Shown: positions 1-42,383 of the stretch, one piece after another | Layout of the letters: each line of letters opens with the position of its first letter | Numbering within the stretch: position 1 is the stretch's first letter | Program-made: the position numbers and the translations under genes | Assembly (NCBI GenBank): GCA_900320455.1 | Contig: ONSK01000070.1 | Span: forward strand, 1-42,383 | DNA from: an uncultured Erysipelotrichaceae bacterium | GTDB lineage: Bacteria; Bacillota_I; Bacilli_A; Erysipelotrichales; Erysipelotrichaceae | Direction of reading: 5' to 3' | DNA length: 42,383 nt | The notes under the pieces: model-generated | Told to the model about the DNA's origin: nothing | The model's database searches: none | Seen by the model: the letters and a program-made list of their open reading frames with translations, nothing else

Positions 1-512
1 CCGCCGCGTCCTCTCAGACCGGAAGCCTTCATGACATCGATGACTTCCTGCGGCTGCATCTCTGTCAGCGCCTTGCCGAGTCCTTCATAACCGCCCATGG
101 CGATATATTCCGTAATGTCTTCCGGATTGATCTTGCCGCAGTTTCTCAGAGCGATTCTCTGTTGCTTCTCATAGAACTTGATCTTGTTGATGTCGAGAAT
201 CTTTTCCTTTGTTTCAAGGTCTTCATCACTGAGCTGCAGTTCAGTGACAACACGTCCCTTGTAAATGTGTTCGGCAACGATTCTTTCAACATCTTCTACT
301 TTTACATGGCTGTAGAATACCTGGTCAGGATAAACCGCAACGATCGGTCCCTTCTGGCAGAGACCGAAGCAGCCGGTTCTGACAACGTTGACTTCCTTGT
401 CGAGACCGAGCTTTGCGAGCTCTTCGTTGAATTTATCGAAGATCAGGTTGGAATTGCTGGCAGTACAGCCTGTACCTGCGCAGCAAAGTATATTTGTACG
501 ATAGTTGGGCAT
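1..512 (-). CDS. hydB: NADH-binding (NuoF-like) subunit of electron-bifurcating [FeFe]-hydrogenase, HydB/HndC; 5' part only, runs off the window
   Basis: Not in the ORF track; translated by hand from ATG at 512: MPNYRTNILCCAGTGCTAS...VRTGCFGLCQKGPIV...FYEKQQRIALRNCGKINPEDITEYIAMGGY...MKASGLRGRG. This is a thioredoxin-like 2Fe-2S N-domain followed by the NuoF SGLRGRG(G) FMN motif. The ATG overlaps the TGA of the upstream gene. Confidence 0.93.
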   Translation of the reverse strand, partial: MPNYRTNILCCAGTGCTASNSNLIFDKFNEELAKLGLDKEVNVVRTGCFGLCQKGPIVAVYPDQVFYSHVKVEDVERIVAEHIYKGRVVTELQLSDEDLETKEKILDINKIKFYEKQQRIALRNCGKINPEDITEYIAMGGYEGLGKALTEMQPQEVIDVMKASGLRGRG

Positions 513-892
513 CAGATATTACCCTGCTCTTTCCTTGCAGCTTCTACTGTGTATTCCTCAACAACCTTACCCTGTCCGATATGCTGTTCAAGAATCTTAG
601 CTGCTTTTTCAGGGTCTACATGTACATATGTCGTATGACCTTCATTCTTGTCGAATACTTCAACAATCGGTTCATAGACGCACATACCGATGCATCCTGT
701 CTGTGTCACAACGCAGTTGTAATCCTTCTGGGCAGTTTCCTCTACAAGACGGTTCAGCACAGGTCTTGCGCCGGCAGCGATTCCGCATGTAGCCATACCG
801 ACAACAACACGATAATCTTTTCCGCCTTCACGCATCTCAACCTTTTTGAGTGCCGCTTCACGCATCTTTTTGAGATCTTCCAAGCTCTTCAT
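512..892 (-). CDS. hydD: Thioredoxin-like [2Fe-2S] ferredoxin subunit of bifurcating hydrogenase (HydD/HndB)
   Basis: VVVGMATCGIAAGA...QTGCIGMCVYEPIVEV motif; lies directly before hydB. Confidence 0.9.
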   Translation of the reverse strand: MKSLEDLKKMREAALKKVEMREGGKDYRVVVGMATCGIAAGARPVLNRLVEETAQKDYNCVVTQTGCIGMCVYEPIVEVFDKNEGHTTYVHVDPEKAAKILEQHIGQGKVVEEYTVEAARKEQGNI

Positions 893-1443
893 AGTGTGTC
901 CTCCTTAGCCTGTTCAATTCCCTGATTGATATATTCTTTAATCCACAGCAGAATCTCCGGTTCCATCAGGCTGACTCCGTCAAGTTCCTTTCTGACTTCC
1001 ATGGATGTAAAGACAAACTGATTTGAATCTGTAGTGTATTCAAGAGTGTAATCGATATCCGGATTCGCCTGGATCGTTTCCATGGAAATCTCACCGAGAT
1101 CTCCAAGCGGCGGCGTATCGATACATTCCTTTTCAACTTCGGCTGTGACAGTTGTGCCTTTGCCGACTTCACTGTCCAGCGAGAAGCTTCCGTTGCATGT
1201 TTCAGTCAGGCCTTTCATAAATGCCAGACCCATACCGATCTTTCTGGTGGTGCGTGATGTTGTGAAGGGATCAGCAGCTTTCTTTGCCATCTCTTCATCC
1301 ATACCGCATCCATCATCGATGATGGTCATGCGGATCACGTTGTCCAGCCAGCTGTCGTAGATTTTAAGTGTCAGTGTACCTGCACCTGCCTTGACGCTGT
1401 TCATCAGGATTTCCAGCAGATGCATCGCAAGATCTTCCATCAT
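889..1443 (-). CDS. Stand-alone HATPase_c (histidine-kinase-like ATPase) protein, hydrogenase-operon associated
   Basis: N box EILMNSVKAG, G1 DDGCGM, F box DPFTTS, G2 GMGLAF and terminal GKGTTV; no HisKA or sensor domain; 4-bp overlaps with both neighbours. Confidence 0.85.
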   Translation of the reverse strand: MMEDLAMHLLEILMNSVKAGAGTLTLKIYDSWLDNVIRMTIIDDGCGMDEEMAKKAADPFTTSRTTRKIGMGLAFMKGLTETCNGSFSLDSEVGKGTTVTAEVEKECIDTPPLGDLGEISMETIQANPDIDYTLEYTTDSNQFVFTSMEVRKELDGVSLMEPEILLWIKEYINQGIEQAKEDTL

Positions 1444-2144
1444 ATGATGTCATCTCCCCACAGTTTTCTGAACACGCTGTCACGCATGAAGTTGTCAGCC
1501 TCCGACATGTCAATCAGCCGGTGGGCATCTGAATCAATGAACCAGTATGTATCCTCTTCCTTGATCCAGGGATGCGTTTCCAGAACGCGCAGTTTCTGTT
1601 CTTCGGATTTCACTTCAAGTCCGTCATATGCCAGTCCCATCGGAATAAATCCGAGCTGGGTGGTCACGCTGTTCTGTCTGTCCAGAACATGCGCCAGAAT
1701 GACCTTTCCTCCATAGGCATGAATGGCATCAACCGTCTCCTCCAGTGTCGCATCCAGCGATACAAGAAGAAGATTGTCTTCAATTCCGATGACTTCATCC
1801 TGTCCGTTCATCAGCAGCTGGTTTCCGAAGAACGCGGGATCATTTTTGATTCCCGGCATTCTCTCATCGATCCACGTCTGGAACGTCTGGCTGTCTTCAA
1901 GCTTCCGGAACAGTCCGAGCACATGAACTTCTTCAGATGTCTGGATTTCCGTGCCGTACAGAAGCCTGATACCGCAGTTAACGGCAGCTTCATGCACTGC
2001 CGGCAGCTGGCGGGTGGAATTGTGATCCGTGACCGCGATGATCTCGAGGCCCTTGATCAGTGCCATGTTGCATATGTTGTTCGGGGTCATCTCGTCTTCC
2101 GCACAAGGCGAGAGACAGGAATGCATATGAAGATCGTAAAACAT
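1440..2144 (-). CDS. PHP-domain phosphoesterase
   Basis: DLHMHSCLS, AVTDHN, EEVH, LAH and SDAH metal-binding motifs. Confidence 0.9.
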   Translation of the reverse strand: MFYDLHMHSCLSPCAEDEMTPNNICNMALIKGLEIIAVTDHNSTRQLPAVHEAAVNCGIRLLYGTEIQTSEEVHVLGLFRKLEDSQTFQTWIDERMPGIKNDPAFFGNQLLMNGQDEVIGIEDNLLLVSLDATLEETVDAIHAYGGKVILAHVLDRQNSVTTQLGFIPMGLAYDGLEVKSEEQKLRVLETHPWIKEEDTYWFIDSDAHRLIDMSEADNFMRDSVFRKLWGDDII

Positions 2145-2476
2145 TAAAGACCGAGAGCGTTCAGCTTCTGGGCTGTCTCATAGACCGGAAGTTTGCTCTC
2201 AATCAGAACGAGCTGTTCTTCTTCGGCCTTCTGGATGAGATCCTCGCTGACCATTGCGCCATCGGCAATGATCACGCATGAGAACTCACGAAGCAGCGCG
2301 ACAGCGATGACATTGTTGTGGACCTGTACGGTGATCCATGCCTGTCCCGGCTCGCCGCGTCCCATGACCCAGCTGAGAAGATCACCGCAGTAAACACCGG
2401 TAACCTCCGCCTCTGTTTCAAGATTCCTGGTAGCAAGACTGAAACCTGTTTTTTCAATAAGTTCACTGATTTTCAT
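2144..2476 (-). CDS. DRTGG-domain protein
   Basis: GVYCGDLLSWVM...AWITVQVHNNVIAVA is typical of the DRTGG/HPr-kinase N-terminal-like proteins of hydrogenase clusters. Confidence 0.85.
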   Translation of the reverse strand: MKISELIEKTGFSLATRNLETEAEVTGVYCGDLLSWVMGRGEPGQAWITVQVHNNVIAVALLREFSCVIIADGAMVSEDLIQKAEEEQLVLIESKLPVYETAQKLNALGL

Positions 2477-3659
2477 TTGATTTCTCCTTCAGAGCCGCGA
2501 GGACCCTGCAGTCATCAATCGTTTTTTCACCGTTGACGATCGCTTCCGCCATGATTCTGCATGTCTGCATGCCGCAGGCACTGCAATCATAGCCCGGCAG
2601 CATCTCCAGCTGTTTATTGACATTCGAGAAGAACTTTGTCCTCTCAAGGAATGTTCTGGTATCCTTGTTGACCTTGATCAGCTGATCGACATAGACATCA
2701 TCCGCATCCAGCTTTGCGCTCTGCTTGGACTTGGATCCGGTCAGAGCATCAATGTTGTTCTGCATGAGGAAGCTGTTTCCCCATAGCATATGTCCGCCGA
2801 TGCATCCGTTGAAGCACGGATACAGGATCAGAAGCCTGAATGTGTTCAGGAGTCCGAACTCGGCCATATCCAGAACAGAACATACCTTGTCAAAACCGTC
2901 AGCGATCAGATAATCATCATCCTTGACGATTCTGACCGGATTGCACATCTGCAGTCCCTTCTTCGAGAAGATGACTTCATCCCTGCCCTGATGCATGTTC
3001 TTCCTGATCAGCGGGAAGATATCCGCGAGGGCCAGGGAATGATCGCATTCGAATTCCATGTGCTGGTACGGATATTTCGCGATGGAAAGCTTCGCTTCGC
3101 ATTCGCAGAGATTGAAGATACCGACGTTTTTGCCTTCCAGTCTCTTGCGGATCTGCCTGGCTGCGATTTCGGATTCATAGTTGATCGGAAGCAGCGAATC
3201 CAGAAGGCCCTGGTATTTGCTGACGATCAGCCTGTTGATAACCGGACAGAATGACGAGATATATGTCATATCATCGCTTGATCCTGCCAGCAGCTGCGCC
3301 TCCTTGAGGGCAACGCCGCTGTATTCGGTGATATCAACAACTTCATCAAATCCGAGCATGCGGATCGCGTGGAAGAGATCTTCCGCTTCCTCGAGAGAGG
3401 AACAGTGGGAAATCAGCGCTCCCGGGACCATGCATACGGTATATTCATAGTTCTCAATATCCGCGAGTGTGCTGCCGTGTGCGAGCAGTCCGCGGTTATG
3501 ACAGGAACGGATGCAGTTGCCGCAGTTGATGCAGCGGTTGTCATCGACAACGATCCTGTTTTTGGACGACATTCTCAGCGCGCTGGTCGGGCACGCCTTG
3601 ATGCATTTCATGCATCTGACGCAGTGTTCAAGGGTATACGTTACAACACTGCCGTTCAT
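2463..3659 (-). CDS. Putative sensory/regulatory [FeFe]-hydrogenase-like protein (group D-like) with N-terminal 2x[4Fe-4S] and C-terminal FeS domain
   Basis: CVRCMKCIKACP and CINCGNCIRSC ferredoxin motifs; divergent H-cluster motifs SSFCP, LCECEAK and PCFNGCIGG; C-terminal LPGYDCSACGMQTC...C. Confidence 0.85.
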   Translation of the reverse strand: MNGSVVTYTLEHCVRCMKCIKACPTSALRMSSKNRIVVDDNRCINCGNCIRSCHNRGLLAHGSTLADIENYEYTVCMVPGALISHCSSLEEAEDLFHAIRMLGFDEVVDITEYSGVALKEAQLLAGSSDDMTYISSFCPVINRLIVSKYQGLLDSLLPINYESEIAARQIRKRLEGKNVGIFNLCECEAKLSIAKYPYQHMEFECDHSLALADIFPLIRKNMHQGRDEVIFSKKGLQMCNPVRIVKDDDYLIADGFDKVCSVLDMAEFGLLNTFRLLILYPCFNGCIGGHMLWGNSFLMQNNIDALTGSKSKQSAKLDADDVYVDQLIKVNKDTRTFLERTKFFSNVNKQLEMLPGYDCSACGMQTCRIMAEAIVNGEKTIDDCRVLAALKEKSNENQ

Positions 3660-4087
3660 GATTCGGGGACCTGGAATGTCAGCGTGAGCGTCGTTCCATC
3701 CTTCCCTGTCTTGATGTCAAAGTGATCAGCCACACGCATGATATTGGGAATTCCCATACCTGCGCCGAAGCCCATTGCCCTCGCTTTTTCGTTTGCCGTG
3801 CTGAAACCGGGTGTCATCGCCTTCTCCAGGTCGGGAATGCCGGGTCCCGGATCGGCGAATACCAGACGGATCGTGCCGTCGTCATCAACATCCATCGTCA
3901 CATCGCCGCCATAGGCATGAATCAGCATGTTGATTTCCGATTCGTAGCTGGCAACAGCGATCTTTCTGAGCACTTTCGGGCTGATGCCGATGGCATTCAG
4001 AGACTGTTTGATGTCGCTGCTTACCATACCGGCGCTGGCATAATCATCACGTTCGACTTTGTATTCCTTATGCAGCACGTTTGCCAT
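3656..4087 (-). CDS. RsbT-like anti-sigma factor / Ser-Thr kinase (HATPase_c)
   Basis: IAVASYESEINMLIHAYGG, DPGPGIPD, GFST and GFGAGMGIPNI motifs. Start reassigned to ATG 4087 (MANVLHKEY) because the 4195 start in the ORF track overlaps the upstream gene heavily. Confidence 0.88.
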   Translation of the reverse strand: MANVLHKEYKVERDDYASAGMVSSDIKQSLNAIGISPKVLRKIAVASYESEINMLIHAYGGDVTMDVDDDGTIRLVFADPGPGIPDLEKAMTPGFSTANEKARAMGFGAGMGIPNIMRVADHFDIKTGKDGTTLTLTFQVPES

Positions 4088-4442
4088 GAATACTATCCAA
4101 CCCTTTCCCATACAGGATGCCGCAGGCTTCATACATCGTATAATCGGTGCATACAGCGCAGATTCCCATCCTGTTCGCCATCGCTCTTGTTTCATCGTCC
4201 AGATATTTCGACCTTACAAAGACAATGAACTGCAGATCGAGCATTTCAGCTGTCCGCAGGGTCTGCGCGTTCGCAAGGCCGGTGATCAGTATTGTTTTTT
4301 CCGGTGCTGACTGAATCATCAGCAGCGCATCGCTCATAAGATCTGTCGCAAACGCAACCTCATAATCACGCGACTGGTTTTCTTCCGTCCAGCATGCGAT
4401 CGGAGCTGCTTTCAGTAATTCAGCGACTTCACGTACAAGCAT
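4068..4442 (-). CDS. DRTGG-domain protein
   Basis: AFATDLMSDAL...ILITGLANAQTLRTAEMLD...TMYEACGILY. Confidence 0.85.
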   Translation of the reverse strand: MLVREVAELLKAAPIACWTEENQSRDYEVAFATDLMSDALLMIQSAPEKTILITGLANAQTLRTAEMLDLQFIVFVRSKYLDDETRAMANRMGICAVCTDYTMYEACGILYGKGLDSIHGKRAA

Positions 4443-4446
4443 GCTG

Positions 4447-4950
4447 TTATGCCCTCAGAGCAGCATTCTTTTCTTCGGCAATGATCTGCTTCAGTTCTGT
4501 CAGAAGCTTGTTGTTATCAGTAGCCGCACCGATAACCTTGCCATCAACGACTGCAACCGGTGCAAGACCGCATGCACCAAGGCATCTTGTGGCATCAAGT
4601 GAGAAAAGACCATCCGCACTTGTCCCGTTGACAGGTGCACCTGTCAGCTCGATTGTCTGGTCAATGAGCTTCTGTCCGCCCTTGACATAGCAGGCTGTGC
4701 CGAGGCACACATTGATGACATGCTTTCCCTTCGGCTCTGTTGTAAACTGCGCGTAGAACATAACAACGCCGTATACTTCAGCGACGCTGCTGCCGCATGC
4801 CTCAGCGATTTTTTCCATCGCTTCGAAAGGAACGTAGCCGAGTTCGTTCTGTACGTCATGAAGCATGACGATGCAGGGTCCCGGCTCACCTTTGTGCTTG
4901 GCAACAATCTCTTCAATTTTGCTGACTGCAGCCGGATTTAACTTTTCCAT
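4447..4950 (-). CDS. hydC: NuoE-like [2Fe-2S] subunit of bifurcating hydrogenase (HydC/HndA)
   Basis: EVYGVVMFYAQF...GKHVINVCLGTACYVKG...RCLGACGLAPV. Confidence 0.93.
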   Translation of the reverse strand: MEKLNPAAVSKIEEIVAKHKGEPGPCIVMLHDVQNELGYVPFEAMEKIAEACGSSVAEVYGVVMFYAQFTTEPKGKHVINVCLGTACYVKGGQKLIDQTIELTGAPVNGTSADGLFSLDATRCLGACGLAPVAVVDGKVIGAATDNNKLLTELKQIIAEEKNAALRA

Positions 4951-5684
4951 CCTGTTTCCTCCTCTGTTAATTTATCAAGCATCTTATCAAACAGATGATC
5001 GATGCACTGTGTGATCAGAATCATGATGATCGTCCAGGCAAATATGCCTGCGGTATTCAGGGTGATTCTGCTGTAGGCAAGCTGTCTGCCGATGCCGGCA
5101 CCGGCGGATCCGAGGATCTCAGCCATGACGCCGACCTTGAATCCCATCGATAATGCCGTCTTTCCTGTCCTGAGCATTTCCGGGATCAGCTGGGGAATGA
5201 GTTTCATTCTCAGCCTTGCCGCAAATGTTTCAGCGTACACCGCTTCCGCCTGCCTGAGGGAAAGCGGCTCATCATCCAGCGTATTCAGAAATCCGTTGAC
5301 AAACATCGGGAACAGGATCATGAAGATCACAGCTGTCACTGCGCCTTCCGAGCCAAGCCATACCAGGGCAATAATGATATAGCTGATATTCGGAATCGTC
5401 TTTGCCAGCGAAAGAACCGGTTCAATATAATTCCTGAATCGCACCGATTCATTGCACAGCAGACTGACAGCGAGCGCCGTCACCAGTGACAATGCAGTTC
5501 CCGCGATCACGCGGAGAAGCGTTCTGAATACTGAACCATAGAAGACAGGTTCAGCAAACAGCTGCACCAGACAGATCAATGTCTGATGCGGGTAAGGAAT
5601 GAGTATGTCATTGCCGGCATATGCGGCGGCCGATCCCCACAGCAGGATAAGCACCATACATGTAAGCAGATATTCCTTTTTCAC
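4938..5684 (-). CDS. ABC transporter permease, NitT/TauT (SsuC/TauC-like) family
   Basis: Multiple hydrophobic segments; KTIPNIS, degenerate EAA loop and FKVGVMAEILG...GIG; GTG start preceded by GAAGGTG; overlaps hydC by 13 bp. Confidence 0.88.
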   Translation of the reverse strand: MKKEYLLTCMVLILLWGSAAAYAGNDILIPYPHQTLICLVQLFAEPVFYGSVFRTLLRVIAGTALSLVTALAVSLLCNESVRFRNYIEPVLSLAKTIPNISYIIIALVWLGSEGAVTAVIFMILFPMFVNGFLNTLDDEPLSLRQAEAVYAETFAARLRMKLIPQLIPEMLRTGKTALSMGFKVGVMAEILGSAGAGIGRQLAYSRITLNTAGIFAWTIIMILITQCIDHLFDKMLDKLTEEETGWKS

Positions 5685-5707
5685 GACAAAAACACCTTCC
5701 CGGCAGT

Positions 5708-5759
5708 ATTATACCATAATGAATATTCTCATCATATCTTTTTGACAACATTTTCACGA
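5708..5759 (-). promoter_or_regulatory. Extended -10 promoter (TGgTATAAT) for the permease-hydrogenase operon, with an upstream Rex-like operator
   Basis: TATAAT at 5713-5708 preceded by TGG; imperfect 7-4-7 palindrome TTGACAA-CATT-TTCACGA at 5742-5759. Confidence 0.55.
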
Positions 5760-5768
5760 GCCCAATAT

Positions 5769-5794
5769 AAAAAGAACCGGTTAAAAACCGGTTC
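5769..5794 (-). terminator. Intrinsic terminator after the ABC substrate-binding gene
   Basis: Minus strand GAACCGGTT-TTT-AACCGGTTC followed by TTTTT. Confidence 0.8.
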
Positions 5795-5804
5795 CAGGCG
5801 ATGG

Positions 5805-6740
5805 TTATTCAGCGAAAGCGCTTTCGATTCCAGTAACTCCGAATACTTCCATGAAAGATGCAATTGCATCCTTGCAGTCAGCGGCTTTTGTGATTCTGAC
5901 GTTCATGCGGTCATAGCACTTGCCGACGATCTGCGCGCTCGGTACGCCGTAGAATTCAGCACCCTTCTTTTCGATGTCAGCGATCAGCTGGGAAGGATCA
6001 TCCATCTTGACGCCGGAAGCGTAATCGGACATTTCTTTCAGCATTGCGGCATAGACATCTTTCTTCTCTTCATATGTTGCGCTGTTGACGAACAGAGCAG
6101 CCATCGGGAAGCCTTCTCCGCCCCACTTTTCCTGTACGGAAGAGATGACCTTGAGTTCCTTGCCGTTTTCCTTTGCCTTGGCAATCGCGGCTGTTACTGC
6201 CGGCTCAGCCAGCAGACCAGCATCAGCGTCACCCTTGATCAGAACAGGAATGACTTCATCAGCTGCGTTGTAAGCCGGAAGCAGATCAGCTTCGAGATCA
6301 GCGTAAGCCTTCTTGAAGACAAGACCCGGAACGGATGTTTCACCGAAATAAGCAACCTTGTGTCCGGCAGACAGCGCGTCATCGCTGTTACCAACGATAT
6401 ACAGATTTCCCCAGTCAACGACAGCAAGCAGCCTGTAGCCTGTCTTTCCTTTGGAAGCGAGGTTCACGCCGAGGTTTGTCGGAGCGACGATGACGTCATA
6501 TTCCGCATCCGGAGCGACAAACGCTGCCTGAAGATCCTGGGCGCCGTTTAGCATGATCTTCACATCGTTCTTTTCACTGTTCACGATCGGGATCAGTGAG
6601 AGAGCAGGTGCTCCTGCAGGGCTTGCAATCTTCAGTCCTTCAACTGCAGCGGCAGGTGTTTCTTCCTTCTTGCCGGAATCCTGTCCTGCGCATCCGGCAA
6701 GCATCAGAAGTGCAAGGGATGCAGTAAGTAATTTCTTCAT
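5805..6740 (-). CDS. ABC transporter substrate-binding lipoprotein, NitT/TauT (SsuA/NMT1-like) family
   Basis: Lipobox LAGC after MKKLLTASLALLM; SPAGAPALS, VAPTN and GLLAEPAVT; start at ATG 6740 with SD GGAGG at 6755-6751. Confidence 0.88.
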   Translation of the reverse strand: MKKLLTASLALLMLAGCAGQDSGKKEETPAAAVEGLKIASPAGAPALSLIPIVNSEKNDVKIMLNGAQDLQAAFVAPDAEYDVIVAPTNLGVNLASKGKTGYRLLAVVDWGNLYIVGNSDDALSAGHKVAYFGETSVPGLVFKKAYADLEADLLPAYNAADEVIPVLIKGDADAGLLAEPAVTAAIAKAKENGKELKVISSVQEKWGGEGFPMAALFVNSATYEEKKDVYAAMLKEMSDYASGVKMDDPSQLIADIEKKGAEFYGVPSAQIVGKCYDRMNVRITKAADCKDAIASFMEVFGVTGIESAFAE

Positions 6741-6768
6741 TCTATAATTTCCTCCTGGCACCTTACAG

Positions 6769-6872
6769 AAAAAAGTCTCCGTACAAAAGACAGAGACTTT
6801 CTGATTGCATATACTACACAGAATGTTCTGTCCCTTCCCGTTCAGAGAACTCTTCTCAGTCAGATGACAGAA
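6769..6872 (-). ncRNA. Candidate riboswitch/attenuator (ZMP/ZTP-like architecture) ending in an intrinsic terminator before the binding-protein RBS
   Basis: P1 UUCUGUC(A)UCU/AGGGACAGAA; GACUGAGAA junction; P2 GUUC-UCU-GAAC; 3' module AGA-AA-GUCUC-UG-UCU overlapping the terminator GUCUCUGU/ACGGAGAC-U6. Confidence 0.55.
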
Positions 6873-6875
6873 ATC

Positions 6876-6904
6876 AGTATACTCTTGATTGCTTCAGATA
6901 TCCA
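6876..6904 (-). promoter_or_regulatory. Putative sigmaA promoter for the leader RNA and ABC binding protein
   Basis: TGGATA (6904-6899), 17-nt spacer, TATACT (6881-6876); predicted start near 6868-6870, at the 5' edge of P1. Confidence 0.5.
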
Positions 6905-6910
6905 GCAATA

Positions 6911-8674
6911 TTATTCAGCATTTTTCTTGGATGCGATTTCATCCAGCATCGCAGCCAGGAATTCATCGAGGGTCATCTTGACAGCCTCTTTTTTGCCATA
7001 GCGTCTGACAGTTACGCTGCGCTCAGCGATCTCGCCGTCGCCGACAACGATTTCCACCGGAATCTTGTTTGTCTGCGCTTCACGGATCCTGTATCCGAGC
7101 TTTTCGTTTCTCGCGTCAAGCTCAGCTCTGATGCCTCTGCTCTTGAGCAGACCGACAACTTCCTCAGCGTATGCGCCATGGGCTTCCGGAGAAACCGGAA
7201 TCACGACCATCTGGCGCGGTGAGAGCCACAGCGGCAGATTGCCCTTTGTTTCCTCAAGCAGGAATGCGATGAAGCGGTCAATGGAACCGAGGATTGCACG
7301 GTGAATGACAACCGGACGCGGCTTGGAACCGTCTTTGTCAACATACTCAAGCTCGAATCTTTCCGGCAGCTGATAGTCAAGCTGAATTGTGCTCAGTGTG
7401 ACATCATGGCCGAGAGCGCTTCTTACCTGAACGTCGATCTTCGGTCCGTAGAACGCTGCTTCGCCGATTGCCTCATAGAACGGTACACCCATTTCCTTCA
7501 GCACTTCTCTCAGCTCAGCTTCGCTTCTTGTCCAGAGATCATCATTTCCGAAGTACTTCTCACTGTTTTCCGGATCACGCAGTGAGAGACGGAAGGAATA
7601 GTTCTCAAAGCCGAAGTCCTTGTAGACATCGAGAATCAGCGCTGTGACGTTCTTGATTTCCTGCGCGATCTGATCAGGACGGCAGAAGATATGAGAGTCA
7701 TTCTGCGTGAATGCGCGGGAACGCTCGATACCGGTCAGTGCGCCGCCTGCCTCGAAACGGAAGTCATCGGCGATCTCGGCAATGCGCACCGGCAGATCAC
7801 GATAGGAATGCAGCGTGCTGCGGAACATGATCATGTGTTCCGGGCAGTTCATCGGTCTCAGGCAGTATTCGTCATTGTCACGTTCCATGATTGGGAACAT
7901 GTCATCCTTGTAGTGAGCAAGATGGCCGGAGATCTTGTACAGCTTCGTGCTGACGACAACCGGTGTCTTGACATGAACATATCCCTGGGCAAGTTCCTTG
8001 TCCATGATATAGTCAGACAGCGCTCTTCTCATCTGCAGACCGTTCGGCAGCCACATCGGCAGACCGCTTCCGACTGTCTCGGAGAACATGAATACCTGCA
8101 TCTCCTTGCCGAGCTTTCTGTGATCTCTCATCTTGGCATCTTCAAGATCCGCAAGATGGGCATCCAGCTCTTCCTGTGTAGGCAGGCAGACACCGTAGAT
8201 TCTCTGCAGAACCTTGTTGTTCCTGTCGCCCTTCCAGTACGCGCCGGAATGCTTCAGAAGCTTGAAGAAACGGCACATCTTCGTATTGTCCACATGGGGA
8301 CCGCGGCAGAGATCCGTGAAATCACCCTGTGTATACATGGAGATGTTTGTGCCTTCCGGCATACGTTCGATCAAATCGACCTTGTACGGGTCATCCTTGA
8401 ACTGTTCCAGTGCTTCTTCCTTTGTGATCTCATGACGGACGATCTTCTTGGCGTCCTTGGCGCACTTCTTCATCTCTTTTTCGATCTTGGCAAGATCCTC
8501 GTCACGGATGACATCATCACCGAGGTCAATGTCGTAGTAGAATCCTTCTTCAACAACCGGACCTACCCAGAACTTCGCCTGCGGATACAGATGCTTGACA
8601 GCCTGGGCCATCAGATGAGCACAGCTGTGGTTCAGCGTATTCAGCTCTTCGTTTTCTTTGAAATTGATCATCAT
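6911..8674 (-). CDS. thrS: Threonyl-tRNA synthetase (short form without N-terminal TGS domain)
   Basis: LNHSCAH editing motif, DLCRGPH, RDHRKLG, LRPMNCP, FRFE, AAFYGPKID, IHRAILGSIDRF and an anticodon-binding domain; the start may be the second ATG at 8671. Confidence 0.98.
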   Translation of the reverse strand: MMINFKENEELNTLNHSCAHLMAQAVKHLYPQAKFWVGPVVEEGFYYDIDLGDDVIRDEDLAKIEKEMKKCAKDAKKIVRHEITKEEALEQFKDDPYKVDLIERMPEGTNISMYTQGDFTDLCRGPHVDNTKMCRFFKLLKHSGAYWKGDRNNKVLQRIYGVCLPTQEELDAHLADLEDAKMRDHRKLGKEMQVFMFSETVGSGLPMWLPNGLQMRRALSDYIMDKELAQGYVHVKTPVVVSTKLYKISGHLAHYKDDMFPIMERDNDEYCLRPMNCPEHMIMFRSTLHSYRDLPVRIAEIADDFRFEAGGALTGIERSRAFTQNDSHIFCRPDQIAQEIKNVTALILDVYKDFGFENYSFRLSLRDPENSEKYFGNDDLWTRSEAELREVLKEMGVPFYEAIGEAAFYGPKIDVQVRSALGHDVTLSTIQLDYQLPERFELEYVDKDGSKPRPVVIHRAILGSIDRFIAFLLEETKGNLPLWLSPRQMVVIPVSPEAHGAYAEEVVGLLKSRGIRAELDARNEKLGYRIREAQTNKIPVEIVVGDGEIAERSVTVRRYGKKEAVKMTLDEFLAAMLDEIASKKNAE

Positions 8675-8691
8675 TTCCTCCCGTTAAATAT

Positions 8692-8905
8692 AAAAGCGTC
8701 CTTTGACTGAAAGGACGCTTGTCGCGCGGTACCACCTTACTTCCAGTGCGTATTGCACTGACACCTCATTCATCCTTAACGCGGATCACGGCATTCCCTT
8801 TCGGGTGCAGCTCCGGGGTAGTAGCTGTAACGTTCCTCACTGTCCTTTCACCATCCGGACAGCTCTCTGATCGGTGCGGCTCAGCCGTGTCCCCTTCAAA
8901 GCATT
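8692..8905 (-). ncRNA. T-box riboswitch (Thr specifier) upstream of thrS
   Basis: Minus strand: stem I with GAAGGGGAC, AGAGA and GGTGAAAG; specifier region ACU-A-CCCC (ACU or ACC, both Thr); T-box AAGGTGGTACCGCG at 8738-8725; terminator AAGCGTCCTTT/AAAGGACGCTTTT at 8720-8692. Confidence 0.93.
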
Positions 8906-8913
8906 TCTATTAT

Positions 8914-8942
8914 GTTATACATTTGCGCGTTATTGTTGTCAA
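8914..8942 (-). promoter_or_regulatory. sigmaA promoter of T-box-thrS
   Basis: TTGACA (8942-8937), 17-nt spacer, TATAAC (8919-8914). Confidence 0.85.
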
Positions 8943-8955
8943 TCTGTTTCGGGCT

Positions 8956-11900
8956 TCAGAACAGCGACATCTGGTTGCTTTCCTGCAGTCCCTTCACCGC
9001 TCCGATCGCTTCCATCTTCTTCAGAAGCGTCGCGCTGAGCTGGGTGCGCTTCAGAATGTCCTCCAGGGACAGGAATTCCGCTTTGGAGCGTGCTTCCTCG
9101 ATGGATCTTGCGACGTTGGCGCCGAGTCCGTCAATGACGGTAAACGGCGGAATGATCACGTGGTTGTTTTCCGGATCAACCGAGAACTGCGTCGCCTTCG
9201 ATCTGTTCAGATCAACGTTGGCAATGGAGTAGCCTCTTGCGTACATCTCCTCGCATACTTCCAGCGTATCAAACAGCGCCTTCTCCTTGTTGGAGACAGG
9301 AACCGCTGCATTTCTGTCAGCCATGCGGAGCTGAATGTCCTTCATGCGCATGCGCACCGCTTCAATACCCTTTGTCATCGTCTCAATTTCATACGCGTCA
9401 CAGCGCAGCGACAGATACTGGACATAGAAGTTGTGCGGTTCATGTACCTTGTACCAGGCAATGCGCACCGCCATCATAACGTAGGCAACAGCATGGGCCT
9501 TCGGGAACATGTACTTGATCTTCTTGCACGATTCAATATACCATTCCGGCACATTGCACTGCTTCATCAGATCTTCCTGATCCTGGCGCAGTCCTCTTCC
9601 CTTACGGACGTCCTCCATGATCTTGAAGGAACTCAGAGGATCCATATTCTTGTCCAGAAGATAGGTCATGATATCGTCACGGCATCCGATGACTTCGCTC
9701 AGCGGATGTCCCTGCCGAACAAGCTCCTGGGCGTTGCCGCTCCAGACGTCAGTACCGTGGGAAAGACCTGAGATAATGACGAGATCTGAGAACTGATGCG
9801 GTCTTGTCTCTTCCAGAACGCGTCTTGTCGTCCTGGTGCCGAATTCCGGCAGACCAAGGGCGCCTGTCTCCTGCTTGTAGATCTTCGGATCTGCCTTCAG
9901 CGCGTCATCGCAGTAAAACAGACTCAGCGTCTCGGGATCATTCATCGGAATGTCCATCGGCTTTCTGTCCGCGATGTTCTGCAGCATACGCATCGCCGTC
10001 GGATCAACGTGACCGAGGATATCGAATTTCAGGACATTGTCATGAATGTCATGGAAGTCGTAATGGGTTGTCTTCCACTCGGAAGACGGATCGTTTGCCG
10101 GATACTGCACAGGCGTGAAGTCTTCGGCGTCATATTCATCCGGAATGATAATGATACCGCCCGGATGCTGACCGGTCGTGCGCTTGACATCACGGCATCC
10201 TGCCGCGAGGTAATCCTTCATCGGCTTGCGCATGTCGGTGATATTCATTTTTTCGCAGTAGCCGCTGACGTAGCCATAGGCTGTCTTTTCGGCGACGGTG
10301 CCGATGGTTCCGGCACGGAAGGCATGATCTTCTCCGAATACTTCCTTGATGAACGCATGGGCGCGCCACTGGTATTCGTTGGAGAAGTTCAGGTCAATAT
10401 CAGGCGTCTTGTCGGCATTGAAGCCAAGGAAGGTCTGGAACGGAATGTTCTGACCGGTTCCCTTCATGATCGCGTGGCAGTGCGGACATTCCTTGTCCGG
10501 CAGGTCAAATCCCGATTTGACATCCGGTGATTCGATCCATTCACTGTATCTGCACTTCGGACAGAGATAATGCGGACGCAGCGGATTGACCTCGGTGACA
10601 CCGGACATTGTCGCGGTAAAGGAGGATCCGACAGATCCACGTGAACCGACAACGTAACCGTCATCATTTGATTTCTTGACAAGCAGATGCGCGATGTAAT
10701 AGTGCACGCCGAAACCGTTGCGGATGATGTTGTCGAGCTCTTCATCAAGTCTGTCTGTGACAATGGAAGGAATCTCGCCGTTGAACTCATACATTCTGCG
10801 GGCTGTATCATGGCAGAGCTCACGCAGCTTGTCATCTGAGCCTTCAATATGCGGCGGGAATGTGCCGGCAGGCACCGGACGCACTTCCTCGATCTGTTCG
10901 AACAGCTTCTTCGGATTTTCAATCACGATCCTGCGGACCAGATCCGTATCTTCCAGCCAGGAGAACTCCTGCATCATCTCATTCGTCAGACGGATGTGCT
11001 GATCAGGATTCTTCGTCCGCCAGCGCAGAGCGTCATCACGGATGTACAGCGGATGGGTAACACCGCCGACACCCTGACTCATGATATAGACGTCACGGAA
11101 GATCTTCTGTTCCTTGCGGCAGTAATGCGCGTCGCTGTCTGCGATGACAGGAATGCCGAGTTCTTCCGCGGTATCGATGATGCGGCGGATCACCTCTTTC
11201 AGCCTCTTCAGCGACGGCACGTTGCCAAGCGCCAGGAACACGCTGAAATTGGCGAGCGGCTGCACTTCAATGTAGTCATAGAACTTCATCGCCTGTCTCA
11301 GTCTTGCGTCATCGCCGTTGCAGGCAAGTTCAAACACTTCGCCATTCAGGCATGCGCTGCCGACAAGCAGGTTCTTTCTCTTCTTCATCAGCGAGCTGCG
11401 CAGGACTCTCGGCTCGGCGGAAACGTCTGTTCCCTCCTTGCCGGAAGCCTTGCCCATGACCGCCAGCGTCTTTGTATTGGACTCTGTCACAAGCGTGTAC
11501 AGATCATGCAGGCCGTCGTGATTCTTCGCGACGACACAGGCATGGGAACGTCTGATCTTCATGAAGGATGTCTCATCCTGAAGCTTCTCCTGCAGATCGC
11601 GGATCGTCACGGCGTTCATCTTCTGCTCGGCATCACGCATCAGGCACAGGAATACCTGGGACAGCACTTCGGCATCATAATCCGCGCGGTGCGCCACTTC
11701 CTCATCATACTGGACGTGGTAATTGCGGCAGATATTGCCCAGTCTGTATGCCCTTCTTTCCTTCAGTACGGCATGTGCCATATCGAGGGTATCGATGACG
11801 GTATTCGTTAACGGCGGACGGCCGATTCTTCTCAGTTCCTCATTCAGGAAATAGTAATCGAATGTCGCATTATGCGCCACCAGGATTCCATCCCCGATCC

Positions 11901-13317
11901 ACTCAAGGATCTCATCGCATGCCTCTGCGAAGCTTTTCGCGTTCTTCACCATCTCATTTGTGATATTCGTCTTGGAGGAGATGAATGCCGGAATCGGAAC
12001 CGGCGGCTTGATGAACATCTGCTTGCGGTCAATGACCGCCTGGTCTTTGATCTTGACGGCACCGAATTCAATGATGTGATCGTATTTCGCGGAAAGACCT
12101 GTTGTTTCAAGGTCAAAGGAAATATAGACCGCATCCTTCCAGTTCATGTCGCAGGCATTTCTGACGATGCATAAACTGTCATTTGTCAGGTTGATCTCAC
12201 AGCCGAGTCCGACCTTGAAGCTTCTGTCAGGATCCTTCTTCTTGCAGGCCTGGGCGGCATTGTAGGCTTTGACGAATGACTGCACGTCGGCGTGGTCGGT
12301 AATAACGATACCCTCATGGCCAAGACCGTAGACATAATTGACGATCTCCTTGACCTCGCAGACGGCATCCATTTCCGACATGTTTGTATGAACGTGGAAT
12401 TCAATTCTCTTTTCTTCCGCGTCATCTTTGATCTTTTCTTTTTCCAGCTTTTCAATGACAGAAGGAACACAGACAAGGTCTCTGACAAAGTTGTCATAGT
12501 CGATGCGTCCGAAGATGCGGACTCTGTCTCCCTCATGGATCTCATCCAGTTCTTCCCTGGTGATGCCGCGGCCTTCAAAACGCTTGGCTGTGATGGCATC
12601 CGTGCCGTCAAAGAGGGAAAGCGTCTGAATCATCTTATGTGTCTTGCGCATCTCTGTCATTTCCACGGCAAATACATCCGCTTCAAAGCAGATATCAGCG
12701 ACAGGATCATGAACGTCCTTCAGTTCGATCTTCGCGTAGTCATCCAGCTTGGTGCGGTAATATGTCTTCTTCTGTTTCCGTTCCGGCTTTTCTTCCGGCG
12801 CTTTTTCAGGAATGAACGGAACCTTGACATCAATGATCTCCTCCTGATGCTTTTCCGTCATCTCACAGACGACAGACCGGATTCCGATGCCTGCTTTTTC
12901 CAGCGCTTCCTTCACGCCTTCCGCGCACATCGATGCTCTTTCTCTGGAAAGATCATTCTGGAACATGTAGCGCAGCAGTCCCTTTTCCCCTTCATAGATC
13001 AGCACGCCGTCATTCATGACGGAATACTCCGGATCTTCCTCCATCAGCATGTCCAGGTACTTTCTCAGCTCATGCTGGGTCACTGTTCCGTCTTCCGTCT
13101 CAACGGAAATCCTGATCTCACTGCCTGTCAGTTCCTTCAGTCCGTCTTTCAATGAACAGTAGTCTTCGCAGGGAAATACATTCCTGTTTTTCAGACTGAG
13201 CTCCAGTCTGTTATCAGCACGAAAAAAACGGACGCTCTTCAGGACAGTCTCCGAGAAACAGTCCTGCAGTTCCATCTTTCCGTGATTCAGTTTTTCTTTC
13301 AGCAATGTCTCTTTCAT
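8956..13317 (-). CDS. polC: DNA polymerase III PolC-type
   Basis: PHP domain (EFHVHTNMSEMD, TDH), embedded exonuclease (FDLETTG, HRADYD), VGSRGSVGSS, PDIDLNFS, KFDILGH and KIKYMFPKAHA. Confidence 0.99.
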   Translation of the reverse strand: MKETLLKEKLNHGKMELQDCFSETVLKSVRFFRADNRLELSLKNRNVFPCEDYCSLKDGLKELTGSEIRISVETEDGTVTQHELRKYLDMLMEEDPEYSVMNDGVLIYEGEKGLLRYMFQNDLSRERASMCAEGVKEALEKAGIGIRSVVCEMTEKHQEEIIDVKVPFIPEKAPEEKPERKQKKTYYRTKLDDYAKIELKDVHDPVADICFEADVFAVEMTEMRKTHKMIQTLSLFDGTDAITAKRFEGRGITREELDEIHEGDRVRIFGRIDYDNFVRDLVCVPSVIEKLEKEKIKDDAEEKRIEFHVHTNMSEMDAVCEVKEIVNYVYGLGHEGIVITDHADVQSFVKAYNAAQACKKKDPDRSFKVGLGCEINLTNDSLCIVRNACDMNWKDAVYISFDLETTGLSAKYDHIIEFGAVKIKDQAVIDRKQMFIKPPVPIPAFISSKTNITNEMVKNAKSFAEACDEILEWIGDGILVAHNATFDYYFLNEELRRIGRPPLTNTVIDTLDMAHAVLKERRAYRLGNICRNYHVQYDEEVAHRADYDAEVLSQVFLCLMRDAEQKMNAVTIRDLQEKLQDETSFMKIRRSHACVVAKNHDGLHDLYTLVTESNTKTLAVMGKASGKEGTDVSAEPRVLRSSLMKKRKNLLVGSACLNGEVFELACNGDDARLRQAMKFYDYIEVQPLANFSVFLALGNVPSLKRLKEVIRRIIDTAEELGIPVIADSDAHYCRKEQKIFRDVYIMSQGVGGVTHPLYIRDDALRWRTKNPDQHIRLTNEMMQEFSWLEDTDLVRRIVIENPKKLFEQIEEVRPVPAGTFPPHIEGSDDKLRELCHDTARRMYEFNGEIPSIVTDRLDEELDNIIRNGFGVHYYIAHLLVKKSNDDGYVVGSRGSVGSSFTATMSGVTEVNPLRPHYLCPKCRYSEWIESPDVKSGFDLPDKECPHCHAIMKGTGQNIPFQTFLGFNADKTPDIDLNFSNEYQWRAHAFIKEVFGEDHAFRAGTIGTVAEKTAYGYVSGYCEKMNITDMRKPMKDYLAAGCRDVKRTTGQHPGGIIIIPDEYDAEDFTPVQYPANDPSSEWKTTHYDFHDIHDNVLKFDILGHVDPTAMRMLQNIADRKPMDIPMNDPETLSLFYCDDALKADPKIYKQETGALGLPEFGTRTTRRVLEETRPHQFSDLVIISGLSHGTDVWSGNAQELVRQGHPLSEVIGCRDDIMTYLLDKNMDPLSSFKIMEDVRKGRGLRQDQEDLMKQCNVPEWYIESCKKIKYMFPKAHAVAYVMMAVRIAWYKVHEPHNFYVQYLSLRCDAYEIETMTKGIEAVRMRMKDIQLRMADRNAAVPVSNKEKALFDTLEVCEEMYARGYSIANVDLNRSKATQFSVDPENNHVIIPPFTVIDGLGANVARSIEEARSKAEFLSLEDILKRTQLSATLLKKMEAIGAVKGLQESNQMSLF

Positions 13318-13347
13318 GTGAACACTATCATATCACAAACATGGCGC

Positions 13348-13383
13348 AAAAAAAGGAAAAGCCGTCACCTCATGACGGCTCTC
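13348..13383 (-). terminator. Intrinsic terminator after the DUF853 gene
   Basis: AGCCGTCA-TGAGG-TGACGGCT followed by TTTCCTTTTTTT. Confidence 0.8.
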
Positions 13384-13389
13384 TTGTAC

Positions 13390-14892
13390 TCATTTCAGGA
13401 ATTTCTTCAGAAGCTTCTTGGCGGATCTTGCGGCATAGTTGAGGATTTCATTTTCAACCTTGTTCGTCACTTTCCGCTTCAGACGGTCTTTTTCACGCTC
13501 TGCCTTTGCGGCTTCCCTTGCTTCTTCCTTCTCCCTGGCAGCCTGTTCCTTGGCAGCGAGTTTTTCTTCCTCGATTCTTCTCTTTTCCGCTTCCTCGAGG
13601 GCGGCTTCCTGCTGTCTTACACTCTCAAGATCCTCATAGGCACTGTCAGGATCGACATCTCTTTCGTACTTGCCGAAGAGAGAATCATTCTGCCAGCATC
13701 TTGTGCGGTTTTCTTCCGGCGCGATTTCCATGCTGGACTTCGGCGGCAGGATCTTTGTATGTTCAACGATGCACGGAGCACCGTCTTCATCAAGAACGGA
13801 TACCAGCGCGTAGCCTGTTTTCATGTTTGTGATCAGCTCGCTCTCATCGAGATCCGGGTTGTCACGGAAGCTTTCAGCTGCCTGCTTTGTGGCTTTGATT
13901 TCCGCCGGCGTATAGGCGCGCAGGGAATGCTGAATGCGGTTGGAAAGCTGGGCGAGAACGGAGGAAGGAATATCCGCCGGACTCTGTGTGACGAAGAAGA
14001 CACCGACGCCCTTGGAACGGACCAGCTTGACAATCTGCACGATCTTGTCGAGCAGCTGTCCGGAAGCGTTGGAGAATAACAGATGCGCTTCATCAAAGAA
14101 GAACACGATCTTCGGCTTCTCAAGGTCGCCGACTTCCGGCAGTTCCTTGTACAGCTTGTCAAGCAGCCATAAAAGGAATGTGGAATACAGCATCGGATGC
14201 TGGAACAGCTCTTCGCATTCCATCATGTTCATGATGCCCATGCCGCCTTCTGTTGTCATCCAGTCATCGATATCCAGGGAAGGAAGACCGAACATCAGAT
14301 CACCCTGCTGATTTTCCAGCTCAAGCAGCTTGCGCTGAATGCCGCCGGCACTCTGCTTGGAGATATTTCCGTACTTCAGTGTGAGATCCGAGGAATGTTC
14401 ACCGACGTATGTCACCATCGCCTGCAGATCCTTCAGATCATAGATGGCAAGATCCATGTCTTTCGCGACACGGAAGATGATGTTCAGAACGCCCTGCTGC
14501 GCTTCTGTCAGATCGAGAATTCTGCTCACAAGGAGCGGATCCATCTGTTCAATGACGGCTCTCACCGGATGTCCGGCTTTGCGGTAAAGATCAAAGAAAT
14601 GCACAGGATACTTTCTGACATCATACGGATCGGTGATGTTCATGGAATCCAGTCTGCCCTGGATGCCTTCCTGGTTACCGGGGACGATCATACCTGTCAG
14701 ATCGCCTTTGACGTCGGCGATGAATGTCGGCACGCCGAGTTCACTCAGCGATTCGGCAATCACCTTGAGGGTGACTGTTTTACCGGTGCCGCTGGCGCCG
14801 GCGATGAGTCCGTGACGGTTCATCTGTCTGGGAATCAGGCAGATTTCCTTGTCTCCGGCTTTTCCAATCAGGATCTTTCCGTCTTTCAGCAT
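13390..14892 (-). CDS. DUF853/YjgR family HerA-like P-loop ATPase
   Basis: NRHGLIAGASGTGKT, ADVKGDL, LPEVGD.EKPKIVFFFDEAHLLF, RSKGVG.FFVTQSP and NRIQHSLRAYTP; charged coiled-coil C-terminus. Confidence 0.9.
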   Translation of the reverse strand: MLKDGKILIGKAGDKEICLIPRQMNRHGLIAGASGTGKTVTLKVIAESLSELGVPTFIADVKGDLTGMIVPGNQEGIQGRLDSMNITDPYDVRKYPVHFFDLYRKAGHPVRAVIEQMDPLLVSRILDLTEAQQGVLNIIFRVAKDMDLAIYDLKDLQAMVTYVGEHSSDLTLKYGNISKQSAGGIQRKLLELENQQGDLMFGLPSLDIDDWMTTEGGMGIMNMMECEELFQHPMLYSTFLLWLLDKLYKELPEVGDLEKPKIVFFFDEAHLLFSNASGQLLDKIVQIVKLVRSKGVGVFFVTQSPADIPSSVLAQLSNRIQHSLRAYTPAEIKATKQAAESFRDNPDLDESELITNMKTGYALVSVLDEDGAPCIVEHTKILPPKSSMEIAPEENRTRCWQNDSLFGKYERDVDPDSAYEDLESVRQQEAALEEAEKRRIEEEKLAAKEQAAREKEEAREAAKAEREKDRLKRKVTNKVENEILNYAARSAKKLLKKFLK

Positions 14893-14905
14893 ATTCTCTC
14901 TCCTA

Positions 14906-16180
14906 TCACATCATACGGATACCGCCGCAGTCTCTGATCTTCAGAATATAGCAGCAGTCTTTGTCAAAAACGCTTTCCATGGCTGCGATGTATTTCTCTG
15001 TCAGTTCATGGGGAACATAGGCCTGGATGGTTCCGGCGAATCCGCCGCCGTGGACACGGAACGCGCCGCGTCCTTCGAGAACCGCATCGCTCAGGCTGAG
15101 GGCGAGACCGACCGGCTGTTCACGCACCGCGCCGGGCACATTGATGTTCTGCAGATACATGTATGAGGATCTGCCGGATTCATTGACGATATCCAGGAAG
15201 GAAGCGATGTCGCCTCTCTCCATCGCCGATGCAAGAGCTCCGGCTCTTTCTGTTTCCTTCAGGAAGTGGAACGCTCTCATCAATGCCCGGTCGCCGCATT
15301 TCTCACGGATCTCTGCCGCATTTGCGAGCAGATCACTCAGCGTGCAGCGTGAGAGGACTTCTTCATGCATCACAGCGGCTGCCGCTTTCATTTCGGCAGG
15401 AACAGCTGCGTATTCATCAGAGAGCTCGGCGTGGGAAGCACGGACATCCGTCAGGATCAGATCATATCCGAACTCACCCGGATCAAAGCCGATGCGTCTT
15501 ACTTTCGGTGCGTCCTTTTCATAGAAGTCGATTGCCGTGAAGCTTCCTTCAGCGCATGCCATCTGATCGAGCAGTCCGCACGGTTTCATGAAATACACAT
15601 TCTCGGCGTACTGGCCGTTCTTCGCGATTTCTTCCGGCGTGATCTTTCCGCCGTTGTACAGATCATTGAGAATGGTGCCAAGCAGCACTTCGAATGCCGC
15701 GCTGCTGCTCATGCCGCCGCCGGGAAGCACATTGCTTTCAGCGTATGCCATGAATCCGCCGATGCCGTATCCCATCCTGTTCAGACCGGCTGCTGTGCCT
15801 CTGATCAGCGCTTCCGTCGTATTCTTCTCATCCTCATGGATCGAAAGATCCTTGAGATCGACAGGTTTCACGCTGAAGCCTTTGGAAGCGTAGCGGATGA
15901 TATGATCATCGGAAGGAATGACAACTGCGGCCACATCGAGATCGATGCTGGCTGCGACAACTCTGCCGAGCTGATGGTCGGTATGGTTGCCGCCGACCTC
16001 CGTTCTGCCGGGAGCGCTGAAGAGCATCGCCTCCCTGTCGCCGAACAGAGCCTGTCCCTTTTCCATGATGGAAATGTATCTTTCCTGCTGGGCAGCGACA
16101 CTTTCCGCTCCGTACAGTCTTTCCAGCATACTGTCAAGCCTGCCGTTTCTGACTTCTGTAATCATTTCACTGATGCGCAT
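14906..16180 (-). CDS. galK: Galactokinase-like GHMP kinase
   Basis: APGRTEVGGNHTDHQ, PGGGMSSSAA, CGLLDQ and RVHGGGFAG; substrate not established. Confidence 0.75.
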   Translation of the reverse strand: MRISEMITEVRNGRLDSMLERLYGAESVAAQQERYISIMEKGQALFGDREAMLFSAPGRTEVGGNHTDHQLGRVVAASIDLDVAAVVIPSDDHIIRYASKGFSVKPVDLKDLSIHEDEKNTTEALIRGTAAGLNRMGYGIGGFMAYAESNVLPGGGMSSSAAFEVLLGTILNDLYNGGKITPEEIAKNGQYAENVYFMKPCGLLDQMACAEGSFTAIDFYEKDAPKVRRIGFDPGEFGYDLILTDVRASHAELSDEYAAVPAEMKAAAAVMHEEVLSRCTLSDLLANAAEIREKCGDRALMRAFHFLKETERAGALASAMERGDIASFLDIVNESGRSSYMYLQNINVPGAVREQPVGLALSLSDAVLEGRGAFRVHGGGFAGTIQAYVPHELTEKYIAAMESVFDKDCCYILKIRDCGGIRMM

Positions 16181-16192
16181 GTTGGTGTCCTC

Positions 16193-16864
16193 CTATTTCG
16201 CCATTTTCTCAAATGCGTTTCTTGCGGCATTCTGTTCCGCCTGCTTTTTTGACGGACCGCTACCGGTGCCCATGATCAGACCATCCACAACCGCGTTCAT
16301 GACAAATTCCGGAGCATTTGACGGACCGCTTGAAGATACCAGTTCGTAATGAACGGTGCGGCGGCTGTCTGCCTGGACATATTCCTGCAGTTTTGTCTTG
16401 TAATCAAAGACGCCTGAGAATTCCGGATGATTGATCTTCGGTGTGATCACTTCGCTGAGGATCTGATCGACAGGTTCCATTCCCTGATCAAGAAACAGAG
16501 CGCCGAGGAATGCTTCAAACATATCGGCGACGATCGCATCCTTGTTGCGGCCGCCGGTTTTCTCTTCGCCGGCGCCGAGCAGAAGGAATTCATTCAGCTT
16601 CAGCTCACGGCCGTAAATTGCCAGCGCCTTTTCACAGACAAGCTGCGCTCTGAGTCTTGTCATTTCTCCTTCGCTGAGATTCAGCGGGAAGATCGCGTTG
16701 GAACTCCACAGCTGCAGGACAGCGTCTCCCATGAACTCCAGACGTTCGTTGTTCGAGACACCGTTGTGCTCATGGGCATAGGAAGAATGCATGAATGCCT
16801 GCCGGATCATCTTCCGGTTAGTGACATGTATATTTCTGGCTTCAAGCCAGCCGATGATATCCAT
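16193..16864 (-). CDS. rnc: Ribonuclease III
   Basis: NERLEFMGDAVL signature, ADMFEAFLGA and C-terminal dsRBD. Confidence 0.98.
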   Translation of the reverse strand: MDIIGWLEARNIHVTNRKMIRQAFMHSSYAHEHNGVSNNERLEFMGDAVLQLWSSNAIFPLNLSEGEMTRLRAQLVCEKALAIYGRELKLNEFLLLGAGEEKTGGRNKDAIVADMFEAFLGALFLDQGMEPVDQILSEVITPKINHPEFSGVFDYKTKLQEYVQADSRRTVHYELVSSSGPSNAPEFVMNAVVDGLIMGTGSGPSKKQAEQNAARNAFEKMAK

Positions 16865-16876
16865 TTTAAAACCCCC

Positions 16877-18889
16877 TTAGTCTGCATACATCAGATTGTT
16901 TTTGTTTCTGTTTCTGACACTGTTGATCAATACCGCGTAATCGGGATTGTCAGGTCTCAGAAACACTGCCGCGGCGTCTTTGCGGGCCTGTTCTATCATC
17001 GCCGTATCATCCGTGATACTGCCGAGAATCAGATCCGGAAGACCGCTCTGCCTTGTACCAAGTATATCACCCGGTCCGCGGAGCCGTAAATCCTGATAGG
17101 ATATTTCAAAACCGTTGTTTGTTGAGGCAAGCACATTCAGCCGCTCGATCGTCTTTTCGTCATGACTGCCGCTGAGCAGCCAGCAGTAACCCCGCTCACT
17201 GCCGCGCTGGATTCTTCCTCGCAGCTGATGAAGCTGGGAAAGACCGAAGCGGTCGGCGTCATAGATAATCATGCCGGTTGCGTTGACAACGTTCATGCCG
17301 ACTTCCACAACCGTTGTGGAAACCAGGATCCTGATCTCCCCGTCGGAGAACCGTTTCATCACCGACTGTTTTTCATCGCTGCTCATGCGTCCGTGCAGGA
17401 TTCCCGTCTGATACTGCGGATAGAGCTTCTGAATCGCAGATGCAGTGTCGCCGACATTGCGGGCATCATAGTCATCATTCTGATCGACTGCCGCGCAGAT
17501 GATATACAGTTGTCTGCCCGCTTCCAGCAAAGCTGTCACGTCCTTCAGAACACTGCGGAAGCTGTTTTCACGGATGTACAGTGTCACCGGATCTTTTCTG
17601 CCGGCAGGCATCGTTTCAATTGTAGAGATATCCATATCGCCGAACAGTGTTGAGGCAAGCGTGCGGGGAATCGGTGTCGCCGACATCAGCAGGAAGTCGG
17701 TCTGATTGCCCTTCTCACGCAATGCTCTTCTCTGTTCCACGCCGAACCGCTGCTGCTCATCCGCAACGACAAGTCCGAGATTTTTGAACTGCACGGATTC
17801 CTGGATCAGGCTGTGGGTGCCGATCACGATATCCGCGCTGCCATCCGCCGCCGCTTCCAGGATTGCCCGTTTTTCCGGGGCGGAAAGTCCGGCATAGAGC
17901 ACTTCAATGTGCACGTCTGTCCCTTTGAGAATCGACTGCAGGCTCTGCAGATGCTGACGGGCAAGGATCTCGGTCGGCGCAAGCAGTGCAGCCTGGCAGC
18001 CGGAAAGCACCGCGGCATACATCGCCAGTGCCGCAACCGCTGTCTTGCCGCAGCCGACATCACCCTGCACAAGGCGGTACATCGGCCTTGTGGAGGACAT
18101 GTCATCTTCAATTTCTTCCAGCGCTTTTCTCTGATCTTCCGTCAGGCTGTACGGAAGCCCGTTAATGACATCATCGACCTGTTTCCTGTCGAAAATCTTC
18201 GGCAGTTTCGTGATACCTTCGCGCTCTTCGCTTCTGACCATCTGCACAGCCGTAAAGAAGCGCAGGAACTCTTCATATTTCAATGTTCTTACCGCCTGTT
18301 TCACGTCATTCTGCGACTGCGGGAAGTGGATCCTGTAAAGTGCATCGCTCTTTCGCAGAAGACGGTAGCGGCGCAGAAATTCTTCCGGGATCTCATCGAT
18401 GATCTCGTTCTGCATATATTCATATACCTTGCGGATACTCTCATGGATCGTTGTCTGACGGATCCCTGCCTTCGTGCTGTAGACAGGCGTTACCTCATCA
18501 TGATCCGCAAGCGGCTTTGTATCATAGGAAATCGCGGTTACCCTGTTTCCTCCCATGTAGATTCCCTGCACGGTAATGATCTGATTCAGTTCCAGATTCC
18601 TGGCCCATGGTCTGTTGAAGATCGTGATCTTCAGGATCCTGTCCCAGGCACTGACTTCAAATGTGCTGTTTGTCATGCGGCCGTGCCGCCATGATCTGAC
18701 CGGTGAAACAACCTCACCTTCAAAAACAACTTTCTCCTTGATCTGCCATGTATCAAAGGGACGGCAGTCCATGATCTCATAGCGGAACGGATAATAGGAA
18801 AGCAGATCTTCCGCTGTATTCAGTCCGAGAAGATGCAGTGCTTCCAGCCGTTTGGGAGAAAGTTTCAGTTTTTTATCATTCAGATCCAT
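16877..18889 (-). CDS. recG: ATP-dependent DNA helicase RecG
   Basis: RLVQGDVGCGKT, DEQQRFGV, SATPIPRT, RFGLSQLHQLRGRIQRG and DLRLRGPGD.LG.RQSG. Confidence 0.98.
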   Translation of the reverse strand: MDLNDKKLKLSPKRLEALHLLGLNTAEDLLSYYPFRYEIMDCRPFDTWQIKEKVVFEGEVVSPVRSWRHGRMTNSTFEVSAWDRILKITIFNRPWARNLELNQIITVQGIYMGGNRVTAISYDTKPLADHDEVTPVYSTKAGIRQTTIHESIRKVYEYMQNEIIDEIPEEFLRRYRLLRKSDALYRIHFPQSQNDVKQAVRTLKYEEFLRFFTAVQMVRSEEREGITKLPKIFDRKQVDDVINGLPYSLTEDQRKALEEIEDDMSSTRPMYRLVQGDVGCGKTAVAALAMYAAVLSGCQAALLAPTEILARQHLQSLQSILKGTDVHIEVLYAGLSAPEKRAILEAAADGSADIVIGTHSLIQESVQFKNLGLVVADEQQRFGVEQRRALREKGNQTDFLLMSATPIPRTLASTLFGDMDISTIETMPAGRKDPVTLYIRENSFRSVLKDVTALLEAGRQLYIICAAVDQNDDYDARNVGDTASAIQKLYPQYQTGILHGRMSSDEKQSVMKRFSDGEIRILVSTTVVEVGMNVVNATGMIIYDADRFGLSQLHQLRGRIQRGSERGYCWLLSGSHDEKTIERLNVLASTNNGFEISYQDLRLRGPGDILGTRQSGLPDLILGSITDDTAMIEQARKDAAAVFLRPDNPDYAVLINSVRNRNKNNLMYAD

Positions 18890-18941
18890 ACCTCACCATT
18901 ATACAACAGGACATGCATTGCCAAATCAAAAACGGATAACC

Positions 18942-18972
18942 AAAAAAGATACAGCTTTTCAGCTGTACCTTT
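18942..18972 (-). terminator. Intrinsic terminator after the mupG-like gene
   Basis: AAGGTACAGCT-GAAA-AGCTGTATCTT followed by TTTT. Confidence 0.8.
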
Positions 18973-18973
18973 G

Positions 18974-20065
18974 TCATTCAATGATAAGACCCCATTCGTA
19001 GGAAGGTCTGATCCAGTCAAGCAGGATCTCTTCATGTTCCGCAAGATGACCTGCCAGGTTATAGCAGTCCTCCGCTTCAAAGTCCTCGCGCACGATCCAG
19101 AGTTCACCGCGGTAGTGCTCAAGCAGATCGTTGACGATCAGAATGTCGCCTCTGTGCACCATTCTGTCTTTTCTTGCGCGCGGCGGAATCGGTTTTCCTT
19201 TGAATTCCACACGCGGCCAGGTGGAGCGGACGATGATGCTGTTGCCGTCCTCTCTCTGGGCATGTCTGTTCCATTTGAGGATTTCCCGTTCCGTTTCACT
19301 GACATCTTCCTCGATGACAGCCTTCATCATGATCTTTGTCAGATCGCACTCTGCCAGAGCCTTCAGCTCTTCTTCGGATGCGAAGCAGTTTCCGATCATG
19401 ATATCCGTGCACATGCCGATGGCATTGAGATGTCTTGCCTGCAGATCAATCGGCAGATCTCTGTGCATTTCCAGTGTGACAAGTCCGTCAAAGACAGGCC
19501 ATGGACCGAAGGTATCTTTCTCCTGTGATCCGACAAAGCTGGCAATGCGCAGTCCGCAGTCCTTGTAGCGCCGGGCAAGTTCCGTATATCTGTCGATAGT
19601 CATGCCGGTATGGCGCTGCGGATAGAAATTCGAGCAGGCGCACATATTCTCCGTATCCGCGCCGCTTTCAATCAGATGACGCATGTCAATGGAGCCGGAT
19701 GCGTTGTATTCGATCTTGATGCCGTACGGGTTATGGGTAATGGCCACATCATCATTGCCTCCGAAACGTCCGTCAAGACGGATAATATCCAGTCCGATTT
19801 CCTTGAACACCGAAAGATCTCTGGCAGAAGCACCGAGCTTTGCAAAGACCTGCGGATTGGTGTCAGCGGAAACAGTCAGTCCTGCTTCATGAGCGACTGT
19901 GCAGAATTCACGGAAATTGCGGATCGTGTCTTCCCTGCTTTCAGTAACGGAAAGGAAACAGGTGAACACTCTGCGGTATCCGAGGGATCCGGCAAGTCTC
20001 ATGTAGGCATATGTTTTTTCCTTTGTCGTATGTTCCGGATAAACGGAAATGCCAAGCTGTCTCAT
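18974..20065 (-). CDS. MupG family (DUF871) TIM-barrel protein, putative 6-phospho-glycoside hydrolase
   Basis: LGISVY, RVFTCFL, IRLD.G, IEYNAS, NFYPQRHTG, GPWP...GLVTLEMHR and YRGEL motifs. Confidence 0.85.
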   Translation of the reverse strand: MRQLGISVYPEHTTKEKTYAYMRLAGSLGYRRVFTCFLSVTESREDTIRNFREFCTVAHEAGLTVSADTNPQVFAKLGASARDLSVFKEIGLDIIRLDGRFGGNDDVAITHNPYGIKIEYNASGSIDMRHLIESGADTENMCACSNFYPQRHTGMTIDRYTELARRYKDCGLRIASFVGSQEKDTFGPWPVFDGLVTLEMHRDLPIDLQARHLNAIGMCTDIMIGNCFASEEELKALAECDLTKIMMKAVIEEDVSETEREILKWNRHAQREDGNSIIVRSTWPRVEFKGKPIPPRARKDRMVHRGDILIVNDLLEHYRGELWIVREDFEAEDCYNLAGHLAEHEEILLDWIRPSYEWGLIIE

Positions 20066-20083
20066 AAAGTCTCCTGCGGTTTC

Positions 20084-21691
20084 TTATTCAACGCCGATGA
20101 TGAAGCAGTATACCGGCTGTCCGCCGTCTTCAATGTCGACGTCCACGTCGTAATTGTCATTGATGTATGCCTCAAGCGCATTCACATCTTCTTCTGTTGC
20201 GTCTTCGCCCTTGATCATGGTGATGATCTCGCTGTCCTCATCACACAGCTTGTCGATCAGTCCCTTCGCTGTTTCCAGCATTTCCTTGCCGGTGACAACG
20301 ATGTCCTTGTTCATGATGCCCATGTAATCGCCGTCATGGATCTCAATGCCGTCCACTGTCGTATCCTTGATGGCATACGTGATGGAACCGGTTGTCACTG
20401 CGGACACCGCATCCATCATGGATTCACGGTTTGTTTCTGCGTCTGCTTCAGGGTTGAAGCCGATGCATGCGCTGAGTCCCTGCGGAATGCTTGTTGTCGG
20501 CAGGACGATGATGTCCTTGTCCTCCGTGACATCGGCAGCCTGGTTGGCAGCCATGATGATGTTGGAGTTATTCGGCAGGATGAAGATATGTCTTGCATTG
20601 ATCTTGGAGATCGCTGTTACGAAGTCTTCTGTGGAAGGATTCATTGTCTGTCCGCCGGATACGACGATATCGCATCTGTAATCGGTGAACAGCTTCTTGA
20701 GACCGTCACCGGCAGCGACGGCAATCATGCCGTATTCCTTTTCCTCAGCCGGCTGTTCCTCTTCCTCAATGATGGAAGGATTGAGATCATCCTGGATATT
20801 TTCAATCTGGACCTTCTCAAAGTCACCATATCTCTGGGCAAGGATCAGGATTTCACCCGGTGTCATCGTATGCAGAGACAGACGGATGCGCTCTTCATCC
20901 GTGATCAGTGTGATTTCATTGCCGAGCTGTTCGAGAGACTTGCGGAAACGTTCGATCTTCAGGGAACGCTTGCCCTGCTCGGAAAGCTTCAGGATATATT
21001 CCGTGCGATAGCCGGATGACTTTTCGCTCTTCTTTTCTTCTCTTGCCTTCGGCGCGCTGTCTTCTGTGATGGGTTCACCCTTCAGGGAAGCCATGAAGCC
21101 GTCGAAGATGACTGTCAGACCGCTGCCGCCGCTGTCGACGACATGCGCTTCTTTCAGAACCGGAAGAAGTTCCGGTGTGTTTGCCAGAGACTTCTGCGCT
21201 TCATCGCAGATCTTCTGCATGAAGTCTTCCAGGGAGCTATCCGGATTCTCGGCGATATATGCCGTTCCTGCCTCCGTGCTTTCACGGATGACTGTCAGGA
21301 TCGTTCCTTCAACCGGACGCATGACTGCCTTGTAGGCAAGCTTGGATCCGTTGGCCAGCGCTTCGCTGAATTCCGGAACGGTCAGCTCTTCCTTGTCCTG
21401 CACATACTGCTGGAATCCGCGAAAGATCTGGGAAAGGATAACACCGGAGTTTCCGCGGGCACCCATCAGCAGTCCGCGGCTGAGTGTCTTGGCAATGACC
21501 GGCAGGGATTCACTGCCGCTCTTGCGCACTTCCGCAAGACCGTTGCTGAAAGTGAGGGACATGTTTGTACCGGTATCTCCGTCCGGAACCGGGAAGACGT
21601 TCAGCGCGTCTACATCACTTTTCTTATTGTTCAGGTTGCTGCAGCCGCTTTCAAGCATGCCTTTGAACACTTTGCCATTGAGAATATTCAT
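20084..21691 (-). CDS. fakA: DAK2-domain fatty acid kinase FakA/YloV family protein
   Basis: LNVFPVPDGDTGTNM, GARGNSGVILSQ, VVDSGG, GGQTMNPS, LPNNSNI and GGQPVY..IIGVE; start at ATG 21691 with SD GGAGG. Confidence 0.93.
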   Translation of the reverse strand: MNILNGKVFKGMLESGCSNLNNKKSDVDALNVFPVPDGDTGTNMSLTFSNGLAEVRKSGSESLPVIAKTLSRGLLMGARGNSGVILSQIFRGFQQYVQDKEELTVPEFSEALANGSKLAYKAVMRPVEGTILTVIRESTEAGTAYIAENPDSSLEDFMQKICDEAQKSLANTPELLPVLKEAHVVDSGGSGLTVIFDGFMASLKGEPITEDSAPKAREEKKSEKSSGYRTEYILKLSEQGKRSLKIERFRKSLEQLGNEITLITDEERIRLSLHTMTPGEILILAQRYGDFEKVQIENIQDDLNPSIIEEEEQPAEEKEYGMIAVAAGDGLKKLFTDYRCDIVVSGGQTMNPSTEDFVTAISKINARHIFILPNNSNIIMAANQAADVTEDKDIIVLPTTSIPQGLSACIGFNPEADAETNRESMMDAVSAVTTGSITYAIKDTTVDGIEIHDGDYMGIMNKDIVVTGKEMLETAKGLIDKLCDEDSEIITMIKGEDATEEDVNALEAYINDNYDVDVDIEDGGQPVYCFIIGVE

Positions 21692-21704
21692 ATCTGACCT
21701 CCGA

Positions 21705-22064
21705 TTACGCGACAACACGTACGCCCTGAACAAATACGTTCACTGCATTGATTTCCACTGAAAGGGATTTTTCAAGAATATACTTGATCTTCTTCTGTGC
21801 TTCCGCCACGACTTCAGAAATTCTGACACCGAAGCTGACAATGATGTAAAGATCAATCTCAAGTCCGGTTTCTTTCCTGCGGACGACAACACCGCGGGCA
21901 TAGTTTTCCTTTTTCAGAAGTTCAGCCCAGCCGTCTCTCAGAACCTGTTTGCTGGCCATTCCGACAACGCCGTAACATTCCGTGATGATACCGCCGGCAA
22001 GAGCAGCCACCGCTTCCTCAGAAACAGAAATACTGCCGTAATTTGTTGTTTTTTCTACTGTCAT
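21705..22064 (-). CDS. Asp23/Gls24 family protein (YloU)
   Basis: ECYGVVGMA...ENYARGV...VNVFVQGV; conserved yloU-yloV pairing; start at ATG 22064 with SD GAGGTG. Confidence 0.92.
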   Translation of the reverse strand: MTVEKTTNYGSISVSEEAVAALAGGIITECYGVVGMASKQVLRDGWAELLKKENYARGVVVRRKETGLEIDLYIIVSFGVRISEVVAEAQKKIKYILEKSLSVEINAVNVFVQGVRVVA

Positions 22065-22120
22065 AAACCATTGCACCTCGCATGTCTATCATATAATAAT
22101 TTGTCTCTGTTTTCATTGTT

Positions 22121-23194
22121 TCATGCATTTCCAAGTCCGGGAGTGCGGATCTCAGCCGCTCCTTCCGGGATCTGCAGAACGCCGCTGCTGTAATAGCCGG
22201 CTTCATAATGCGCGTCAAATTCCTCGTCACGCACTTCATTGCCCTTTTCATCGATCGGAATCCGGATCGGATTGCCGCTGCCGTCAAGAGCCTGGCTGCC
22301 GTCTTTCAGATAATAGTAGTGGACAATGATCTGTTCCCCTTTCTCATTGAGGATCAGATTGCCTTCTGCGTCTTTCCAGTATTCCGCCTCGGCTGTTTTA
22401 CTGACCCAGGGGCATGCCATGGAAAAGACTGTCGCGTTGTTGTCGCCGGCATAGATGCACATCGACTTGTCACGCATCTGTGAATAAACCTCGTTGTAGT
22501 ATTTGATCTTGTGCAGCGAAAAATAGTTGGCGATAAAATAGCCGCCGCTGCGCATCAGCACGCGGATCGTTTCCTCATCATAGCTGAGCGGATACTGGGA
22601 GATTTCCGACATATCCTCGATCACGCTCTGATCGATATCCACGAATGCCTTGCACAGAAGCCTTGTCTGTTCCGCGTCAGTGAATCCGCTGATCATCGGA
22701 ATTCTGGCAATAATATCAAGATAGTCACTCTTCAGATCGGCAGCGGAACTGTCGGTAAAGAGAATGACGGGACTCTCGTCATAGCGGTAGCCGACCGGCT
22801 TCTTTTCTTTAACGTCGATTCTGATCGTATTGCCTGCTTCCAGAGAGACTTTGCAGGATTCCACGAATGGATCATCCTCGACTCTGCTCTTTACAAAGGA
22901 CGGAACTGTCAGATAATACCATCCGTTGGCGGAAACACGCGAAAGACTGCGGATATAATCCGCAGACAGATAATCATTTCCGGTGATACGGATTTCCCTG
23001 ATCCTGGAAACAGGCATCAGGAAATATGCAGCGATCACAAGGATGGCCGCTGTGAGAATACCTGCTCGAATAAAGGCAGGTCTTGCCTTGCGGAAATCCT
23101 GGTCAATGCGGGAACGGTGGCGGCGGTCAAAGAGATCCTGAACCGCTTCCGGCGTATCATCTTTTTCTTTTTTCTTCTTTCTGATCAGTGCCAA
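22121..23194 (-). CDS. divIB: Cell division protein DivIB/FtsQ (TM + POTRA) with C-terminal extension
   Basis: Charged N-terminal tail, one TM helix and a POTRA pattern (IREIRITGNDYLS...PFVESCKV...IRIDVKEK); follows murG-murB. Confidence 0.8.
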   Translation of the reverse strand: MALIRKKKKEKDDTPEAVQDLFDRRHRSRIDQDFRKARPAFIRAGILTAAILVIAAYFLMPVSRIREIRITGNDYLSADYIRSLSRVSANGWYYLTVPSFVKSRVEDDPFVESCKVSLEAGNTIRIDVKEKKPVGYRYDESPVILFTDSSAADLKSDYLDIIARIPMISGFTDAEQTRLLCKAFVDIDQSVIEDMSEISQYPLSYDEETIRVLMRSGGYFIANYFSLHKIKYYNEVYSQMRDKSMCIYAGDNNATVFSMACPWVSKTAEAEYWKDAEGNLILNEKGEQIIVHYYYLKDGSQALDGSGNPIRIPIDEKGNEVRDEEFDAHYEAGYYSSGVLQIPEGAAEIRTPGLGNA

Positions 23195-24084
23195 TTGAAC
23201 ATCTCCATTTCAGTATGAAGCTCAACGCCGTACTTTTTCCTGACTTCTTCCTGTATTTCGCGGACAAGCGCGAGATAATCCTGGGCTGTTGCCCGGCCTT
23301 TATTAACGATGAAGTTGCAGTGCTTGGTGCTGACTTCCGCATCGCCGATCCGCTTTCCGCGATAGCCGATACCGTCGATCAGCTGCCAGGCATTCATTCC
23401 TTCCGGATTGCGGAATACGGAACCGCAGCTCGGGAATTCCAGCGGCTGGGAAGCGAATCTTCTTGTTCTTCTGTCTTCCATCAGCTTTTCGATTTCTTCC
23501 TTGTCTTTTTCAACAAGGGAGATCTTCGCCGCAAGGATGATCCAGTCAGTATGTTCCTGGAAGACGCTGCATCGGTAGCCGAAGCCGCATTCAGAGGCAG
23601 GAATCCATTCCAGCCTGCCGTCACGGTATACGAATACTTCTTTGACGACATCCGCCATGCTGCTCTTGTATGCGCCGGCGTTCATGAAAATCGCGCCGCC
23701 GATCGTGCCGGGAATGCCGCTGGCAAATTCCATGCCGGAAAGACCTCTCTGCATCGCGTTTACCGCAAGAGCGATAATCGAACAGCCGGCCTGCACCGTC
23801 GCGTCGCAGCCGTCAAAATACATATCGTTGAAATGTCTGTCGAGACGAATGACAACACCTTCATAATTATCATCGGAGCAGAGCAGATCACTGCCCTTTC
23901 CGATCAGCTTATAGCTGACGTTTCTTTCTTTCAGAAGACGGATCACCGCATCCAGGGCGACATCCGACTCCGGATAGAAGACGTATCTCGCAAGGCCGCC
24001 GATGCGCAGTGTCGTCATGGAGGCGAAAGATACGTTGCAGTCTACCGATCCGTACTGAATCAGTTCATCATACAGTTCATCCAT
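23185..24084 (-). CDS. murB: UDP-N-acetylenolpyruvoylglucosamine reductase
   Basis: TTLRIGG, GIPGTIGGAIFMNAGAY, QPLEFPSCGSVFRNP and KHCNFIVN. Confidence 0.98.
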   Translation of the reverse strand: MDELYDELIQYGSVDCNVSFASMTTLRIGGLARYVFYPESDVALDAVIRLLKERNVSYKLIGKGSDLLCSDDNYEGVVIRLDRHFNDMYFDGCDATVQAGCSIIALAVNAMQRGLSGMEFASGIPGTIGGAIFMNAGAYKSSMADVVKEVFVYRDGRLEWIPASECGFGYRCSVFQEHTDWIILAAKISLVEKDKEEIEKLMEDRRTRRFASQPLEFPSCGSVFRNPEGMNAWQLIDGIGYRGKRIGDAEVSTKHCNFIVNKGRATAQDYLALVREIQEEVRKKYGVELHTEMEMFNWH

Positions 24085-25150
24085 TTACAAGTTCCTCCAT
24101 GCACGCAATCATTTTCTCAGCCGCGTCACGCTGTCCTGCCGCATAGGCATTCTTACGCATCTGATCCAGCTTCTCCGGATCACGCATCAGGCTGTTCACG
24201 GTATCCGCAAGCTTCTCAGCCGTCAGATCCTTTTCCTCGATCATCACAGCCGCATCACGCCTGACAAGCTCCAGGGCGTTGATCACCTGGTGGTTGTTGG
24301 GAACATAGGGACTGGGAATCAGAACGGAAGCACAGCCGATCGCGCCAAGCTCCGCCATTGTCGTCGCACCCGCTCTTGTGACCGCAAGCGCGCATCCCTT
24401 CAGCATGTTCTTTCCGTCAACATAGGGGACGATTCTGATTCTTTCATCAGATTCGTATTTGAATTCATAATCATTGGATGTTCCGGCTGCGATGATCACC
24501 TGGAAGGAATCATCGAACAGAGAACATGCCTGATCGATCACTTCGGATACGGATTCACTGCCAAGAGAACCCATCATAAACACGACGAACGGGATCTTCG
24601 GATCAAGACCGTTTTTCTCGATTTCGGAAGGATCAAATTCCGTAAGTGCCGCAAGAGAAGCCTGCGGGTTTCCGTACAGTCTCACCTTCTCTTTCGGCAT
24701 CTGTTCAAGATTGCTTTCATAGCAGCCGACAATCACATCCGCATCGTTGGACAGGAATCTGTTTGCCTTGCCGGCAAAGCTGTTCTGTTCGTGGATCATG
24801 ACCGGAATATGCATCCGTTTTGCGGCTTTGATCAGCGGCACGCTGATGTAGTTGCCGAAGCCGATGCAGATATCAGGCTTTTCCTTCTTCAGGATCCTGC
24901 GGCAGTATCCGCCTGCTTTGATCAGAGATGCGGCAGACTTCACCTTGGCGCTGATGCCGCCGTTCATGCCGGTCATCGAAGCGCCGTAAAAACGGTAGCC
25001 TGCCTGGGGAATCACTTTGGATTCCATTCTGTCATTTGTACCGAAGAACACGATCTCTGTTTCCGGCTTTTCTTTCTTCAATATTTCTGCAAGAGCCATG
25101 GCGGGATAGATATGTCCGCCGGTGCCTCCTGTCGCTATCATTACCTTCAT
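24077..25150 (-). CDS. murG: Lipid II GlcNAc transferase MurG
   Basis: GGTGGHIYPA, HEQN, GNP, RAGATT.AE and HQ..NA. Confidence 0.98.
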   Translation of the reverse strand: MKVMIATGGTGGHIYPAMALAEILKKEKPETEIVFFGTNDRMESKVIPQAGYRFYGASMTGMNGGISAKVKSAASLIKAGGYCRRILKKEKPDICIGFGNYISVPLIKAAKRMHIPVMIHEQNSFAGKANRFLSNDADVIVGCYESNLEQMPKEKVRLYGNPQASLAALTEFDPSEIEKNGLDPKIPFVVFMMGSLGSESVSEVIDQACSLFDDSFQVIIAAGTSNDYEFKYESDERIRIVPYVDGKNMLKGCALAVTRAGATTMAELGAIGCASVLIPSPYVPNNHQVINALELVRRDAAVMIEEKDLTAEKLADTVNSLMRDPEKLDQMRKNAYAAGQRDAAEKMIACMEELVNG

Positions 25151-25170
25151 GGCACACCTCGCTGACGATT

Positions 25171-25199
25171 ATTCTATCATATTGCGGCATCTTATGAAA
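25171..25199 (-). promoter_or_regulatory. Putative extended -10 promoter for murG-murB-divIB
   Basis: TGaTAGAAT (hexamer 25176-25171) with weak -35 TTCATA/TTTCAT, then SD GAGGTG. Confidence 0.5.
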
Positions 25200-25216
25200 C
25201 AAAAGCCTCAATGCGT

Positions 25217-25249
25217 AAAAAAGCCCGGGCAGATCTCTCTGCTCAGGCT
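25217..25249 (-). terminator. Intrinsic terminator after engB
   Basis: AGCCTGAGCAGA-GAGA-TCTGCCCGGGCT followed by TTTTT. Confidence 0.75.
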
Positions 25250-25836
25250 GTGTGATCTTCAATGATCTTGTTCAGCATGTCCCACAGACGGTCCATGCCT
25301 TCTTTTTTCAGTGATGCGCATGGCACCATGGAAGTATAACTGATTCCCAGTGCGGCAGCGCTTTTCTTCATGTTGTTGATGAGGACATTGCGGGAAAGCT
25401 TGTCAGCCTTCGTGCATGCGGCGATCACGGAGAGCTTCGCGGCTCTGCCGTATTCCGCCATCATGATGTCATCCTCGTTCGGTTCCCTTCTCGCATCCAG
25501 CACGAGCACCATGCCTTTCAGCTGTCTGCGCTTTGCAAAATAGGGATCGATCAGCTTTCCGAACTCGGCAGCGCTGGAGGTGTTGCCTGCCGCGTAGCCG
25601 TAGCCGGGAGCGTCTGTGAAGATGACTCTGTCATCCACCAGAAAGAAGTTGAGAAGCCTCGTTTTGCCGGGCGTCTTGCCGGAGTATGCGAGGTTCTTTC
25701 TGTTGACCAGCGCGTTGATCAGCGTGCTCTTTCCGGCATTGGATCTGCCGGCAAAAACGATTTCCGGGTATTCTGTCGCCGGCCACTGTGCTTCTTTTGC
25801 GGCTGTTGCCAGCAGCTTCGCCTCATGGTACTCCAT
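25243..25836 (-). CDS. engB: Ribosome biogenesis GTPase YihA/YsxC
   Basis: GRSNAGKS, TPGKT, DAPGYGY and TKADK; follows lon. Confidence 0.97.
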   Translation of the reverse strand: MEYHEAKLLATAAKEAQWPATEYPEIVFAGRSNAGKSTLINALVNRKNLAYSGKTPGKTRLLNFFLVDDRVIFTDAPGYGYAAGNTSSAAEFGKLIDPYFAKRRQLKGMVLVLDARREPNEDDIMMAEYGRAAKLSVIAACTKADKLSRNVLINNMKKSAAALGISYTSMVPCASLKKEGMDRLWDMLNKIIEDHTA

Positions 25837-28151
25837 TATTTCACCAGCGCTTCTTTCAGAACCTGGGAAACATTTTCTACCGGAATGAATTTGATGGATT
25901 CCTTCACGGCTTCCGGAATGTCATCCAGATCCCTCAGGTTGTTCTTCGGAATCAGAATGCGGCTGATACCGACACGGTGGGCAGCCAGTGACTTCTCACG
26001 CAGCCCGCCGATCGGAAGGACATTGCCGCGCAGTGTGACTTCACCGGTCATCGCAAGATCGCTGTGCACTGGCGTGTTGCTGAGGGCGGATACAAGCGCT
26101 GTCGTCATTGTGACGCCGGCACTCGGACCATCCTTCGGCACTGCGCCTTCCGGCACATGGATATGAATATCGTGTTCATCAAAGAACTTCGGATCAATGC
26201 CGAGATCACGGGCATGTGCCTTGACATAGTCCAGGGCGATTTCAGCACTTTCCTTCATGACGTCACCGAGCTGACCGGTCATGACAAGTCTGCTCTTTCC
26301 TTCGAAGTAGTTGACTTCAACGGACAGAACGTCGCCGCCGAATTCCGTATAGGCAAGTCCGGTAACGACACCGACCTGATCCTTCTTTTCCTTGGAACCG
26401 TATTCGAAGATTTCCTTGCCGAGCCACTTGTTGATCAGCTTCTTTGTCACTTTGACAGACTTCTTGTTCTCATTGAGGATTTCAAGAACCGTCTTGCGGC
26501 ACAGAGACGCAATCACACGCTCGAGCTGTCTGACACCCGCTTCTCTTGTGTAATGGCGGATCAGATAGAGGATTTCCTCATCAGCGAGCTTGAACTGGGC
26601 AGGCTTCAGACCGTTGGCTTCCAGCTGTTTCGGAATAAGATGCTCGTTGGCGATATGCACCTTGTCGATTTCCGTATAGGAAGGCAGCTGAATGATTTCA
26701 AGACGGTCTCTCAGCGGAGCCGGAATGTTTTCAAGGTAGTTCGCTGTCGCGATGAACATGACCTTGGAAAGATCATACGGTTCTTCCAGGTAGTGATCGG
26801 AGAACAGAGAGTTCTGTTCCGGATCAAGCACTTCCAGCAGAGCATCGCTCGGATCGCCCTTGTAGTCAGCGCCCATCTTGTCGATTTCATCGATCAGGAA
26901 CACCGGGTTGATGACACCGGCCTTCTTCATTCCCTGGATGACTCTTCCCGGCAGAGAGCCGAGGTATGTTCTTCTGTGTCCTCTGATTTCAGCTTCATCA
27001 CGGACACCGCCGAGTGACATCTTGACGAACTTTCTGTCAAGCGATCTGGCGATGGATTTGCCGAGTGATGTTTTGCCGACACCGGGAGGACCGACCAGGC
27101 AGAGGATCGGGCTGTTGAGATTGCCTGTCATCTGCTTGACCGCCAGGTATTCCATGATTCTGTCCTTGACCTTCTCGAGTCCGTAATGGTCCTCATCGAG
27201 AACGCCTCTGACTGCCTTGAGGTCTTCGTTGTCATCTGTCTGCTGCCACCACGGAACCTTCAGCAGCCAGTCGAGATAGCTGCGGGCAACGGATGCCTCA
27301 CCGCTTCCCGGCGGCAGCATCTCATATCTCTGCAGTTCCTCGAGGGCCTTTTCCTTGACGTGATCCGGATACGGATTCTTCTGAATCATCTCGCGGATCT
27401 CGGCAGCGTCGTCGGTCATGTTGGATACGTCACCAAGTTCTTCCTTGATGGCCTTCAGCTTTTCACGCAGGTAGTATTCCTTCTGACCGCCGTCAATTCT
27501 CTCTTTGACTTTGTCATTGATCGTCGCTTCGATCTGTGAGAACTTCTGCTGTTTCTCAAGCTCGGCGATGATCATCAGCATTCTCTCATTGACGTTCAGT
27601 GTCTCAAGAAGCTTCTGTCTTGTATCCTGTTCGAGCATGAAATACTGTCCGAACTGGTCTGTCAGTGTAATTGCGCTGACACCCTGGGAAAGCTGTCTGA
27701 CAATGTCAGCTGGAAATGCCTGTGAGAAGTTTGAAACAGATTCAAACTCACTGATGACTTTCTTTACGAGAGCCATTTCTTCCTGGGAGTTGCCCTGGAT
27801 GTCACTGACCGGCTCGATCTCAGCCATCATCATCTCACTGGAATCCAGCAGTCTGACGAGTCTTGCACGCTTCATGCCGGTAAATGTCACGCGGATGAAT
27901 CCTTCCTTGCGGCGGATCACCTTGATCTTGGAAAGTGTTCCGAACCGGTAGAGATTTTCTTCTTTCGGGTCATCCACCATAATGTCATTCTGGCAGACGA
28001 TCCAGACCATGCTGTCATAAGAAGCGGAAGCTTCATTGACGGCACGTACGGATTTGCTGCGGCCGACTTCAATCATCACATCCTGTCCGGGGAAAACGAT
28101 GATGCCTCTGGTCGCAACGACAGGTACTTTTACTGTTACTTGTTCGCTCAT
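25836..28151 (-). CDS. lon: ATP-dependent protease La (LonA)
   Basis: LDEDHYGL, GPPGVGKTS, IDEIDK, PKDGPSAG and PIGGLREK. Confidence 0.99.
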   Translation of the reverse strand: MSEQVTVKVPVVATRGIIVFPGQDVMIEVGRSKSVRAVNEASASYDSMVWIVCQNDIMVDDPKEENLYRFGTLSKIKVIRRKEGFIRVTFTGMKRARLVRLLDSSEMMMAEIEPVSDIQGNSQEEMALVKKVISEFESVSNFSQAFPADIVRQLSQGVSAITLTDQFGQYFMLEQDTRQKLLETLNVNERMLMIIAELEKQQKFSQIEATINDKVKERIDGGQKEYYLREKLKAIKEELGDVSNMTDDAAEIREMIQKNPYPDHVKEKALEELQRYEMLPPGSGEASVARSYLDWLLKVPWWQQTDDNEDLKAVRGVLDEDHYGLEKVKDRIMEYLAVKQMTGNLNSPILCLVGPPGVGKTSLGKSIARSLDRKFVKMSLGGVRDEAEIRGHRRTYLGSLPGRVIQGMKKAGVINPVFLIDEIDKMGADYKGDPSDALLEVLDPEQNSLFSDHYLEEPYDLSKVMFIATANYLENIPAPLRDRLEIIQLPSYTEIDKVHIANEHLIPKQLEANGLKPAQFKLADEEILYLIRHYTREAGVRQLERVIASLCRKTVLEILNENKKSVKVTKKLINKWLGKEIFEYGSKEKKDQVGVVTGLAYTEFGGDVLSVEVNYFEGKSRLVMTGQLGDVMKESAEIALDYVKAHARDLGIDPKFFDEHDIHIHVPEGAVPKDGPSAGVTMTTALVSALSNTPVHSDLAMTGEVTLRGNVLPIGGLREKSLAAHRVGISRILIPKNNLRDLDDIPEAVKESIKFIPVENVSQVLKEALVK

Positions 28152-28178
28152 ACACGTACCTCCTTTTCTGTATCTTGG

Positions 28179-28206
28179 AAAATAAGACGCTTGAAGCGTC
28201 TTATTT
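28179..28206 (-). terminator. Hairpin/terminator between tig and lon
   Basis: Perfect inverted repeat AAATAAGACGCTT-N-AAGCGTCTTATTT with a short U tail. Confidence 0.65.
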
Positions 28207-28248
28207 CGCGATCTTATTCAGCAGTTTATTGCAAGAACGTACAGCGCA

Positions 28249-29529
28249 TTACTCAGCAGCGTTCAGTCCCTTGAGGAAGTTGAGAGCCTTTTCAGCCTTC
28301 ATATCGCCCTTCATCTGCTCAACAGGGATGTACTGCTTGACATCGTCCAGCTTCATGCCGTACATTTCAGCAAGTTTTTCGAGTTCCTTTTCAGCCTCCT
28401 CGTCGGATACTGTCAGGTTTTCAAGCTTAGCAATCTGCTTGAGAGCAAGTCTGCTCTTGACACCCTTTTCAGCGTTCTCTCTGTAGGATTCCTTCATAGA
28501 GTCAACTGTCAGTCCGGCGAACTTCATGTACTGTGACAGGCTCAGACCAGCGCCCTGCACCTGCTGGGCAAACTGCTGGATCTGTGCTTCCACTTCATTT
28601 TCGATCATGATTTCAGGAACTTCGACTTCTGTCATTTCAACGAGCTGTTCCATCAGCTTGTTGGCAGCTTCATTCTCAGCTGTGTTCTTTCTGCTTGTCT
28701 CCAGACGCTCGCGGATTGTCTTCTTCAGATCATCGAGAGATTCAACATCCGGCCAGTTCAGATCCTTTGCGAAATCATCATTGACTTCCGGCAGAACCTT
28801 CTTCTTGACTTCGTTGACCTTGACCTCGAATACAACTGCAGCACCTGCCAGTTCTTCACTGTGGTAGTCCTCAGGGAATGTGAGGTTCAGAGCTTTTTCA
28901 TCTCCTGCCTTGACGCCGACCAGCTGCTCTTCGAAGCCCGGAATGAAAGAACCGGATCCTAGAACGAGGTCATGGTTCTCAGCTGTACCGCCGTCGAAAG
29001 CGACGCCGTCCTTGAGTCCCTTGTAGTTGATGTTGACTGTATCGCCGTTTTCAGCTGCTTCTTCAGTCACTTCCCATTCAGCGTATCTCTCGCGTGTGGA
29101 ATTGATTTCCTTGTCGACATCCTCGTCTGTAACAGCAGCTTCTTCGACTTCATACTTCAGGCTCTTGTAATCACCGAGCTTTGCCTCCGGTTCAACCGGG
29201 AATGTGAAGACGACAACAGCCTGCTCAGCATCCATGGAACGGATATCGAGAACCGGTCTGTCAATCGGTTCGAGTTCCTGTTCCTTCAGCGCTTCCTGCA
29301 GCCAGTGATTCGCATTGTCTTCGACAGCCTGCATATATCTTTCAGAAGCCGGCACTCTTCTTTCGATCAGTGCCTTCGGTGCCTGTCCTTTACGGAAGCC
29401 ATCGATTGTGACGTTTCTGGCGATCTTGTCAAAAGCCTTCTTGACGGCTTTCTTCCAGTCTTCGCCGGAGATCGTAACCTCGAGATCTCCCATTGATTTT
29501 TCCTTCAGTGTCCAGTTTGACATATACAT
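28249..29529 (-). CDS. tig: Trigger factor
   Basis: GFRKGQAP ribosome-binding loop and FKBP domain (FDGG, FIPGFEEQL, TFPEDYH); SD spacing favours ATG 29523 as the start. Confidence 0.98.
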   Translation of the reverse strand: MYMSNWTLKEKSMGDLEVTISGEDWKKAVKKAFDKIARNVTIDGFRKGQAPKALIERRVPASERYMQAVEDNANHWLQEALKEQELEPIDRPVLDIRSMDAEQAVVVFTFPVEPEAKLGDYKSLKYEVEEAAVTDEDVDKEINSTRERYAEWEVTEEAAENGDTVNINYKGLKDGVAFDGGTAENHDLVLGSGSFIPGFEEQLVGVKAGDEKALNLTFPEDYHSEELAGAAVVFEVKVNEVKKKVLPEVNDDFAKDLNWPDVESLDDLKKTIRERLETSRKNTAENEAANKLMEQLVEMTEVEVPEIMIENEVEAQIQQFAQQVQGAGLSLSQYMKFAGLTVDSMKESYRENAEKGVKSRLALKQIAKLENLTVSDEEAEKELEKLAEMYGMKLDDVKQYIPVEQMKGDMKAEKALNFLKGLNAAE

Positions 29530-29558
29530 TTACTCCTATTCTGTAATATTGCCGTAAT

Positions 29559-29587
29559 ATTATAACAAATACAGTCCGGCAAAGCCA
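29559..29587 (-). promoter_or_regulatory. Proximal extended -10 promoter of tig
   Basis: TGtTATAAT (hexamer 29564-29559) with TGGCTT 17 nt upstream. Confidence 0.6.
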
Positions 29588-29606
29588 TGCGAATATGCAT
29601 GAATTT

Positions 29607-29633
29607 TTAGCACTCACAGGCAACGCCTGCTAA
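29607..29633. promoter_or_regulatory. CIRCE (HrcA operator) 1
   Basis: TTAGCACTC-ACAGGCAAC-GCCTGCTAA versus consensus TTAGCACTC-N9-GAGTGCTAA (16/18). Confidence 0.85.
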
Positions 29634-29634
29634 T

Positions 29635-29663
29635 ATACTACTCATTTGTATTAGCACTGTCAA
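29635..29663 (-). promoter_or_regulatory. Distal sigmaA promoter of tig, bracketed by the two CIRCEs
   Basis: TTGACA (29663-29658), 17-nt spacer, TAGTAT (29640-29635). Confidence 0.65.
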
Positions 29664-29677
29664 CTATAAAGTGCTAA
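29651..29677. promoter_or_regulatory. CIRCE (HrcA operator) 2
   Basis: TTAGCACTG-TCAACTATA-AAGTGCTAA (16/18 match to consensus). Confidence 0.85.
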
Positions 29678-30353
29678 TCTGACTGTTTCTGAGATATCTG
29701 TACAGATCTCCGCCGTCCATCATGTCGCTGACATTCTTCAGGATTTCATCTGCCAGCGCTTCGCCGTCTTCCGTATCGTAGCTCAGCGGCAGGAACATGA
29801 ACACTTCCCTGACAAGCAGCGTGCGGCACATCTCCAGATAATCCGGATGTTCATTCTCAAGCGTTTCCTTCAGGATCCTGAAGGCTTCATGGTAGCCGCT
29901 GCTTTCACTGATGGGTGTCAGCGAATCTCCCCAGAATGTATATTCCACCCCGTCCTTCACATATGTGAATTCCTCCGGAACCTCCTGTTCGGCAATTGCC
30001 TCAATGACCAGAGCTGCCGCCTCCGGCTGTGGATCATTCATCAGATACTCTCTCAGCTCTTCCGCATATTTGCGCAGATTCTTTTCCGAAAGAACGGATG
30101 CCGCCCGAAGCTGCGAGACACTGTCTCCCTTCAGTTCATTCAGAAGCGTATCCATATCCGCTTCCTTCCTGACGGATGTCTCACTCTTTAAATAGGCAAG
30201 ATCCTTGCGGATGGCTTTGAGGCTTTCTTCGAAATCAGGCGGTACATACGGCATGGACAATTCTTTTCTGACGATCATCTCTGCTTCCGCATACTCTTTC
30301 CTGTCAATCAGGTCTCTGATTTCCTGCAGTGTTTCATCGTAATATCCGTTCAT
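29664..30353 (-). CDS. DUF3196-like hypothetical protein
   Basis: YYDETLQEI...ELSMPYVP.DFEE.L pattern recalled from DUF3196 proteins of Mollicutes/Erysipelotrichia; ATG 30353 has SD GGGAGG. Confidence 0.65.
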   Translation of the reverse strand: MNGYYDETLQEIRDLIDRKEYAEAEMIVRKELSMPYVPPDFEESLKAIRKDLAYLKSETSVRKEADMDTLLNELKGDSVSQLRAASVLSEKNLRKYAEELREYLMNDPQPEAAALVIEAIAEQEVPEEFTYVKDGVEYTFWGDSLTPISESSGYHEAFRILKETLENEHPDYLEMCRTLLVREVFMFLPLSYDTEDGEALADEILKNVSDMMDGGDLYRYLRNSQISTL

Positions 30354-30372
30354 GAAATCCTCCCGAATATCC

Positions 30373-30404
30373 AAAAATACCGGAACGCGTTCGCAATTCC
30401 GGTA
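30373..30404 (-). terminator. Probable terminator after tRNA-Arg
   Basis: TACCGGAA-N11-TTCCGGTA followed by TTTTT. Confidence 0.6.
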
Positions 30405-30411
30405 AAGTCAG

Positions 30412-30485
30412 CGTCGTCGAAGAGACTCGAACTCTTGACCGTCCGCTTAGAAGGCGGGTGCTCTATCCAACTGAGCTACGACGAC
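30412..30485 (-). tRNA. tRNA-Arg (anticodon UCU), CCA not encoded
   Basis: GTCGTCG-TA-GCTC-AGTTGGATA-GAGC-A-CCCGC-CTTCTAA-GCGGA-CGGTC-AAGAG-TTCGAGT-CTCTT-CGACGAC-G folds into a 74-nt cloverleaf. Confidence 0.97.
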
Positions 30486-30494
30486 AGCACAAAT

Positions 30495-30523
30495 ATATTA
30501 ACAAAACCGTTTTCGGTTTTCAA
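30495..30523 (-). promoter_or_regulatory. Putative sigmaA promoter of tRNA-Arg
   Basis: TTGAAA (30523-30518), 17-nt spacer ending TGT, TAATAT (30500-30495). Confidence 0.55.
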
Positions 30524-30555
30524 CTACTATTTTCGGAAAATCATCCGGTAAAGTT

Positions 30556-30579
30556 TCAGACCGTCCAAAGACGGTCTGA
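30556..30579. terminator. Hairpin downstream of the phosphoesterase gene
   Basis: TCAGACCGTC-CAAA-GACGGTCTGA perfect 10-bp stem; poor U tract on the minus strand. Confidence 0.5.
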
Positions 30580-30590
30580 TTATCTCTGAT

Positions 30591-31067
30591 TCAGATGTGG
30601 TAGGACATCCTGGTTACCTTCACTTCAGAACCGTTGATATCAACGATCATGTAGGAAGGTTCCGATCCGTCACGGTTGCGCCAGATCGATCCGGGATTGA
30701 GAAGTCTGATTCCGTCGATCACCGAATCATGATAGATATGGGTATGACCGAACATCACGATGTCACAGCCGGCTTCCTTTCCCCTTTCCGCCAACATGTC
30801 ATAATGTCCGAAGAACATATCGCGGTGACCGTGCACCAGCAGAATGCGGTGGCCTGCGACATTCAGCACCTTGCGGAACTGGTATGCGTTGTATTCATCG
30901 TTGTTTCCCTGTACAGCCGCGAAACCGTCAAGCATAAACGGCGGCATTTCACTGTCTCCGCAGTGAAACAGATATTCCCCATGGCAGTACCGGTCTCTGA
31001 TATCGGTGATGGCTTTGGCAAGGCCGTGGTTATCGCTGATCAGAATAATCCTGGCTTGATTTGTCAT
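30591..31067 (-). CDS. YfcE/YsnB family metallophosphoesterase
   Basis: ISDNHG, HCGD, VQGNND, VHGH, FGHTH and NPGS; start at ATG 31067 with SD AGGAG. Confidence 0.93.
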   Translation of the reverse strand: MTNQARIILISDNHGLAKAITDIRDRYCHGEYLFHCGDSEMPPFMLDGFAAVQGNNDEYNAYQFRKVLNVAGHRILLVHGHRDMFFGHYDMLAERGKEAGCDIVMFGHTHIYHDSVIDGIRLLNPGSIWRNRDGSEPSYMIVDINGSEVKVTRMSYHI

Positions 31068-31157
31068 GTTTTCTCCTTTTTTGTTCACTTAAGCGCATTT
31101 TAACCTATGTGAAAAGATTCGTAATCATGTTAACATAAAAACAGGAAAAGGAAGGCA

Positions 31158-31547
31158 GTGTTTATGAAATTGAATCTGTACCCGTATAATTACTGGATCC
31201 TGTGGGCATCCTGCCTGGTGCTGGCAGTATGTCTTGTCATACTTGTTTCAAAAGCGCTCAATCTTGTCAAACAGCTGAAAGTGATGCAGGCGGCGACAGA
31301 GCCGATGCAGAAGAACCTGAAGCTGATGCAGATCAAAACCGAAGCGGTCAATGAGAAGAAAGCGGAACAGCAGAAGAAGAACAAGCTGCTGATGGCTGCC
31401 ATCCCGATTCTGCTCGCTGTGCAGAAAGCATACTCTGCTGATGATGAACTGCACGGCGTCAAGGGCTATACAGCTGCCGCGAAGAAAGTATACAAGACAT
31501 CGCAGGATGAGAAAACACTGATTGCGAAAATCAAGAAAGCCATGTAA
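31158..31547 (+). CDS. Hypothetical membrane-anchored coiled-coil protein
   Basis: SD-like AAGGAAGG, N-terminal TM segment (ILWASCLVLAVCLVILV), Lys/Gln-rich helix, host-like codon use and a terminator after the stop. Confidence 0.75.
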   Translation: MFMKLNLYPYNYWILWASCLVLAVCLVILVSKALNLVKQLKVMQAATEPMQKNLKLMQIKTEAVNEKKAEQQKKNKLLMAAIPILLAVQKAYSADDELHGVKGYTAAAKKVYKTSQDEKTLIAKIKKAM

Positions 31548-31549
31548 CG

Positions 31550-31584
31550 AAAAATGATGTATCATTCCGATACATCATTTTTTT
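31550..31584. terminator. Bidirectional terminator between the convergent hypothetical gene and uvrC
   Basis: AAAAATGATGTATC-ATTCC-GATACATCATTTTTTT. Confidence 0.8.
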
Positions 31585-33349
31585 CATCTTCATGCAAAGC
31601 CCTGTACACATTGCGGGCTGCCTCTTTCGGCACAACGTTCGCGATTTCTTCTTCGCTTGCCTCCTTCAGCTTTGAGAAACTGCCGAATTCCTTCAGAAGC
31701 AGCTTCTTGCGCTTGGGACCGATGCCTTCGATTTCATCGAGGATCGATTTTGTCTGCGCTTTGGAACGCAGCTTGCGGTGATAGCTGATGGCGGTTCTGT
31801 GCACTTCATCCTGCATTCTTGTAAGCAGGAAGAAGAGACCGGAATTCTTGTCGATATCAAATGTCTGGAAATTCGTATCCATCAGGGCATTGGTATTGTG
31901 GTGGTCATCCTTGACCAGGCCCATGATCTTGATCGTTTCACTCAGTCCGAGACTGTCCAGGATTTCCTTCGCGGCTTCGATCTGGGTGCGGCCGCCGTCG
32001 ACGAGGATGCCGTCCGGGAATCTGCCGCCGTCCGATAACAGACGGAAATAGCGCCGGTAGACAACCTCTTTCATGGAATCGACATCGCTGTTTCCGGTGT
32101 GCAGCTTATACAGGCGGTAGTTCTTCTTGTCGGGAACACCGTCTTCATAGACAACGCAGCTTGCCACGGTGAAGGCACCGCTGATATGGGAGTTGTCAAA
32201 CAGCTCCACGCGGCGCATCTCACGCCCGGCAAGTTTTGATAGTTCCTCAACAGCCTGCTCGGTGATCGTATTCTGCCGCTCCACTGTCTGGAATTTCAGC
32301 TCCAGCTGTTTCTTCGCATTCTCCACGCACATGTCCACAAGACGCTGCTTGTAGCCGCGCTGGGGCTGGAACACCGGCATATCGAGAATCGCCGAGAGGT
32401 TTTCAAAATCACAGTTCCTCGGCAGAACGAGTTCCCTTGCGGCAGGATGTTCCTGATAGTAATCCGCAAGGAATGACGAGAACGCATCCTCGGGATCGCC
32501 ATACAGCGGTCTCAGTCTGAATTCCTTGTTCAGGATGACGCCGTTTCTGACAAGGAAGCCGGTGATTGCCATATATCCCCTGTCCGCATACCAGGCAAAA
32601 ACGTCTCTCGAACCGCGGTTGTCTTTTTCGATATTCTGTCTGTCAGCCACAACCTTGTGAATGGATTCCAGCATATCCCTGTATTCCATCGCCTTCTCAA
32701 ATTCAAGATTCTCGCTGGCAGCTGCCATTTTCTGTTTCAGATCGTTTTCGATTTCTCTCGTATCCCCGTTCATGAAGCGTGTCACGCGGTCTGCCATCTC
32801 TTCATAGGTACCCTGCGGCAGTTCATAGACACAGGGACCAAGACACTGGTTCATGTGGTAATACAGACACAGCTTGTCCTGCATTCTCGTGCATCTGCGG
32901 AACGGATAGAGCCCCTGCAGAAGCTTTAATGTCATCCTGGCAGCCGTCGCATCAGGAAAAGGACCGAAATATCTCGCTTTCCTGTCCTTCTTCATATCTC
33001 TTGCAATCATCAGCCGGGGATACTGTTCCCTGGTCAGTTTGATATAGGGATAGGAAGAATCATCGATAAACTGGATATTGTACTTCGGCCTGTATTTCTT
33101 GATCAGATTGATTTCCAGGACAAGCGCTTCTTTTTCCGATGCCGTGACGATGAAATCAAAGTCCTCGATATTGGATACCATCTTGGTCGTCTTGAAATCA
33201 TGATCGCCGGTGAAATACTGGTTGACTCTGTTGTGCAGGTTCTTGGCCTTGCCGACATAGATGATCTCACCGTTTTTGTCCTTCATCTGATAGCTTCCGG
33301 GTTCATCCGGAAGATTTGCCAGTTTTGCTTTGATATATTCTCTGTCCAT
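31562..33349 (-). CDS. uvrC: Excinuclease ABC subunit C
   Basis: GIY-YIG domain (PGSYQM...IYVGKAKNL), UVR domain, FDNSH, VDGG..Q, DEVHR.AI and HhH GIGPKR. Confidence 0.98.
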   Translation of the reverse strand: MDREYIKAKLANLPDEPGSYQMKDKNGEIIYVGKAKNLHNRVNQYFTGDHDFKTTKMVSNIEDFDFIVTASEKEALVLEINLIKKYRPKYNIQFIDDSSYPYIKLTREQYPRLMIARDMKKDRKARYFGPFPDATAARMTLKLLQGLYPFRRCTRMQDKLCLYYHMNQCLGPCVYELPQGTYEEMADRVTRFMNGDTREIENDLKQKMAAASENLEFEKAMEYRDMLESIHKVVADRQNIEKDNRGSRDVFAWYADRGYMAITGFLVRNGVILNKEFRLRPLYGDPEDAFSSFLADYYQEHPAARELVLPRNCDFENLSAILDMPVFQPQRGYKQRLVDMCVENAKKQLELKFQTVERQNTITEQAVEELSKLAGREMRRVELFDNSHISGAFTVASCVVYEDGVPDKKNYRLYKLHTGNSDVDSMKEVVYRRYFRLLSDGGRFPDGILVDGGRTQIEAAKEILDSLGLSETIKIMGLVKDDHHNTNALMDTNFQTFDIDKNSGLFFLLTRMQDEVHRTAISYHRKLRSKAQTKSILDEIEGIGPKRKKLLLKEFGSFSKLKEASEEEIANVVPKEAARNVYRALHEDEKNDVSE

Positions 33350-33352
33350 AGG

Positions 33353-35668
33353 TTATTTCATGACAACGACAGTCGCTCCAGTTCCCCCTTCATTGGGCAT
33401 GCCGATGCGGAATTCCTTGACGTTGTGATTGTTTTTCAGACGGTTCTGCACCGCAGTGCGCAGTCTGCCGGTTCCGTCACCGTGAATGATGCGGAATGTC
33501 TTCAGACCGTACAGCTGGGCCTGATCCATATACTCATCCATTCTCTCCATCGCCTCATCAACGCGCATGCCGATCAGGTTGCATTCCGTGGACATCGTGG
33601 AATAGATGGTATGAGATGCGATATTGACGGACGTCGTGTTCTTCGTTTTGGGAATCACATGACTGCTCGGACGGATCTGATCGCGGCGGACACGCATCTC
33701 TCTTCCGTTAAGCAGAATGCGGATATTCTTCTTCTCCACCGATACGACCTCGCAGACCCTGCCGGAAGAGCGCAGCTCCACGGCATCATGCGGTTTGTAT
33801 TCATGATTCTCATCCGGTTCAATGACGTTCTCAGGCTCCTCCGATAATTCAGAAAGCTCATGGCGCATGCGGATGGCTTCATGGTATTTGACGTCCGGCT
33901 GTTTCCTCAGCTGTTCGAGAATGCGGTCAGCTTCCTTCTTGCGTTCCTCAAGATACTCCTCGGCTTCACTCTCCGCTTTCGCGCGCCATTCGTCCTTTTC
34001 CTTTTCAAAGCGGTTCTTCTCCTGACGGAGCTTTTCCGCTTCCTTTTCGGCATCCGCAAGAGCGCGTGAGAGCGCTTCTTCTTTTTCCGTGACTTCATTC
34101 AGCTGCTTTTCCAGACGCTCAATCAGAATGTCTTCTTCTGTCTTCGCCTGGTTTTTCAGGAAGCGGGCATACTTGACGATGCCTTCCGGAAGGCCGTACC
34201 GTTCCGCAACCTCGAGGGCATTGGAAGAACCGGTCAGTCCTTCAATGTATCTGTATGTCGGCATCAGTTTTTCCATATCAAACTGGACGGATGCCGTCAG
34301 GATATCCTTGTGGCGCTTGCCGTATGCCTTCAATCTTCCGTAATGGGTTGTCGCGACTGTCATGCATCCCTTCTCACGCAGATCATTGAGGATGGCGATT
34401 GCGAGGCTTTCGCCTTCGCGGGGATCTGTTCCGCTGCCGACTTCATCCAGCAGCACCAGGCTGTTCTCGGTCGCTTCACGGCATACTTCCGCCTGTTTGC
34501 GGATGTGCGCGCTGAAGGAGGACAGCGAGGAAACTACGCTCTGATCATCGCCGATATCCACAAAGACACGGTCAAACAGAGGCAGCACCGCCTCGTCGCA
34601 GCATACCGGCATGCCGCAGTATGTCATGATGACCGCAAGTCCGATCACTTTCATGGATACGGTTTTTCCGCCGGTGTTGGGACCGGTGATCAGAAGCAGA
34701 CGGCACGGATCCTCGATCCGATAGTTGTTGGCAACGACCTTCTGGGGATCGATCAGCGGATGTCTTGCCCGCTTCAGTATGATTTTCTTTTCTTCGCAAA
34801 GCTTGGCAGCGCACGCTTCCATCGCGTTTCCCCACTGCGCTTTGGCGAAGATCTCATCCAGGATCCCGCATGTTTCGATATTGGCTGTCAGCTCATGCGA
34901 ATACTTTCCGCATTCGTGCGAACATTCCAGAAGGATCCTGTCTGTTTCTGTCTTTTCTCTCTGCAGAAGTTCCTGTTTGCGGTTGTTGACGGCAACCAGC
35001 GGTGCCGGTTCGATATAGGAAGCCTGGCCGCTTGCGCTGTCACCGTATACCAGACCGCCGAAGCTGTTCTTGTCCGATGCGCGCACAAGAATCACTGCTC
35101 TGCCGGCGCGGTATGTGATGATGGAGTCCACCACGGAATCCTGGTGGGCTGCCACAAAGCGCTGGGCAGCGGCAGCGATTTCCTGGTCGATCCGGCGCAG
35201 TGAGACGCGGACAGAGCGCAGCTCATCACTGGCGGAGTCCATCACTTCACCGTAATCGTTGATGCATCTGCTGAGATATTTCTCCAGATGATCATGCACG
35301 GCAATGGTTCCCGTCAGATCCTTCAGAGAATCATGCGGCACATCGATCAGTGAGCGTTCATATGACATCAGGGAACGAAATCCCTGGATCAGCCGGATCA
35401 CACCGGCAAGATCATTGCCGGTAAGTGCTCTTCCCTTGGCAGCCGCGTTCAGTGCTTCACGCATGTCACGGATCCCGTAGAACGGCATCGGTCCGTATTT
35501 TCTGACTGCTTCCAGCGCTTCTTTGACATACGAAAGATTCCGCCTGATCACAAGCGGATCAAATGAGGGCTCCGTATTTTCAAGATGTTCCTTTCCCAGT
35601 GAGAAAGAACAGTACGGCAGCATTTTTCTGATGATTTCGTTCAGTTCAAGACTGGCAGATGTACTCAT
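33353..35668 (-). CDS. mutS2: MutS2 family ATPase/endonuclease with Smr domain
   Basis: ARHPLI, ITGPNTGGKT, DIGDDQS...SLSSFS, DEVGSGTDP and C-terminal IIHGDGTG...GGTGATVV. Confidence 0.97.
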   Translation of the reverse strand: MSTSASLELNEIIRKMLPYCSFSLGKEHLENTEPSFDPLVIRRNLSYVKEALEAVRKYGPMPFYGIRDMREALNAAAKGRALTGNDLAGVIRLIQGFRSLMSYERSLIDVPHDSLKDLTGTIAVHDHLEKYLSRCINDYGEVMDSASDELRSVRVSLRRIDQEIAAAAQRFVAAHQDSVVDSIITYRAGRAVILVRASDKNSFGGLVYGDSASGQASYIEPAPLVAVNNRKQELLQREKTETDRILLECSHECGKYSHELTANIETCGILDEIFAKAQWGNAMEACAAKLCEEKKIILKRARHPLIDPQKVVANNYRIEDPCRLLLITGPNTGGKTVSMKVIGLAVIMTYCGMPVCCDEAVLPLFDRVFVDIGDDQSVVSSLSSFSAHIRKQAEVCREATENSLVLLDEVGSGTDPREGESLAIAILNDLREKGCMTVATTHYGRLKAYGKRHKDILTASVQFDMEKLMPTYRYIEGLTGSSNALEVAERYGLPEGIVKYARFLKNQAKTEEDILIERLEKQLNEVTEKEEALSRALADAEKEAEKLRQEKNRFEKEKDEWRAKAESEAEEYLEERKKEADRILEQLRKQPDVKYHEAIRMRHELSELSEEPENVIEPDENHEYKPHDAVELRSSGRVCEVVSVEKKNIRILLNGREMRVRRDQIRPSSHVIPKTKNTTSVNIASHTIYSTMSTECNLIGMRVDEAMERMDEYMDQAQLYGLKTFRIIHGDGTGRLRTAVQNRLKNNHNVKEFRIGMPNEGGTGATVVVMK

Positions 35669-35683
35669 TTGTTATTCCTTTCA

Positions 35684-36352
35684 TTACGGCAGAATTTCGG
35701 TGATGGATGAATTGTACTGATATCCGTGTTCATCCAGCCACGAACTCAGGGCGTCCTGTTCCTTCTTTGTCAGAAATGAAACATTCTCGCTCAGTGTATG
35801 CAGGGCTTCCGAGCTCATGACCGGCTGCGCCAGTTCCTTGAAGACGGAGGATACCAGTTCATTGACCGGCTTGAGCACTGTCTTTTCCACTGCCAGCACA
35901 CCGTTGTTGAAGAGCGGTGTCTGCAGAAGAACGGAAACCACAACTGTCAGCACAGCCGCCTCGCAGAGCGCGAATGCGCTTCCTGCCAGCGAACTGATCG
36001 TATTGACAACCGGAAGCTTCTGGGTGCCTTCCGCAACCTTGTCAAGAATCGCGAAGAGAATGCGCATGATGACAAAGAGAACAAGGAACCAGCAGATCTG
36101 ATTCAGATACTGATACGCAGCCTCCGCAAAGGACGTATCCTGCAGAAGCGCCCACTCTTTCGGCCAAAGACGGAAATACTTGCCGAGGACGGAAGAAACC
36201 GCCCAGGCGGCGTATACGGAGACAATCGTGCCGAACAGGCCGATCGTGACTCTGATGATTCCCTTCTTCCAGCCGACGGCGAAGAAGATACCGATTATTA
36301 CAACTGCGGCGATATTGACCGGCCACAGCCATGTGTTATCAACTGTAAACAT
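35684..36352 (-). CDS. CvpA family membrane protein
   Basis: GWKKGII motif and 4 TM segments; divergent from rnhC and upstream of mutS2 as in Bacilli. Start reassigned to ATG 36352 (SD GAGGT). Confidence 0.8.
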   Translation of the reverse strand: MFTVDNTWLWPVNIAAVVIIGIFFAVGWKKGIIRVTIGLFGTIVSVYAAWAVSSVLGKYFRLWPKEWALLQDTSFAEAAYQYLNQICWFLVLFVIMRILFAILDKVAEGTQKLPVVNTISSLAGSAFALCEAAVLTVVVSVLLQTPLFNNGVLAVEKTVLKPVNELVSSVFKELAQPVMSSEALHTLSENVSFLTKKEQDALSSWLDEHGYQYNSSITEILP

Positions 36353-36390
36353 ATAAAATACCTCGCTTCTAACCAATGATAAACAAATCT

Positions 36391-36419
36391 TTCCAGCTTC
36401 GCAATCGCGATGATAGAAT
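36391..36419 (+). promoter_or_regulatory. Extended -10 promoter 6 nt upstream of the rnhC ATG (leaderless)
   Basis: TTCCAG, 17-nt spacer, TGaTAGAAT (36414-36419), GATACC, ATG. Confidence 0.6.
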
Positions 36420-36425
36420 GATACC

Positions 36426-37283
36426 ATGTCAAAAACATCGATTACACTCATGCTCAGCCCTTCCCAGGCGGATCAGCTTTACCGGACGTTTGCCTCCTGC
36501 AGCGTCAAAGCGCCGCAGTACGCGGAATGGTGCCTGAAGTGCGAAAACTGCACGATCACCCGCTATACAAGCGGTAAAACACTGTTTCAGGGCAGTGACG
36601 CGGAAGTATATGCCGCTGCCTTTATGGAGCCTGATACTTCGATTCATGCCCATGCGGGAAGCGATGAAGTCGGTACCGGCGATTATTTCGGACCGGTATG
36701 CGTCTGCGCGGTCTTTGCGGATGACGCGGGAATCGCTCTGATTCATAAGCTTGGCGTGCATGATTCCAAGCAGATCAAAGATGAGGATATCCGCAAGGCA
36801 GCCCCTGTTCTGATGGAACAGCTCCCTCACAGTCTGTTAATTGTCCCCTGCGCCAAGTACAACCAGGTTCATGAAAGATCCAACCTCAACGCGATCAAGG
36901 CGCTTCTGCACAATCAGGCCTATGTGAACTTACGGAAGAAGACAGCTTTGCCAAAACTGATCGTCATCGACCAGTTCACACCGGAAAAAAGCTATTACCG
37001 CTATATCTCATCGGAAAAGGAAATCGTCCGCGGCATTCACTTTGAAACAAAAGCCGAGGACAAATACCCGGCAGTCGGCGCCGCTTCCGTCATTGCCCGC
37101 TATGCGTTCCTGAAATATATGGAAGAGATGGACGCCAGATACGGCATGCATTTCCCCTTCGGCGCATCCGGCACCGTCGATCAGGCAGGCATCGCGTTCG
37201 CTGAAAAGTACGGAAAGGACAGACTCGGCGAAGTTGCCAAGCTGCATTTCAAGAATACGGAAAAAATCATGGAGAGGCTCTAA
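36426..37283 (+). CDS. rnhC: Ribonuclease HIII
   Basis: TBP-like N-domain (YTSGKTLFQG), GSDEVGTGDYFGP, DSK, IDQF, AASVIAR and AKLHFKNT. Confidence 0.97.
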   Translation: MSKTSITLMLSPSQADQLYRTFASCSVKAPQYAEWCLKCENCTITRYTSGKTLFQGSDAEVYAAAFMEPDTSIHAHAGSDEVGTGDYFGPVCVCAVFADDAGIALIHKLGVHDSKQIKDEDIRKAAPVLMEQLPHSLLIVPCAKYNQVHERSNLNAIKALLHNQAYVNLRKKTALPKLIVIDQFTPEKSYYRYISSEKEIVRGIHFETKAEDKYPAVGAASVIARYAFLKYMEEMDARYGMHFPFGASGTVDQAGIAFAEKYGKDRLGEVAKLHFKNTEKIMERL

Positions 37284-37297
37284 GCCCCTCCATTTTT
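37261..37297. terminator. Terminator between convergent rnhC and dCMP deaminase
   Basis: ATGGAGAGGCT-CTA-AGCCCCTCCAT followed by TTTT; A-tract on the other side. Confidence 0.65.
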
Positions 37298-37791
37298 CAC
37301 AGTTCCGGATTTTTCTTCTTTTCCACCGTCAGGGAGATCGTGTTCTCCAGACGGCAGAGTTCAACCCCGGCAGCTCTCAGCATGCGCTTGGAAGCGATGT
37401 TGGTATCGATGCCGTTGTACTTGTCTGATTCATAGACGATTCTCTTGATGCCTGCCTGAATGATTGCCTTGGCGCATTCATTGCAGGGAAACAGCGAAAC
37501 GTAGACCGTGCAGCCGCTGACCGGCCATTTGGAATTGAGAATAGCATTCAATTCGGCATGAACGACAAAGGCGTATTTGGTATCCAGCACACCGCCTTCC
37601 CTTCCCCACGGAAATTCGTCATCGGAACAGCCTTTCGGCAGTCCGTTGTAGCCGACGGAAACGACACGGTGATTCTCATCGACAATCGCCGCCCCGACCT
37701 GTGTGTTGGGATCTTTTGAGCGCAGTGCGGAAAGGTGTGCCAGGCCCATGAAATATTCGTCCCAGTTCAGTACTTCTTCTCGCTTGTTCAT
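37297..37791 (-). CDS. dCMP deaminase (ComEB-like)
   Basis: WDEYFM, RSKDPNTQVGA, HAELNAI and FPCNECAK. Confidence 0.95.
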   Translation of the reverse strand: MNKREEVLNWDEYFMGLAHLSALRSKDPNTQVGAAIVDENHRVVSVGYNGLPKGCSDDEFPWGREGGVLDTKYAFVVHAELNAILNSKWPVSGCTVYVSLFPCNECAKAIIQAGIKRIVYESDKYNGIDTNIASKRMLRAAGVELCRLENTISLTVEKKKNPEL

Positions 37792-37792
37792 A

Positions 37793-38599
37793 TCAGTTAT
37801 CCTCTCTGATCAGCCAGGAAAGCGTATCTTCCGAATCATACAGCACGTCAAGCCTCTCAGCCATTCTGACGGCATGACTTTTCAGACCGATCTCACATTC
37901 CCTCTTCAGTATATTATAATCCGACCGCATATAGATCTGTTCTGCCGGAATCCGCCATCCTCTGTATGTGAAAATACAGAGAACAGCCGCGTACAGCACG
38001 GCAGCGATCCGGAAATGGATGCTTTTGAACTTCTTTTTTGTTTCTTCTGAAAGAAGAGCTGTCAGAAACAGACCGGCGATATAGCCGCCGATATGACCTG
38101 TGACAGAGATCGCCGGCATGAAATTCATCAGAATACAGATCACATACGTTCTGATCAGAGATGTTCTGATCACCGGTATCTTTGCCAGATCCATACTGAA
38201 GACGATGACCGAATACCCCGCCAGCAAGCCATACAGTCCGCCGGAAAGACCGATTGTCACCGTATTGCCTTCTGTGCAGAAGGTAAAGAGACTTCCTCCG
38301 ATCACTGATCCAAACAAAATCACAGCGTATTTGAGATGTCCCATCTTCAGTTCCATAAAAGAACCCATGCTTGTCAGCGAAAACATGTTGACGGCAAGAT
38401 GAAGAAACGAGACATGCACAAGACCGGCTGTCAGAAATCTCCAGTATTCTCCGCACATGATAAACGGCTTGTAATATGCCCCGCACAGGATCGCGCTTTC
38501 AGCCGCGTTTTCCATACCGGAAAACAGCGACAGAATGAATATCACAGTGCATACGATCACTGTGCCAAGCGTCACCGGCGGAAGATTCAGCCGTTTCAT
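37793..38599 (-). CDS. Rhomboid family intramembrane serine protease
   Basis: EYWRFLT, H....HLAVN, catalytic GLSG and GHIGG. Confidence 0.93.
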   Translation of the reverse strand: MKRLNLPPVTLGTVIVCTVIFILSLFSGMENAAESAILCGAYYKPFIMCGEYWRFLTAGLVHVSFLHLAVNMFSLTSMGSFMELKMGHLKYAVILFGSVIGGSLFTFCTEGNTVTIGLSGGLYGLLAGYSVIVFSMDLAKIPVIRTSLIRTYVICILMNFMPAISVTGHIGGYIAGLFLTALLSEETKKKFKSIHFRIAAVLYAAVLCIFTYRGWRIPAEQIYMRSDYNILKRECEIGLKSHAVRMAERLDVLYDSEDTLSWLIREDN

Positions 38600-39513
38600 T
38601 TTGCGGACTCCTCTTCCAGCATGGCAAGAAGCTTTACGAAGTATTCCGGCAGCGGTGCCTGAAAGTGCATCTCCTCGCCTGTGGAAGGATGTACAAGGTA
38701 CAGATCCGAGGCATGGAGAACCTGTCCGCAGGTATCCATGTATCTGGATTTCTTTCCGTACTTCTCATCACCCATGACCGGATGACCGATGTATTTCATA
38801 TGCACTCTGATCTGATGCGTTCTGCCTGTTTCGAGATTGCACTCCACGAGCGTACAGCTCTTGAAGCGCTGCAGGACTTTGAAATGGGTGACAGCATTGC
38901 GGCTGTTTTTGTCCGTGACTGTCATCTTCTGACGGTCGCGGGGATCGCGTCCGATCGGAGCGTCGATCGTGCCGGCATCATGAACGATATTGCCCATGAC
39001 AATGGCTTTGTATGTACGGCGGCATGTCTTGTTTTCCAGCTGCTTCGCGATTGCCTCATGAGCAGCGTCGTTTTTGCAGGCGACGATGCAGCCGGTCGTA
39101 TCCTTGTCAATTCTGTGCACAATTCCCGGACGGATCACGCCGTTAATTCCGGAAAGATCCTCGCAGTGATACAGCAGCGCGTTGACAAGCGTTCCGCTGG
39201 TATTTCCGGCAGCGGGATGGACGACCATGCCCTTGGGCTTGTTGATGACGATGATGTCGCTGTCCTCATAGAGGATATCCAGCGGAATGTTTTCAGCTGT
39301 CACATCCAGCGGCACATCCTCGGGAACGTCGCATGTGATGACATCTCCCGGACATACCCTGTAGGATGCCTTCTCCGGTTTTCCGTTGATGAAGATCAGA
39401 CCCTGCCTGGCAAGATCCTGTATTCTCGAGCGGGAAAGATCGCTGATCGTGCTGAGATATTTATCCAGCCTTTCATCTGTGTCTTCTGCCGCAGTCCATT
39501 TCATTTCAGCCAT
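38596..39513 (-). CDS. rluD: RluA/RluD family pseudouridine synthase
   Basis: S4 domain, NKPKGMVVHP, VHRIDKDTTG and LETGRTHQIRVH; follows lspA. Confidence 0.93.
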   Translation of the reverse strand: MAEMKWTAAEDTDERLDKYLSTISDLSRSRIQDLARQGLIFINGKPEKASYRVCPGDVITCDVPEDVPLDVTAENIPLDILYEDSDIIVINKPKGMVVHPAAGNTSGTLVNALLYHCEDLSGINGVIRPGIVHRIDKDTTGCIVACKNDAAHEAIAKQLENKTCRRTYKAIVMGNIVHDAGTIDAPIGRDPRDRQKMTVTDKNSRNAVTHFKVLQRFKSCTLVECNLETGRTHQIRVHMKYIGHPVMGDEKYGKKSRYMDTCGQVLHASDLYLVHPSTGEEMHFQAPLPEYFVKLLAMLEEESAK

Positions 39514-39955
39514 TCTTCTTTTCCTCCGCCATTGTTGTCAGAAACAGGATAAAGACGCCGATGCACAGCGCTGAATCCGCAATATTGAATATCGGAAAGT
39601 CATAACCGAAAATATAGAAATCAAGGAAATCCCTGACATATCCAAGCACCGCTCTGTCATACAGGTTGCCTGCCGCTCCGCCGATCATCAGGGCAAGAGC
39701 GATCTTTGTGTATTTGCTGCATTGATGTGTTCTGAGATACCAGACCATTCCGACGATTGCCGCAAAGGAAACCGCCGCAAGGATCATAGTATGTCCGGAA
39801 AGCATGGACCATGCCATGCCGGTATTCTCAGCATATGTAATATGAAAAAAACCGGGTATCAGTTTGATGGAGTGCATCGTTGTATCGTTCTGAATCCAGG
39901 ATTTGCTGATGAGATCGATCACGATCACAGCAGCGCTGATCAGTAAAACAGTCAT
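39506..39955 (-). CDS. lspA: Lipoprotein signal peptidase II
   Basis: ENTGMAWS, GAAGNLYDR, VRDF and FNIAD. Confidence 0.97.
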   Translation of the reverse strand: MTVLLISAAVIVIDLISKSWIQNDTTMHSIKLIPGFFHITYAENTGMAWSMLSGHTMILAAVSFAAIVGMVWYLRTHQCSKYTKIALALMIGGAAGNLYDRAVLGYVRDFLDFYIFGYDFPIFNIADSALCIGVFILFLTTMAEEKKNG

Positions 39956-39978
39956 TTTAACACCTCTGAATCAGTCTG

Positions 39979-40007
39979 ATTGTATCAGCAGAACCACCTC
40001 TTGACAA
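39979..40007 (-). promoter_or_regulatory. sigmaA promoter of the lspA-rluD-rhomboid-deaminase operon
   Basis: TTGTCA (40007-40002), 17-nt spacer ending TGA, TACAAT (39984-39979). Confidence 0.75.
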
Positions 40008-40020
40008 TCTCTGCCGGGTT

Positions 40021-40051
40021 TAAAAAAAGAATGAACTTCCGTTCATCCTCT
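40021..40051 (-). terminator. Intrinsic terminator after the TSCPD gene
   Basis: GGATGAAC-GGAA-GTTCATTC followed by TTTTTTT. Confidence 0.75.
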
Positions 40052-40303
40052 CTGTGCGATATATGCCTTCAGACCTTTGGCAATCTGATCCGGGCAGGAT
40101 GTCGGCTTCATGCCGCAGGTGATTCCATCCAGCGCCTCGATGACCTCATCGATCTTTCTGCCTTTGACAAGGGAAGCGATTCCCTTCAGATTGCCGTTGC
40201 AGCCATGGATCACTTCCATGCTTTCGACAGTGTCACCGTCAAGTTCAAATATCATCTTTGTAGAACATGTTCCTTTCGGACTGTACTCATAATGTGTGCT
40301 CAT
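40043..40303 (-). CDS. TIGR03905 family TSCPD-domain protein
   Basis: KGTCS...GCNGNLKGI...GITCG.KPTSCPDQ. Confidence 0.93.
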   Translation of the reverse strand: MSTHYEYSPKGTCSTKMIFELDGDTVESMEVIHGCNGNLKGIASLVKGRKIDEVIEALDGITCGMKPTSCPDQIAKGLKAYIAQRG

Positions 40304-40362
40304 ACGTTATCTCCTCGTGGGCTATTCTAACATACAGGATCAATTTGAAAAGACATTTGACC

Positions 40363-40392
40363 GGAAAAAAGAATCCCTTCCGGGATTCCTGA
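40363..40392 (-). terminator. Intrinsic terminator after rubrerythrin
   Basis: GGAATCCC-GGAA-GGGATTCT followed by TTTTT. Confidence 0.8.
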
Positions 40393-40935
40393 TCAGTAGT
40401 TCTCGCGCTTTACTTCGAAATAGCTCTGCGGGTGTGCGCAAACCGGGCAGACGATCGGAGCTTCAATGGCTGTTACCGTATATCCGCAGTTGCGGCACTG
40501 CCATGTTACTGCGTCTTCCTTCCTGAATACGACGCCGTCCTTGATGTTGGCCAGCAGCTTTGCATAGCGCTCCTCGTGTTCCTTTTCAATCGCGGCAACG
40601 CCTCTGAACTGCTCAGCGATTTCCGGGAAGCCTTCTTCCTCAGCTGTTGCGGCGAACTCCTTGTACATTTCTGTCCATTCGTAGTTCTCACCCTGGGCTG
40701 CCTGCAGCAGGTTCTCCGGCGTATCCTTGATCTTTCCGCCCTGCAGATACTTGAACCACATCTTTGCGTGTTCCTTTTCGTTTCCTGCTGTCAGAGCGAA
40801 GATCTCAGCAATCTGTTCGTAGCCGTCCTTCTTTGCCTTGCTTGCCCAGTAATCATACTTGTTGCGGGCCTGGCTCTCTCCGGCGAATGCTGTTTCGAGA
40901 TTCTTCTCTGTTTTTGTTCCTTTCAGTTCCTTCAT
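40393..40935 (-). CDS. rbr: Rubrerythrin
   Basis: [31 protein letters not shown] and rubredoxin-like CRNCG/CPVC; start at ATG 40935 with SD GAGGAGG. Confidence 0.96.
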
Positions 40936-40978
40936 CTGAATATCCTCCTCTATTTGATTATACACGGAAATGACCGTT

Positions 40979-42382
40979 TTATACTCTGGACTGATTCAGC
41001 AGAGGCATGCTGAACCAGAAAGTGCTTCCTTCCTGCGGTGCGGAGATCACTCCGTACTTGGCATGATGGAGATCCAGAATCTCCTTCGCGATGGAAAGAC
41101 CGATGCCGCTGCCGGAAGAAACACGCACATGTTCCTTGTCCACCTTGTAATATCTGTCCCAGATATTGGGAAGATCCTTTTCCTCAATGCCGGCGCCGAA
41201 GTCTCTGACTTCCACCTTCGCATTGTTTCCTTCCGCATACGCCTTGACGATAATATGCTTCTTTTCACCGGAATAGTTGATGGCATTCGTCATAAAGTTG
41301 TTGAACACCTGTTCCAGACGCTTTCTGTCAGCTGAGGCTGTCAGTCCGTCTTCAATGCTCTCTTCGATCTCGAATCCTTCCTGCATCCGGTAAACGTCAT
41401 ATTTGCGCATCTGGGTGCGGATCAGATCAGAGAGATCGATTTCTTCCGGATTGATCGTGATCTTTCCTTCCTGCAGTTTGGAGAGATCCAGCAGATCGTT
41501 GACCAGCGCGTTCAGGCGCTTGGATTCATCAACGATGACCTGCAGGTTCTCATCTGTCTTTTCTTCCGGCAGATCCTGCATCATCTCGCCATACCCGGTA
41601 ATCATGGTTAACGGCGTTCTCAGATCATGCGATACATTCGCAATCAGATCGCGCTTTGCCTTGTCCGCCTTCTGAATATCCTGGGCAGCCGCCGTCAGCG
41701 TTTCGTTTAATTCCGCTGCTTCTCTGTAGCGGTTTGTTCTTTCATCAGCCTCATAAGAACCGCTCGGAAGCTGCTTGGCTGCTTCATTGATCGCCGCCAG
41801 CGGCTTGGCAATCTGGTTGTACATCAGATACGTCAGGATAATCACTGCGACGGCAATGATCATGCCGATATAGAGCAGCTGTCTCTGCAGTGTTGTCACT
41901 GTCGCATCCAGCGGCGTGATCGTGCTGGAAACCATGACGACGGTATCACCCTCTTCACCGTAGATGATCCTCGTATAGATGATGGATTTCAGCTTTTCAT
42001 CGAAATGTCCGAAATCCTCTTTTGTTCCGATATACAGATATGTTCCGTCTTCCGAAGAAGATACTCTGGCGATATTCTCCAGGATTTCCTTCGGAGTCAG
42101 GCGGTTCTGCAGACCGCGTGAAAACCGTGCTTCATATTCCAGTCCTTCCGAGGAAGGAAACAGAACGCCGATGCTGGCATCCGTGCGCAGCTGTCTGCTT
42201 TCAATGATGGAATCCAGATCATCCGTCTCCAGATTGCGGACAACTTCATCCGCAACACTGATGATGGATTTGACCTTGGCGGATTCATACATCGGCTCAA
42301 GCAGAAACACCTGGAATACAAACAGGACGGAAATGATACCTAAACCGAAAAACAGCAGATATCTGCCGATTTTCGTTTTTAG
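40979..42382 (-). CDS. Membrane sensor histidine kinase (TM-HAMP-HisKA-HATPase); 5' end outside the window
   Basis: The frame stays open to the window edge ([29 protein letters not shown], first TM); H box [21 protein letters not shown] and GSGIGLSI. Confidence 0.93.
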
Positions 42383-42383
42383 A

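Follow-up and report, generated by a model that had tools for sequence, protein, structure and literature searches.

Results

The window, a 42,383-nt stretch of DNA from an uncultured Erysipelotrichaceae bacterium, carries on its minus strand a leader that follows thrS (8674-6911) and lies ahead of a lipoprotein gene (6740-5805). The upstream thrS gene has its own T-box leader (8908-8708, minus strand), identified with Rfam together with a tRNA gene (30412-30485, minus strand); both are ordinary. A sigma-70-type promoter-like site, TGGATA-17-TATACT, had been proposed in a first-pass annotation of this DNA. It is present on the minus strand at 6904-6899 (-35) and 6881-6876 (-10), placing the predicted +1 near 6868. 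Three promoter-like sites of such type were found by the scan against 0.7 expected, and a -10-like hexamer with comparable spacing occurs in many orthologous leaders. The intrinsic terminator and U tract claimed by the same annotation fold at 6803-6768 (minus strand, -15.8 kcal/mol) and are absent from the list of a simple terminator scanner. This terminator is predicted to stop thrS read-through as well. A Shine-Dalgarno site (6751-6756, minus strand) precedes the ATG at 6740. The region 6738-6875 folded better than 200 of 200 shuffled sequences (z = -4.35). RNA contigs from one study, which cannot show starts and may contain DNA, include pieces ending at 6798-6827; a contig from a second study, again possibly containing DNA, ends at 6785. 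One RNA contig that may likewise contain DNA covers 6701-6935, from thrS into the lipoprotein gene. A related strain (run X15) showed 37 differences over 1.7 kb and zero within 6748-6991.

The lipoprotein, P0001 (5805-6740, minus strand, 311 aa), is a substrate-binding protein of NMT1/SsuA/TauA fold, which bears out the earlier assignment of the regulated gene to an importer binding protein. Foldseek with its AlphaFold model (pLDDT 93.9) returned BDI_1369 (3hn0) as the closest solved structure, then PqqT (9b1u), TauA, SsuA and ThiY (3ix1), with E-values from 1e-17 to 1e-11. All of these share the fold of P0001, and PqqT illustrates that an NMT1/SsuA-type fold is able to carry an intact cofactor. 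At 13-19% identity, however, the ligand is not transferable, and the window operon differs in having no ATPase gene. The closest named homologue of P0001 is from Solobacterium sp. (78% identity). An ABC permease gene (PF00528; 4938-5684, minus strand) lies downstream with no ATPase gene adjacent. Among 53 long orthologous metagenome loci, the binding protein and permease (4938-6740 in the window) were accompanied by an ATPase match in two, and the window genome offered no clear candidate for an orphan ATPase partner. A co-directional hydrogenase-type cluster (3-4950, minus strand) encodes NuoE/HndA-like, kinase-like ATPase, DRTGG, Fe-S/Fe_hyd_lg_C, PHP and 2Fe-2S thioredoxin proteins. It exits the contig inside a NuoF-like gene (labelled by eye); in relatives the catalytic subunit is encoded just downstream.

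Orthologous leaders share a pseudo-two-fold hairpin of 32 nt (6833-6864, minus strand), supported by covariation and minimum free energy (MFE) folding, in which two repeats pair with one another. In the window copy, P1 (6864-6862/6835-6833) is followed by tandem GA/GA, and P2 (6859-6856/6841-6838, with one A-A mismatch) by a second tandem GA/GA. P3 (6853-6851/6846-6844) then closes a variable 4-nt loop (6850-6847), while an extension pairs 6868-6866 with 6832-6830, all on the minus strand. The family consensus has an outer 3-bp helix, tandem GA/RA, a middle helix of 4 bp (3 in some members), tandem RA/GA, an inner 3-bp helix and a loop that varies. A gapless alignment of 16 sequences had 89.4% pairing, a level that 0 of 500 shuffles attained, and showed compensatory changes at 5 of 10 pairs. 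A model-aligned set of 52 sequences reached 91.7% pairing, with 9 of 10 pairs compensatory and slid controls at 24.5-48.2%; these figures lean upward, as the alignment was fitted to the structure and its seeds were picked by pattern. The four loop A's were kept in 51-52 of the 52 aligned sequences. When the leading 41-49 nt downstream of +1 are folded, the symmetric hairpin is the MFE structure (-10.3 kcal/mol). A single significant copy is present in the window genome, and its retention in orthologous leaders makes the element more than a chance occurrence. The hairpin heads many binding-protein operons, often ahead of a TM1266 gene that precedes the binding-protein gene. Tandem or multiple copies were seen at G485:C80:3643-3729, at L068:380-424 and in G517 and G509, including a second copy directly before hydG inside an operon. 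Separately, the 11 nt at the 5' end of the transcript have a complement in the terminator loop of L013, L015, L017 and L018, which may allow an additional long-range pairing.

Rfam searches over the window, at gathering and E-value level, returned the T-box, the tRNA and three chance matches, with nothing relevant in 6600-7050 at E≤10. Ten homologous loci gave 0 matches to Rfam 15 at E≤0.5, and the leader lacks a match to the PyrR binding site (RF00515). The earlier statement that this is not a catalogued class therefore holds. No description of the hairpin family was found among the papers listed by literature searches; a prior non-Rfam listing, as in a motif-discovery supplement, is possible. 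On comparative sequence evidence, the leader is a member of a conserved, uncatalogued and widespread RNA family.

The 3' strand of the hairpin can also pair with the 5' arm of the terminator in a predicted antiterminator (6785-6836, minus strand, -18.2 kcal/mol). Since this strand doubles as the antiterminator arm, stabilising the hairpin would turn the genes OFF. The first-pass annotation had proposed an ON switch through overlap with the terminator arm, which is at odds with the overlap seen between the conserved hairpin and the antiterminator arm. With the 3' end of the RNA placed at 6785-6772, the antiterminated fold was favoured by 0.8-4.3 kcal/mol over hairpin-keeping folds, a calculated margin that a bound protein or ligand could reverse. 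Computationally, from folding and leader-specific complementarity, anti-antiterminator, antiterminator and terminator are mutually exclusive in the window leader. Of 59 homologous leaders, 50 had a called terminator. In 39 of these 50 the leader's own terminator arm paired with the hairpin strand better than the median foreign arm; the window leader was counted as a miss, its antiterminator having been taken as the terminator. Mean pairing energies were -10.8 kcal/mol for own and -8.1 kcal/mol for foreign arms (permutation p<1/5000, uncorrected for kinship). Among nine leaders without a called terminator, the start codon lies 12-24 nt beyond the hairpin in six (L152, L153, L155, L161, L165, L166) or, on another count, seven, with six counted at 12-14 nt; this spacing fits translational repression. 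A longer RNA from 6915, as produced by thrS read-through, folds as hairpin plus terminator (-42.0 kcal/mol), so the long P1 drawn in the first-pass annotation may stop thrS read-through.

The range of the family was examined by pattern and model searches. An exact-pattern scan of GTDB gave 18 matches, 12 of them in leaders; six (L050, L056, L057, L062, L064, L065) lay inside ORFs and were dropped as chance. The leader matches precede TM1266 and/or the binding protein, nifH-like operons, and TM1266-hydG (Gorillibacterium, Ruminiclostridium). A pattern with the spacer one base longer, applied to 301 genomes, gave 11 matches, of which 2 were real, and missed the window itself. A first model (R1) found matches in 21 of 61 relatives and 31 of 141 Clostridia, and a second (R2) in 45 of 141 Clostridia at E≤0.01. 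The hairpin precedes TM1266, hydG, hydE or aspA-like genes at 26 of the 29 listed Clostridia loci; the three others (R1 loci L172, L174, L175) lay inside ORFs and were dropped. Aspartate ammonia-lyase-like genes are headed by the motif at the Clostridia loci L150 and L151. In Erysipelotrichales and Clostridia the family stands at the head of operons for [FeFe]-hydrogenase maturation (TM1266, hydE/F/G) and of several operons for importers.

As read from their gene content, the motif-led operons of the relatives form a graded series. One type is TM1266-hydE-hydG-hydF. Another comprises nifH/D/K-like genes, a FecCD-type importer, hydF, TM1266 and hydE, without hydG (L133, L134, L135, L137, L138, L142, L144). 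Further types hold a FecCD importer with hydF, a FecCD importer alone, or, as in the window, an NMT1-type importer with hydrogenase subunits. In the HydG-less genomes G481, G511 and G538 the motif precedes TM1266 and a 171-aa hydrophobic protein inside hydrogenase clusters; this protein had no Pfam or NCBIfam match. At L207-L209, L211 and L212 a hydrophobic protein of 171-176 aa, unmatched in Pfam and NCBIfam, follows TM1266 behind the motif; by eye it appears ECF S-component-like. The 171-176 aa proteins behind TM1266 may represent a third importer type. Among 53 long metagenome loci, 28 had no hydrogenase-related neighbour.

In two HydG-less genomes, the loci L177 (G048:C17) and L178 (G046:C1) hold one run of hydA, a nifH-like gene, two nifD/K-like pairs, HypF, HypD, HypE, hydF and hydE; at L177 HypF, HypD and HypE all score over the NCBIfam cut-off. 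This gene content suggests that the CN/CO iron unit may be made without HydG, by a route using maturases borrowed from the [NiFe] system; no description of such a route was found in the literature searched. G056, with hydF and hydE-like matches, is possibly similar.

TM1266 (TIGR03959, PF21699; 57 bits to PDB 2nzc) is the gene that travels with the motif and is annotated only as a putative regulator; the literature searched described neither RNA binding by it nor an RNA target for it. In a phylum draw made up mostly of small genomes, TM1266 was found in 4 of 99. Among Clostridia with R2 matches at E≤1e-3 it was encoded in 35 of 37, compared with 94 of 140 overall, and 59 of the 94 TM1266-positive genomes lacked an R2 match at that threshold. 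Binding-protein carriers were taken as the 27 genomes with a match at E<1e-30 out of 61 relatives, 33 of which matched the protein at all. A motif match was obtained for 14 of the 16 carriers with TM1266 and for 0 of the 11 without it; three of the 14 matches are weak, two of them at a hydEG operon rather than the importer. Weak matches were found partly by inspecting TM1266 loci, which favours the correlation, and the genomes compared are kin, so that p-values throughout overstate significance. All 10 motif matches in 80 metagenome loci fell within the 15 TM1266 loci and none in the other 65. An importer ABC ATPase (G016; L137:7723-8811, minus strand) ends in a TM1266-like domain, as expected if TM1266 senses the cargo. 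The fusion resembles the ligand-sensing tails of other ABC ATPases. The window genome has TM1266 as well, in trans, as a lone gene that lies on a different contig and is not preceded by the motif.

Several observations fit this association less closely. The TM1266 protein of the window genome is not basic (8 K/R and 10 D/E, net charge -2). The motif occurs without detectable TM1266 in G500, G537 and G013. Within HydG-positive Clostridia the TM1266 association was not significant (30/77 vs 2/13, p=0.13). When the sequences upstream of hydG were searched in 13 Clostridia without TM1266, one clear motif match (G500) and one partial match were obtained.

Maturase genes are sparse in this group. 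Matches to the [FeFe] catalytic model were found in 49 of the 61 relatives, to HydF in 20 and to HydG in 6; 30 of the 49 hydrogenase-positive relatives lacked HydF and 43 lacked HydG. The binding protein occurs mostly in hydrogenase-positive genomes that lack HydF: 3 of 27 carriers encode HydF. Across the 61 relatives (3/24/17/17) Fisher's test gave p=0.002, and restriction to the 49 with hydrogenase gave p=0.001, figures drawn from genomes that are kin. The direction was unchanged inside and outside the genus. Two of the three genomes with both proteins also encode HydG (G051, G054), and six hydrogenase-less genomes of other genera encode neither binding protein nor HydF. The 30 hydrogenase-positive, HydF-less genomes divide into 20 with the binding protein, two with a motif-led FecCD importer and eight with neither; ten hydrogenase-positive relatives thus lack both HydF and the binding protein. 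HydG, HydE and HydF gave no match in the window genome, which is 81% complete and whose assembly is missing the catalytic subunit.

Discussion

Very probably, the leader is a regulatory RNA that belongs to the hydrogenase-maturation regulon and follows OFF logic, as its fold, its antiterminator overlap and its gene context, all apparent from sequence comparison, indicate. Folding predicts that RNA from +1 first forms the symmetric hairpin, which by default refolds into the antiterminator and leaves the genes ON. A TM1266 oligomer loaded with cofactor or precursor would bind and hold the two-fold symmetric hairpin, allowing the terminator to form and switching the genes OFF. Where the hairpin abuts the hydG ribosome site, TM1266 binding would block translation. 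We favour TM1266 as the reader of the hairpin, on balance, from its co-occurrence with the motif, and infer protein-RNA binding by TM1266 in the window leader.

The binding protein and permease would supply the di-iron cofactor or a precursor to a cell that appears unable to make its own. According to a review, synthetic [2Fe]H mimics supplied from outside can mature the apo-[FeFe]-hydrogenase of living cells, their entry route being unknown (PMC10369191). Together with the distribution of the binding protein and the lack of maturase matches in the 81%-complete window genome, this makes import of the cofactor, or of one of its late precursors, the best guess. An H-cluster-related cargo is plausible and held tentatively; iron, a sulfur compound or another maturation input is possible instead. 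An importer for H-cluster material was not described in the literature searched. The reading as a whole, an attenuator likely read by TM1266 and controlling a probable importer of H-cluster material, is given an even chance, its reader and cargo being the deduced parts.

Several other explanations were weighed against this attenuator. The first-pass annotation had seen an ON switch, either a divergent ZMP/ZTP riboswitch or a variant with another ligand; that reading is almost certainly wrong. All the sequence modules it quoted are present (minus strand, 6872-6768), including the UGACUG word, in an order superficially like that class. The class features tested were taken from 10.1101/521930. 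The ZMP/ZTP (pfl) riboswitch (RF01750) is, like the window leader, a short structured Firmicute leader ahead of an intrinsic terminator. Relative to that class, the window leader has no P1-J1/2-P2 plus P3 pseudoknot, has OFF instead of ON logic and precedes unrelated genes. RF01750 gave no match in 6600-7050 at E≤10; its four sub-threshold matches in the genome do not include the leader. Covariation was found in the orthologous leaders, in the symmetric hairpin and not in the annotated P1-outer and P2, which on 16 homologues were 47.9% paired, a level reached by 101 of 500 shuffles, with a covariation of 0.145 against 0.146 in the shuffles. Separately, P1-outer (53.8%) and P2 (40.6%) paired at shuffle level. 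The RNA had been said to start at P1, most of whose 5' arm lies upstream of the predicted +1. What was read as the GUUC arm of P2 is the apical loop of the symmetric hairpin, which is hypervariable. By eye, P3 and the pseudoknot are broken in the two closest orthologues (L006, L007), and inspection of the 3' regions of other members found no shared module of this type. The motif contexts inspected held TM1266, hydE/F/G, aspA-like, nif-like and importer genes and no purine or folate genes. Closer to the truth were that annotation's own caveats, a GAGAA/UUCUC hairpin and pairing of GGGACAGA with the terminator arm. A mere thrS terminator without regulatory role is extremely unlikely: thrS is upstream of many orthologues and the read-through RNA does fold as hairpin plus terminator, but the hairpin occurs without upstream thrS in L013, L015, L017, L028 and all Clostridia loci, and is missing from thrS-adjacent orthologues without TM1266 (L012, L016). 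The annotation was right to see a conserved, structured regulatory leader close to the promoter and equipped with a terminator, and not merely the end of thrS. Nor is the repeat likely to be a DNA operator with an incidental terminator. The motif can be read as two 14-nt direct repeats near the promoter, just after +1, but their central four bases covary as complements, not copies, the antiterminator complementarity is leader-specific, and copies also occur inside operons directly before hydG, so that we hold this to be very improbable.

Greater weight attaches to the nature of the reader. The hairpin could itself be a riboswitch aptamer for iron, an Fe-CO/CN species or a maturation metabolite, with OFF logic and TM1266 merely co-regulated. 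Both transcriptional and translational platforms occur, a single leader is common to importers and biosynthetic genes as in riboswitch regulons, and three genomes carry the motif without TM1266. Against this, the element spans only ~32 nt and is a simple stem in which few bases are invariant; its two-fold symmetry would suit a symmetric protein oligomer; and it was not found in any of the 11 binding-protein genomes without TM1266. We regard an aptamer as unlikely. The attenuator might alternatively be read by a protein other than TM1266, for instance a general RNA-binding protein, a maturase or a subunit of apo-hydrogenase, as the exceptions to TM1266 co-occurrence and the net negative charge of TM1266 would allow. 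This is quite unlikely, given that the motif is kept where HydE/F/G are absent and TM1266 is present (the window genome; G481, G511, G538). A search of the window genome for ANTAR protein (PF03861) was empty, though its control was also empty.

With TM1266 as preferred reader, the hairpin leader is predicted to work like a PyrR-type attenuator, outside any Rfam family. PyrR of the Bacillus pyr operon, TRAP and HutP act by protein-dependent leader attenuation. The PyrR attenuator (RF00515), like TRAP and HutP, has the promoter-proximal anti-antiterminator/antiterminator/terminator logic of the window leader. In the PyrR type as in the hairpin family, the likely reader is small and operon-encoded, and both biosynthesis and uptake genes are controlled. 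The hairpin family differs from PyrR in its fold, with two tandem GA/RA loops in two-fold symmetry and no Rfam match, in its ACT/NikR-C-like candidate reader and in its hydrogenase regulon. ANTAR-bound dual-hairpin leaders have two repeats, each with a hexaloop bearing A1 and G4, and the window repeats can be read likewise. In the window leader, unlike those, the repeats pair in one hairpin, G4 covaries with its partner and the logic is OFF. Covariation in the 52-sequence alignment supports one hairpin, not two. Two separate ANTAR-like hairpins, or a k-loop, were rejected, as the two repeats covary with each other.

The hairpin gives [FeFe]-hydrogenase maturation a first candidate for a regulatory element, and it offers a candidate function for TM1266, whose structure is solved and whose role is unassigned. 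Its regulon hints at an explanation for hydrogenase-positive genomes without HydF or HydG. In such genomes one switch is found ahead of transporter genes of three kinds and of a nitrogenase-like module, and the binding protein makes the import idea directly testable. More broadly, many gut and rumen Firmicutes that encode [FeFe]-hydrogenases but no maturases could import the finished di-iron cofactor or a late precursor through dedicated transporters, with TM1266 as a cofactor-sensing, RNA-binding attenuator that acts on the symmetric hairpin to shut down synthesis and uptake, and P0001 as a receptor for organometallic Fe-CO/CN species; we put this forward as speculation that is rather unlikely to hold in full. 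If it were true, microbes would cross-feed the hydrogenase cofactor, and with H-cluster material imported, hydrogen production in the rumen and gut would depend on that cross-feeding.
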